Shown here: piece after piece, positions 1-12,748 of the stretch | How the letters are laid out: each line of letters starts with the position of its first letter | Numbering within the stretch: the stretch's first letter is position 1 | UHGV virus genome: UHGV-1672213 | DNA: 12,748 nt | Reading direction: 5' to 3' (one strand) | DNA from: a virus | The notes under the pieces: model-generated | What the model was told of the DNA's origin: nothing | Seen by the model: only the letters and a program-made list of their open reading frames with translations | Databases searched by the model: none | Position numbers and translations under genes: made by a program

Positions 1-318
1 CCCCGGCGGCTGACCCGTTCCCGCCGCGCCTGTGGCTTCCGGAACGGCAATCACATACAGCTCGCCAAACGGGTCAGTCTGGCGATAAGCCTCGACCATA
101 CGCGCCAGCTGACTTCCCGCACCACAAATCTGGCGTGCATAGTCTGCCGACGGCATCAGTACCAGACTGTTGGCAACAATCTCTGCACCGTTATTGGCAT
201 GACCAATCAGCAGCGATGCTCCGCTGTCCTGTGCAGTATTCGCCGCCGAGTTATCCATTTCCGCATAAAACAGCGGAACCAGCGTATTCGACGGAATGGT
301 GTTAAAGCTTATCGTCAT
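1..318 (-). CDS. Putative tail sheath-like protein, N-terminal part (gene continues beyond window start)
   Basis: Minus-strand ATG at 316-318 with SD AAGGTG 7 nt upstream; ORF open to position 1. N-terminus MTISFNTIPSNTLVPLFYAEMDNSAANTAQ resembles, from memory, the DUF3383-type sheath proteins of SfV/Mu-like contractile tails. Lies downstream of the head-tail joining genes. Confidence 0.45.
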   Translation of the reverse strand, partial: MTISFNTIPSNTLVPLFYAEMDNSAANTAQDSGASLLIGHANNGAEIVANSLVLMPSADYARQICGAGSQLARMVEAYRQTDPFGELYVIAVPEATGAAGTGQPPG

Positions 319-472
319 CGGTGTTCACCTTTTTATTCACGCGCCGGATATCACCCGCTGCTTCACGGCGCAGCCAGTAGTTGTTCTCGTCAACATTTCG
401 CCCTTCGGCGGGCAAAAGGTCGCCGCGGGCAGGGTCAGGCACTGACCGCCCTTTAACAGGTTTGACAAACAT
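302..472 (-). CDS. Small basic hypothetical protein (56 aa) in the tail module
   Basis: ATG at 470-472 preceded by SD GAGGA (5-nt spacer); stop TAA at 302-304; overlaps the sheath-like start by 17 nt. Below the ORF-track size cutoff. Family not recognised. Confidence 0.45.
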   Translation of the reverse strand: MFVKPVKGRSVPDPARGDLLPAEGRNVDENNYWLRREAAGDIRRVNKKVNTDDDKL

Positions 473-480
473 GAGGATCC

Positions 481-1041
481 TCAGGAAGGAAGGGTTATTT
501 CGGTGTGATGTTCGATATCGCCGTCAGGCCCGTTACCGGGATCGAGATAATCGACATCAATCGCCAGCGTTTGCAGTTCATCCAGACTGTTCAGATCATC
601 CTGCTGGCGGGTATCGTCTTCAGTCAGCTCGCTGATGACCGAAAAATCGAACTGATAAATCAGCTCATGACGATTCAGATCCAGCAGCGTGCCGCCGTCA
701 TAGGTAATCGGGTTACCGCACGCTTCCGGGTTCCAGCCCAGCAGGGCCTTAAAGAGCATCTGCCGGACATCGTCCACCACATCATACGAGGCAAACTGAC
801 CGCGCTCATCACGCCCGTTACTCAGTATGACAACCACGGAGAAGCCCTCTTTCAGCTCCTGCCAGTAGTCGGTCTGGCTTTTGTTTTCTCCCGGAGAGTC
901 ATCACCCGGTACCACATACGCCGCCGGGAGTCTCAGCTTTCCGACCTCCGGCAGATTTTTGAACTGTGCCGCGCCTGCCACCCGGTTTTCAAAATACGGA
1001 CAGCGGGCACGCAGCGCAGCAATAACAGGCGTCAGTTTCAT
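481..1041 (-). CDS. Phage structural protein (186 aa), possibly tail completion/terminator type; acidic C-terminus
   Basis: ATG at 1039-1041 overlaps the upstream stop (ATGA); tight packing within the structural operon. Position after the gp10-like gene suggests a neck/tail role; specific family uncertain. Confidence 0.55.
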   Translation of the reverse strand: MKLTPVIAALRARCPYFENRVAGAAQFKNLPEVGKLRLPAAYVVPGDDSPGENKSQTDYWQELKEGFSVVVILSNGRDERGQFASYDVVDDVRQMLFKALLGWNPEACGNPITYDGGTLLDLNRHELIYQFDFSVISELTEDDTRQQDDLNSLDELQTLAIDVDYLDPGNGPDGDIEHHTEITLPS

Positions 1042-1544
1042 CTGTGTCGTCGCTCCGGCTTCAGTGATTTACGCAATTCCCGCGCCAGAAAATAGCGTGT
1101 CCAGCTGCGGTTCTTTTCAAGCGCTTCCACCATGAAGTTATTACGTGGAGCCAGTCGCCAGCCGCTGCCACCGGATGCACCACGATGATGACTACGACGA
1201 CGTTTTGCTCCTCCCCGGACACCAAAAAACAGAAACGCCGGATAGAAGTCACCAGAGATCATCCGGTTCCCCTTCCCGTTGCGCTGGTTAGGGGCAATGC
1301 GTGTCATAAAACCGGCTCGCTTTTTACTGGCTCTCGGCACCATATAACCAATCGAACGAGCCAGGCGTCCGGTCTGATAACCGGGGTTTTCACCCGGTGC
1401 CGACCGCGCACGGCGCATCACCAGCCGACGGGCATCACGCATATGACGCTGCCCAATCGTGACAAACGCCCGCCGGACACGGGCGCGGTTAAAGCGCATC
1501 TCGGCGGGCTGCTGAACATCAACGTGAAAAAAGGGAGTCGCCAT
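1038..1544 (-). CDS. HK97 gp10-family head-tail joining protein
   Basis: ATG at 1542-1544 with SD GGAGG 5 nt upstream; basic Arg-rich 168 aa protein; position after the head closure gene. Confidence 0.65.
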   Translation of the reverse strand: MATPFFHVDVQQPAEMRFNRARVRRAFVTIGQRHMRDARRLVMRRARSAPGENPGYQTGRLARSIGYMVPRASKKRAGFMTRIAPNQRNGKGNRMISGDFYPAFLFFGVRGGAKRRRSHHRGASGGSGWRLAPRNNFMVEALEKNRSWTRYFLARELRKSLKPERRHR

Positions 1545-1929
1545 TGCTGCCTCCGTGACTCTGCCTACATTCGCCCAGCTCCGTACACTCCAGCAGCAGA
1601 AAGCGCCGCGCCCCGTTCAGATCACGCTGACGTTTCACCCGGTACACACTGTCATCACAGACCACCTCATAATCAGCGGTGATCCCCCGGCGGTAACGAA
1701 TGGTGATGTAATGGGTGATGGCGTCCCCGGTCTGCGCGGTTTCCTGCCAGGTGGTGGCACTGGTCTGGATAACCTTCGCCCATGTCCGGAACGTAACCGG
1801 GTATTGAGGCTCCACGCCAAAGTTATCCGCGGGCATATCCACCCGCAGGCGGATCAGGACGCGTTTATTCAGTTCACCGGGGTCCGGCAGAATGTAGGTT
1901 GCGCTGGTCTGCGCCTGACGAATTTTCAT
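1519..1929 (-). CDS. Phage head closure / head-tail adaptor protein
   Basis: ATG at 1927-1929 overlaps the connector stop (ATGA); C-terminal LLLECTEL-type motif typical of this family; 136 aa. The 3' end overlaps the next gene by 26 nt. Confidence 0.65.
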   Translation of the reverse strand: MKIRQAQTSATYILPDPGELNKRVLIRLRVDMPADNFGVEPQYPVTFRTWAKVIQTSATTWQETAQTGDAITHYITIRYRRGITADYEVVCDDSVYRVKRQRDLNGARRFLLLECTELGECRQSHGGSNGDSLFSR

Positions 1930-2249
1930 TGCGGAAAGTACCTGTACGGGCCGACAAGCCAGCCAAAACTCTGCGGCATGTCGAGTTTCTCCACTTCCGT
2001 AACCGACGAGCGGTTTTCGTAAAAATGGCTGATAAGCATCAGCATCCCCAGACGAATATCATCCGGCAGGTGCAGCCCGTCCGGATCGCTCTCCGGAATG
2101 GTTTCATCCGGTGCATAGAGCTTCCGGTTCAGATACGTTTCCGTCCGCTTTTGCGCCGCACAGGCCAGCAGTTGCAGATGGCGGTCATCAGCATCGAAAT
2201 CCTCATCCAGCCGGAGTTGGGCTTTAATCTCTTCCATTGTCAGAAGCAT
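1926..2249 (-). CDS. gp6-like head-tail connector protein
   Basis: ATG at 2247-2249 with SD AGAGGG 6 nt upstream; N-terminus MLLTMEEIKAQLRLDEDFD typical of gp6-like connector proteins; 107 aa. Confidence 0.7.
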   Translation of the reverse strand: MLLTMEEIKAQLRLDEDFDADDRHLQLLACAAQKRTETYLNRKLYAPDETIPESDPDGLHLPDDIRLGMLMLISHFYENRSSVTEVEKLDMPQSFGWLVGPYRYFPQ

Positions 2250-2251
2250 AC

Positions 2252-2452
2252 TCAGCCCTCTTTACTGGTCGTGGCTTTTTTCTCTTTTGCCGCTTTACTG
2301 CTTTTTGCACTGGTTCCGCGCTCTGCTAACCCGGCCTGAAGTGCAATCTCCTGCACCCGGGCAGGAAGCGCCCCGTCGTCATACTCACCGGCCCGAATGA
2401 CCTCAACACGCATACCGTCCGGTGACCATTTCAGATCTTGTTTCAGGATCAT
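2252..2452 (-). CDS. Hypothetical small protein (66 aa), Lys/Ser-rich C-terminus
   Basis: ATG at 2450-2452; stop TGA at 2252-2254 immediately precedes the SD of the connector gene; sits between capsid and connector genes. Confidence 0.45.
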   Translation of the reverse strand: MILKQDLKWSPDGMRVEVIRAGEYDDGALPARVQEIALQAGLAERGTSAKSSKAAKEKKATTSKEG

Positions 2453-2473
2453 GATTCTTCACCCGTCAGAACA

Positions 2474-2495
2474 GGGGGCGCGGTTCCGCGCCCCT
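2474..2495 (-). promoter_or_regulatory. GC-rich stem-loop 8 nt downstream of the major capsid stop
   Basis: Palindrome GGGGCGC-GGTTCC-GCGCCCC (7-bp all-GC stem). No U-tract follows on the minus strand, so it is not a canonical intrinsic terminator. Confidence 0.5.
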
Positions 2496-2501
2496 GAGTG
2501 A

Positions 2502-3707
2502 TTACGCCGCTGCAATCTTCAGCAGTTTGATGGCCTGCGAATCGACCAGCATCCCGCCGGTGCGCTTGGTGGTATAAAAACCGACAAACGGTTTATTGGT
2601 GTACGGGTCACGCAGAATGCGGGTGCCGATACGGTCAACGATGGTGTAACCCCGTTTGAAGTTACCAAATGCAATGGCTTTCGCATCAGCGGCGATATCC
2701 GGCATCTGTTCGTTTTCAGCGATACCGTAACCCGCCAGAGAGGACGGCTGCCCCAGTTCCAGCCCCGGACGCCACAGATAGTTACCCTCGGTGTCTTTCA
2801 GCAGACGGATGGCAAACAGGCTGTTGTTGTTCATCATGAACTTCGCGCCAGTGCGGTGTGCCTTACGCAGCGTGTAAATCAGTTTGATAATGGCGTCTGC
2901 GGTCACCGCAGTCGCGTCGCCGGATACAATATGCTGAAGTTTGCCGAACGCCCGGACCTTATCGGTTTCATCAGTGGATTCATACGCCAGGAACCCTTTC
3001 GGCTTCTTGGTGCCATCGCCTGAGGTAAAGGCAATTTCTTCCTGTTCGGCAAATTCGGTTGCCAGCTCGCTGTTGATCCAGGCCTCCACGTTGAAAAAGG
3101 CATCGTCCAGCATTTTCTGGGTGGCCTGCGGGTTACCGTAGATTTCCCCCATGAGAGGTTCAATCAGCTCCAGTCTGGAGGTGGCAGTCTGGGATCGCGT
3201 ATCCGTTTCCCCCACCCATCCGGAAGCCGTACCGCCCAGATTCACCAGTTTTTTGTAGTCGGAACCGCCAACGGTGATCACCGTGGCTTCCTGACGCATC
3301 ACCACTTCATCTTTAAGCAGGTTGAGAATGTTGCGATCCAGCGCTTCCGGCACGGCGTAGCCACCGTCTTCATCGGTACCCACCTGCAATGCCTTACGCT
3401 CCAGATCGCGCAGACCGTCTTCACGGCCTTTACGCAGGAAGCCCACAAACGCCTCTTTATGCTCGGTGGCCAGTTTATTTTGCGCTCCACCTGCCGGACG
3501 TTTCAGCTCAAGCAGCTCTTTTTCAAGGTCGCTTTTGAGATTTTCCAGCTCGCTGAGTTTCCCGTTCAGGGTTTCCACCTGCCCGGCAAGCTTGCCTTTT
3601 TCCTGCTCAATCGCATCCACGCGCTTGTCGTTCTTTGCTTTGAAGTCGTCAAACTTCTGCTGCAGCTCCTGCGCGACCTGTTCGACATCTTTAATATCAA
3701 CCGCCAT
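2502..3707 (-). CDS. Major capsid protein, HK97 family, with N-terminal coiled-coil delta (scaffold) domain
   Basis: ATG at 3705-3707 with SD AGGAG 7 nt upstream; 401 aa; N-terminal ~100 aa coiled-coil (KLSELENLKSDLEKELLELK) followed by an HK97-type capsid fold region. Confidence 0.9.
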   Translation of the reverse strand: MAVDIKDVEQVAQELQQKFDDFKAKNDKRVDAIEQEKGKLAGQVETLNGKLSELENLKSDLEKELLELKRPAGGAQNKLATEHKEAFVGFLRKGREDGLRDLERKALQVGTDEDGGYAVPEALDRNILNLLKDEVVMRQEATVITVGGSDYKKLVNLGGTASGWVGETDTRSQTATSRLELIEPLMGEIYGNPQATQKMLDDAFFNVEAWINSELATEFAEQEEIAFTSGDGTKKPKGFLAYESTDETDKVRAFGKLQHIVSGDATAVTADAIIKLIYTLRKAHRTGAKFMMNNNSLFAIRLLKDTEGNYLWRPGLELGQPSSLAGYGIAENEQMPDIAADAKAIAFGNFKRGYTIVDRIGTRILRDPYTNKPFVGFYTTKRTGGMLVDSQAIKLLKIAAA

Positions 3708-3721
3708 CGTATTTCTCCTGA

Positions 3722-4372
3722 TTAGAAGTTCAGATTTTTCAGTGCATTCAGTGCAGAGCCCACATCCTCAGCGTCGCGCAGGGACAGTGCGCCATAGCCC
3801 CCGGCCATGAATGCTTTGGCCTGGGTACGGGAGAGTCCGACATCACGCAGGACTCTTTCGATTTTTTTCTGTTCGGGGATTTCCCCGCGGGCCAGCGCGT
3901 TCTTGACGTCGCTGATCCGCGCCTCGTCGTTAGATGGAAACGTCACCAGACTGACTTCCCAGAGGTCGATTTCTTTCAGCAGAAAGGCTTCTTTCGTCCG
4001 GTCGTATTCCCAGTCCTTCAGGACGTACCCAATAGAAAGGCCGGTTAACGAACCGGCCTTCATGTGTGCATGTGCGCGTTTTGCCAGGGGATCATCATCA
4101 ATGAGCAACCGTCCCCTGACGTAAAGCCCGACATCGTCTTCCTTCATTTCGGTGTAAACACCGATGGGTTCATCCATGCGGTGCTGCCAGAGCAGCGCAG
4201 GTAACGCTTTTCTGTCACTCCACGCCCGCAGGGAAGCAGCAAATGCCCCGGACATCACCACATCATCGTGGCTGTCCTTTACACCAAAGACGGAGCCATA
4301 CCCTTCAAACTCACCGGAGTCACTGACAGATTTCAGACTCAGCGGTACATCAAGACGTTGTTTCGTCTGCAT
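3722..4372 (-). CDS. Prohead maturation protease, HK97 family
   Basis: Motif EFEGYGSVFGVKDSHDDVVMSGAF typical of HK97 prohead proteases. Start reassigned to ATG 4370-4372 (MQTKQ..., SD AAGGA 8 nt upstream); the track start at 4408 lacks an SD and overlaps portal by 59 nt. Confidence 0.8.
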   Translation of the reverse strand: MQTKQRLDVPLSLKSVSDSGEFEGYGSVFGVKDSHDDVVMSGAFAASLRAWSDRKALPALLWQHRMDEPIGVYTEMKEDDVGLYVRGRLLIDDDPLAKRAHAHMKAGSLTGLSIGYVLKDWEYDRTKEAFLLKEIDLWEVSLVTFPSNDEARISDVKNALARGEIPEQKKIERVLRDVGLSRTQAKAFMAGGYGALSLRDAEDVGSALNALKNLNF

Positions 4373-5591
4373 TGGCGTTATCCTTCTGCTTACCGGCTTT
4401 ACTGCCATCGGAGGGTTTCGTGGTCATGTTCATCGGTGTGAGATAGACATCCCCACCGGGACGCGGATTCATATCTTCCAGGTCGCGGCAGTCATTGGGA
4501 GAGTAAATTCCCCAGTTAATCCCGGTGGCGTAGGCTTCAAAACGGGACTTCATATCCCCGCGCAGTAACGCCCCGGCGTTAAATTTGGCGTAATAAACGC
4601 CCTGCTTACTTTTTCGTACCAGTCCGGTGTTGATCCGCTGCTCAATGCGGGTCAGATACGGCACCAGTGAATAGTTGATAAATCCCAGCCCCAGTTCTTC
4701 GATATTGTTGAAGGTGGCGCGATCGGTGTTCTGCACCATGTGCAATGGCACACGGAACAGACGACAGATTTCTTCAAGCTGAAACTTGCGGGTTTCCAGG
4801 AACTGGCTGTCCTCGGCGTTCAGCGCCATCGACTTCCAGTCCAGCCCCATCTCAAGGATCATCGGGCGGTGAGCATTACCAAGCCCGGTGTGACGCTCCT
4901 CAAAATCTTTCTTCAGACGCTCATAAGCCTGATCCGACAGCGTCTGCTCTGTACGCAACACACCGGACGTCACCGCACCATTGCTGAACAGTCTGGCCCC
5001 GTGCTCTTCGGTCGCAGCTGCCAGCGATATTGCCTCGCGGGCATAGGCGATGGGATTCAGTCCCACCAGACCGTCCAGCGTCAGCGTGCGCACATGCCAG
5101 ATATCTTCCTGGCTCAGTACATCCGTGGAGCCGTCCGGGAATGTGACCTGGTAAACCGGTTCCCAGCTACTGTTAAGCTTCGGTACCACACAACCTGGGT
5201 CGACGGGCAGCAGTTCAGCCACTTCGCCAAATGCTTTCACTTTGTAGGCGTAAAAGTTTCCCCGCAGGCACAGACAGGTGACCACCAGCTCCCAGAACTC
5301 CTGCGGCGTCATATAGCCATTGGGATGCGTGGAGATCAGCTTATGCAGACGTTCGCCGGTGGCTCTCTGTTTCAGGCTGCCGTTCAGGTGATACAGGTTG
5401 CAGGGCAACATCCCGACCGACTCCGCCAGCACCCTGACGCAGGAAAAAACCGCCGTCAGTCGCATGGCCCGCTGGCTGCTGATCTGCTTTCCGGTATAGG
5501 TGTCATATGACAGCCCGATAGCATCCGCCAGCTCTGCTGGCGTGGTCACCGGTGCGTCACTTTTTCGTTGAAATAATCCCGAAAAGAACAC
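4350..5591 (-). CDS. Portal protein, HK97 family
   Basis: 413 aa; GTG start at 5589-5591 preceded by SD GGAGGT (5-nt spacer); position between terminase and protease. Confidence 0.88.
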   Translation of the reverse strand: MFFSGLFQRKSDAPVTTPAELADAIGLSYDTYTGKQISSQRAMRLTAVFSCVRVLAESVGMLPCNLYHLNGSLKQRATGERLHKLISTHPNGYMTPQEFWELVVTCLCLRGNFYAYKVKAFGEVAELLPVDPGCVVPKLNSSWEPVYQVTFPDGSTDVLSQEDIWHVRTLTLDGLVGLNPIAYAREAISLAAATEEHGARLFSNGAVTSGVLRTEQTLSDQAYERLKKDFEERHTGLGNAHRPMILEMGLDWKSMALNAEDSQFLETRKFQLEEICRLFRVPLHMVQNTDRATFNNIEELGLGFINYSLVPYLTRIEQRINTGLVRKSKQGVYYAKFNAGALLRGDMKSRFEAYATGINWGIYSPNDCRDLEDMNPRPGGDVYLTPMNMTTKPSDGSKAGKQKDNANADETTS

Positions 5592-5773
5592 TATTTACCT
5601 CCGCCGACAGACGGCTGTGTACGGTCGAGATATCGCGCCACCAGCCACGACCAGAACAGGCACAGCGCCCCGGCAACAACAAACCCCGCCGGGGGATAAA
5701 TCAGCCAGGCACCATACGCCAGCAAAAGCGCACCCAGCACGCCCACCAGAGGCGCGAGAATCAGCATGATCAT
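5591..5773 (-). CDS. Small hydrophobic membrane protein (60 aa, two predicted TM helices)
   Basis: ATG at 5771-5773 with SD GAGGT; begins 9 nt after the TerL stop and its stop overlaps the portal start by 1 nt. Both hydrophobic stretches are long enough to span a membrane. Confidence 0.5.
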
Positions 5774-5784
5774 AATTACCTCAG

Positions 5785-7518
5785 TTAAAGCGAGCGGATC
5801 CCGTAGGACTCAATGTGATCAGACAGCGTGTCTTCTTTCTCGTACAGCATGGCTCTGCCAACCGCCATAATCAGCGCAACTGCACCATCAATTTTGTTTT
5901 CCGCCTGCTCCTTGACGGGCTTCACCACATCATCGTTACCCGGAATGGTTTTGCCGACCACGTTGCCGATACACCAGGTCATGATGGGATTGCCGTCATG
6001 ATGAAAACGCCCCGATTCAATTGCCGCTTCCAGCTCTTTCATCGGGTCGGACATGTTGGTGTAGTTCTGAATGATGGTGATGGGGTTCAGGTCTTCATCC
6101 GCAAGGTCATGCGACAGCCCGGTCGCCCCGAAGGGGTCGATGGGTGACTCACTGACCGGGCTGATTTTGTTCGCCGCTTTGGCCTCCTCGAGGATGTAGC
6201 GATAATCCACCTCCGCACCATCGGTAACGGTCAGAACGCCCATTTCCACCCATTTCTGAAAGCGCTCGGCTGTCCGGCGATCTTCATTTTTCTCGACGCT
6301 GTACACCGTGTCATACGGTACCCAGAAGCGCGGAGCCACACTGTAGTAATGCGTTTTACCGTCAATCTCGCGGGTATAAAGTCGCGCCATGCTGTTCATA
6401 TCCAGCTTACGCGCCAGGTCAAAGGCCAGAATGCACGGCTGCCCCTCGAACTGCTCAAGGGTCAGTGATTTATCCTCGCAGCTCTGCCAGCTCACCAGGT
6501 TGAAATACGCCGAACGCGCCGACACCCAGATATTGAGGTGTTTTGTTTTAAAGACGTTTGCCAGACGGGCGTTATTTTTCGCACGCTGCTGCTGACTTAA
6601 CAAAAATTCGCGATAAACCGACACGCCAATATTTGGATTGGCTTTTTCCAGCACCTGCGGGTCGGTCCAGTCGTCACCTTCATCAACGGTATAGATGATC
6701 CCGAACAGTTCATCGTTAGGCACCGAGCCGTTGAGCATCTCGATGACTTCCCGCCGCTTGTCGTAGCACGGCCCCTCAATGTTGTACCCGGCAGTAGTAA
6801 TGGCCCACATCAGTGGCTGACGTCGCGCCCCCATCCCGGTAAGCATCGTGGTGTAAAGCGCATCGGTGGCGTGCTCGTGATATTCATCCACCACCGCACA
6901 GTGGGGTGATGAACCATCACCGGGGTTACCGATCAGCGGTTCAAACCGCGCGCCATCCTCCGGACGATTCATGTTTGAGGCGTTAACCTCAATCCCGAAC
7001 GCTTCCGTCAGCATGGGTGTGCGTTTACACATCAGTCTTGCCGGACGAAAGACTTCCCATGCCTGTTTCTCTGTCGTGGCACCGGAATACACTTCCGCGC
7101 CAAACTCGTTATCACAGGCAAAACAATACAGGGCAACACCGGCAGAGATTGCCGATTTGCCGTTCTTACGGGGAATTTCGGTATACACCTCCCGGAAGCG
7201 GCGCAACCGGGTGCCTTTATTGACCCAGCCAAACGCACAGCAGATCACAAATAGCTGCCACGGCTCCAGCGTGATGGGCATCCGTTTAAATGCCCACTCA
7301 CCCTTGGTGTGCGGCAACAGCTGAATAAATTTCGCGGCCCGTTCAGCCAGGTCCTTGTCGAAGCGGTAACGAAACGACTTACTTTTTTCCTCCATCAGGT
7401 CATCAAGATGGCGCTGGCAGGCCTGAATCACAAACTGGCAGGCCACAATCTTTCCGCGCACGACATCACGGGCATACTGATTGGCAGCATTTACGTTGGG
7501 GTAAGATTTCCGGCTCAT
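5785..7518 (-). CDS. Terminase large subunit
   Basis: 577 aa; ATG at 7516-7518 overlaps the TerS stop (ATGA); Walker A-like GKS in [10 protein letters not shown], ATPase and nuclease domains consistent with HK97-type terminases. Confidence 0.93.
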
Positions 7519-8009
7519 GATTCGATGATTTTCAGAAACGGGTTAGTGGCTTTCTTCTGCCCCGCCAGGCCAATCAGACGCTGGCGGCTGCTGGGGTCGA
7601 GTCCGAGCATTGCCCCCGTACTGCTCATCTCGGACTCCTGTTCTTTTTTGGCGGTCAGCTCCGGATTTTTGACCATACCGCCCATTGCACCGGTGATGGT
7701 GTTGCCCTGTCTGGCAATATTTTTCACGGCACGTCGCCAGAACTCGTAGGCCACGCACCACCGCTCAAGCACCGCGAGGTCAGTCACGCACAGCAGACCC
7801 TGACCGCAGAGTTCTTTAGTTGTCAGTTGCCACATGATCGTAGCGAGAGGGAGATCTTCTTCAGCGAACCACTCCGGTGGCTCAACACCTTTGATGGGCG
7901 TAAAAACAGGTTCATCTTTATTCAGGGCTCGCTTGCCGGGGTTTCCGGCCAGCGCCTTGCGCGCCGTTGGCTTGGGGCGACGCCCGGAACGCCCCGCCGT
8001 TCCAGCCAT
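7515..8009 (-). CDS. Terminase small subunit, P27 family
   Basis: Start reassigned to ATG 8007-8009 ([14 protein letters not shown]..., SD AGGAG 8 nt upstream); the track start at 8018 is a GTG. Basic N-terminus and position next to TerL. Confidence 0.82.
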
Positions 8010-8018
8010 ATGCGGCAC

Positions 8019-8134
8019 TCCTGGTTAAATTTCATTTTTCGCGGGTATAAAAAAACGATGGGGCGGGCAGTCCGGAAGACGTCAGGTCACAGGGATTTGA
8101 CCCGCCCCTCCCCTCTGGCAGTGGGAGCTGGTTC
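8019..8134. other. HNH-terS intergenic region with long GC inverted repeat plus A7/T7 tract; candidate cos/packaging-initiation region
   Basis: GGGGCGGG (8053-8060) and CCCGCCCC (8101-8108) flank internal palindromes (TCCGGA, GACGTC); a 7-nt A run at 8042-8048 (U-run on the minus strand). HNH sits immediately upstream of terS as in HK97-like phages. Confidence 0.3.
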
Positions 8135-8485
8135 TTACTTCAACCGTTCACGGGCCGTCTTCGCCTTATGACACGGCCAGCACAGACTCTGCAGATTACT
8201 GTCGGCATCAGTGCCGCCATGTGCTTTAGGGATGATGTGGTCAACGGTTTTCGCCTCACGCACCACACCGGCACGCAAACACAACTGACACAGGCCTTTG
8301 TCACGCTTGAGCGCACGTTCACGGATAACATCCCATTTCGAACCATAACCGCGCTGGTGTCTGGACTGGCCCGGCTTGTATTGCTTCCAGCCTTCACTTT
8401 TGTGGCTTTCGCAATAGCCTGACGGGTCAGTTGTGGTATGGCGGCAGCCGCGAACACGGCAGGCTTTTGGGGTTCGTGGTGGCAT
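8135..8485 (-). CDS. HNH homing-type endonuclease (terminase-associated)
   Basis: Cys pairs CRVRGC/CESH and HNH core DHIIPKAHGG...N...LCWPCH. Start reassigned to ATG 8483-8485 (MPPRTPKACR..., SD GGAG 5 nt upstream); the track start at 8554 has no SD and would overlap the upstream terminator. Confidence 0.85.
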   Translation of the reverse strand: MPPRTPKACRVRGCRHTTTDPSGYCESHKSEGWKQYKPGQSRHQRGYGSKWDVIRERALKRDKGLCQLCLRAGVVREAKTVDHIIPKAHGGTDADSNLQSLCWPCHKAKTARERLK

Positions 8486-8492
8486 GCTGGCT

Positions 8493-8520
8493 CCAATAAA
8501 AAGCCCCGCGACGCGAGGCT
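8493..8520 (-). terminator. Intrinsic terminator closing the AT-rich cargo island
   Basis: Minus-strand RNA stem AGCCUC/GGGGCU (one G-U pair) with 7-nt loop, followed by UUUUUAUU; lies between the 67-aa gene stop (8551) and the HNH start. Confidence 0.5.
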
Positions 8521-8550
8521 TAGACAGAAAAAACACCGGATAAGATCTGG

Positions 8551-8754
8551 TCATTCTTCCTTTTTAATAATGACTTCTCGAGGGCGCAATTGTTGGATAG
8601 CACGACAAATACAATATGGAATAACTGCCCATGCTACTCCCATTGCTGCACCTGCAGCCTGTTGTGGAGCACTCTGAGCACCGAAAACCCCGAGGATTCC
8701 TTCAATAAATCCAATAGCACTACACAAAAGACTGATGACCCAGAGAATTTTCAT
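8551..8754 (-). CDS. Small membrane protein (67 aa, two predicted TM segments, basic C-terminus)
   Basis: ATG at 8752-8754 with consensus SD AAGGAG 9 nt upstream; sample stretch 8701-8760 counts about 35% GC versus about 63% in a structural-gene stretch; followed by its own terminator. Confidence 0.6.
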   Translation of the reverse strand: MKILWVISLLCSAIGFIEGILGVFGAQSAPQQAAGAAMGVAWAVIPYCICRAIQQLRPREVIIKKEE

Positions 8755-8871
8755 AAACCCAAACTCCTTTTAAATAAACACATTACTAGGATAATTCTCA
8801 TAAAATGTTAGTAAAGTATTTTCAGGAAAATAGCGTATCACTGCCTATTTTTGACACTGATGCTGGGATAA

Positions 8872-9246
8872 TTATTCCGGTCGCTGGAGTTGCTCATGAT
8901 GATACAGAGCGAGAATCAGGTCATAAGACCCTTGCCTGTCTTTGTAACCAGTTTTATCAACCAATTCAGCTTTACTGATTCCGGGTAAATCAAGAATCAG
9001 ATTCGCAACTTCAATTGCCCTTTGGTACAACTTACCGCCCTTTTTCTCCCCATGCAGTGGTTTTACATTCTTCAGGTAACCGCTATCCGCCAGGGCGAGA
9101 AATGTTGCCCTTGGGCATATCTTCTTTCTTGACGATTCGCTTTCTGTAACCTCTGCGACAGCTGCATCCCATGCATCACGAGGAGTCATTGAGCTATCAG
9201 CCACCAAATGATAAGCGATTAAAGCAACGTGAGCGTATTGAGACAT
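8872..9246 (-). CDS. Hypothetical cytoplasmic protein (124 aa), cargo island
   Basis: ATG at 9244-9246; no signal peptide or TM; AT-rich context; family not recognised. Confidence 0.55.
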   Translation of the reverse strand: MSQYAHVALIAYHLVADSSMTPRDAWDAAVAEVTESESSRKKICPRATFLALADSGYLKNVKPLHGEKKGGKLYQRAIEVANLILDLPGISKAELVDKTGYKDRQGSYDLILALYHHEQLQRPE

Positions 9247-9284
9247 AATGCATCCATATACAAAAATCTAATGATAAGACTTTT

Positions 9285-9728
9285 CTAATATGAACACTGT
9301 GATCTCACATATTCTTGCAGGCCATTCAATTGGTTAGTTATGGTTTCGATGCGCTCTCTGAGAACGAAATAATCCCGTTGAGCGGTGTCAGTAAGTCTGG
9401 GGCTGGAAGCATCATCCACGCCGGAGGCGGCGGTGGTTTTATGCTTGTCCGGACAGACTGCTTTGACGTGCAGCCACTTACGACCAGCAGAAACATCAGC
9501 ACGAAGACTTTCGATAGTCGCGTTAGCATCAGCAAGCTCCTTTGTGTATCTGGCGTCGAGTTCTGCTACATCACGTTGACGCTTCTGCATATCAGCGATG
9601 ATGGATGTGGCTTTATCGCGCTGTTCTTTGTAGGTAATGGCGTTATCACGGTAATGATTAACAGCCCATGACAGGCAGACGATGATGCAGATAACAAGAG
9701 CGGAGATAATCGCGGTGACTCTGCTCAT
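9285..9728 (-). CDS. Rz: i-spanin Rz
   Basis: N-terminus [34 protein letters not shown] matches lambda Rz from memory; TM anchor plus coiled-coil; ATG overlaps the R stop (ATGA). Confidence 0.9.
9338..9529 (-). CDS. Rz1: o-spanin Rz1 lipoprotein, embedded in Rz in the +1 frame
   Basis: Lipobox LLVVSGC, proline run PPPPPAW and LNGIIS as in lambda Rz1. Start placed at ATG 9527-9529 (SD AAGGAG 7 nt upstream); the track start at 9535 is a TTG. Confidence 0.8.
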
Positions 9729-10201
9729 GCCTCAATCTCTCTTACCGTTCCGCCAGCTTCTTTGAATTTTGCAATCAGGCTGTCAGCCTTATGCTCGAAC
9801 TGACCGTAACCAGCCCCCGGCAGTGAAGCCCAGATATTGCTGCAACGGTCGATAGCCTGACGAATATCGCCGCGATCAATCATTGGTAAAGCGCCACGCT
9901 CTTTAATCTGCTGCAGCGCAACAGCATCCTGGCTTTTCGGAGAGAAGTCTTTCAGGCCAAGCTGCTTACGGTAGGCATCCCACCAACGGGAAAGAAGCTG
10001 GTAGCGTCCGGCGGCTGTTGATTTGAGTTTGGGGTTTAGCGTGACAAGTTTGCGAGGGTGATCGGAGTAATCAGTGAATAGCTCTCCGCCAACAATGACG
10101 TCATAACCATGATTTCTGGTTTTCTGCCGTCCGTTATCCGTTCCTTCTGACCATGCCACCATATCGAGGAAAGCCTTACGCTGAGGATTAAGATTTTGCA
10201 T
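9725..10201 (-). CDS. R: Endolysin, lambda R-type lytic transglycosylase
   Basis: 158 aa, near-identical by recall to lambda R ([54 protein letters not shown]...), including the catalytic Glu in WSEGT. Confidence 0.95.
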
Positions 10202-10505
10202 TTTTCACCCCTGTCAGTCGTTCCCAGAAGTACGTCAGTGCAACCGAACCCATCGCACCACTAATCCCCGCTGTCGCGAGAATCATGTAAATACTGAATC
10301 CACTTTCGATGCTGATCAGGCCACCAATAACACCGGTGAATCCTGATACCACTATCTGAGCCAGAGCATTTATCCAACTCCACGTTGCTTTACTCTGCTT
10401 CACATCTATCAGGTAGCGGACCAGACCGCCCCAACCTGCGATGATCAGCAAAACGAGCCAGAACGCTCCGGCAAGGCTCTCTTTTTCGTGCATATGAATA
10501 GCCAA
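10188..10505 (-). CDS. Putative holin (3 predicted TM helices), not lambda S-like
   Basis: Immediately upstream of R; 101-105 aa with three hydrophobic segments and a charged C-terminus. Start ambiguous: TTG at 10503-10505 or ATG at 10491-10493, neither with a strong SD. Confidence 0.7.
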   Translation of the reverse strand: MAIHMHEKESLAGAFWLVLLIIAGWGGLVRYLIDVKQSKATWSWINALAQIVVSGFTGVIGGLISIESGFSIYMILATAGISGAMGSVALTYFWERLTGVKNAKS

Positions 10506-10534
10506 TGTTTCGCCGCCGACAAAAGGCCGGGACG

Positions 10535-11032
10535 TTAAATGTCAGAAATCAGACTCACGGGGTAATTTAACGACAAAGCACGGAGTTGAAGATCCCCACA
10601 AGCCTGGAATAAAAAAGCCAGCGACAGGCTGGCAATGTGAGGGTAACGCAAAGTGCTTAGAAACAAAAAAAGGCCGCCATCGGCGACCTTCGAGGTATCT
10701 AGCGTGCTGGATACTTTCAGCTTCGCCTTCAATTCAGCGTTGATTTCTTTCAGGCGATCAACATCGTTTTTAAGTTTTTCAATGTCTTGCCCTTTATTAT
10801 CAAGGTCGCGCTGAAGACCTTTAATAATTTCTGTTTGGGCCGCCTGTACTTCTCGTGTCGTCTGGAGAGACTTATCAATATCATCAACTTGGTTAATCAA
10901 GCGTGTACCGAAAAAGCCTACAACTAACATAGTTATCCCAACCATAAAGTTGAGAACCCAGACTTTTGTTCCGGAAGCAGTGTTTGGAGTTTCGTCGATA
11001 AAGTGCACCTTATGCCAGTTAAAGTTACCCAA
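10535..11032 (-). CDS. Hypothetical membrane-anchored coiled-coil protein; boundaries doubtful
   Basis: N-terminal TM (VWVLNFMVGITMLVVGFFG) followed by a heptad-rich stretch (DIEKLKNDVDRLKEINAELKAKLK). The only in-frame starts are TTG at 11030-11032 or GTG eight codons later, without a clear SD, and the frame reads through two intrinsic terminator hairpins. Confidence 0.3.
   Translation of the reverse strand: MGNFNWHKVHFIDETPNTASGTKVWVLNFMVGITMLVVGFFGTRLINQVDDIDKSLQTTREVQAAQTEIIKGLQRDLDNKGQDIEKLKNDVDRLKEINAELKAKLKVSSTLDTSKVADGGLFLFLSTLRYPHIASLSLAFLFQACGDLQLRALSLNYPVSLISDI
10609..10633 (-). terminator. Intrinsic terminator (distal of a tandem pair upstream of the holin)
   Basis: Minus-strand stem GCCAGC/GCTGGC with 5-nt loop, followed by UUUUUU (plus-strand A run 10611-10616). 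Confidence 0.55.
10662..10688 (-). terminator. Intrinsic terminator (proximal of the tandem pair)
   Basis: Minus-strand stem GGUCGCC/GGCGGCC (7 bp, one G-U) with 3-nt loop, followed by UUUUUUUG (plus-strand A run 10664-10670). Confidence 0.55.
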
Positions 11033-11120
11033 CGTCTGCGCAGATCGTTAGATTCGGCAACATTGTAACTGGATAAGGAATAGAAAACCTTGGAATTTTA
11101 AGAAGAAACTGATTGATCGA

Positions 11121-11210
11121 TTATTTAACGAGCGAACACATCCATACACCCCAGACGGGTACTACGACAAAGGCCATGAAATAAGTAACTTTTGCTTGAA
11201 TGTTTTGCAT
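11121..11210 (-). CDS. Candidate small hydrophobic peptide (29 aa)
   Basis: ATG at 11208-11210 preceded by SD AAGGAAG; translation MQNIQAKVTYFMAFVVVPVWGVWMCSLVK has a single hydrophobic helix and a C-terminal Lys; stop TAA at 11121-11123. Below the ORF-track size cutoff. Confidence 0.35.
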   Translation of the reverse strand: MQNIQAKVTYFMAFVVVPVWGVWMCSLVK

Positions 11211-11395
11211 TTCGCTTCCTTAGCAGTCCGATAAGTACTGTCTGCTCATCCAACCTAACGAATGTAGATCAGAATGACAAGTCTTTCGCGCTAATTTCAA
11301 TTTGATATCTCTTCGTAAACATGATGGCGCGAAATATTACGCATGAAGTGCTTCTACATCAACATAAAAGTTACTTTTTTTGTGTTCACAGCATG

Positions 11396-11425
11396 TAAAG
11401 TAAAAGCCCCGCACGATGGCGAGGC
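11396..11425 (-). terminator. tR'-like intrinsic terminator downstream of the Q gene
   Basis: Minus-strand stem GCCUCGC/GCGGGGC (7 bp, one G-U) with 6-nt loop, followed by UUUUACUUUA. Confidence 0.55.
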
Positions 11426-11479
11426 TGTTAATTCTTTGTCGACCAACAAAGCTATGGCGACGATATCAGATTTACATGA

Positions 11480-11508
11480 AATATAAGCGTTTCAGTTCGG
11501 TTTTGCAA
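11480..11508 (-). promoter_or_regulatory. PR'-like sigma70 late promoter (putative Q engagement region)
   Basis: Minus strand: -35 TTGCAA (11503-11508), 17-nt spacer, -10 TATATT (11480-11485). The -35 overlaps the last Q codons; the predicted start is about 50-75 nt upstream of the tR'-like terminator, matching lambdoid PR'-qut-tR' layout. Confidence 0.45.
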
Positions 11509-12181
11509 GACTTACGTGCAAACTTGTCGCCTTTTGTTGTGAACGTGATCGCGTTACTGAGATAAGCGCACCGCTATCGAGTCGCATAAAGCAGCTACGC
11601 ATTGCCAACCAGTGAGGCAGGTATGTCTCTGTCCAGGTGGATTTCGCCACGCCAACCAGTTCCGCCAGCTTCTGGTATTCGTAGGCATCTTTCCCGACCA
11701 ACCCTGCTTTGACATCCTGCGCTGCCAGCCATATCAGCTTCTTCAGGCGCTCCATGGTCTTGCCTGCCACCCTCTTCGCGCCGAGATACCCCCTGAATTC
11801 AGACCACGCCCACTGGGTGATCGCCACCTGGTATTCAAAGCTGATGTTTTCACTGTAACTCCACAGCAACCACGCTTTCTGATGTTCTTCGAGAGACAGA
11901 ACCGCGCGGCGCCATGAAGATGTTGAGAACTCAACCTGGCTGACCAGTGCAATGGATGAACCTTTTGCGTACGACTGCTTACCGGAAATCGGCGGATTAT
12001 CCAGCGTAATCATCTTGCCCGTTACCTCATCCAGAATGCGCGGCTTCTTTCGTTTATATGTACCAGTATCAAATTGTGCATGCTCCAGCCAGGCTTCAAG
12101 CTGGCCTTTCGTTGCTCCGCTCAAATCAGCAGTAGCCACAATGAGTTGCTCGCGGACATACTGTAAATATTGGGTATTCAT
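11492..12181 (-). CDS. Putative late-gene antiterminator Q (non-lambda type)
   Basis: 229 aa; ATG overlaps the ylcG stop; sits between rusA-ylcG and the lysis genes, the canonical Q position, and is followed by a promoter and terminator. Sequence family not confirmed. Confidence 0.65.
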   Translation of the reverse strand: MNTQYLQYVREQLIVATADLSGATKGQLEAWLEHAQFDTGTYKRKKPRILDEVTGKMITLDNPPISGKQSYAKGSSIALVSQVEFSTSSWRRAVLSLEEHQKAWLLWSYSENISFEYQVAITQWAWSEFRGYLGAKRVAGKTMERLKKLIWLAAQDVKAGLVGKDAYEYQKLAELVGVAKSTWTETYLPHWLAMRSCFMRLDSGALISVTRSRSQQKATSLHVSLAKPN

Positions 12182-12318
12182 GCGGCAGCTCCTTTCAGTG
12201 TTTTGGCGTAATTCTTCAGTATCCGGTAATCGGTCAAAACAGAACCGGGGAAACGATATAAGCGCAGGCGCATCCAGCGGTGGCGAAGACGTTCTGCCAT
12301 ATAAGACTCAAACATCAT
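12178..12318 (-). CDS. ylcG: YlcG-like small protein (46 aa)
   Basis: Translation [46 protein letters not shown]; start overlaps the rusA stop and stop overlaps the Q start (both ATGA); same position as ylcG in the DLP12 nin region. Missed by the ORF track on size. Confidence 0.7.
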
Positions 12319-12677
12319 TCATTCCCCAGTTCGGTGATGGTCAGCTCCAGCTTCCCACCTTTGGTAACGGGCATCTTCACAACGCGGTAATCAACGACCT
12401 GAGCATCATCCAGCCAGAAACCTGCTTTGGTGAGTGCGTCAAAAGAGGCTTTTTGTAGATTATCCAGGTCACGGCGACGGCGATCCGGCATGTGGCACTC
12501 AATGCGGATTTTCACAGGCATAGCCAGACCGATATCCAGCATTGAGCCTTTAATGATTCGGGCGACGTTATCGCGGTATGCCTGCCCTTCTGCGCTGATG
12601 TGCGTGCGCCCTCGATTATGGCGGTAGTAGCGGTTATTGCTCGGCGGCCAGGGTAGTGTGATGTGGTAAGTATTCAC
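12315..12677 (-). CDS. rusA: Holliday junction resolvase RusA
   Basis: 120 aa, near-identical by recall to E. coli RusA ([36 protein letters not shown]...[10 protein letters not shown]...); GTG start at 12675-12677 overlaps the upstream stop (GTGA). Confidence 0.93.
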
Positions 12678-12748
12678 GCCTTAATAACCCCCTCTTTCAG
12701 CCAGATAACCTGTGTTCTCGCCATACCTTCCAGCGCGCATTCTTTTGC
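12674..12748 (-). CDS. 3' end of a nin-region gene (partial; possibly YbcO/DUF1364-like by synteny)
   Basis: Open frame to the window edge ending ...[24 protein letters not shown], stop TGA at 12674-12676 overlapping the rusA start. Only 24 codons visible, so identity rests on synteny. Confidence 0.4.

Follow-up and report, generated by a model that had tools for sequence, protein, structure and literature searches.

In phage lambda, the capsid gene E is followed by the gene for gpFI (PF14000, Packaging_FI; phrog_92), a small assembly chaperone, not a structural protein, that consists of two modules with an acidic flexible linker and is dispensable in related phages. Small accessories that bind HK97-fold shells include SPP1 gp12, phi29 gp8.5, lambda gpD, and T4 Soc. 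PMC4493119, citing Popovic 2012, describes gpFI as helping complexes of DNA and terminase to interact with procapsids, and an interaction of one of its modules with the major head protein is suggested there.

The stretch of viral DNA analyzed here (UHGV-1672213, 12,748 nt; "the window") carries a 66-aa ORF in the slot that FI occupies in lambda and with the same punctuation, namely capsid gene (E in lambda), GC hairpin, Shine-Dalgarno (SD) sequence, small gene, and first neck gene (FII in lambda). Its product is half the size of gpFI (66 vs. 132 aa), and the two have in common a folded module, an acidic linker and a nucleic-acid-type module, as well as dispensability. The window protein has its conserved folded module at the N-terminus, in contrast to the head-binding module of gpFI, which is reportedly C-terminal, and only a polybasic peptide as its second module. 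Homology to gpFI, prompted by the slot and by a superficial likeness of the C-termini ("...GLA"), was considered and rejected: the window protein had no match to PF14000 (lambda FI as positive control, 4.8e-59), hhalign of the family profile against lambda FI gave a probability of 0.3%, and the fold of the gpFI head-binding domain did not match the window protein. Lambda FI itself contains a weak, sub-threshold SAP-like motif. The likeness to gpFI is one of analogy, not homology, and the window protein is an FI-slot accessory of different descent and reversed layout.

HK97 and phiP27 share with the window the order of terminase, portal, S78 protease, PF05065 capsid, hairpin, and gp6-like adaptor. 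In HK97 the adaptor gene comes directly after the hairpin, and in phiP27, whose capsid protein and adaptor are 88 and 70% identical to those of the window, just a 46-nt hairpin spacer separates the two genes and there is no slot gene. Because phiP27 lacks the gene despite so similar a capsid protein, the window protein, a member of PHROG 1020, is facultative for this capsid type. Such facultative presence, with absence from phiP27 and HK97, is expected of a helper and speaks against either a cement or an assembly factor that is essential. Stabilization, one of the roles that an earlier note on this DNA had offered for the protein, has thereby lost its support in the sense of an essential cement, and a stoichiometric cement role is not expected. 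PHROG 1020 accompanies one lineage of HK97-type head modules as a facultative accessory.

A catalogued but uncharacterized late gene

The small ORF that the earlier note had placed between the capsid and connector genes is present at exactly 2252..2452, on the minus strand (the note named no strand), and encodes 66 aa (MILKQDLKWSPDGMRVEVIRAGEYDDGALPARVQEIALQAGLAERGTSAKSSKAAKEKKATTSKEG; Table 1). Peptides of this protein are DLKWSPDGMR, AGEYDDGALPAR, and VQEIALQAGLAER. Shigella phage SfIV matches the region at 98.9% identity and Salmonella phage ST64B at ~90%. The ORF bears the name Sb7 in ST64B, is unannotated in both SfIV records, and is a "hypothetical protein" in all others. The window belongs to an SfIV/ST64B-type prophage, and the 66-aa ORF is a genuine late gene of it.

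Table 1. Features of the window in and around the capsid-adaptor slot.
Feature	Coordinates	Strand	Remarks
Tail terminator-like protein	481..1041	coding strand same as 66-aa ORF	
gp10-like protein	1038..1544	coding strand same as 66-aa ORF	
Head closure	1519..1929	coding strand same as 66-aa ORF	PF05521
gp6-like head-tail adaptor (Ad1), downstream neighbor	1926..2249	minus	PF05135, E 5.7e-10; phrog_40
66-aa ORF (ST64B Sb7 equivalent; PHROG 1020)	2252..2452	minus	ATG 2452..2450, TGA 2254..2252
Disordered tail, codons 46-66 (GTSAKSSKAAKEKKATTSKEG)	2255..2317	minus	AF2 pLDDT 40-50, no secondary structure
N-terminal mini-domain, codons 1-45	2318..2452	minus	alignment of 27 members and AF2
SD-like GGGTGAAG	2457..2464	minus	4 nt upstream of the ATG of the 66-aa ORF
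GC-rich hairpin GGGGCGCG-GAAC-CGCGCCCC, between capsid stop and 66-aa ORF	2475..2494	minus	8-bp stem in MFE and centroid folds
Major capsid protein (HK97 fold, N-terminal coiled-coil delta domain), upstream neighbor	2502..3707	minus	PF05065, E 1.5e-78
S78 prohead protease	3722..4408	coding strand same as 66-aa ORF	
Portal	4350..5591	coding strand same as 66-aa ORF	
60-aa hydrophobic ORF	5591..5773	coding strand same as 66-aa ORF	
Large terminase	5785..7518	coding strand same as 66-aa ORF	
Small terminase	7515..8018	coding strand same as 66-aa ORF	

By length alone the ORF is no better than chance, because the window contains 96 ORFs of at least 40 aa. We nevertheless conclude that it is a real gene, as the earlier note had supposed, because four results agree. 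It matched PHROG 1020 (function unknown) from end to end (151 bits, E 1.5e-44; residues 1–66 on profile positions 1–66 of 66). Pairwise dN/dS over the first 46 codons, calculated for eight diverged loci, was 0.13–0.43, with synonymous sites often saturated between distant members, which points to purifying selection on the N-terminal domain. The ORF was intact in 80 of 80 viral contigs from IMG/VR, near-identical loci from a search with a 13-sequence alignment that inform on ORF integrity, not on diversity. Finally, its position is conserved: the comparison of this slot across HK97-like genomes that the earlier note had called for placed the family gene between the PF05065 capsid gene (preceded by the S78 protease gene) and the adaptor gene in all 10 phage contexts. 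These comprise the myoviruses ST64B and YeP1, the siphoviruses phi467 and Klebsiella ST101-KPC2phi6.3, four metagenomic contigs, a Bordetella avium prophage, and an Endozoicomonas prophage with a P2-type baseplate, so that the slot is conserved across beta- and gammaproteobacteria and two tail types. Profile searches recovered ~140 clusters, all unnamed, from Enterobacterales, Endozoicomonas, Achromobacter, Bordetella, and Pseudomonadales. Roughly one fifth of complete E. coli genomes (1042 of 5426) carry the gene under the PGAP label "hypothetical protein," as do Shigella serotype-converting and Salmonella prophages.

The surroundings of the ORF are those of a late-operon gene. Relatives have stronger SD sequences at the same spot as the window (GGAGG in the Klebsiella phage, GAGGTG in YeP1 and locus L091). 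The stop codon of the ORF lies 2 nt before the adaptor ATG, and a stop/start overlap or a gap of at most 2 nt between slot gene and adaptor gene occurred in 8 of 10 loci (window, ST64B, Klebsiella phage, L086, L090, L091, L094, and L095), which suggests translational coupling to the adaptor gene. A hairpin was present at the post-capsid position in 10 of 10 related loci, with differing sequences, and the capsid-hairpin arrangement is common to lambda (E-hairpin-FI), HK97 (gp5-hairpin-gp6), and phiP27. A T-run follows the hairpin in YeP1, L091, and L094 and is absent in the window, whose hairpin is therefore not a canonical terminator; the post-capsid hairpin is operon architecture, not part of the protein. 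No site resembling a promoter was found in 1800..3900, and no terminator follows the ORF. GC content is 54.7% in the ORF and 54–55% in its neighbors.

Several other identities for the ORF were tried and rejected. A frameshift or read-through product joined to the capsid protein is ruled out, since the capsid gene is in another reading frame and an in-frame TGA lies 9 nt upstream of the start of the ORF. A moron would be expected to look different, as the ORF has no promoter or terminator of its own and its GC content matches that of the neighbors. A structured RNA in place of a gene was discarded as well: Rfam returned nothing for the region of the ORF and its folding energy is ordinary (z -0.70), though the local hairpin is positionally conserved.

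PHROG 1020 (Sb7) is a catalogued but uncharacterized family for which no paper, structure, or curated family was found. The 66-aa protein had no match in Pfam (no family at E ≤ 1) or NCBIfam and no PDB chain related by sequence, the family profile included; a fold search with the predicted N-terminal domain gave no significant match, and a literature search for Sb7, PHROG 1020, HeH slot proteins, or a virion proteome retrieved nothing relevant. The W-S-P-D-G beta-turn of the family pulls many multi-repeat propeller proteins of the WD40/PD40 type into profile searches. These long, multi-match proteins align only at the turn, over ~10–20 residues of one hairpin and with no Pfam repeat match, whereas PHROG 1020 has one hairpin and no propeller; kinship was rejected as chance, and the WSPDG likeness is motif-level convergence. 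One further weak profile-search match, P0106, which lacks the Trp and has a Wzy_C context, was discarded as a probable false positive, although it stayed in alignment A3, from which the structure model was built.

Three-part architecture, mosaicism, and a probable HeH-bearing relative

PHROG 1020 proteins consist of three parts: an N-terminal mini-domain of ~45 aa, a variable disordered spacer, and a polybasic C-terminal tip. The mini-domain contains a beta-hairpin with the W-S-P-D-G turn, a second turn (G22-E23-Y24), and a helix from L29-P30-x-R32 to G41; among 27 members P11, G13, G22, and R32 are invariant, and W9, S10, P30, I36, and A37 are at least 90% conserved. An AF2 model based on 27 sequences reached a pLDDT of ~86 for residues 1–40, with predicted strands at 7–9 and 17–19 and a helix at 31–39 (a run with six sequences, pLDDT 57, was set aside). 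The spacers, predicted to be disordered, are of low complexity and usually acidic or proline-rich (PEPEPEPE, QPEQPEQPE, PVVTD repeats, EAK-rich segments, long Pro/Ala/Gly/Glu stretches), and no Pfam domain was detected in the tails. Across 92 non-redundant tails of 16–81 aa, the spacers had a median charge of -3.5, down to -10, and the last 12 residues had a mean net charge of +2.84, a value reached by 0 of 1000 shuffles (shuffled tails, 0.07 ± 0.17). This polybasic cluster lies at or near the C-terminus (KK[SGA]KK, TKRGKTK, NKRGEGK, GRRRNR) and reads KEKKATTSK in the window.

The window protein as a whole is mildly basic (net +2, pI 9.1), with an acidic first part (residues 1–45, pI 4.8) and a tail (residues 46–66) of net charge +4 and pI 10.0 that includes six K, four S, four A, and three T. 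Lys/Ser-rich, the term that the earlier note used for the tail, fits this allele only: tails of the family at large have a spacer that varies, followed by a basic tip, and that of the window is the shortest-spacer version of the family design.

Recombination joints fall inside the ORF. At the DNA level, the window and phi467 are 93–100% identical from the capsid gene down to ~2400 and at most 60% identical thereafter, the window and locus L090 are 100% identical down to ~2385, and ~200 E. coli genomes match only from window position 2379 upward. On the other side of such joints, the L090 tail is 90% identical to that of L091 (helix plus tail, 87–100%) and the adaptors of this pair are 68% identical, whereas the adaptor nearest to that of L090 belongs to the Klebsiella phage (85% aa identity), with tails that are 41% identical. 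We conclude that the first ~25–30 codons move together with the capsid gene and that the tail, tied to neither neighbor, can be exchanged independently. So freely swapped a tail favors a generic ligand, a polyanion, over a specific protein partner. Identity over residues 1–26 correlated more closely with capsid and portal identity (rho 0.76) than with adaptor identity (rho 0.60), which is weak evidence because the pairs are not independent, and co-inheritance with the capsid gene can come simply from adjacency together with recombination that resolves where DNA similarity ends. The earlier note had called the product a likely head-associated accessory. Its membership in the head module is supported by the fixed slot and by a 5' part that is inherited with the capsid gene; in the sense of a virion component the claim is not supported as stated.

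A protein from Pseudomonas phage VW-6S bears on the ligand of the tail. Its "HeH/LEM domain protein" (ATN93598.1, phrog_1539, 137 aa) occupies the same slot next to a capsid protein 62.6% identical to that of the window, and its gene overlaps the start of the adaptor gene. Residues 4–45 are colinear with the family N-terminal domain (hhalign probability 68% with the single sequence and 53% with the profile; E 4.7e-5 and 1.4e-4), and the elements common to both are an aromatic-S-x-D-G turn, a G-E turn, and the motifs [SP]-x-R and LG[IV]. When shuffled sequences were scored in a local HMM test, 4 of 20000 reached the median real score. From this partial likeness we judge the two N-terminal domains to be probably homologous. 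Similarity is moderate, and VW-6S differs from the window in having an extra middle region and, where the polybasic tip would be, a folded HeH/LEM domain (residues 101–135; PF12949, 32.6 bits against a gathering score of 28.9). The window protein itself had no match to phrog_1539 or to HeH/LEM/SAP families (PF12949, PF02037), with a single helix predicted. HeH, LEM, and SAP motifs are DNA-binding. If the N-terminal domains are homologous, a polybasic tip has been exchanged for a folded DNA-binding domain, which would indicate DNA as the ligand of the tail. DNA binding, another of the roles listed in the earlier note, thus draws indirect support from the conserved tip and the VW-6S domain.

A possible DNA tether at the capsid and its alternatives

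We tentatively favor a capsid-docked DNA tether that would aid packaging or head completion in a gpFI-like manner (probability about 0.35). For binding, timing, and effect alike, we infer a scheme in which the N-terminal mini-domain would dock on the capsid shell, of the procapsid or the head, while the flexible tail would offer a generic polyanion-binding tip to DNA; while the genome is being packaged or the head completed, this non-essential tether may then help to bring DNA, or a complex of DNA and terminase, to the shell or to keep it there. Several points weigh against it. The link to the VW-6S HeH domain has moderate scores (53–68% probability), an acidic spacer beside DNA is not obviously favorable, and LPS, membranes, or an acidic protein patch are equally conceivable partners of the basic tip. 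A neck protein of 12 copies would likewise be in keeping with the close translational coupling to the adaptor gene, and the apparent lack of capsid cross-link residues would allow a stabilizing role, which phiP27 shows not to be obligatory.

The last two points lead to other readings of the same gene. One, which we hold to be unlikely though worth serious attention, is a surface decoration protein or "whisker," decoration being the third role offered in the earlier note: the N-terminal domain would sit at many sites on the exterior of the mature capsid, and either the spacer would extend the basic tip toward anionic polymers of the cell surface (LPS, capsule), or binding of the domain would stabilize a capsid that is not cross-linked. 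The nearest solved capsid to the major capsid protein of the window is that of RcGTA (6TB9, E 7.6e-76). In an alignment of 22% identity, the HK97 cross-link residues appear to be missing from the capsid protein of the window (K169 to R, N356 to F), so that a stabilizing protein could have a place. The gene adjoins the capsid gene and is co-inherited with it, the spacers resemble rigid or extended surface spacers (the PEPEPE, QPEQPE, and PVVTD repeats and the EAK-rich helices), and their length is free, as in exposed regions. There is also precedent for the gene order, in that SPP1 gp12 and phi29 gp8.5 are small decoration or head-fiber genes just after the capsid gene; in phi29 the head-fiber gene follows directly, and the N-terminal part of its product anchors a projecting shaft. 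However, Pfam, NCBIfam, PHROG, PDB, and fold searches revealed no likeness in sequence or fold to known decoration families (gpD, Soc, Dec, gp12-like), and SPP1 gp12, phi29 gp8.5, lambda gpD, and T4 Soc have no sequence, family, or fold similarity to the window protein. Unlike the decoration and head-fiber genes, the window gene sits downstream of the post-capsid hairpin, grouped with the low-copy neck genes and not with the high-copy capsid gene. The phiP27 capsid, made without the gene, requires no such cement, and the DNA-binding HeH domain of the VW-6S relative would make little sense on an outer surface. Were the protein a virion decoration all the same, it would be among the smallest decoration proteins known.

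The grouping with neck genes, together with the stop/start overlap or gap of at most 2 nt in 8 of 10 loci, would suit a factor that completes the head at the portal vertex in low copy number. Its synthesis would be matched to that of the adaptor (12 copies), it would bind the portal-proximal shell or the adaptor, and its basic tip would contact the packaged DNA end and aid its retention before tail joining; a DNA-binding tip or a HeH domain would suit this as well. We consider such a factor distinctly unlikely. The tail recombines independently of the adaptor, as the L090/L091 and L090/Klebsiella phage pairs illustrate, and the identity of the N-terminal domain follows the capsid protein more than the adaptor. 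HK97 and phiP27 complete their heads with homologous adaptors and no such protein, and spacers of up to ~70 residues would be hard to fit into the neck.

Basic C-terminal peptides on flexible linkers commonly load cargo into HK97-fold shells, as in encapsulin cargo and the tail of the HK97 protease, and on that model the conserved basic tip would make the protein an encapsidated internal one, targeted to the procapsid interior by its C-terminal peptide or its N-terminal domain and then bound to the genome or ejected with it. This seems improbable: strongly acidic spacers (median -3.5, down to -10) would be unfavorable in a DNA-filled head, and the gene is facultative. The prohead protease of the window ends in ...ALNALKNLNF, without a comparable basic tip, so that no shared docking motif is visible.

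A role unrelated to the particle, as a small nucleic-acid-binding regulator of late genes or a host-directed factor riding in the late operon, appears marginally more improbable still. It would be in keeping with the PHROGs label "Arc-like repressor" on phrog_1539, the family of the VW-6S HeH relative, and with the unrelated unknown proteins of phrog_5707 that occupy the slot in Azospirillum phage Cd and a Desulfofustis phage, which indicate that the slot tolerates insertions. Against it stand the missing promoter and terminator, a GC content that is not moron-like, the exact slot in 10 of 10 contexts spanning two proteobacterial classes and two tail types, and a predicted fold of a beta-hairpin and one helix that is not the ribbon-helix-helix of Arc. 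A chance ORF without translation, for which its shortness and its absence from both SfIV annotations would speak, can be dismissed in view of the dN/dS of 0.13–0.43 (synonymous sites saturated between distant members), the motifs kept down to ~35% identity, the PHROG match, the SD sites, and the intact ORF in all 80 loci.

If the capsid-docked DNA tether is correct, the gpFI step of DNA packaging, which is poorly understood, would have a second solution unrelated to the first, a slot that recurs unannotated in HK97-type head modules would gain a functional label, and a very small capsid-docking module (~45 aa) with swappable ends could serve in capsid display. More doubtfully, PHROG 1020 and the VW-6S-type HeH proteins, and possibly KKPATAKK proteins of Burkholderia, may form a widespread, unrecognized class of capsid-anchored DNA tethers in which a shell-docking domain of ~45 aa carries interchangeable DNA-binding ends, either a polybasic peptide or a HeH fold, and which would have evolved independently of gpFI for the same job. 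A packaging chaperone in the capsid-adaptor slot would then be a general modular feature of HK97-type phages, not a peculiarity of lambda. The 54-aa slot protein of Burkholderia vB_E264 has a similar architecture, but its likeness (probability 9.7%) is too weak to claim it as a relative. Other HK97-type phages have unrelated proteins or nothing in the capsid-adaptor slot.

Capsid gene and the hairpin behind it

In the window capsid protein the cross-linking residues of HK97 gp5 are substituted, K169 to Arg and N356 to Phe, in an alignment of only 22% identity that makes these assignments provisional (see the table of coordinates below); the same changes are found in the capsid proteins of three relatives. 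With the cross-linking residues replaced, the window's capsid is probably not chain-mail cross-linked. Among capsids with a solved structure, the Rhodobacter gene transfer agent's (6TB9) comes closest.

A GC-rich hairpin follows the capsid gene in all related loci (L001-L004, L086, L090, L091, L094, and L095), and lambda, HK97 and phiP27 likewise carry one right behind the capsid stop. Stem sequences are not the same between loci; the hairpin is followed by a T-run in YeP1, L091, L094, and HK97, and the window hairpin has none. It probably serves as an attenuator or as a stabilizer of the mRNA 3′ end, boosting output of capsid protein relative to the downstream neck genes.

Coordinates of features in the window and in two more distant phages
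Feature	Sequence	Position	Strand	Description
A6 run (coding strand)	window	2276..2281		within the tail of the 66-aa ORF
Recurrent mosaic joints	window	~2367..2400		codons ~18-30 of the 66-aa ORF
GC-rich hairpin	window	2475..2494	-	immediately 3′ of the major capsid stop codon
Capsid protein	window	2502..3707	-
Protease ORF	window	3722..4408	-
Portal gene	window	4350..5591	-
60-aa strongly hydrophobic ORF	window	5591..5773	-	between large terminase and portal genes
137-aa slot protein	locus L097 (Pseudomonas phage VW-6S)	3048..3461		family-like N-terminus, C-terminal HeH/LEM domain
54-aa slot protein	locus L098 (Burkholderia phage vB_E264)	3048..3212		C-terminal KKPATAKK; phrog_20183

Variation in the 66-aa ORF and its slot

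The capsid gene and the first 25-30 codons of the 66-aa ORF, which lies between the capsid and adaptor genes, form a single inherited block, and the remainder of the ORF has been swapped separately (phi467 type, L090 type). A junction of the phi467 type, at about window position 2379, occurs in about 200 complete E. coli genomes.

Four database clusters (P0008, P0012, P0016, and P0020), with hosts among E. coli, E. albertii, and Salmonella, end in ...EKKPRPVKRAEYASDNGRD, exactly the tail that a 1-nt deletion within the A6 run would yield. The deletion product is 75 aa long, remains basic, and reads through the adaptor start; these clusters could be sequencing errors or true slippage variants.

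The proteins in the same slot of VW-6S and vB_E264 may be members of a wider slot-protein superfamily. The label “Arc-like repressor” that PHROGs gives to the family of the VW-6S protein seems doubtful.

Upstream genes and the rest of the window

The protease ORF, taken at its full ORF-finder length, shares 59 nt with the 3′ end of the portal gene. Because the overlap from the called protease start is shorter in related contigs (14-29 nt), the true start is probably an internal Met.

The 60-aa ORF appears to encode two membrane-spanning segments and matched no family in the family search. A gene of equal size sits at this position in ST64B (Sb3), phi467, a Klebsiella phage, YeP1, and the related loci L090 and L091; Bordetella and Endozoicomonas relatives and HK97 have no such gene there.

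Judged by translations alone, the remainder of the window (8135..8554, 9285..10505, and 11492..12677, all on the minus strand) looks like ordinary lambdoid late-region content. A putative HNH endonuclease gene adjoins that for the small terminase, and a putative holin, lysozyme, and Rz cassette has a predicted Rz1-like lipoprotein ORF (9338..9535) embedded in it. Candidates for a Q-like antiterminator and a RusA-like resolvase are also present.

What the first reader, a model, noticed from the sequence alone, without database searches (positions are those of the whole stretch)
2474..2495. Stable GC hairpin just after the major capsid gene
A 7-bp all-GC stem with 6-nt loop begins 8 nt after the capsid stop and has no trailing U-tract. 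It could act as an mRNA 3'-stabilising or partial attenuation element that raises capsid expression relative to the downstream head-tail joining genes.
Basis: seen in the sequence. Interest (0 to 1): 0.28.

Follow-up and report, generated by a model that had tools for sequence, protein, structure and literature searches.

The report
Conserved RNA hairpin after capsid gene
The GC hairpin just after the major capsid gene of this SfI/ST64B-like prophage is real and conserved in related phages, but it is an ordinary feature already annotated as a 'putative terminator' in phage HK97, and published RNA-seq from a close relative shows no fall in RNA across it.

Summary
Observation confirmed. On the minus (coding) strand an all-G:C stem (GGGGCGCG-GAAC-CGCGCCCC, 2494..2475, about -17 to -18 kcal/mol) starts 8 nt after the capsid stop and has no U-tract. 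It is the only such stem in the window; 0.017 are expected by chance.

It is conserved. 41 of 52 related capsid loci carry a hairpin 2-31 nt after the stop, with at least 10 unrelated stem sequences. At -10 kcal/mol or better, 73% of capsid junctions have one, against 4% of other gene junctions. G:U pairs and UUCG loops favour the sense RNA. Only 16 of 41 have a U-tract.

The kind is known. HK97's record annotates a 'putative terminator' at the same place, lambda has the same layout after gene E, and T7 has Tphi after gene 10.

The window encodes a Q antiterminator, so late transcription should read through. In ST64B (92.6% identical, same hairpin) published TPM values do not fall across it (57 to 76 and 67), but fall 4.6-fold across a canonical terminator in the same operon.

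So partial attenuation is not supported. My best guess, with modest confidence, is a read-through terminator-type hairpin acting after transcription as a 3'-exonuclease barrier; translational insulation is the main rival. Low interest.

The parts
2475..2494 (-). RNA hairpin: 5' arm 2494-2487 GGGGCGCG, loop 2486-2483 GAAC, 3' arm 2482-2475 CGCGCCCC
   Evidence: Sequence read. Folds (-17.4 to -18.5 kcal/mol). Unique in the window.
2495..2501 (-). 7-nt spacer between the capsid stop codon and the stem (UCACUCA)
   Evidence: The spacer is 2-31 nt, median 7, in 41 related loci.
2502..3707 (-). Major capsid protein gene (HK97-fold, 401 aa); stop TAA at 2504-2502
   Evidence: Pfam PF05065, E 1.5e-78. 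97-98% DNA identity to SfI, SfII and SfIV and 92.6% to ST64B.
2465..2474 (-). Tail after the stem, CUGUUCUGAC: U-rich but not a U-tract (at most 4 U in 8)
2463..2474 (-). Possible weak second hairpin CUGU-UCUG-ACGG (4 bp, about -2.8 kcal/mol) that touches the GGG of the next gene's weak Shine-Dalgarno sequence
   Evidence: Seen in the folds. The variants ACGG, ACAG and AUGG all stay compatible with pairing. Marginal; not established.
2252..2452 (-). Next cistron: 66-aa ORF of unknown function (ATG at 2452-2450, preceded by GGGUGA), followed by head-tail connector genes at 1926..2249 and 1519..1929
   Evidence: phrog_1020, E 1.5e-44. PF05135 and PF05521 for the following genes.
11492..12181 (-). 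Q antiterminator gene that governs the late operon containing the hairpin
   Evidence: PF06323, E 1.1e-91. phrog_304, E 1e-104.
11403..11508 (-). PR'-like promoter (11508..11480) plus a short terminated RNA matching Rfam isrJ (11476..11403, terminator hairpin 11426..11405): the Q loading and terminator unit
8501..8521 (-). Canonical intrinsic terminator (AAGCCUCGCG-UCG-CGGGGCUU plus UUUAUU) upstream of the HNH gene; used as an internal comparison
   Evidence: The ST64B homologue shows a 4.3-4.6-fold TPM drop.

Best explanation
The element is a terminator-type RNA hairpin on the late (sense) transcript. It marks the boundary between the major capsid gene and the low-copy neck genes of a Q-antiterminated lambdoid late operon.

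It lacks a U-tract and the polymerase is Q-modified, so it is read through during lytic transcription. That step is inferred, and it agrees with the ST64B RNA-seq.

Its most likely job comes after transcription. Once the polycistronic RNA is cut downstream, the very stable G:C stem blocks 3'-to-5' exonucleases (PNPase, RNase II), so capsid-ending fragments stay translatable for longer. This step is inferred by analogy and is not shown.

In relatives that keep a U-tract, the same site can also create such 3' ends by termination of unmodified polymerase.
For: Conservation and position:
- 41 of 52 loci with a related capsid gene (59-98% identical) have a hairpin of -9.5 kcal/mol or better starting 2-31 nt (median 7) after the stop.
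- A perfect hairpin of -10 kcal/mol or better occurs at 73% of capsid junctions, against 4.0% of 455 other junctions and 2.4% of 505 random sites. A Mann-Whitney test on 34-nt MFE gives p = 4.6e-14.
- The stems are unrelated across lineages: GGGGC/GCCCC, CCGGGAGC/GCUCCCGG, GGCGGCA/UGCCGCC, GCCCUUUAU/AUAAAGGGC, GUGCCCGC/GCGGGCAC and others.
- Within the window's own clade the top pair changes G:C to A:U (phi467) and to U:G (ST64B).

RNA on the sense strand:
- The sense fold beats the antisense fold in 38 of 52 loci and is worse in 9 (p = 1.8e-5). Among 36 unique hairpins the counts are 25 better, 5 equal and 6 worse.
- There are 21 G:U pairs in the sense stems, and 6 hairpins have C(UUCG)G tetraloops.

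Terminator type:
- 16 of 41 homologous sites have 5 or more U in 8.
- HK97's record annotates a 'putative terminator' 7 nt after its capsid gene. Lambda has UGGCCC-UUCG-GGGCCA plus UUGUUUCUCU after gene E.

Read-through:
- A Q gene and a PR'/tR' unit are in the window.
- There is no TPM fall across the ST64B homologue, while a canonical terminator in the same operon gives a 4.3-4.6-fold fall.
- In relatives and in HK97, a terminator-like hairpin also sits in front of the abundant major tail gene, which simple attenuation cannot explain.

That stable 3' stem-loops block exonucleases is established knowledge (REP in malE-malF, the puf operon, phiX174 stabilising sequences).
Against: - The only expression data available (ST64B, gene-level TPM) show no excess of capsid RNA over the two downstream genes, so any stabilising effect limited to the upstream side is small or absent under those conditions.
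- No 3'-end or half-life data exist for this hairpin.
- 11 of 52 relatives lack a hairpin meeting the criteria (-9.5 kcal/mol or better, starting within 35 nt of the stop). Eight Xenorhabdus loci have no comparable hairpin at all; three others (L110, L112, L126) have a weaker or more distant one. The element is therefore dispensable.
- Within the enterobacterial subgroup the GGGG/CCCC core is conserved by descent, with no compensatory changes in a positional alignment.
- A hairpin 7 nt from the stop is partly melted whenever a ribosome terminates.
Confidence: 0.37

Rival explanations
1. Translational insulator. The hairpin refolds behind terminating ribosomes and stops the heavy ribosome traffic on the capsid cistron from re-initiating on, or opening up, the weak ribosome-binding site of the next cistron. 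Protein ratios are then set at the level of translation while RNA stays uniform.
For: - RNA abundance is uniform across the hairpin in ST64B, which this model predicts.
- The operon is Q-antiterminated, and in lambda late-protein ratios are set mainly by translation initiation (Sampson et al. 1988, from my own knowledge).
- The layout is compact and conserved: stop, 2-12 nt, hairpin, 1-20 nt, Shine-Dalgarno sequence.
- In phiP27 a U8 run before the hairpin pairs with the AGGAGGAA Shine-Dalgarno sequence of the next gene, extending the stem to 16 bp.
- Hairpins sit at both edges of the low-copy neck-gene block in relatives and in HK97.
- Relatives without the hairpin have the stop and the Shine-Dalgarno sequence directly adjacent.
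Against: - In the window itself the Shine-Dalgarno sequence is not clearly sequestered. The centroid fold shows only the main stem, and the second hairpin is worth only about -2.8 kcal/mol.
- There is no hairpin at the protease-to-capsid boundary, where translation rates also change.
- No experimental precedent for this site was found.
Confidence: 0.2
2. Back-stop terminator for polymerase that has not been modified by Q. In the lysogen, or for transcripts from internal or moron promoters, the hairpin stops stray transcription. It is silent in the lytic programme.
For: - 39% of homologous sites are canonical terminators.
- In ST64B the canonical terminator after the moron sb55 does stop non-late transcripts.
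- HK97's annotators called the equivalent site a terminator.
Against: - The window's hairpin has no U-tract, so it should terminate poorly even for unmodified polymerase.
- In uninduced ST64B conditions the downstream genes are again at or above the capsid gene.
- This model gives no reason for the site to sit specifically after the capsid gene.
Confidence: 0.12
3. Partial attenuator during lytic growth. A fraction of late transcripts ends at the hairpin, lowering RNA for the neck genes.
For: - Known parallels exist. T7 Tphi lies directly after capsid gene 10.
- The phiX174 terminators T_J, T_F and T_G block only 20-40% of transcription.
- Some relatives have good U-tracts.
Against: - Q antiterminator is present and there is no U-tract.
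- ST64B TPM does not fall across the homologous hairpin in any expressed condition, whereas a 4.3-4.6-fold fall is visible at a canonical terminator in the same table.
- A similar hairpin precedes the abundant major tail gene in relatives.
- Adjacent genes differ by up to about 2-fold in TPM, so a fall of 30% or less cannot be strictly excluded.
Confidence: 0.08
4. A DNA-level palindrome (protein-binding site, cruciform or recombination junction) or a chance feature with no function.
For: - The stem is a perfect DNA palindrome.
- Mosaic homology breaks lie nearby: the phiP27 and Klebsiella matches end at about 2513, and the phi467 match at about 2376.
- One relative (L133) has the loop flipped from GAAC to GUUC.
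Against: - The sequence is not conserved while the fold is.
- The sense strand is favoured, with G:U pairs and UUCG loops.
- Chance expectation is 0.017 per window.
- The site is enriched 18-fold over other gene junctions.
- There is one copy per prophage, and it is not a dispersed repeat.
Confidence: 0.04

Closest known systems
HK97 'putative terminator' after gene 5 (NC_002167, 5192-5213)
   Same: It sits in the same place in a lambdoid late operon with an HK97-fold capsid gene. It starts 7 nt after the capsid stop, has a 7-bp G:C-rich stem plus a tetraloop (GGGCGGG-GAAA-CCCGCCC), and is followed within 10 nt by the next start codon. It is annotated in the public record.
   Different: HK97 has a UUUU tail and the window does not. 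The stem sequences are unrelated. The annotation is a prediction, and I found no functional test.
Lambda E-FI intergenic hairpin
   Same: UAA-UCA-UGGCCC-UUCG-GGGCCA-UUGUUUCUCU-GUGGAGGAG-AUG: a hairpin 3 nt after the major capsid stop, then a U-rich tail with interruptions like the window's, then the Shine-Dalgarno sequence. The operon is Q-antiterminated.
   Different: The stem is shorter (6 bp). It is not annotated in the record, and no function is known to me.
T7 terminator Tphi
   Same: It lies directly between the major capsid gene 10 and tail gene 11. It is the classical case of a hairpin after the capsid gene that raises capsid message relative to downstream genes.
   Different: It is a true terminator with a U-tract that acts on T7 RNA polymerase. 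Here the polymerase is Q-modified host enzyme, and no RNA step is seen in the relative ST64B.
phiX174 leaky terminators T_J, T_F, T_G and mRNA-stabilising sequences
   Same: Weak hairpin terminators placed after structural genes, including capsid gene F, that block only 20-40% of transcription. Earlier work cited there (Hayashi and Hayashi 1985) linked phiX174 sequences to mRNA stability.
   Different: A different virus type with no antitermination system, and a measurable RNA step exists there.
Intercistronic 3'-exonuclease barriers (REP in malE-malF; puf operon hairpins)
   Same: A stable stem-loop immediately 3' of the more highly expressed cistron of an operon. This is the mechanism proposed here (established knowledge).
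   Different: REP elements are dispersed repeats with a consensus, whereas this hairpin is single-copy and found only at the capsid junction. The defining excess of upstream RNA is not seen in ST64B.

Membership tests
Intrinsic (Rho-independent) terminator | G+C-rich stem-loop of about 5-14 bp with a 3-8 nt loop | tested here: met
   8 bp, all G:C, GAAC loop, -17.4 kcal/mol.
Intrinsic (Rho-independent) terminator | U-tract immediately after the stem (5 or more U in 8) | tested here: not met
   The tail is CUGUUCUGAC, at most 4 U in 8. It was not listed by the scan. The criterion is met at 16 of 41 homologous sites in relatives.
Intrinsic (Rho-independent) terminator | Transcripts end there (RNA abundance falls, or 3' ends map to the site) | tested here: not met
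   Tested only indirectly, on the ST64B homologue at gene level. TPM goes 57.0 to 76.0 and 67.4, and 74.1 to 93.2 and 92.4. The positive control at a canonical terminator goes 187.8 to 40.4. 3'-end mapping is not available.
Intercistronic mRNA-stabilising hairpin (3'-exonuclease barrier) | Stable stem-loop on the sense RNA just 3' of the more highly expressed cistron | tested here: met
   Position. Sense-strand preference.
Intercistronic mRNA-stabilising hairpin (3'-exonuclease barrier) | Upstream RNA segment more abundant or longer-lived than the downstream segment | tested here: not met
   In ST64B gene-level TPM the downstream genes are at or above the capsid gene in all expressed conditions. 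Half-lives are not available.
Intercistronic mRNA-stabilising hairpin (3'-exonuclease barrier) | Processed 3' ends at the base of the stem; effect lost in stem mutants or dependent on PNPase/RNase II | not testable with these tools
   Needs 3'-end mapping and mutant analysis.
REP/BIME dispersed palindromes | Many dispersed copies per genome | tested here: not met
   One copy in the window. Present in 1041 of 5426 E. coli genomes, median 1 place per genome. In every row listed (40 of 1049 matching records) it lies under 'phage major capsid protein | hypothetical protein'.
RNase III processing site (T7 R sites, lambda sib) | About 20 bp or more of double-stranded RNA | tested here: not met
   8-10 bp only.
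Recoding stimulator (stop-codon read-through or -1 frameshift) | Slippery heptamer or leaky stop context, plus a conserved extension ORF | tested here: not met
   GCA GCG GCG UAA is not slippery. The in-frame extension is 11 codons ending at UGA. Stop codon type and downstream sequence differ freely among relatives.
Any curated RNA family (Rfam 15) | Covariance-model match | tested here: not met
   No match at 2400-2520 even at E up to 1. The only good match in the window is isrJ at 11403-11476.
Post-capsid terminator-like hairpin of lambdoid/HK97-like late operons (as annotated in HK97) | G:C-rich hairpin within about 10 nt of the major capsid stop, in a late operon controlled by Q, followed closely by the next cistron | tested here: met
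   plus 41 of 52 relatives.

The most novel reading that the evidence does not exclude
The hairpin is one of a conserved pair of terminator-like hairpins, one after the capsid gene and one just before the major tail gene. Together they bracket the low-copy neck-gene block in HK97-like late operons. They would act as translational or decay insulators that set virion protein stoichiometry in operons where Q antitermination rules out control at the level of transcription.
Probability: 0.15. Interest if true: 0.4.

Novelty: new member of a known kind. Interest (0 to 1): 0.15.

Why it matters
It matters little beyond annotation. Terminator-like hairpins after the major head and tail genes of lambdoid phages have been annotated since the HK97 genome, and this one sits in a prophage family found in about 19% of complete E. 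coli genomes.

The one useful point is a caution. A hairpin like this inside a Q-antiterminated operon should not be read as an attenuator. The available RNA-seq shows none, so what these widely conserved hairpins actually do (RNA protection or translational insulation) remains untested and could be settled with simple mutants.

Tried and rejected
- Rfam scan of the whole window at E up to 1: nothing at the hairpin.
- MAFFT and RNAalifold on 16 positional homologues: only the shared GGGG/CCCC core was recovered, with no compensatory pairs. Within the enterobacterial subgroup, conservation is therefore by descent. Evidence for selection on the fold comes from between-lineage turnover and from the junction-versus-control statistics. 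I did not build a covariance model, because hairpins picked as hairpins pair by construction.
- REP-type repeat: rejected.
- RNase III site: stem too short.
- Read-through or frameshift stimulator: no slippery site and no conserved extension.
- Antisense-strand or bidirectional terminator: no U-tract on either strand, and the sense strand is favoured.
- Literature searches for an experimental study of post-capsid hairpins in lambdoid phages found none.
- The Pam3 paper was a false lead; its 'terminator' is the tail terminator protein.
- The ONT-cappable-seq, D29, KP34 and epsilon34 papers had no relevant statement.
- The SfIV paper predicts Rho-independent terminators only in a figure that is not held.
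- The lambda ribosome-profiling paper is not held.
- The protein database search returned only relatives of 84% identity or more among its top hits. Diversity came from the genome-contig scan instead.

Full report
**What is in the sequence.** All genes in the window are on the minus strand, in the order Q antiterminator, lysis genes, HNH endonuclease, small and large terminase, portal, prohead protease, major capsid protein, a 66-aa ORF, head-tail connector, head completion protein and tail genes. DNA identity is 97-98% to Shigella phages SfI, SfII and SfIV and to E. coli prophages, 92.6% to Salmonella ST64B, and 82% to phiP27.

The capsid gene is 2502..3707(-) and ends with TAA at 2504-2502. 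After 7 nt comes GGGGCGCG (2494-2487), then GAAC, then CGCGCCCC (2482-2475), then CUGUUCUGACGGGUGAAGAAUC and the AUG of the 66-aa ORF at 2452. Eight pairs plus a tetraloop is the more realistic fold. The energy is -17.4 kcal/mol for the stem alone and -18.5 in a 29-nt context, with z = -3.4.

**Is it more than chance?** Yes.
- It is the only perfect all-G:C stem of 8 bp or more in the window. Dinucleotide shuffles give 0.017 per sequence.
- It is the strongest perfect hairpin on the sense strand.
- It is the strongest structure after any of the 20 stop codons, at -20.2 against -15.6 for the runner-up.
- It is single-copy in the window. The 101-nt junction occurs in 1041 of 5426 complete E. coli genomes, median one place per genome. 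Every listed match lies between 'phage major capsid protein' and a hypothetical protein. It is therefore not a REP-like dispersed repeat.

**Conservation.** Among 80 near-identical viral contigs, 56 have exactly the window's junction. The variants include a G:U-compatible change (5 contigs) and rare disruptive changes in single or paired contigs.

A scan of one genome per species gave 52 loci with capsid proteins 59-98% identical, from Enterobacterales, Gilliamella and Endozoicomonas.
- In 41 of 52 loci a hairpin of -9.5 kcal/mol or better starts 2-31 nt (median 7) after the stop.
- The stems are unrelated between lineages. Examples are GGGGC-UUCG-GCCCC, CCGGGAGC-GCAG-GCUCCCGG, GGCGGCA-GAAA-UGCCGCC, GCCCUUUAU-UAA-AUAAAGGGC and AAGCCCUC-AUAAC-GAGGGCUU. 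PhiP27 has GUGCCCGC-GUAAUG-GCGGGCAC.
- A perfect hairpin of -10 kcal/mol or better lies within -6..+44 of the stop at 73% of capsid junctions. The figure is 4.0% for 455 other junctions in the same loci and 2.4% for 505 random sites. On 34-nt MFE the Mann-Whitney p is 4.6e-14.
- Eight Xenorhabdus loci lack it altogether and have the next Shine-Dalgarno sequence right after the stop, so it is dispensable.

One caveat applies. Within the enterobacterial subgroup the GGGG/CCCC core is shared by descent, and a positional alignment shows no compensatory pairs. The window clade looks like that core with a GCG...CGC extension. In that extension the closing pair is G:C here, A:U in phi467 and U:G in ST64B.

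**RNA or DNA, and which strand?** The sense-strand fold is better than the antisense fold in 38 of 52 loci and worse in 9 (Wilcoxon p = 1.8e-5). Among 36 unique hairpins the counts are 25 better, 5 equal and 6 worse. There are 21 G:U pairs in the sense stems, and six hairpins have C(UUCG)G tetraloops. This points to the late mRNA, not to the DNA or an antisense RNA.

**Is it a terminator?**
- Only 16 of 41 homologous hairpins have a U-tract of 5 or more U in 8. The window has at most 4.
- The window encodes a Q antiterminator (PF06323, E 1e-91). Directly downstream lie a sigma-70-like promoter and a 74-nt terminated RNA that matches Rfam isrJ. This is a PR'/tR' unit. Q-modified polymerase reads through terminators (established for lambdoid phages, and stated for SfIV in PMC3851460).
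- Experimental data exist for a close relative. Table S5 of Owen et al. 2020 (PMC7067206) gives TPM for ST64B genes in S. Typhimurium D23580, where late genes are induced by peroxide and nitric oxide shock. In transcription order, as peroxide / NO values:

| Gene | Peroxide TPM | NO TPM |
|---|---|---|
| Large terminase | 35.3 | 35.2 |
| Portal | 32.8 | 36.3 |
| Protease | 36.6 | 43.8 |
| Capsid | 57.0 | 74.1 |
| sb7 | 76.0 | 93.2 |
| sb8 | 67.4 | 92.4 |
| sb9 | 40.7 | 61.2 |

- ST64B has the homologous hairpin (GGGGCGCU-GAAC-GGCGCCCC) with the same tail. There is no fall across it in any expressed condition.
- In the same table, TPM falls from 187.8 to 40.4 and from 222.9 to 52.1 across a canonical hairpin plus U-tract between the moron sb55 and the HNH gene. 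That terminator is also present in the window at 8521..8501.
- Gene-level TPM can therefore detect termination, and it detects none at the capsid hairpin.
- Limits of this evidence: the prophage is defective, induction is low, the resolution is per gene, and adjacent genes can differ about 2-fold. For example, the tail tube gene is at 122 and the overlapping next gene at 67. A fall of 30% or less cannot be excluded.

**Context in known phages.**
- HK97's RefSeq record annotates a 'putative terminator' at 5192-5213, 7 nt after gene 5 (UGA-UGGAG-GGGCGGG-GAAA-CCCGCCC-UUUUAACGU-AUG). It annotates others before and after the major tail gene.
- Lambda has UAA-UCA-UGGCCC-UUCG-GGGCCA-UUGUUUCUCUGUGGAGGAG-AUG after gene E.
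- T7 has Tphi between capsid gene 10 and gene 11.
- The phiX174 terminators after structural genes block only 20-40% of transcription.
- In the siphovirus-type relatives collected here, the only other recurrent strong hairpin is a canonical terminator. It lies between the tail-completion gene and the major tail tube gene. A terminator in front of an abundant protein's gene again argues for read-through and against simple attenuation.

**Mechanism.**
- Shown: a conserved, position-specific, sense-strand hairpin of terminator type; a Q-controlled operon; no RNA step in ST64B.
- Inferred: the hairpin is read through in lytic growth and acts after transcription.

I rank the classical 3'-exonuclease barrier first (0.37), because it is the established role of such stems and fits their thermodynamic design. 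The ST64B data give it no positive support. Translational insulation of the weakly translated neck genes from the heavily translated capsid cistron is second (0.20). It fits the uniform RNA, the compact layout of stop, hairpin and Shine-Dalgarno sequence, and the phiP27 extended stem that pairs U8 with the next Shine-Dalgarno sequence. A back-stop terminator for unmodified polymerase (0.12), lytic attenuation (0.08) and DNA-level or no function (0.04) follow.

**Verdict.** The element is likely regulatory, but attenuation is not supported. It is a new member of a known kind, and of low interest.

Noticed in passing
window 11403-11508 (-): There is a full-length match to the Hfq-binding sRNA isrJ (RF01393, 64.9 bits, E 2.4e-10). 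It lies immediately downstream of the Q antiterminator gene and a TTGCAA-17-TATATT promoter, and it ends in a hairpin plus U-tract. By position, this 'isrJ' is the short PR'-tR' transcript of the late promoter, like lambda 6S RNA and the Stx-phage sRNA StxS (PMC7547250). That paper does not mention IsrJ.
   Followed up: partly
L097 5509-5540; also L087-L089, L091, L103, L104, L107-L113; HK97 record 6692-6719: A second conserved, canonical terminator-like hairpin lies between the tail-completion gene (PF11367) and the major tail tube gene, about 1.45-1.8 kb downstream of the capsid stop. The low-copy neck-gene block is thus bracketed by hairpins.
   Followed up: partly
L001 (phiP27) about 1425-1470 (-): A U8 run precedes the post-capsid hairpin and can pair with the AGGAGGAA Shine-Dalgarno sequence of the next gene. 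This extends the stem to 16 bp (-24.4 kcal/mol) and sequesters the ribosome-binding site.
   Followed up: partly
window 8485-8554 (-): The longest-ORF start of the HNH endonuclease gene (8554) is probably wrong. A canonical terminator (8521..8501) and a GGAG Shine-Dalgarno sequence precede an ATG at about 8485, which aligns with the annotated ST64B sb56 start. Homology to ST64B and SfIV also begins at this terminator, so it is a mosaic junction.
   Followed up: partly
L133 (Edwardsiella hoshinae contig) about 3711-3734: The stem is the same as in the window clade, but the loop is GUUC instead of GAAC. This is the exact reverse complement of the palindromic segment, as expected from a hairpin-templated inversion or template switch.
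   Followed up: no
window 4036-4061: An 11-bp perfect palindromic hairpin (GAAGGCCGGUUCGUUAACCGGCCUUU, -17.0 kcal/mol) lies inside the prohead protease gene. It is the second strongest hairpin in the window on both strands.
   Followed up: no
window 5668-5694 (-): A 9-bp G:C-rich hairpin (CCCCGGCGGGGUUUGUUGUUGCCGGGG, -15.6 kcal/mol) lies inside the 60-aa membrane-protein ORF between the large terminase and portal genes.
   Followed up: no
window 2463-2474 (-): A weak second hairpin, CUGU-UCUG-ACGG, abuts the main stem and touches the next gene's Shine-Dalgarno sequence. The natural variants ACGG, ACAG and AUGG all keep pairing, and one variant (AAGG, L067) breaks it.
   Followed up: partly
ST64B expression table (PMC7067206, Table S5): Capsid, sb7 and sb8 together are about 1.6-fold above both the upstream (portal, protease) and downstream (sb9 onward) genes. 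The tail tube gene is about 2-fold above its neighbours even though it overlaps the next gene. RNA differences therefore exist in this late operon but do not coincide with the capsid hairpin.
   Followed up: no
L111, L118-L122, L124, L132 (Xenorhabdus): In this subgroup of related capsid loci the post-capsid hairpin and the small ORF are both absent. The connector gene's Shine-Dalgarno sequence follows the stop within a few bases.
   Followed up: no
proteins P0011, P0012, P0023: Some database entries join this capsid protein to unrelated names or organisms: 'patatin-like phospholipase RssA' in Escherichia sp. TW09308, and a protease-capsid fusion filed under the nematode Cooperia oncophora. 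These are probably gene-call fusions or contamination.
   Followed up: no

Follow-up and report, generated by a model that had tools for sequence, protein, structure and literature searches.

An AT-rich block between the spanin and HNH/terminase genes of an SfI-like lambdoid prophage holds two independent accessory genes

The AT-rich block between the Rz and HNH endonuclease genes of the virus genome UHGV-1672213 is genuine accessory cargo, in which two independent units are stacked in a hyper-variable slot separating the spanin genes from the HNH and terminase genes. One is a gene of the DUF6979 family. The other is a cassette of about 320 bp that encodes a 67-aa membrane protein and that, judged by its sequence, is a self-contained mobile moron with predicted promoter activity. 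Lambdoid phages are expected to carry cargo where their lysis and packaging genes meet, and the block is of this familiar kind, filled here by two uncharacterized genes. The overall explanation that we propose, an independent late DUF6979 gene lying beside a membrane-protein moron of the exclusion type, is in our judgment close to an even call, on the lower side. In what follows, the window is the whole stretch of 12,748 nucleotides that was analyzed.

Results

Accessory cargo occupies a variable slot between Rz and HNH

The window derives from an SfI-like lambdoid prophage: positions 8100-9800 share 98.6% identity with Shigella phage SfI and 99% with a prophage of E. coli LR-62-2. All of the genes of interest lie on the minus strand (Table 1), and the two open reading frames (ORFs) that the initial annotation had placed between Rz and HNH, encoding 124 and 67 aa, were confirmed there. 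The HNH gene is taken to start at 8485, following the annotation of E. coli LR-62-2.

Table 1. Positions of the genes and signals considered here
Feature	Position	Strand	Remarks
RusA	12315-12677	-	
YlcG	12178-12318	-	
Antiterminator Q	11492-12181	-	
AT-rich gap between Q and holin	10506-11491		
LydA-type holin	10188-10505	-	profile match
Lysozyme	9725-10201	-	
Rz i-spanin gene	9285-9728	-	PF03245, E 5.6e-40; phrog_13, E 7.6e-72
Rz1 o-spanin, embedded in Rz	9338-9535	-	lipobox VVSGC
Spacer from Rz stop to DUF6979 start	9247-9284	-	38 nt, weak SD (GGAT)
DUF6979 family gene	8872-9246	-	124 aa; PF22399, phrog_5039
Junction segment	8820-8920	-	final 16 DUF6979 codons and about 50 nt
Promoter-like element of small-gene cassette	8788-8815	-	-35 TTTACT 8815-8810; -10 TATCCT 8793-8788
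Shine-Dalgarno AAGGAG	8764-8769	-	9 nt 5' of the ATG at 8754
Gene for 67-aa two-helix membrane protein	8551-8754	-	phrog_12304, E 2.1e-44
Predicted intrinsic terminator of cassette	8496-8521	-	stem GCCTCGC/GCGGGGC, loop GTC, T-run
HNH endonuclease gene, first of packaging block	8135-8485	-	PF01844, E 3.6e-16
P27-type small terminase	7515-8018	-	
Large terminase	5785-7518	-	
Portal, protease, capsid	downstream of large terminase	-	

The region had been described as AT-rich, and it is: the GC content of the block (8486-9284) is 42.4%, whereas the window as a whole has 52.9% and its structural genes (1-8485) have 55.7%. The block falls among the lowest 4% of 799-bp windows by GC. Third-position GC (GC3) is 0.28 in the 67-aa gene and 0.41 in the DUF6979 gene, against 0.57-0.65 in the HNH and terminase genes. 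The small gene, at 43.6% GC overall, is thus unlike its HNH neighbor (56%, GC3 0.57) in composition.

Comparison with relatives had been suggested as a check on whether the slot is variable, and four phages with the same HNH and terminase genes all differ there. The Rz-to-HNH interval is a cargo-free 26 bp in SfV and is empty in vB_EcoM-720R4; SfIV has about 290 bp between the two genes with no annotated gene, and in SfII the slot is occupied by IS911 and a 206-aa ORF. Moreover, the match to the cargo-free 720R4 and SKA5 stops at 8485, exactly at the HNH start codon. The slot is variable, and the label of cargo therefore holds. It holds also because searches of Pfam, PHROGs and other profile libraries returned no structural or lysis family for either protein, and because the block is not conserved at ordinary GC content; the initial annotation had named such homology and such conservation as observations that would speak against its reading.

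Both proteins belong to families that already exist in profile libraries, PF22399/phrog_5039 for the 124-aa protein and phrog_12304 for the 67-aa protein, each annotated "function unknown." The initial annotation had recognized neither family. A literature search found no paper naming DUF6979, PF22399, the PHROG numbers or the protein accessions, and the SfI and SfIV genome papers discuss neither gene.

The two genes occur independently of each other

Conserved co-occurrence, by which a two-gene toxin, abortive-infection (Abi) or exclusion module could be recognized, was not found. Among 5426 complete E. coli genomes, DUF6979 is present in 249 and the small gene with its flanks in 52, the same number as for the full block, so that about 197 of the 249 DUF6979-bearing genomes lack the small gene. 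Identity is 99% or more in 51 of the 52 copies of the small gene, so we take them to represent a single near-clonal recombinant arrangement. Viral contigs lead to the same result. DUF6979 lies upstream of the small gene in 18 of 65 contigs, the other 47 being without it, and the small gene lies downstream of DUF6979 in 17 of 53.

The limits of nucleotide homology point the same way. In the roughly 197 prophages with DUF6979 only, megablast homology to the window ends at 8920, 16 codons before the stop, and homology of the small-gene cassette begins near 8819, placing the cassette boundary between the two genes. DUF6979-only loci (ST131, ECONIH2, M8 and phage 4A7) have a terminator about 20 nt 3' of DUF6979; in the loci examined it reads GCCTCGC-TTTTA-GCGGGGCTTTTT and is followed by a convergent 60-aa ORF.

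The neighborhoods of the two genes differ as well. DUF6979 directly follows Rz in 45 of the 53 enterobacterial-type contigs of IMG/VR, and the gene after it varies, being the small gene in the 17 cases mentioned and otherwise a convergent ORF, KilA-N or unknowns. Prophages of Rahnella, Morganella and Yersinia carry the small gene without DUF6979, and so does Edwardsiella phage Edno5. In two Rahnella prophages the homologue comes after Rz and a 74-aa ORF; in Morganella it resides in a P4-like island that has no lysis genes; and in the Yersinia prophage and Edno5 it lies within tail modules. The two genes are independent and do not make up the single functional module that the initial annotation had proposed.

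The small gene belongs to a conserved cassette

The cassette, at about 8496-8819, comprises a -35 hexamer, a 16-nt spacer, a -10 hexamer, the consensus Shine-Dalgarno sequence already reported for this gene, the ORF and the terminator. We measured conservation as the majority-base fraction across 18 diverged cassettes aligned with their flanks. Homology among these copies runs from about 65 nt upstream of the ATG to the T-run of the terminator, and within it the signals stand out. The -35 hexamer (TTTACT) reaches 0.99 and the -10 hexamer (TATCCT or TATCAT) 0.95, compared with 0.69 for the spacer between them; the Shine-Dalgarno sequence is at 0.92, the ORF at 0.86 and the stretch from stop codon to terminator at 0.61. 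Within the terminator, the stems (0.97-0.98) and T-run (0.97) surround a loop at 0.52. The flanks fall to 0.56 upstream and 0.49 downstream. Among the copies, the small gene has pN values of 0.11-0.22 against pS values of 0.6-0.97, at which synonymous sites are saturated. Because of this saturation, the conservation of the hexamers and stems implies selection and the ORF can be regarded as a real gene; the same values indicate that it is under strong purifying selection.

The hexamers in the window match the promoter consensus at 8 of 12 positions, which is below the threshold of the promoter scan; 9 of 12 positions match in 16 of 47 other contexts. The terminator stem (8521-8501) has nine pairs, six of them G-C, with a 3-nt loop and then a T-run, and lies 16 nt upstream of the HNH start. 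Its folding energy is -15 kcal/mol over 43 nt (z = -2.1 against shuffles). The stem, with a variable loop, follows the small gene in 43 of 47 distinct contexts, and it recurs at module borders. The intrinsic terminator of the initial annotation is thus present, but it belongs to the small-gene cassette and does not close both genes as a pair. The moron architecture claimed for the block divides in the same way. It fits the 67-aa cassette, which is patchily present at the same position, has its own terminator and deviates in composition, but not DUF6979. That gene is accessory, AT-shifted and, in other prophages, terminator-bearing, and the promoter scan of 8000-11500 found no minus-strand sigma-70-like site for it.

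Of the 65 viral contigs, 53 have a co-oriented lysis gene in the 2.5 kb upstream of the small gene, and 49 have a terminase or HNH gene in the 2.5 kb downstream of it. This placement is seen across the Nu1/GpA, DUF1441/GpA and P27-TerS/HNH packaging types and several types of lysis cassette. In Edno5 the start of the small gene abuts the tail lysin gene, and the gene may therefore not always use a promoter of its own. The small gene is common in prophages of E. coli, Shigella, Salmonella-like hosts, Rahnella, Pantoea, Yersinia and Morganella. It was absent from 72,556 plasmids, and among 50,697 phage records it was found only in SfI, where it is unannotated in RefSeq, and in Edno5. The copy in the Morganella P4-like island has a PD-T4-9 defense system at a distance of about 1.1 kb.

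The 67-aa protein is a predicted membrane hairpin

The 67-aa protein has 45 homologues across Enterobacterales. Its AF2 model is a helical hairpin (residues 2-24 and 29-56, joined by a 4-residue turn; pLDDT 87.7), followed by a C-terminal tail that is charged and unstructured. Both helices are hydrophobic, and the two transmembrane (TM) segments that had been assigned to it are thereby upheld. Lys2 and the Arg/Lys-rich C terminus would, by the positive-inside rule, imply an N-in/C-in topology. From E. coli to Morganella the turn and helix 2 are invariant (A-P-Q-Q-A-A-x-A-A...A-x-x-V-I-P-Y-C, within the sequence SAPQQAAGAAMGxAWAVIPYC).

Searches of Pfam, NCBIfam and PDB sequences gave no significant match for this protein, the Pfam search returning at E <= 0.1 only a sub-threshold T4SS_pilin hit. 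Against PADLOC-DB 2.0 there was only a sub-threshold PycC match (E 0.026) over 27 transmembrane residues. No known exclusion, defense or holin family was matched.

The 124-aa protein belongs to the large DUF6979 family

The match of the 124-aa protein to PF22399 is full-length and scores 99.6 bits against a gathering threshold of 27, with residues 1-120 aligned to model positions 1-126. The protein has no hydrophobic segment (the maximum 15-residue hydropathy is 1.2) and is confidently modeled as a soluble, all-helical protein, in agreement with its earlier description as cytoplasmic. The model matched no solved fold. Weak recurring matches to the NusB/Fmu-N fold were rejected at an hhalign probability of 0.1%, and searches of solved structures with both proteins gave hits at chance level only (MGMT at E about 1, caspase-4 at E 0.3). 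DUF6979 had no match in PADLOC-DB 2.0.

An exhaustive search (E <= 1e-3) recovered 238 clusters at 50% identity. Members are mostly stand-alone proteins of 125-135 aa, one exception being a fusion to a 340-aa C-terminal domain. The genome matches come from Bacteroidota, Bacillota, Proteobacteria, Acidobacteriota and several archaeal lineages, and the majority of the family resides in non-phage genomes, archaea included. The conserved positions are A8, A11, A25, W26, A29, K42, C44, P45, F49, L52, G56, L95 and L114. Two motifs recur, SxSSRxKxCPRxAFLGLCE and, outside the enterobacterial phage clade, NGQMDVVxALW; that clade has RQGSYDL in place of NGQMDVV and keeps K-x-C-P-R and W26. The family is mostly basic, with a median pI of 9.1; the copy in the window has a pI of 7.0.

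Clustering of flanking ORFs in 80 genomes revealed no conserved partner of DUF6979, and Pfam and PADLOC tallies of 121 immediate neighbors contained no conserved one. Nucleases and defense genes form a scattered minority of these neighbors, with HNH (5), McrB-type AAA_5 (4) and Mrr (2) as well as type I methyltransferases and PDC-M62. Tenacibaculum loci lie between a PDC-M62 (Septu-like) pair and McrBC, and Paenibacillus loci adjoin an HNH protein. This association with defense genes is guilt by association at low frequency.

In phages, DUF6979 keeps to the late region. The 38-nt spacer between Rz and DUF6979 is nearly identical in an alignment of all E. coli versions, and the lambda-like phages 4A7, 1W and 3W carry the gene exactly in the Rz-to-cos slot. 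Distant phage members lie between a 269-aa protein and a holin in 8 of 25 contigs. We tentatively call the 269-aa protein Q-like, from a sub-threshold DnaJ-type zinc-finger match such as is also seen on a Salmonella Antiterm protein.

Discussion

In lambdoid phages, the Q-modified RNA polymerase ignores intrinsic terminators. Upon induction, a late transcript would thus begin downstream of Q and extend through the holin, lysozyme, Rz/Rz1, DUF6979, the cassette, HNH and terminase, the modified polymerase running through the cassette terminator into the last two. Because DUF6979 travels with Rz and has no detectable promoter, we regard it as the probable tail of the Q-antiterminated late (lysis) transcript. 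Its product might have a late accessory role in the cytoplasm, possibly nucleic-acid-binding, regulatory or in counter-defense, and this is the weakest step of the mechanism that we infer. Nothing specific favors any one of these functions.

The cassette, in addition, may be transcribed alone in the repressed lysogen, with termination before HNH. The 67-aa hairpin would then sit in the inner membrane and exclude superinfecting phages, most likely by blocking entry of their genomes. We favor exclusion because of the likeness to HK97 gp15, the restriction of the gene to phages and satellites, and the presence of PD-T4-9 about 1.1 kb away in the P4-like island; even so, that the protein acts in superinfection exclusion at genome entry is a tentative assignment, with the balance somewhat against it. 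A more far-reaching reading seems doubtful to us. The 67-aa cassette would found an undescribed exclusion family that spreads by recombination at a terminator "linker," and DUF6979 would be a late factor with a new fold, serving as a counter-defense protein or regulator. The exclusion family in such a scheme would be prophage- and satellite-borne, widespread and carried as a unit of about 320 bp, and DUF6979 would have cellular relatives in defense islands.

The two genes are adjacent and co-oriented, and the small gene of E. coli always sits beside DUF6979 in the 52 genomes that have it, as might be expected if the 124-aa and 67-aa proteins formed one exclusion, abortive-infection or toxin-like module. 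We nevertheless consider this very improbable, given that the 52 copies amount to one near-clonal arrangement, that the partner is missing from about 197 of 249 DUF6979 genomes and from 47 of 65 small-gene contigs, and that the cassette boundary falls between the genes. The lack of a significant PADLOC match for either protein is a further argument against it. The toxin or Abi layout of the initial annotation is not supported. There is scarcely any likelihood that the two genes are in decay or without function and merely hitch-hike at a recombination hotspot. The high mosaicism of the slot speaks for such a reading, as does the terminator stem that recurs at module borders and could drive recombination, but strong purifying selection on the small gene, the confident fold and 238 clusters of DUF6979, and the conservation of the regulatory signals all argue otherwise.

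A role in lysis deserves closer weighing. Class II holins have two TM helices, a small-residue motif and a charged C-terminal tail, and the 67-aa protein, with its Gly/Ala motif in helix 2, shares these features. It could accordingly be a class II holin of the pinholin kind, an antiholin or a lysis-timing factor, with DUF6979 as a lysis accessory and both genes expressed only late in the lytic cycle. The location fits, since 53 of 65 small-gene copies lie just 3' of lysis cassettes in the same orientation and DUF6979 flanks lysis cassettes too, after Rz (45 of 53) or, in distant phages, in the interval between the Q-like gene and the holin (8 of 25). However, Pfam and PHROG searches gave no holin match for the small protein, and the host phages already have complete holin/endolysin/spanin sets of at least four types, the window itself with its LydA-type holin among them. 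Copies also occur in the tail modules of the Yersinia prophage and Edno5 and in the lysis-gene-free P4-like island; a private conserved promoter and terminator would be unexpected for a holin; SfV and 720R4 lyse although they have neither gene; and the DUF6979 family is found mostly in non-phage genomes. We therefore think a lysis role quite unlikely. It is also unlikely, if a little less so, that the cassette carries a lysogenic-conversion gene altering some aspect of host physiology, for example transport, virulence or tolerance of envelope stress. The moron architecture fits such a gene too, host physiology is the target of many small membrane proteins of prophages (PMC3594210), and the invariant turn and helix 2 suggest a conserved membrane partner in the host. 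No homology supports conversion, though, and the confinement of the gene to phages and satellites, its absence from plasmids and its defense-system neighbor lean toward a phage-related role.

Neither gene overturns current understanding. What the analysis provides is a cassette with defined boundaries and signals, and the demonstration that the two genes are independent; the cassette appears to be a clean natural case of a complete transcription unit moving among unrelated phage backbones. Should the 67-aa protein prove to block phage entry, it would be a further exclusion determinant, very small and easy to test, with bearing on the host range of therapeutic phages and on the annotation of small ORFs, this gene being missing from the SfI RefSeq record. 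A function found for DUF6979 would carry over widely, because the family is large and has a confident model and no solved structural relative.

Several known systems resemble parts of this arrangement. Phage lambda bor is non-essential cargo between Rz/Rz1 and cos/terminase and is expressed independently of the late genes. The block occupies the same slot, 3' of Rz/Rz1 and 5' of cos/terminase; bor, however, is a convergent lipoprotein gene, whereas both genes described here are co-oriented with the late operon and unrelated to Bor. Class II holins, and the S21 pinholin in particular, are like the 67-aa protein in length (about 65-70 aa), in their two TM helices with small-residue packing, in the charged C terminus and in proximity to lysis genes, and an S21-like holin (family F7) co-occurs with the small gene in several loci. 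The 67-aa protein differs from them in matching no holin family, in having its own promoter-like signal and terminator, and in occurring also away from lysis genes. T4 Imm and P22 SieA are phage proteins embedded in the inner membrane, where they protect the cell by blocking DNA entry at injection. Both are unrelated to the 67-aa protein in sequence and differ from it in size and topology, so that the functional likeness is conjectural.

The closest parallel is HK97 gp15, a small inner-membrane protein encoded by a moron, which blocks genome entry (Cumby et al., 2012, reviewed in PMC3594210). The 67-aa protein has no match to YebO or another Pfam family, its cassette lies at the lysis/packaging junction rather than in the tail operon, and its role in exclusion is putative. 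As with gp15, however, the cassette is an AT-deviant unit inside a lambdoid late operon, it is missing from close relatives, and it encodes a predicted inner-membrane protein between a promoter-like signal and a terminator.

A recurring terminator stem

The terminator stem GCCTCGC...GCGGGGCTTT, which closes the ~320-bp cassette of putative promoter, ORF and terminator around the 67-aa gene, is present in two copies in the window; by chance, none would be expected. One copy ends the cassette, and the other is found 67-89 nt past the stop codon of the antiterminator gene Q, a site at which one would look for a tR'-type late terminator. The same stem follows DUF6979, the gene for the 124-aa soluble protein, in prophages without the small gene; and in two of the compared loci, L175 and L184, a copy stands on either side of the cassette. 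The shared stem may be a recombination 'linker' at module borders. A conserved hairpin (AGGCATTCACTGAGTGCCTG) stands just upstream of the cassette -35 in loci L127, L129, L146, L152 and L004, and is absent from the window; it may be the end of the upstream unit or an operator.

Features in the window and in compared loci
Feature	Location	Strand	Remarks
Terminator stem copy, cassette end	8500-8519		GCCTCGC...GCGGGGCTTT
Terminator stem copy, downstream of Q	11403-11425	minus	GCCTCGC...GCGGGGCTTT
60-aa hydrophobic ORF	5591-5773	minus	between large terminase and portal genes
165-aa ORF	10535-11032		Q-holin insert; TTG start
Terminator-like hairpin	10617-10633		inside 3' part of 165-aa ORF
Terminator-like hairpin	10669-10691		inside 3' part of 165-aa ORF
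Convergent 60-aa ORF	L107/L108/L109 3672-3854; L002 409-591		DUF6979-only prophages
Morganella P4-like islands	L006-L009 3530-8566		with small-protein homologue

Other small genes and inserts

A second AT-rich insert, with 42% GC, separates Q from the holin gene (10506-11491). Its 165-aa ORF encodes a single hydrophobic segment and, after it, a coiled coil. Just 3 of 5426 E. coli genomes contain the complete insert, with the annotation 'hypothetical', and the Q-holin interval is only ~320 bp in the closest relative, the prophage of E. coli LR-62-2. A further small membrane protein is embedded in the packaging module, encoded by the 60-aa hydrophobic ORF at 5591-5773, which E. coli annotation calls YmfR.

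The two genes in other genomes

Phage SfI (L001, NC_027339) carries the 67-aa gene at 100% identity (37695-37895 in record coordinates), where it is missing from the annotation of both the GenBank and RefSeq records. In the Morganella islands, the gene for the small-protein homologue comes after that of an 800-aa protein that matches no family, and it overlaps a 114-aa ORF (phrog_13007) at the latter's start; a PD-T4-9 defence system, represented by subunits A (E 1e-93) and C (E 2e-56), lies ~1.1 kb downstream.

In a Bacillota MAG (L061 4007-5437), DUF6979 forms a fusion with an uncharacterised C-terminal domain of 340 aa, and in Tenacibaculum (L028 1264-8014) it is wedged between McrBC and a PDC-M62 pair, consisting of a Septu-like ATPase and an HNH protein. 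In DUF6979-only prophages, it shares a terminator with a convergent 60-aa ORF (WP_001205136 and relatives), which has no match in PHROG or PADLOC. This layout is reminiscent of lambda bor.

Follow-up and report, generated by a model that had tools for sequence, protein, structure and literature searches.

The window analysed here is a stretch of viral DNA of 12,748 nucleotides. Between its Q antiterminator gene and its holin gene lies an island of deviant composition: the GC content across positions 10500-11550 is 0.38-0.46 (~0.40 for the island), compared to 0.50-0.56 in the flanking phage DNA, which agrees with the AT-rich island noted there in an earlier sequence-only reading. The island is a self-contained, conserved two-gene cargo cassette that had not been characterised before. 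The cassette and its neighbours are laid out as follows, in the order of transcription.

11492..12181, minus strand: Q antiterminator gene (PF06323, E=1.1e-91), upstream context; three E. coli genomes annotate it as 'bacteriophage antitermination protein Q'
11403..11508, minus strand: PR'-like promoter (11508-11480; promoter scan 9/12) and short isrJ-like RNA up to the tR' hairpin (terminator scan)
11326..11362, minus strand: predicted cassette sigma-70 promoter, with -35 TTGATG (11362-11357), 17-nt spacer, -10 TAATAT (11339-11334) and GCGCC discriminator
11211..11325, minus strand: 5' leader of ~115 nt in which the 5' hairpins differ by clade; a stem closes directly 5' of the invariant Shine-Dalgarno sequence CTAAGGA (11223-11217)
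11121..11210, minus strand: small ORF of 29 codons, MQNIQAKVTYFMAFVVVPVWGVWMCSLVK, predicted single-pass membrane peptide
11000..11120, minus strand: spacer with a conserved AAAGRYYTT box, a TAnAAT box (11067-11062), a covarying hairpin (11053-11027) and a Shine-Dalgarno-like TAAGG (11012-11008)
10535..11032, minus strand: large ORF as delimited mechanically, 165 codons from TTG at 11032 to TAA at 10537-10535
10665..10999, minus strand: coding core of the large ORF, with a proposed ATC start, N-tail, transmembrane segment (TM) VWVLNFMVGITMLVVGFFG, coiled coil, SSTLDTSK and the hairpin-encoded VADGGLF
10665..10691, minus strand: predicted terminator 1 (stem GAAGGTCGCC / GGCGGCCTTT, loop GAT, T7), within the open frame and encoding K-V-A-D-G-G-L-F
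10535..10664, minus strand: tail behind the T-run, 43 codons without conservation
10611..10633, minus strand: predicted terminator 2 (GCCAGC-CTGTC-GCTGGC and T6), a putative backstop before the holin
10188..10505, minus strand: holin gene (PF16083, E=8e-22), where the lysis cassette begins, presumably insulated by the cassette terminators
10201-9725, minus strand: lysozyme ORF, directly after the holin
9728-9285, minus strand: Rz (PF03245), with an embedded Rz1-like ORF of 65 codons

Upstream, the isrJ-like RNA spans 11476-11403 and matches the Rfam family RF01393 with 64.9 bits (gathering score 37, E=2e-11). It contains the tR' hairpin at 11426-11405 (-14.1 kcal/mol, z=-3.6). This RNA presumably corresponds to the PR' transcript and would thus represent the Q loading and termination unit that forms the 5' border of the cassette. 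It was the sole match when the island was searched against Rfam, and it is located outside the cassette. Downstream, the lysozyme ORF found no match in Pfam; its name derives from the counterparts in three near-identical E. coli genomes, which PGAP assigns to a glycoside hydrolase family (24). A gene on the plus strand of the island was considered and rejected, as only short ORFs occur there and none of them is conserved.

For comparison, 51 non-redundant versions of the cassette were collected. Their diversity came from viral and metagenome scans and from exact-protein look-ups; a contig scan with degenerate patterns returned 3 loci only, the patterns being too strict. The cassette is found right behind Q/tR' in E. 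coli and Salmonella prophages, where the two-protein family occurs on hundreds of contigs, and in prophages of Klebsiella, Enterobacter, Raoultella, Kosakonia and Serratia, where the family is likewise present on prophage-context contigs. Its position (Q/tR', cassette, lysis genes) is constant behind at least four Q families, namely PF06323, PF03589, PF06530/DUF1133 and an unclassified protein of 214-223 aa. The holin follows immediately in most loci, and a methyltransferase gene lies between cassette and holin in Serratia and Kosakonia. The family of the large protein comprises ~16 clusters among 1.84 billion representatives. The whole island was present in only 3 of 5,426 complete E. coli genomes, whereas its flanks were common to 883. 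Likewise, the flanks matched in a megablast of the locus against phages but the island did not, and no tblastn match to the large protein was obtained among 50,697 sequenced phage records. In related prophages, the slot between Q and the lysis genes contains tRNAs (e.g. L004) or is empty. The suggestion that the island is cargo in this slot is supported.

The cassette appears to have its own promoter. The near-consensus pattern TTGAnn-N16/17-TAnnAT plus GCGCC occurs in 51 of 51 versions, 32 of which carry TTGATA-16-TATAAT, and the promoter was called independently by the promoter scan in L005 (11/12), L013 (10/12) and L026 (11/12). Transcription is predicted to start near 11327-11325. The resulting leader measures 112-147 nt among the versions; its stems were seen in alignments by eye only, RNAalifold returned no consensus fold for it, and it did not match any Rfam family. 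The whole cassette mRNA is not unusually stable either (z=+0.4). Because of this z value and the missing RNAalifold consensus, a riboswitch-like leader is not claimed.

The small ORF is present in 51 of 51 versions at a constant length of 29 codons and starts with TTG (36 versions) or ATG (15 versions). Its dN/dS is 0.26, compared to 0.85 and 1.78 off-frame, and the large ORF is present in every one of the 12 extra loci that were recruited through it with a degenerate DNA pattern. The encoded peptide is hydrophobic (Kyte-Doolittle hydropathy 2.11), matched none of the families in Pfam, PHROGs, NCBIfam and PADLOC and contains no lipobox; the Serratia versions are devoid of any Cys. A hydrophobic peptide of fewer than 60 residues (29 here) behind a long 5' leader (112-147 nt) is reminiscent of the type I toxin-antitoxin systems. 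However, a weak test for the antisense partner of such systems was negative: three divergent loci showed no consistent antisense promoter/terminator, and no antisense RNA was matched in Rfam. The 29-residue membrane peptide is called by almost no annotation pipeline. The sequence-only reading also passed over this ORF (11210-11121), as it did the cassette promoter (11362-11334) and the isrJ-like PR'-tR' RNA (11476-11403).

The large ORF is under purifying selection in its N-tail (dN/dS 0.34), its TM (0.25) and its coiled coil (0.21), compared to 0.75-1.7 for the off-frame controls; only the hairpin codons (0.76) are at control level. This bears directly on the suggestion that the ORF might be a decaying gene with a frame that stays open by chance. 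Some of its properties would fit a pseudogene, namely the absence of a canonical start, a stop located far past two terminators and the five different N-termini that public records assign to it. In addition, one copy found elsewhere (L056) is genuinely decayed. However, purifying selection acts on the partner ORF as well as on each of the three protein segments, and the same architecture, read-through included, is shared by 50 of the 51 versions across seven genera. Decay is therefore hardly credible as an explanation.

If the mRNA ends at terminator 1, the product would count ~111 residues. It is predicted to be a bitopic, membrane-anchored coiled coil. On the Kyte-Doolittle scale, the 19-residue window with the highest value is VWVLNFMVGITMLVVGFFG (2.05), and AF2 models one continuous helix over residues 7-106 (pLDDT 70.8), which upholds the combination of TM and coiled coil first read from the sequence. 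Apart from this TM and the single long helix, the charges that flank the TM show no clear orientation. Searches of Pfam, PHROGs, NCBIfam and PADLOC returned only sub-threshold coiled-coil noise for the large protein. Foldseek of the AF2 model against BFVD gave no match, in a kind of search where a lone helix matches any coiled coil.

An i-spanin or a YhcB-like protein had been proposed on the basis of this architecture. The likeness stands as far as the architecture is concerned: i-spanins (Rz, LysB, DUF2570) also combine an N-terminal TM with a coiled coil, they are encoded near the lysis genes, and the large protein repeatedly gives weak, sub-threshold PHROG matches to phrog_739 (Rz-like spanin; from E=5e-4 down to 6.5e-7, the latter for P0046). 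It does not extend to homology. When aligned with hhalign to three resident i-spanins (Rz, DUF2570), the large protein scored a probability of 0.3-1.8%; no match to PF03245 or PF10828 was found in the Pfam search, and none to DUF1043 (YhcB/ZapG) at E<=0.01. Moreover, an o-spanin lipoprotein partner was not found, the 29-residue peptide being the only partner ORF. The large protein also differs from i-spanins in being shorter, in consisting of a single helix and in lacking conserved periplasmic cysteines, and its ORF lies upstream of the holin with a predicted promoter of its own. It is not a spanin.

A broader role in lysis could still be envisaged, where the pair would act as antiholin, spanin-like or envelope-remodelling factor and would be produced mainly from the late transcript. 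In most loci, the next gene after the cassette is the holin, and P0051, a remote homologue (hhalign 96.5%), is encoded two genes upstream of an endolysin. This position and this homologue point weakly to an envelope or lysis-related role. The phrog_739 matches also speak for a part in lysis, which would be compatible with the Q-gated control proposed below. On the other hand, no spanin homology or lipoprotein partner supports it, the prophages already hold complete sets of holin, endolysin and spanin, and the cassette has its own, seemingly strong promoter and its own terminators. In Serratia and Kosakonia, it is even parted from the holin by the methyltransferase gene. As the cassette is absent from most related phages, it is not needed for lysis, and the pair is rather unlikely to be a lysis accessory.

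The start of the large ORF is unusual. According to the sequence-only reading, the ORF has no ATG/Shine-Dalgarno start. This was only half right: there is no conserved canonical start at the proper spacing, but a Shine-Dalgarno-like (T)AAGG is present and invariant at 11012-11008. At 8 nt behind it follows a conserved codon, which is ATC in the window (10999-10997) and ATA in most relatives. The arrangement of Shine-Dalgarno sequence, 8-10 nt and AT(A/C) is found in 51 of 51 versions, and ATG occurs at this codon in none of them. Upstream of 10999 the frame is unconserved between loci and is interrupted by 1-nt indels and in-frame stops. In L053, L037, L024 and L032, such stops occur 1-8 codons upstream of the conserved AT(A/C), and no ATG, GTG or TTG precedes the conserved N(T/S)ASG peptide. 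It is therefore proposed that translation starts at the near-cognate ATC/ATA codon. Most of the versions do contain some upstream in-frame TTG or GTG at inconsistent positions, so that AUA/AUC initiation rests on parsimony.

Several other starts were considered. In near-identical genomes, PGAP places the start at GTG 11008 or at ATG 10930, and all five N-termini in the public records are probably wrong. A conserved start at TTG 11032 or GTG 11008 is incompatible with the frame upstream of 10999, which is broken between loci, and the codon at 11008 is GTA in Klebsiella and Kosakonia. An internal ATG (10945 or 10930) would cut into the TM and is missing in Klebsiella; moreover, the peptide upstream of it is under coding selection. 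Termination-reinitiation from an upstream ORF was rejected, since no ORF ends near the Shine-Dalgarno sequence. The hairpin in the spacer is well conserved, with its positions paired in 29-30 of 30 sequences and at least two Watson-Crick types (AT/GC, CG/GC, TA/CG) at 5 of 7 pairs (-9.6 kcal/mol, z=-2.4). A possible second promoter, the neighboring TAnAAT box, would alter the model presented below.

Conserved near-cognate AUH starts after a good Shine-Dalgarno sequence are known from infC and pcnB. These two genes have AUU start codons, low expression and a sensitivity to IF3. The codons differ here (AUA/AUC instead of AUU), and their usage is deduced from comparative sequence only. Initiation at AUA and AUC amounts to 1-2% of that at AUG (bioRxiv 10.1101/063800).

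The other end of the ORF is equally unusual. As had been read from the sequence, the 165-codon frame (11032-10535) stays open through two consecutive hairpins. The hairpin of terminator 1 (10691-10669, with a T-run to ~10665) has a predicted folding energy of -15.4 kcal/mol (z=-3.1). It is located in frame in 50 of the 51 versions, in the form of 15 distinct stems that are all perfectly paired, and stem positions 3-7 display 2-3 pair types each, with compensatory changes. As loops of 3 or 4 nt misregister the stems in MAFFT alignments, the stems were registered outward from the loop by script. In the same 50 versions, the stop codon is always found at least 10 nt beyond the stem. The terminator 1 segment contains no in-frame stop in any of its 23 distinct versions, compared to 17/23 and 12/23 in the other frames. 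The codons after the T-run behave differently: these tails, in 35 distinct forms, span 2-55 codons (mean 24.8) without sequence conservation and with lengths near random expectation, and the tail is probably not part of the functional product.

The hairpin of terminator 2 (10633-10617; -10.9 kcal/mol, z=-3.2) also covaries (GCCAGC/GCTGGC, GCCCGC/GCGGGC, TCCGGC/GCCGGG). Its relation to the frame is variable, as it is located beyond the stop in L005, L006, L021 and L023 and in frame in the window and L008. Overall, the frame covers the second hairpin in at least 5 lineages, and the second terminator is absent in the Serratia versions. That terminator 2 lies within the window's frame is an accident of the stop position. 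Chance does not account for the open frame at the first hairpin; at the second, the open frame is lineage-specific.

An intact gene in relatives, properly started and stopped ahead of the hairpins, had been named as the sign of a pseudogene in the window; it was encountered in one divergent relative only. In this relative (L129), which occupies the same slot, the stop precedes the terminator by 11 nt, i.e. in the ordinary order. As this order was met in L129 only, the copy in the window is what is normal for its clade, and it is no pseudogene. At the same time, the order in L129 implies that the protein can work without read-through, which could thus have been fixed by accident in a single clade.

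According to this latter explanation, an ancestor of the main clade lost the stop before the terminator (the state still seen in L129), and in the lysogen the gene simply functions at a low level, as ordinary conversion cargo. The hairpin-encoded residues would be tolerated, and enough protein would escape tagging or be released by ArfA/ArfB. The absence of protein-level selection on the hairpin codons and the random appearance of the tails are in line with this, and GC-rich stems have few one-step routes to stop codons. However, the clade has diverged to dS ~1 and the stem has been rebuilt at least 15 times, yet no in-frame stop has appeared: the 14-16 codons up to the T-run are stop-free, compared to 52-74% of versions with a stop in either of the other frames. 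Furthermore, ATG is avoided at the start in all 51 versions, although ATA could be converted to ATG by a single transition, and two independent expression-lowering features persist together. A frozen accident is considered unlikely.

Alternatively, the terminator could be controlled by translation. A coupled ribosome would then block hairpin 1, whereby only untranslated transcripts stop at terminator 1 and translated ones continue to terminator 2 or into the methyltransferase/lysis genes. It has been shown that coupled ribosomes repress terminators in or just after translated regions (PMC4824070), and in many versions the stop falls after terminator 1 but ahead of a second terminator. Nevertheless, the near-cognate start makes coupling rare, and read-through into the holin would kill a lysogen. 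A designed relay would also require a conserved stop position relative to terminator 2, but this position is unconserved, given the frames that cover the second hairpin and the Serratia versions without it. This mechanism is judged improbable. A -1 frameshift at the T-run was rejected as well, since the hairpin would have to be on the other side of the slippery sequence.

The reading that is favored here, at a little short of an even chance, combines the two ends of the ORF. The cassette would be a moron that moves between lambdoid prophages and always lands 3' of Q/tR', before the lysis genes, with a large product that is throttled by both a near-cognate start and a non-stop mRNA and that is gated by Q. 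From its own sigma-70 promoter, one transcript would be produced that contains the 29-residue peptide, the hairpin spacer and the bitopic protein. The small peptide would be well translated, while the large protein would be hard to make from its good Shine-Dalgarno sequence and AUA/AUC start. The terminator that ends this transcript would be the one within the large frame, upstream of every stop. With ordinary polymerase in the lysogen, transcripts would end at terminator 1 as non-stop mRNA, and terminator 2 would shield the holin. Ribosomes would run off the 3' end, followed by tmRNA rescue and tagging of the product for degradation.

Q-modified polymerase ignores downstream terminators, as established for lambda, 82 and 21. 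Once Q is made, terminator-resistant polymerase from PR' may thus pass tR', terminator 1 and terminator 2. Only these late transcripts would include the stop, yielding stable protein in lytic growth or when trans-translation is overwhelmed. That the large gene always passes its own terminator before its stop suggests that it is properly made only after late transcription starts. A terminator late in an ORF stays substantially active when ribosome and polymerase are uncoupled and then yields non-stop mRNA (PMC4824070). The points against the Q-gated model include, besides those named above, that the non-stop design would waste any translation of the large ORF in the lysogen and that the cassette promoter would transcribe an ORF that is not expressible from that transcript.

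The closest geometrical parallel is formed by arfA of E. coli and brfA of B. subtilis, where a terminator or hairpin within the ORF leads to non-stop mRNA and SsrA-tagged products, which accumulate only without trans-translation (PMC6881298, PMC8012679). The hairpin upstream of the stop has the same geometry in 50 of the 51 cassette versions, and the residues past the terminator are dispensable in those genes just as the tails are unconserved here. The likeness is one of sequence geometry, and there are clear differences. ArfA and BrfA are cytoplasmic ribosome-rescue factors that sense tmRNA capacity, whereas the cassette encodes a phage membrane protein with a putative near-cognate start, directly downstream of an antiterminator that could override the terminator.

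With the morons (lambda bor/lom, HK97 gp15, stx in the Q-S slot), which are independent transcription units (PMC3594210), the cassette shares a predicted promoter and terminator of its own, a deviant base composition, a patchy occurrence and the insertion between conserved phage genes; like them, it would also be transcribed by Q-dependent late read-through (PMC3594210). It differs in that it comprises two genes with a fixed internal spacing, whose products have no known family; of its second gene, hardly any expression is proposed to come from the moron's own promoter. The antQ-isrK-orf45-anrP-isrJ locus of Gifsy-1 offers another parallel in the same neighborhood. There, a Q-like antiterminator is accompanied by a small ORF and a short terminated RNA, and the transcript of a downstream gene is not translated until a switch occurs (PMC4825925); the window itself contains an isrJ homologue. 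Beyond isrJ, no sequence similarity was found between this locus and the window. In Gifsy-1, the gene product is the anti-repressor-like AnrP and a trans-acting short RNA opens the ribosome-binding site (PMC4825925), in contrast to the control by start codon and in-frame terminator proposed for the cassette.

Taken one step further, the locus could be a phage switch where antitermination sets the fate of a protein in addition to the length of a transcript, with Q giving the ORF its stop; this is possible but doubtful. In a variant thereof, the large protein may be a sensor that appears only upon a collapse of tmRNA capacity or IF3 fidelity, as in superinfection, and it may then serve as a trigger of abortive infection or lysis together with the 29-residue peptide. 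If the proposed control is correct, no earlier natural case would be known, apart from the ribosome-rescue factors, of an in-frame terminator kept by selection to make a non-stop message; the cassette would be the first such case and also the first where a phage antiterminator could reverse the non-stop state. Q antitermination, trans-translation and start-codon fidelity would be joined in a single locus of ~900 bp. Whatever the mechanism, the cassette encodes a two-protein family that had not been recognised before, including a membrane peptide of 29 residues.

The genes in the island part of the window all lie on the minus strand. The AT-rich island described in the sequence-only reading, with an ORF crossing two terminators, was confirmed: GC falls to 0.38-0.46 over 10500-11550 versus 0.50-0.56 in both flanks, and a 165-codon frame with a TTG start (11032-10535) runs across two terminator-like hairpins. 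The isrJ-type RNA, the cassette promoter and the small ORF had been overlooked in that reading. In transcription order the elements are as follows.

12677-12315 (-): rusA, first in transcription order
between rusA and Q (-): ylcG-like ORF
12181-11492 (-): Q (PF06323, E=1e-91), followed by the island
11476-11403 (-): isrJ-type RNA (Rfam RF01393; 64.9 bits, gathering score 37)
11362-11334 (-): cassette sigma-70 promoter, TTGATG-17-TAATAT, then an invariant GCGCC
downstream of the promoter (-): 5' leader, 112-147 nt across versions, with an invariant CTAAGGA as 3' end
11210-11121 (-): small ORF, 29 codons, hydrophobic, with a strong Shine-Dalgarno (SD) sequence
between the two ORFs (-): spacer of ~120 nt with the boxes AAAGRYYTT and TAnAAT (11067-11062) and a hairpin (11053-11027)
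11032-10535 (-): large ORF, transmembrane (TM) segment and coiled coil
10691-10669 + T7 (-): hairpin 1 (terminator 1), -15.4 kcal/mol, z=-3.1
10633-10617 + T6 (-): hairpin 2 (terminator 2), -10.9 kcal/mol, z=-3.2
10505-10188 (-): holin (PF16083), next after the island
10201-9725 (-): lysozyme ORF; PGAP names the counterparts in three near-identical E. coli genomes glycoside hydrolase family 24 or glycoside hydrolase family
9728-9285 (-): Rz (PF03245) with an embedded Rz1-like ORF

The isrJ-type RNA is located directly behind Q and a PR'-like promoter (11508-11480). Its 3' end is a tR'-like hairpin, so the cargo begins only past ~11400. In Gifsy-1, isrJ follows isrK-orf45-anrP and does not come directly after the Q-like gene (PMC4825925). 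'IsrJ' may simply be the leader RNA of the late promoter.

The whole island is present in 3 of 5,426 complete E. coli genomes at 98.5% identity, and the flanks alone in 883; PGAP annotates the large ORF in those three as 'hypothetical', with two different starts. In at least one related prophage the slot holds three tRNAs. Protein searches retrieved homologues down to ~45% identity in Klebsiella, Enterobacter, Kosakonia, Raoultella and Serratia, and a partial copy in Salmonella is 100% identical. Scans of viral and metagenomic contigs yielded 73 loci, later 119 locus entries, from which 51 non-redundant complete versions were obtained; the anatomy was derived by aligning eleven divergent loci and surveying every version. 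Every encoding contig that was checked has the same context, namely a Q-type antiterminator, a gap of ~460-590 nt, the large-ORF gene and the lysis cassette, with a methyltransferase gene before the lysis cassette in Serratia and Kosakonia. Upstream, Q comes from at least four families with no relation to one another (PF06323, PF03589, PF06530/DUF1133 and an unclassified protein of 214-223 residues). The unit has therefore moved among phages with different late control, always staying in its place.

By these comparisons the island is a conserved cassette and not debris. An independent unit of promoter, two genes and terminator(s) in a classic cargo slot, it fits the definition of a moron (PMC3594210). 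The earlier suggestion of a decaying gene kept open by chance is contradicted by coding selection and by the anatomy conserved across versions, which exclude a pseudogene. A genuinely decayed copy does exist for contrast: in L056 (IMGVR_UViG_3300045999_004592) a deletion of ~19 nt throws the large ORF out of frame in its N-terminal region. Confidence in the descriptive anatomy itself is high.

A promoter of the form TTGAnn-N16/17-TAnnAT is found in 51/51 versions, as TTGATA-16-TATAAT in 32. A consensus scanner recovered it independently in three divergent loci (11/12, 10/12 and 11/12) and detected no consistent antisense promoter there. The GC-rich discriminator GCGCC (11333-11326, -) after the -10 box is likewise invariant (51/51) and is reminiscent of stringent or growth-rate-controlled promoters. 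No common leader fold was found by RNAalifold. At 11311 (-) the window differs by one G/C exchange from its three E. coli relatives, in a small TGTT-TACG-AACA stem of the leader; the relatives have this stem whole, and the window has it in weakened form.

The small ORF is present in all 51 versions, with exactly 29 codons in each and a start codon that is ATG in 15 and TTG in 36. Its consensus is M-N-K-I-Q-P-x-V-V-Y-T-M-T-F-x-V-I-P-V-W-G-x-W-L-x-S-L-I-K, and its dN/dS is 0.26; read in the two alternative frames, these bases give 0.85 and 1.78. Public records almost never annotate it. A scan with its DNA pattern identified 15 further contigs; the large ORF was present in all 12 with enough downstream sequence. 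The distance from the small-ORF stop to the EVQ motif of the large ORF is 266-272 nt except in three versions (elsewhere 249, 271 and 290 nt). The two ORFs form an obligate pair at nearly constant spacing. In the spacer between them, AAAGRYYTT (~11080-11090) lies ~20 nt upstream of TAnAAT, and every version keeps both boxes. A good -35 partner is lacking, and the boxes could represent an internal promoter or a protein-binding site. The spacer hairpin (-9.6 kcal/mol, z=-2.4) shows two or three Watson-Crick types at 5/7 pairs and is paired in 29-30 of 30 sequences.

In the large ORF, the frame 5' of codon 10999 varies between loci: Enterobacter versions carry a frame-changing 1-nt insertion, and the GTG at 11008 of the window is GTA in Klebsiella and Kosakonia. 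Several versions (L053, L037, L024, L032 and L064) have in-frame stops 1-8 codons upstream and no ATG, GTG or TTG before a conserved N-(T/S)-A-S-G-x-K-V-W peptide. Coding selection acts on this peptide (dN/dS 0.34 versus 0.75 and 0.91 off-frame), and the peptide is required to fill out the TM segment of 19-20 residues; the internal ATGs were therefore ruled out as a general start. All versions have in common an SD-like (T)AAGG, which in Serratia is GAGGTGAT. At a distance of 8-10 nt it is followed by ATA in 44 versions and by ATC in 7, including the window (10999-10997). The ORF had been described as lacking both ATG and SD; the first part stands, since ATG never follows the SD, and the second does not. 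In E. coli, initiation at AUA/AUC reaches 1-2% of AUG (bioRxiv 10.1101/063800). The most economical reading would be a conserved near-cognate start that holds translation of the large ORF very low. A single transition separates ATA from ATG, so the fact that no version has ATG there argues that efficient initiation is selected against. Because of the ambiguous start, public annotation of the E. coli/Salmonella cluster (P0001) has five lengths (131, 134, 136, 157 and 165 residues).

At its other end, the coiled-coil region (dN/dS 0.21) continues stop-free straight into terminator 1. Stem plus T-run read K-V-A-D-G-G-L-F in the window; the Enterobacter counterpart is E-P-P-S-G-G-F-F and that of Serratia K-A-A-P-R-G-G-F-F. 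These residues are dictated by the hairpin, and their dN/dS of 0.76 is the same as in off-frame controls. The sample contains 15 distinct terminator 1 hairpins, all perfectly paired and with 2-3 pair types at stem positions 3-7, so the structure is selected as RNA. The frame is open across stem and T-run in 50/51 versions, the stop lying at least 10 nt past the stem. Within the 14-16 codons ending with the T-run, in-frame stops occur in 0/23 distinct sequences versus 17/23 and 12/23 in the other frames, where they include TGA/TAA at the stem foot and a TAA within one loop variant. Past the T-run, 35 different tails of 2-55 codons (mean 24.8) show no conservation, and their lengths are close to random stop placement. 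The main rival explanation takes the absence of the stop for an accident of history that has been tolerated; it is considered unlikely.

Terminator 2 is present and covarying in E. coli, Klebsiella, Enterobacter and Raoultella versions and missing in Serratia. It lies past the stop in some lineages and in frame in the window lineage, L008, L015, L039/43/70 and L042. The reported passage through two terminators therefore resolves into one conserved feature, the crossing of terminator 1, and one lineage accident.

What is observed, then, is a well-signalled small ORF followed by a large ORF that has a good SD and lacks both a canonical start and a stop ahead of the terminator. In the proposed mechanism, ordinary polymerase from the cassette promoter would end at terminator 1, and terminator 2 would be a backstop that shields the holin. 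A coupled ribosome able to suppress the hairpin would seldom be present because AUA/AUC initiation is rare. With a strongly translated gene ahead of it, an in-ORF terminator still retained ~40% of its termination efficiency and yielded non-stop mRNA (PMC4824070). A ribosome on the terminated transcript would come to its 3' end without having met a stop codon. In brfA/arfA, an in-ORF terminator leads to SsrA tagging and degradation, and the protein accumulates only if trans-translation fails (PMC6881298, PMC8012679). The geometry is exactly that of the large ORF, with a stop beyond the terminator.

Q-modified polymerase from PR' disregards downstream terminators, as is established for lambda, 82 and 21. 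Here it would pass tR', terminator 1 and terminator 2, and late transcripts alone would therefore supply the stop codon of the large ORF. The large protein would appear strictly late, or under translational stress, and the 29-residue peptide could be made in the lysogen. The composite mechanism as a whole is proposed tentatively, at somewhat less than even chances. A ribosome-controlled read-through relay is a poor fit to the variable stop position and is thought improbable. The claim on regulation is specific, and would be surprising if true.

Neither protein gave an above-noise match to any Pfam, PHROGs, NCBIfam or PADLOC model, and their public records are all 'hypothetical'. AlphaFold2 predicts one helix for residues 7-106 of the large-ORF protein (pLDDT 70.8) and a disordered hairpin-encoded end; Foldseek against viral models gave no match, and tblastn found none for the family in 50,697 sequenced phage records. 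Weak matches to the 'Rz-like spanin' phrog_739 recurred (the window at E=5e-4, P0046 at 6.5e-7). The i-spanin resemblance noted earlier is architectural only, and spanin identity was rejected: hhalign of the family profile with the i-spanins (Rz and DUF2570) that the prophages themselves encode gave 0.3-1.8% probability, a lipoprotein partner is absent, and these prophages already hold complete spanin pairs.

A profile search of 1.84 billion representative proteins delimited a small, sharply bounded family of ~16 clusters, beyond which only coiled-coil noise was found. Its most divergent clear member, P0046 from locus L129, occupies this slot too; TAAGG-N8-ATA is likewise preserved there, and the small ORF has 30 codons. 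Its large ORF ends in ...LKGKK-TAA, 11 nt ahead of an ordinary terminator; no other relative was found with a stop before the hairpin. Read-through is thus a main-clade trait that is not needed for the protein to work, and would have been either gained once and retained, or lost once. Upstream of its small ORF, L129 carries tandem repeats (3640-3740; TGGTTCTAGA x4, AAAACGATACT x3) in place of the promoter region. P0051 (L131, 4001-4276; 91 residues, TM and coiled coil) is a probable remote homologue, with an hhalign probability of 96.5%, 37% identity over 65 columns, and the motifs FF-x-VR-x-x-NQ-x-D and L-x-RD-x-D in common with the family. In an unrelated phage contig, its gene sits two genes upstream of an endolysin, a faint hint at a role related to the envelope or to lysis.

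Within the libraries and the literature searched, neither the cassette nor either protein family has been described. Each kind of part is known (moron, in-ORF terminator giving non-stop mRNA, near-cognate start); new are their combination, the membrane-protein payload and the site behind an antiterminator by which the non-stop state could be reversed.

Identity to the three E. coli relatives falls sharply over the last ~50 nt before the holin (~10510-10562), likely a recombination joint that marks the 3' border of the cassette. The holin start (10505-10491, -) reads TTG-GCT-ATT-CAT-ATG (M-A-I-H-M), with ATG as first codon in the three near-identical E. coli prophages; it resembles a dual-start holin/antiholin motif, with a weakened first start in the window. 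Just past Rz/Rz1, the AT-rich stretch at ~8550-9250 (GC 0.36-0.45), with a DUF6979 ORF (9246-8872, -; E=2e-28), is a second cargo slot of the same prophage.

What the first reader, a model, noticed from the sequence alone, without database searches (positions are those of the whole stretch)
10609..10688. Tandem intrinsic terminators immediately upstream of the holin gene
Two good hairpin plus U-tract terminators lie back to back on the coding strand about 100-170 nt before the holin start. Unmodified RNA polymerase from upstream promoters would stop here, so lysis-gene expression should depend strictly on Q-modified, terminator-resistant polymerase. This is a tighter gate than the single tR' of lambda.
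Basis: seen in the sequence. Interest (0 to 1): 0.42.

Follow-up and report, generated by a model that had tools for sequence, protein, structure and literature searches.

The report
Moron and leader terminators before holin
Two genuine transcription stop signals sit back to back in front of a prophage's lysis genes. One is the tail of an inserted mobile gene cassette with its own promoter and the other is an old, widely shared part of the lysis-gene leader, so the pair is an ordinary product of phage mosaicism, not a new kind of gate.

Summary
Both hairpin-plus-U-tract terminators are real and lie on the minus (late-gene) strand. T1 is at 10691-10669 (dG -14.8) and T2 at 10633-10617 (dG -9.7), 167 and 116 nt before the holin ATG (10493). 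A strict scan finds five such sites in the window, all on the coding strand, against 0.17 expected.

They are not the phage's tR' equivalent, and they are not one designed unit.
- **tR':** the terminator next to the late promoter lies about 720 nt upstream (11426-11405) and ends an isrJ-type short RNA.
- **T1:** it is the 3' edge of a 0.7-kb AT-rich mobile cassette (a moron, about 11362-10665) with its own conserved sigma-70 promoter. The cassette occurs behind different Q families and before at least four holin families.
- **T2:** it belongs to the holin leader. 64 of 79 viral contigs with the identical holin carry it, mostly paired with tR' and without a moron.

Their likely job (inferred) is to stop unmodified polymerase from reaching the lysis genes, especially polymerase from the moron promoter, which lies downstream of tR'. 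Q-loaded polymerase would pass.

One unexpected extra: the moron's main ORF has no stop codon before T1 in any of about 22 intact relatives' versions, so terminated transcripts would be non-stop mRNAs.

The parts
11492..12181 (-). Q antiterminator gene (229 aa, phage-82/Gifsy-1 AntQ type)
   Evidence: Pfam PF06323, E 1e-91. PHROG 304. 66% identical to Gifsy-1 Q, which its record annotates as similar to phage 82 Q.
11480..11508 (-). Late promoter (pR' equivalent), TTGCAA-17-TATATT
   Evidence: Promoter scan, 9 of 12 matches. It sits directly upstream of the 5' end of the isrJ model match. The same promoter is present in relatives L002, L003 and L075.
11403..11476 (-). isrJ-type short leader RNA. 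It ends in the terminator hairpin 11426-11405 (dG -13.1), which is this phage's tR' equivalent.
   Evidence: Rfam RF01393: 64.9 bits against a gathering score of 37, full-length match. Terminator found.
11334..11362 (-). The moron's own sigma-70 promoter: -35 TTGATG (11362-11357), 17-nt spacer, -10 TAATAT (11339-11334)
   Evidence: Conserved at the 5' edge of the cassette. It reads TTGATA-16-TATAAT in six diverged relatives and TTGCTA-16-TATAAT in L004. Promoter activity was not tested.
10665..11344 (-). Mobile AT-rich cassette (moron), delimited by homology to Kosakonia prophages that have a different Q and a different holin
   Evidence: blastn: window 11344..10665 matches L009/L010 at 86% identity. 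GC is 41% against 53% for the window. The cassette is absent from L002/L003, where Q and holin are 320 nt apart.
11121..11210 (-). 29-aa hydrophobic small ORF (MQNIQAKVTYFMAFVVVPVWGVWMCSLVK) preceded by the ribosome-binding site CTAAGGAA
   Evidence: Translation. Conserved as a peptide, together with its ribosome-binding site, in all clades. No known family.
10535..11032 (-). Main moron ORF: short N-terminus, one transmembrane helix, a coiled coil, then read-through of T1 and T2 into a 40-residue unconserved tail. The conserved core is 10999-10667.
   Evidence: ORF list. Homologue alignment is conserved up to ...KVADGGLF and then diverges. dN/dS is about 0.2 over 103 core codons. There is no stop before the terminator in any intact relative's version.
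10660..10691 (-). T1: intrinsic terminator at the 3' edge of the moron, inside its ORF (codons K-V-A-D-G-G-L-F-L)
   Evidence: The hairpin is kept in L005, L009 and L004, with 36 of 36 cells paired, and in L004 it sits in a different reading frame. Other hairpin versions occupy the same place in other clades.
10608..10633 (-). T2: intrinsic terminator belonging to the late leader / holin module
   Evidence: Present in 64 of 79 viral contigs that carry the identical holin. 48 of 48 stem cells are paired, with two pairs changed on both sides and five different loops.
10494..10607 (-). Conserved untranslated holin leader downstream of T2
   Evidence: 90-97% identical in L013, L014 and L011, and over its last 75-78 nt in L075 and L055. 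The scan found no promoter-like site in it.
10188..10493 (-). Holin (101 aa from the ATG; LydA-type), the first gene of the lysis cassette
   Evidence: Pfam PF16083. PHROG 785. RefSeq relatives use the same ATG start.

Best explanation
T1 and T2 are two independent Rho-independent terminators that moron insertion brought next to each other in the late-operon leader of a lambdoid prophage with a phage-82/Gifsy-type Q.

T2 is an old part of the leader. In the common arrangement the order is Q - late promoter - tR' - about 90 nt - T2 - about 115 nt - holin.

A 0.7-kb mobile cassette was inserted between tR' and T2. It carries its own sigma-70 promoter, a 29-aa ORF and a membrane coiled-coil ORF, and T1 is its 3' end.

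Because the cassette's promoter lies downstream of tR', tR' cannot stop its transcripts. T1, with T2 as back-up, keeps those transcripts, and any leak through tR', out of the holin, endolysin and spanin genes in a lysogen. Polymerase that has picked up Q at the late promoter ignores all three terminators and expresses the cassette, the lysis genes and the structural genes.

Shown here: the anatomy, the module boundaries, the conservation of the hairpins and of the promoter, and the distribution. Inferred from established Q and terminator biology: that termination occurs at these sites, that the promoter is active, and that Q-modified polymerase reads through.
For: **The terminators are real.** See: five strict sites, all on the coding strand, against 0.17 expected.

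**tR' lies elsewhere.** The isrJ-type RNA and its terminator sit directly after the late promoter. In Stx phages the constitutive pR' transcript ends at tR' as a short Hfq-binding RNA (PMC7547250).

**T2 belongs to the leader.**
- About 970 E. coli records match only from window ~10651 or ~10622 downward, and only 3 of 5426 genomes have the whole 1.1 kb.
- L002 and L003 have tR' plus T2 and no cassette.
- 64 of 79 holin-anchored viral loci have T2 at -140..-123. Of these, 57 also have a tR' at -254..-227.
- The stem is kept by double and wobble changes while the loop varies.

**T1 belongs to the cassette.**
- The homology to Kosakonia loci ends at 10665, inside T1's T-tract.
- The cassette occurs behind PF06323, PF06530 and DUF1133-type Q genes and before holins of four or more Pfam families.

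**The cassette has its own promoter.** It reads TTGATG-17-TAATAT here and TTGATA-16-TATAAT in diverged relatives, at the same aligned position.

**There is an independent parallel.** The L014-class loci carry a different small gene with its own terminator at -208..-186, followed by T2.

**Q biology.** Q-loaded polymerase bypasses intrinsic and Rho-dependent terminators, and this has been shown for 82Q (PMC4914094).
Against: - No RNA 3'-end or promoter-activity data exist for this element. Everything functional is inferred.
- T2 has only a 6-bp stem (dG -9.7), so it may be only moderately efficient.
- In this window both T1 and T2 lie inside a translated ORF. A ribosome following the polymerase closely could hinder hairpin formation and weaken both.
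- The window's -10 hexamer (TAATAT) is weaker than the TATAAT of relatives. The tool's promoter scan did not list this site at its 9-of-12 threshold.
- 15 of 79 loci with the same holin lack T2, so it is not indispensable.
- The T2 sequences used for pair counting were partly collected with a pattern that presupposed pairing.
Confidence: 0.72

Rival explanations
1. The two terminators form a dedicated double gate on transcription from the late promoter. They take the place of lambda's single tR' and make lysis depend more strictly on Q.
For: Both are good terminators on the coding strand, just before the holin. Any polymerase that leaks through tR' would meet them. The common relatives also have two terminators (tR' and T2) before this holin, so redundancy in this leader may be selected.
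Against: A separate tR' equivalent lies next to the late promoter. T1 and T2 belong to different mosaic modules. T1 is found wherever the cassette is, whatever the holin. 15 of 79 loci with the same holin have no T2.
Confidence: 0.1
2. T1 is more than an insulator. It is placed inside a stop-less ORF on purpose.

Transcripts from the cassette promoter end at T1 without a stop codon. The coiled-coil protein is then tagged by tmRNA and destroyed, or is released as a defined truncated form.

Transcripts antiterminated by Q reach a stop codon and give stable protein.

The protein would therefore accumulate only in lytic growth. This adds to the best explanation; it does not replace it.
For: **No stop before the T-tract.** This holds in every intact relative's version: about 22 distinct C-terminal versions at the DNA level, with at least six hairpin versions.

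**Peptide signatures.** Further library representatives carry related in-frame hairpin peptides, seen at the protein level only.

**Conservation pattern.** The ORF is conserved (dN/dS about 0.2) right up to the hairpin. The tails after it are unrelated and 5-56 residues long.

**Frame shift in L004.** There the T1-like hairpin sits in a different reading frame, so it is kept as a nucleic-acid structure and not as a peptide.

**Precedent.** ArfA and BrfA are made from non-stop mRNAs created by an internal terminator and are controlled by trans-translation (PMC6881298).
Against: The loss of the stop codon may be a single ancestral event that is merely tolerated. Random tails may be harmless. Nothing here shows tagging or degradation. 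The two most distant representatives (P0019, P0020) end right after the coiled coil and may have normal stops. The start codon of the ORF is itself uncertain.
Confidence: 0.25
3. The hairpins are not terminators. They would be mRNA 3'-stabilising or processing structures, or simply the consequence of a conserved peptide motif in the ORF.
For: Both lie inside an annotated ORF. The motif GG[LF]F recurs in homologues.
Against: - Each hairpin is followed at once by a run of 6-7 T. This is not needed for a stabiliser and is unlikely for a peptide motif.
- Hairpins with different sequences, and in one case a different reading frame, occupy the same spot.
- T2 occurs in most relatives outside any ORF.
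- All five strict terminator-like sites lie on the transcribed strand.
Confidence: 0.04

Closest known systems
Lambda tR' / 6S RNA, and Stx-phage tR' / StxS (the Q-gated terminator that ends the constitutive short pR' transcript)
   Same: Intrinsic terminators in the late leader, between the Q-dependent promoter and the lysis genes, and presumably overridden by Q-loaded polymerase (PMC7547250; PMC4914094).
   Different: That role is filled here by the isrJ-type element at 11476-11403. T1 and T2 lie about 790-870 nt downstream of the promoter, do not define the short leader RNA, and belong to other modules.
Morons of lambdoid phages: independently expressed genes with their own promoter and terminator, inserted into an operon. 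Definition as used in PMC2629481; the HK97/HK022 examples are from my own knowledge.
   Same: The cassette 11362-10665 has its own promoter, its own terminator (T1) and lower GC. It is absent from otherwise collinear relatives and present in unrelated contexts.
   Different: Its main ORF has no stop codon of its own and runs through the terminator. A neighbouring example in the same site (L014 class) has a normal stop and then a terminator.
Gifsy-1 late leader (antQ - isrK - orf45 - anrP - isrJ ... holin)
   Same: The Q proteins are 66% identical, and the same isrJ-type promoter and RNA are present (PMC4825925). That leader is also filled with inserted genes (tRNA-Arg, gogA).
   Different: The inserted genes and the holin are different. 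T1 and T2 have no match there.
ArfA (E. coli) and BrfA (B. subtilis): genes with an internal terminator or cleavage site that are expressed from non-stop mRNA
   Same: An intrinsic terminator lies upstream of the ORF's stop codon, so terminated transcripts lack a stop (PMC6881298).
   Different: There is no sequence relationship. The product is a membrane coiled-coil protein, not a ribosome-rescue factor. No evidence of tmRNA control exists. A Q antiterminator that could bypass the internal terminator is a new element.

Membership tests
Rho-independent (intrinsic) terminator | G+C-rich stem-loop | tested here: met
   T1: 10 pairs, 6 of them G-C, dG -14.8. T2: 6 pairs, 5 of them G-C, dG -9.7.
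Rho-independent (intrinsic) terminator | U-tract immediately 3' of the stem, on the transcribed strand | tested here: met
   T1 is followed by TTTTGTTTC and T2 by TTTTTTATT, both on the minus (coding) strand. Neither has a T-run on the other strand.
Rho-independent (intrinsic) terminator | Hairpin maintained in relatives while the sequence changes | tested here: met
   T2: 48 of 48 cells paired, two pairs changed on both sides, two wobble changes, five different loops. The sample is small and was partly chosen with a pattern.

T1: 36 of 36 cells paired, but only one-sided changes. Different hairpins sit at the same place in other clades.
Rho-independent (intrinsic) terminator | RNA 3' ends produced at the U-tract | not testable with these tools
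   Needs Term-seq, 3' RACE or in vitro transcription.
Lambda-type tR' (the Q-gated terminator of the short late-leader RNA) | It is the first terminator after the late promoter and defines the constitutive short transcript | tested here: not met
   The first terminator is at 11426-11405 and ends the isrJ-type RNA. T1 and T2 are the second and third.
Lambda-type tR' (the Q-gated terminator of the short late-leader RNA) | Read through by Q-modified polymerase and not by unmodified polymerase | not testable with these tools
   Inferred from the general property of Q-loaded elongation complexes (PMC4914094).
Moron (cassette that ends in T1) | Lies between genes that are adjacent in related phages | tested here: met
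   Q and holin are 320 nt apart in L002 and L003 and about 1000 nt apart here. 57 of 79 holin-anchored loci have no insert.
Moron (cassette that ends in T1) | Own promoter | tested here: met
   A conserved sigma-70-type site at the cassette's 5' edge: TTGATG-17-TAATAT here and TTGATA-16-TATAAT in relatives. This is sequence evidence only; activity was not tested.
Moron (cassette that ends in T1) | Own factor-independent terminator | tested here: met
   T1 lies at the 3' homology boundary, 10665.
Moron (cassette that ends in T1) | Base composition differs from the flanks; occurs in unrelated genomic contexts | tested here: met
   41% GC against 53%. Found behind two or three Q families and before at least four holin families in Escherichia, Klebsiella, Kosakonia, Enterobacter and Raoultella.
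ArfA/BrfA-type internal terminator (non-stop mRNA) | Terminator lies upstream of the ORF's in-frame stop codon | tested here: met
   No stop before the T-tract in the window or in any intact relative's version.
ArfA/BrfA-type internal terminator (non-stop mRNA) | Product level controlled by trans-translation | not testable with these tools
   Needs a comparison of protein levels in ssrA mutants.
ArfA/BrfA-type internal terminator (non-stop mRNA) | Sequence homology to ArfA or BrfA | tested here: not met
   Pfam, NCBIfam and PHROGs give only weak coiled-coil matches.

The most novel reading that the evidence does not exclude
The cassette's main ORF deliberately lacks a stop codon, and T1 sits inside it. 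Transcripts made by ordinary polymerase from the cassette's own promoter would be non-stop mRNAs. Their product would be tagged by tmRNA and degraded, or released as a defined truncated form. Only Q-antiterminated transcripts would reach a stop codon and yield stable protein. That would couple a protein-level switch to transcription antitermination, giving an ArfA/BrfA-like device in a phage moron that is read out by Q.
Probability: 0.25. Interest if true: 0.6.

Novelty: new member of a known kind. Interest (0 to 1): 0.3.

Why it matters
For the finding as stated, the value is mainly corrective. The late leader of this widespread prophage group (82/Gifsy-type Q, LydA-type holin) normally carries two terminators, tR' and T2. 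A promoter-bearing insert adds a third.

This shows how a moron with a constitutive-looking promoter can sit directly upstream of lysis genes without killing the lysogen: it brings its own terminator, and the leader supplies a back-up. That helps in annotating Q-holin intergenic regions, which also hold stx and other cargo genes, and in predicting which cargo is expressed in lysogens and which only after induction.

The side observation is the part that could teach something new. A conserved gene family ends in a terminator instead of a stop codon. It offers a simple, testable system for the interplay of termination, antitermination and ribosome rescue.

Tried and rejected
- **Chance origin.** Rejected by the strict shuffle test. 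The first version of that script timed out and printed nothing.
- **Known RNA family for T1 or T2.** An Rfam search at the gathering threshold and a permissive one over 10450-11560 gave only isrJ at the tR' site. The weak MicX, mir-302 and IsrM matches are noise.
- **Bidirectional terminators serving a convergent plus-strand gene.** Rejected. There is no T-run on the plus strand and no credible plus-strand gene.
- **A promoter between T2 and the holin that would bypass the gate.** The scan found none.
- **Function of the cassette proteins.** Pfam, PHROGs, NCBIfam and PADLOC gave only weak coiled-coil matches, for example PHROG 739 'Rz-like spanin' at E 4e-4. Searches scanned the small ORF in the wrong frame (11125-11211). 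The correct peptide (11210-11121) was rescanned and gave nothing.
- **Frameshift to a stop codon.** A +1 shift on the T-run would reach a TAA in the window, but that stop is not present in L009, so I dropped the idea.
- **Wider sampling.**
  - The genome-contig scan with the protein alignment returned only 2 loci.
  - The viral scan with P0020, which might have shown an ancestral normal stop, found nothing.
  - Whole-library phmmer found only 17 cluster representatives, so the family is small.
- **Literature.** Searches for tandem terminators in phage 82-type late leaders found no direct description. PMC6266700 only mentions a 'terminator cassette'.
- **Isolated phages.** Only one isolated phage record (PhiR47_2) has the common tR'-T2-holin arrangement.

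Full report
**Layout of the region**

All credible genes in the window are on the minus strand. Reading in the direction of transcription, the order is:

- RusA (12677-12315) and a YlcG-like ORF (12318-12178);
- a 229-aa Q antiterminator (12181-11492; Pfam PF06323, E 1e-91). It is 66% identical to Gifsy-1 Q, which its record annotates as similar to phage 82 Q;
- about 1 kb with no lysis gene;
- a LydA-type holin (ATG 10493 to 10188; PF16083), a 158-aa ORF whose close RefSeq relatives are annotated as glycoside hydrolase family 24 (endolysin; no Pfam hit), an Rz spanin, and further on terminase and head genes.

**Observation**

The two elements are there.

| Element | Stem-loop | Coordinates | Tail | dG (kcal/mol) |
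|---|---|---|---|---|
| T1 | GAAGGTCGCC-GAT-GGCGGCCTTT | 10691-10669 | TTTTGTTTC | -14.8 |
| T2 | GCCAGC-CTGTC-GCTGGC | 10633-10617 | TTTTTTATT | -9.7 |

Both hairpins appear in the MFE and centroid folds of the 121-nt stretch. Neither is followed by a T-run on the plus strand.

The strict criterion was at least 4 G-C pairs, dG <= -9, and at least 6 T in the next 8 bases. Under it the window holds five sites, all on the coding strand. 200 dinucleotide shuffles gave 0.17 +/- 0.40 sites and never a pair within 100 nt. The U-tracts end 167 and 116 nt before the holin ATG.

**The tR' equivalent lies elsewhere**

The best promoter-like site in the region (TTGCAA-17-TATATT, 11508-11480) overlaps the end of Q. 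It is followed at once by a full-length match to Rfam isrJ (11476-11403; 64.9 bits against a gathering score of 37). That RNA ends in a third strong terminator (11426-11405, dG -13.1).

This is the usual design of a Q-dependent late promoter: a constitutive short RNA ending at tR' (PMC7547250). In Gifsy-1 the same promoter and isrJ unit lies upstream of the lysis genes, separated from them by inserted cargo (PMC4825925). The comparison with 'the single tR' of lambda' is therefore off. This leader has three terminators, and T1 and T2 are the second and third.

**T2 belongs to the leader and holin module**

In 5426 complete E. coli genomes, 970 records match the 1.1-kb query. Only 3 genomes hold at least 80% of it. 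In the rows listed, the other matches begin at window ~10651 or ~10622, that is, at T2.

In two such genomes (L002, L003) Q and holin are only 320 nt apart. The order there is late promoter, a tR' hairpin, about 90 nt, T2 with the same stem but a different loop, about 115 nt, and the holin.

A holin-anchored sample from IMG/VR gave 80 loci with a 100% identical holin, chosen without reference to the leader. Of the 79 usable loci:

- 64 have T2 at -140..-123;
- 57 of those 64 also have a tR' at -254..-227 and no insert;
- 15 have other upstream sequence. One of these has an unrelated terminator at the same position.

Across eight distinct T2 versions, all 48 stem cells pair. Two pairs change on both sides (G-C to U-G, A-U to G-C), two change to wobble pairs, and the loop has five different sequences. 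Caveat: some of these versions were collected with a pattern that presupposes pairing, and the two double changes occur in two closely related sequences.

**T1 belongs to a mobile cassette (a moron)**

- **Boundaries.** Homology between the window and two Kosakonia prophage loci, which have a different Q family and a different holin, runs exactly from 11344 to 10665. It ends inside T1's T-tract.
- **Distribution.** The cassette lies behind PF06323, PF06530 and DUF1133-type Q genes. It lies before holins of at least four Pfam families, in Escherichia, Klebsiella, Kosakonia, Enterobacter and Raoultella.
- **Composition.** It is 41% G+C against 53% for the window.
- **Promoter.** Its 5' edge carries a conserved sigma-70 promoter. 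The window has TTGATG-17-TAATAT (11362-11357 and 11339-11334). Six diverged relatives have TTGATA-16-TATAAT and L004 has TTGCTA-16-TATAAT, at the same aligned position.
- **Contents downstream of the promoter.**
  - a conserved ribosome-binding site and a 29-aa hydrophobic ORF (11210-11121);
  - a conserved palindrome (11049-11031);
  - an ORF for a protein with one transmembrane helix and a coiled coil. Its dN/dS is about 0.2 over 103 codons against seven relatives, so it is a real gene.

The cassette meets every sequence criterion of a moron as that term is used for lambdoid phages (PMC2629481).

An independent parallel supports this reading. In the L014-class loci a different small Cys-rich gene, with a normal stop and its own terminator at -208..-186, occupies the same site upstream of T2. 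This again gives a tandem pair before the same holin.

**Mechanism (inferred)**

The cassette promoter lies downstream of tR', so tR' cannot stop its transcripts. Q is loaded only at the late promoter. Polymerase starting at the cassette promoter is therefore ordinary and should terminate at T1. T2 would catch what leaks, together with any leak through tR'. This protects a lysogen from expressing holin, endolysin and spanins.

After induction, Q-loaded polymerase bypasses intrinsic terminators (PMC4914094) and transcribes through all three. It is not a special double gate replacing tR'.

Weak points:
- there are no RNA data;
- T2 has a short stem;
- in this window both terminators lie inside a translated ORF, which might reduce their efficiency.

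**The unexpected part**

The cassette's main ORF has no stop codon before T1. In the window the hairpin and T-tract encode K-V-A-D-G-G-L-F-L, and the frame stays open through T2 to 10535. This adds 40 unconserved residues, and RefSeq annotates the same long ORF in L001.

- **First homologue set.** Seven homologues are conserved up to ...GG[LF]F and then diverge completely.
- **DNA level.** I compared about 22 distinct C-terminal versions from some 40 loci. None of the intact ones has a stop before the T-tract. One locus, L111, has an ORF truncated early. At least six different hairpin versions occupy this position, for example:
  - AAGGTCGCC-GAY-GGCGGCCTT;
  - AGCCACC-TTCG-GGTGGCT;
  - AAGGCTGCC-TCT-GGGCAGCTT;
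  - AAAGCTGCC-TAA-GGGCGGCTTT, whose loop TAA is out of frame;
  - AAGGCTGCCCC-TC-GGGGCGGCTT.
  The stop follows 5-56 codons later, in unrelated sequence.
- **Reading frame.** In L004 a T1-like hairpin is read in a different frame. It is therefore kept as a nucleic-acid structure and not as a peptide.
- **Whole-library search.** A phmmer search finds only 17 cluster representatives. Most show such hairpin-encoded C-terminal signatures. The two most distant end right after the coiled coil and might have normal stops.

Transcripts that terminate at T1 would thus be non-stop mRNAs. ArfA and BrfA show that an internal terminator can be used in this way (PMC6881298). Whether that is exploited here, or merely tolerated, cannot be decided from sequence. 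One possibility is that stable protein is made only from Q-antiterminated transcripts.

**Verdict**

- The elements are ordinary members of known kinds: a moron terminator and a late-leader terminator. I found no published description of these particular elements.
- Interest in the finding as stated is low to moderate. The stop-less ORF that ends in T1 is the only feature that would surprise a specialist.

Noticed in passing
window 11403-11508 (-): The late promoter plus a full-length isrJ-type short RNA that ends in a strong terminator. This is the phage's real tR' unit. It shows that Rfam isrJ is the short leader RNA of 82/Gifsy-type Q-dependent late promoters.
   Followed up: partly
window 10535-11032 (-): The cassette's membrane coiled-coil ORF has no stop codon before its terminator in any intact relative's version. 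At least six hairpin versions occur and the tails are unrelated. Terminated transcripts would be non-stop mRNAs.
   Followed up: yes
window 11121-11210 (-): A 29-aa hydrophobic ORF (MQNIQAKVTYFMAFVVVPVWGVWMCSLVK) with a conserved ribosome-binding site. It is conserved as a peptide across clades (pattern PxWGxWxxSLxK) and matches no known family. It could be a small membrane peptide or a toxin-like product.
   Followed up: partly
window 11031-11049 (-): A conserved near-palindrome, AACGATCTGCGCAGACGTT, lies between the small ORF and the main ORF. In Raoultella locus L091 it is replaced by a different palindrome with the same outer arms (AACGTCGCGGCCGCGCGTT). It may be an RNA hairpin or a protein-binding site.
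   Followed up: no
window 10997-11018 (-); L098 about 1480-1505: A strong Shine-Dalgarno sequence, TAAGGTG, lies 6-7 nt before an ATC (ATA in other clades) at the start of the conserved coding region. In L098-type relatives there is no ATG, GTG or TTG in frame between the preceding stop and this codon, which suggests a non-canonical start codon.
   Followed up: partly
L004 4253-4312: A diverged copy of the cassette (47% protein identity) has two terminators in tandem, both inside the ORF: GAGCCACC-TTCG-GGTGGCTT and AGGCTGCC-AACT-GGCGGCCT. The second resembles T1 but is read in a different frame.
   Followed up: yes
L014, about -470 to -186 relative to the holin ATG (7 loci): A different small moron sits at the same insertion site upstream of T2. 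It is a gene of about 60 aa with Cys-x2-Cys pairs, a normal stop and its own terminator. It follows an isrJ-like tR'.
   Followed up: partly
L075 569-1372 (13 similar loci): The same holin is preceded by a 267-aa gene on the opposite strand, between the late promoter and the holin. T2 is missing, and the leader homology starts only 75 nt before the ATG.
   Followed up: no
window 8502-8520 (-): Another strong terminator (AGCCTCGC-GTC-GCGGGGCT + TTTTATTG, dG -12.3) lies on the coding strand after the small genes that follow Rz and before the HNH endonuclease and terminase genes. It may mark a second moron.
   Followed up: no
window 4039-4058 (-): A strict terminator-like site (GGCCGGTT-CGTT-AACCGGCC + TTTCTATT, dG -13.2) lies inside a 228-aa ORF (3722-4408) of the head-gene region.
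   Followed up: no
window 10493-10505 (-): The holin ORF can start at TTG 10505 or at ATG 10493 (MAIHMHEK...). This could be a dual-start holin/antiholin arrangement. RefSeq relatives use the ATG.
   Followed up: no
L112 (Gifsy-1) 2501-4372: In Gifsy-1 the isrJ unit is separated from the holin by 1.8 kb that carries tRNA-Arg, a small ORF and the virulence gene gogA on the opposite strand. This is another example of cargo accumulating in this leader.
   Followed up: no

Follow-up and report, generated by a model that had tools for sequence, protein, structure and literature searches.

Between the antiterminator gene and the lysis genes of the window (the whole 12,748-nucleotide stretch of viral DNA that was analysed) lies a 29-codon ORF on the minus strand, which begins with an ATG at 11210 and ends with a TAA at 11123-11121. 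Its predicted product, MQNIQAKVTYFMAFVVVPVWGVWMCSLVK, starts with a short polar segment, continues as a hydrophobic helix of ~21 residues, and ends in Lys; residues 8-28 have a mean Kyte-Doolittle hydropathy of 1.92, and the sequence is consistent with the single hydrophobic helix proposed in the first-pass annotation of this DNA. That annotation described the ORF correctly, as every signal it named was found at the positions listed below, and it rightly placed the ORF downstream of Q in an AT-rich island: a PF06323 antiterminator gene lies upstream, and the GC content around the ORF is 0.39-0.42 versus 0.53 in the whole window. The ORF was also said to be too short for gene callers; three E. 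coli genomes contain it, and it is annotated in none of them. The features of the region, all on the minus strand, are as follows.

12181-11492, minus strand: gene for the Q antiterminator (PF06323)
11508-11480, minus strand: late-promoter-like site, TTGCAA-17-TATATT
11476-11403, minus strand: isrJ-like stretch of 74 nt (Rfam isrJ RF01393, 64.9 bits, E 2.4e-10)
11426-11405, minus strand: intrinsic terminator, the putative tR'
11334..11362, minus strand: predicted sigma-70-type promoter (TTGATG 11362-11357, 17-nt spacer, TAATAT 11339-11334)
11211..11330, minus strand: predicted 5' UTR of about 115 nt, with an inferred start near GCGCCAT
11221-11215, minus strand: Shine-Dalgarno (SD) sequence of the microprotein gene, AAGGAAG, 4 nt 5' of the ATG
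11121..11210, minus strand: microprotein gene of 29 codons
11008..11078, minus strand: structured spacer between the two ORFs (RNAalifold)
10535..11008, minus strand: neighbour gene, annotated as hypothetical protein WP_032172870.1 in NZ_CP027437
10665..10691, minus strand: intrinsic terminator of the cassette, GGTCGCCGATGGCGGCC followed by T7
10505-10188, minus strand: gene for a LydA-type holin; the other lysis genes come next in a near-identical E. coli record

Judging from this layout, the stretch 11403-11508 would be the PR'/tR' short late transcript unit of this Q type; it is also suggested that IsrJ, the Hfq-binding small RNA of Salmonella Gifsy-1, is the equivalent of lambda 6S RNA. 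The lysis set of the window is complete, comprising a holin, an endolysin, and Rz/Rz1. A second terminator-like hairpin, GCCAGCCTGTCGCTGGC followed by T6, occurs at 10611-10633 on the minus strand, between the cassette and the holin gene; the DNA with this hairpin is common to many E. coli prophages, where it is unannotated.

On its own, the microprotein ORF is weak evidence for a gene, as 24 ORFs of 20 or more amino acids overlap positions 10400-11600, a region of only 1.2 kb. The window's variant of the promoter agrees with the consensus at 8 of 12 positions and so misses the 9/12 cut-off of the promoter scan, which itself carries a chance expectation of 1.4 sites in the stretch scanned. ORF and promoter, each taken alone, are thus no better than chance; it is their conservation in diverged loci that lifts both above it.

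Conservation of the ORF and its promoter

Homologous loci were gathered by way of the neighbour protein only, and the small ORF therefore had no part in their retrieval. All 37 loci retrieved by the neighbour gene alone have the same small ORF upstream. Scans with the neighbour yielded two Raoultella genomes and 34 viral contigs, and in 36 of these 36 loci the small ORF lies 104-144 nt 5' of the neighbour; loci from Klebsiella, Kosakonia, Enterobacter, and Salmonella were found by a neighbour-protein search combined with contig look-ups. The plasmid collection contained a single record with the cassette, from Enterobacter ECL404. The copy on an Enterobacter phage-like plasmid is 74.5% identical in DNA sequence and has a 29-codon ORF in the same place, with the same SD and stop codon, whose product shares 15 of 29 residues with that of the window. 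The deepest neighbour homologue (P0022, at locus L098; full HMMER search, E 3.7e-17) is likewise preceded by a small ORF, here encoding 30 amino acids, MLNRIQPVVIYATTFLVLPIWGAWLISLTY.

The reverse search, in which a degenerate DNA motif of the 3' end of the ORF was run against the viral and metagenome collections, gave 23 and 17 true copies, respectively, and the neighbour gene was present beside every small-ORF match that could be tested. In the sequences compared, the microprotein ORF is thus never alone, and by its predicted layout is always the first of two genes in an accessory cassette. This constant pairing, which makes the ORF the first cistron of a mobile two-gene cassette, was missed in the first-pass annotation.

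The distinct versions number 24 for the ORF nucleotide sequence alone, 28 once 30 nt on either side are added, and 16 for the peptide. Frameshifts or stops in homologous loci had been named in advance as the observation that would speak against the ORF; none of the 28 distinct versions contains an indel or a stop, and the frame, the 29-codon length, and the position of the stop codon are kept in every one. Across the alignment of 35 unique cassettes, the ORF is free of indels while both of its flanks are full of them, and the flanks are ~3 times more variable per site than the ORF. The comparison of synonymous with non-synonymous changes across related prophages, also proposed at the outset, proved strongly indicative of coding: by Fitch parsimony on a neighbour-joining tree, changes at codon positions 1, 2, and 3 numbered 39, 10, and 92, and 123 codon changes correspond to only 45 amino-acid changes, giving at least 78 synonymous codon changes. 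The pooled Nei-Gojobori pN/pS is 0.34, and dN/dS is ~0.25; between the window and the Kosakonia ORF, there are 13 synonymous and two non-synonymous differences. Of the other five frames, four run into stops in every sequence pair and the fifth does so in 108 of 153 pairs. Eleven residues are invariant (M1, Q5, Y10, F14, P18, W20, G21, W23, S26, L27, and K29).

The start codon is ATG in eight of the 28 distinct versions and TTG in the other 20. The SD that had been proposed for the ORF is not only present but has a core, CTAAGGA, that is kept in nearly all cassettes at a fixed spacing upstream of the ATG or TTG; one cassette has CTAAGGG. The coding signature is seen separately in codons 2-11 and in codons 12-29, and because both halves of the ORF show it, codon 1 is taken as the start of translation. 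These grounds speak against an internal start at Met12, which was rejected; in addition, one lineage has Leu at position 12. On this comparative evidence, the 29-codon ORF is a real protein-coding gene under purifying selection.

Of the promoter-like sites on either strand, only the one at 11334..11362 is common to all 35 unique cassettes. Most relatives have TTGATA-16-TATAAT at this place, nearer to the consensus than the window's own version, while the spacer sequence varies freely; the conserved hexamers would thus represent a phylogenetic footprint of the cassette's own predicted promoter. The first-pass annotation had proposed that this promoter drives the ORF independently of Q: its coordinates were exact and its conservation is complete, even if the 8/12 match of the window version falls short of the scan cut-off. 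Conservation of the cassette starts at the -35 element, and the left edge of the cassette is therefore the promoter itself. At L098, tandem direct repeats (ggttctagat x4 and aaaacgatact x~2.5, at positions 2160-2235) are found upstream of the small ORF, in place of the conserved promoter block, and may constitute a different regulatory region.

The block GCGCCAT (11330-11324), near the presumed transcript start, is invariant in the 35 aligned cassettes. The hairpins near the 5' end of the UTR differ between lineages, and a 4-bp stem lies just 5' of the SD; the consensus fold of the cassettes contains almost no shared 5' UTR structure. The centroid fold leaves the SD of the microprotein gene free, and the minimum-energy fold pairs part of it. 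Against shuffled sequence, the transcript as a whole shows no excess stability (z = +0.54); a riboswitch-like leader was considered and dropped on account of this value and the scarcity of a shared fold. On the opposite strand, no promoter-like site between -260 and +200 occurs in more than 11 of the 35 cassettes, a survey that a weak or unusual promoter could escape.

The neighbour gene, the spacer, and the terminator

The neighbour protein consists of a short N-terminus, a single membrane helix, and a coiled coil of ~70 residues; AlphaFold predicts core residues 10-109 to be one continuous helix (mean pLDDT 77.7). Its conserved part stops at ...KVADGGLF, and the tails beyond are unrelated between lineages. 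The family is small, with 17 clusters at E <=1e-10 among 1.84 billion representatives.

In the spacer, the SD region of the neighbour gene, UAACUGGCAUAAGG (11021-11008), is paired with CCUUAUCCAGUUA (11078-11066); the anti-SD arm that pairs to this region is CCUUAUCC(AGUUA), and the outer stem so formed encloses the hairpin CUAACGAUCUGCGCAGACGUUGGGU (11051-11027). In the inner hairpin, both sides have changed at four of nine pairs, and pairing extends to 99% of cells; the figure for the outer stem is 90%, but most positions there are invariant. The outer stem is found in both the minimum-energy and the centroid single-sequence folds, and L098 has the same spacer layout with a different sequence. 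A conserved TTA.AAT block between the ORFs was examined as a second -10 element and rejected; it has no conserved -35 element, and is better explained as an arm of the SD-masking stem.

For the neighbour, the candidate start codons are the GTG at 11008 used in RefSeq, an ATC at 10999, and the TTG at 11032 of the ORF listing. An invariant TAAGG (within 10986-11021 of the window) lies upstream of the neighbour's conserved TAT(A/C)GA, and is read in different frames between lineages owing to a 1-nt indel; 7-10 nt after it comes a conserved ATA or ATC, in frame with the conserved coding region. The neighbour may therefore start at AUA or AUC, 7-10 nt past its SD.

The intrinsic terminator is kept in all cassettes, with differing stem sequences. 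In the window, the neighbour ORF runs through it and reaches an in-frame stop only 127 nt later, and in all distinct cassettes of the main clade with a traceable frame the neighbour stop is 7-165 nt past the T-run; the terminator hairpin and T-run themselves encode ...KVADGGLF or PPSGGFF (L002, L003, L007, L009, L015, and others). Without a stop codon before the terminator, transcripts ending there would be non-stop mRNAs. The neighbour of L098 has a normal stop before its terminator, and the stop-less feature is thus derived and not universal. The most unusual points about this gene are its masked start and a frame that stays open through the terminator.

Neither the microprotein nor the neighbour gave a significant match to Pfam, NCBIfam, PHROGs, or PADLOC, the scans yielding either coiled-coil noise or no match. 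The best PHROG values were E 0.014 and 0.044, to two different families of unknown function. Sub-threshold matches of the neighbour are to Rz-like spanins (phrog_739, E 5e-4), LysB, and DivIC. A collection of 15 billion predicted proteins lacks the window's peptide and includes two related versions, labelled only "hypothetical protein", in metagenomic Caudoviricetes records. The microprotein family is one previously unnamed, of kinds that are already established, namely the hydrophobic microprotein and the moron. Three further proteins (P0030-P0032, from L099, L100, and L101) resemble the neighbour weakly in HMMER searches (E about 5e-4); they share a motif, GFF..R..N.(V/I)D, at the end of the membrane helix, and are encoded in tightly packed phage operons near endolysin, peptidoglycan-binding, or amidase genes. 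They may be distant lysis-related relatives or coiled-coil noise, and were set aside as too uncertain to be used as homologues; their operons have no space for an upstream small ORF.

The cassette as an accessory unit

The cassette of ~700 bp, made up of the promoter, the microprotein gene, the membrane-helix/coiled-coil gene, and the terminator, is situated between Q/tR' and the lysis genes. Its flanks are matched in 883 of 5,426 complete E. coli genomes, and the insert is present in only three. Its GC content is 0.415 versus 0.529 for the window. At least four types of Q precede the cassette (PF06323, PF06530, DUF1133-type, and lambda-Q-like), and the holins that follow it belong to PF16083, PF04971, PF05106, or PF16931+PF05449. 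A search of 50,697 deposited phage genomes, at both the DNA and protein levels, did not find the cassette. In silico, then, it has the traits by which a moron is recognised: a predicted promoter of its own, its own terminator, insertion between otherwise adjacent genes, and an atypical GC content. Accordingly classed by sequence, the cassette is best regarded as a putative mobile accessory unit, or moron, in lambdoid prophages of Enterobacteriaceae.

An N6/N4 DNA methyltransferase gene is found between the cassette and the holin gene at three loci (L007, 2885-3967; L008, 1613-2680; L098, 3088-4128). These intervening genes indicate that the Q-lysis junction accumulates several accessory units.

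Possible roles and comparison with known systems

The reading that we favour, and hold with moderate confidence, is that the ORF is a true gene, translated into a 29-residue protein that crosses the inner membrane once and, as the first cistron of a ~700-bp moron, acts with its neighbour. The cassette promoter would produce a transcript in lysogens, whether constitutive or regulated. In the established scheme of lambdoid late-gene regulation, Q-modified polymerase transcribes past tR', and as the cassette lies just downstream of tR', such polymerase should transcribe it too; read-through from Q would then add to cassette transcription during lytic growth. The peptide is expected to insert as a single helix, with the invariant Y10, F14, P18, W20-G21, W23, and S26 forming a contact surface, and to act with or on the co-encoded membrane protein. 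Its role might be an exclusion-type or other lysogenic-conversion function in the envelope rather than that of a core lysis gene, but since no family of known function matches, the biological role is a guess. The SD of the neighbour is apparently sequestered and its start is perhaps not AUG, so the two proteins may not be made together or in equimolar amounts, and unequal or separate production weakens a simple complex model. Their constant co-occurrence could instead reflect the shared inheritance of a small cassette and not a physical interaction.

The same features of the neighbour gene can be read in another way, which we think improbable: antitermination could make the cassette a switch of expression, giving the microprotein alone in the lysogen and the microprotein plus its partner after induction. 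In the lysogen, the transcript would end at the cassette terminator and only the microprotein would be made efficiently, the partner's ribosome-binding site (RBS) being masked and its start possibly AUA or AUC; in most lineages, any partner would come from a non-stop mRNA, and the product would be tagged for degradation. After induction, Q-modified polymerase would pass the terminator, the stop codon would be restored, and the partner would accumulate.

A contribution to lysis itself is likewise doubtful. The peptide and a spanin-like or FtsB-like neighbour could form a lysis or envelope accessory of the late operon, which would tune holin timing or block cell division in lytic growth; the cassette lies directly 5' of the holin gene, inside the Q-dependent transcript, and the neighbour combines a membrane helix and a coiled coil with the sub-threshold spanin, LysB, and DivIC matches. 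However, those matches are no better than coiled-coil noise, the cassette has its own predicted promoter and terminator, and the window is already provided with a holin, an endolysin, and Rz/Rz1. Moreover, several unrelated holin families follow the cassette, and a methyltransferase gene intervenes at L007, L008, and L098; the absence of the cassette from the 50,697 deposited phage genomes marks it as dispensable. Holins and antiholins are typically 60-150 aa long and have a charged C-terminal domain; the microprotein, at 29 aa, has a single C-terminal Lys and no association with one holin type.

A resemblance to small membrane toxins had been pointed out at the first pass, and it lies in size and composition. 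TisB and ZorO also have 29 aa, and a type I toxin of this sort, a membrane-damaging peptide silenced by an antisense RNA and a long 5' UTR, would stabilise the prophage or cause abortive infection. The very hydrophobic 29-aa product, the 5' UTR of about 115-145 nt with its hairpins, and the location in a mobile element would all suit such a toxin. Against this reading, no promoter-like site on the opposite strand is common to more than 11 of the 35 cassettes, and without a conserved antisense promoter a type I toxin-antitoxin system is not supported; as conservation starts at the -35 element, there is no room for a divergent RNA gene; and the consensus fold places only the adjoining 4-bp helix by the SD, which is open in the centroid fold and in part paired at minimum energy. 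A near-consensus promoter and a strong SD would be hazardous for an unguarded toxin, and a constant second protein gene is not a type I trait. We consider a type I toxin unlikely.

Very unlikely, in our estimate, is a leader peptide or upstream ORF, whose act of translation would control the downstream coiled-coil gene with its masked RBS. The ORF does lie upstream in the same transcript, and a conserved anti-SD pairs with the SD of the neighbour. Leader peptides, however, usually keep just a few regulatory codons, whereas here purifying selection extends over all 29 codons, with eleven invariant residues and a P-x-W-G-x-W core. In addition, the stop codon is ~42 nt 5' of the anti-SD (11078-11066), out of reach of a terminating ribosome, and both the constant length of the peptide and its hydrophobic helix suggest a product of the membrane. 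The earlier alternative of a regulatory peptide, if understood as a purely regulatory leader, therefore fits poorly with selection at the amino-acid level along the whole ORF. Finally, a chance ORF in AT-rich non-coding DNA, conserved because of an RNA or DNA element, can be dismissed as negligibly probable: the 1.2 kb around it do abound in short ORFs (24 with 20 aa or more) and AT-rich sequence favours hydrophobic codons (PMC11188072), but the concentration of changes at third codon positions (39/10/92), the at least 78 synonymous codon changes, and the lack of indels or stops in 28 versions whose flanks are ~3 times more variable per site argue against it.

Returning to the favoured reading of a moron-borne membrane protein, the analysis adds a well-supported microprotein family to the accessory genes of prophages, and overturns no concept. 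It shows cleanly how a gene that callers miss because of its shortness can be recovered by comparing genomes, and the module to which the gene belongs is a compact, two-gene membrane module with unusual translation and termination features.

Among known systems, short RNAs of the PR'-tR' type have been described from the late promoter of Shiga-toxin phage (PMC7547250). The cassette comes directly after such an IsrJ-like element, and the microprotein gene lies downstream with its own predicted promoter. With TisB and ZorO, the microprotein shares its size, a single hydrophobic helix, a long 5' UTR, and a place in horizontally acquired DNA; it differs from them in that a conserved RNA gene, antisense or divergent, was not seen in the cassettes, there is an obligate downstream protein partner, the consensus fold has only a 4-bp stem next to the SD, and the peptide carries the motif IQ..Y...F...P.WG.W..SL.

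The concept of the moron is that of an independent promoter-gene-terminator unit in a phage (reviewed in PMC3594210). Lambda bor and lom and HK97 gp15 are examples in lambdoid prophages. Like these, the cassette is an AT-rich insert that has a predicted promoter and a terminator of its own and separates genes which related phages have side by side; it has spread among phages that differ in Q and holin type, and its products are predicted envelope proteins. Unlike them, it has two cistrons, of which the first is just 29 codons long and the second has a masked RBS and, in most lineages, a frame that continues past the terminator of the cassette, and its products are without sequence similarity to any described moron product.

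The small inner-membrane regulators of bacteria include MgrB, AcrZ, MgtS, and the 29-aa SidA of Caulobacter. Compared with regulators of the MgrB type, the microprotein is prophage-borne and rare (3/5,426 complete E. coli genomes). Like these regulators and the conserved intergenic microproteins of Enterobacteriaceae (PMC11188072), it is a single-pass hydrophobic protein that gene callers missed and that is under purifying selection. By analogy with the MgrB type, it would likely bind a larger membrane protein, possibly the one encoded beside it.
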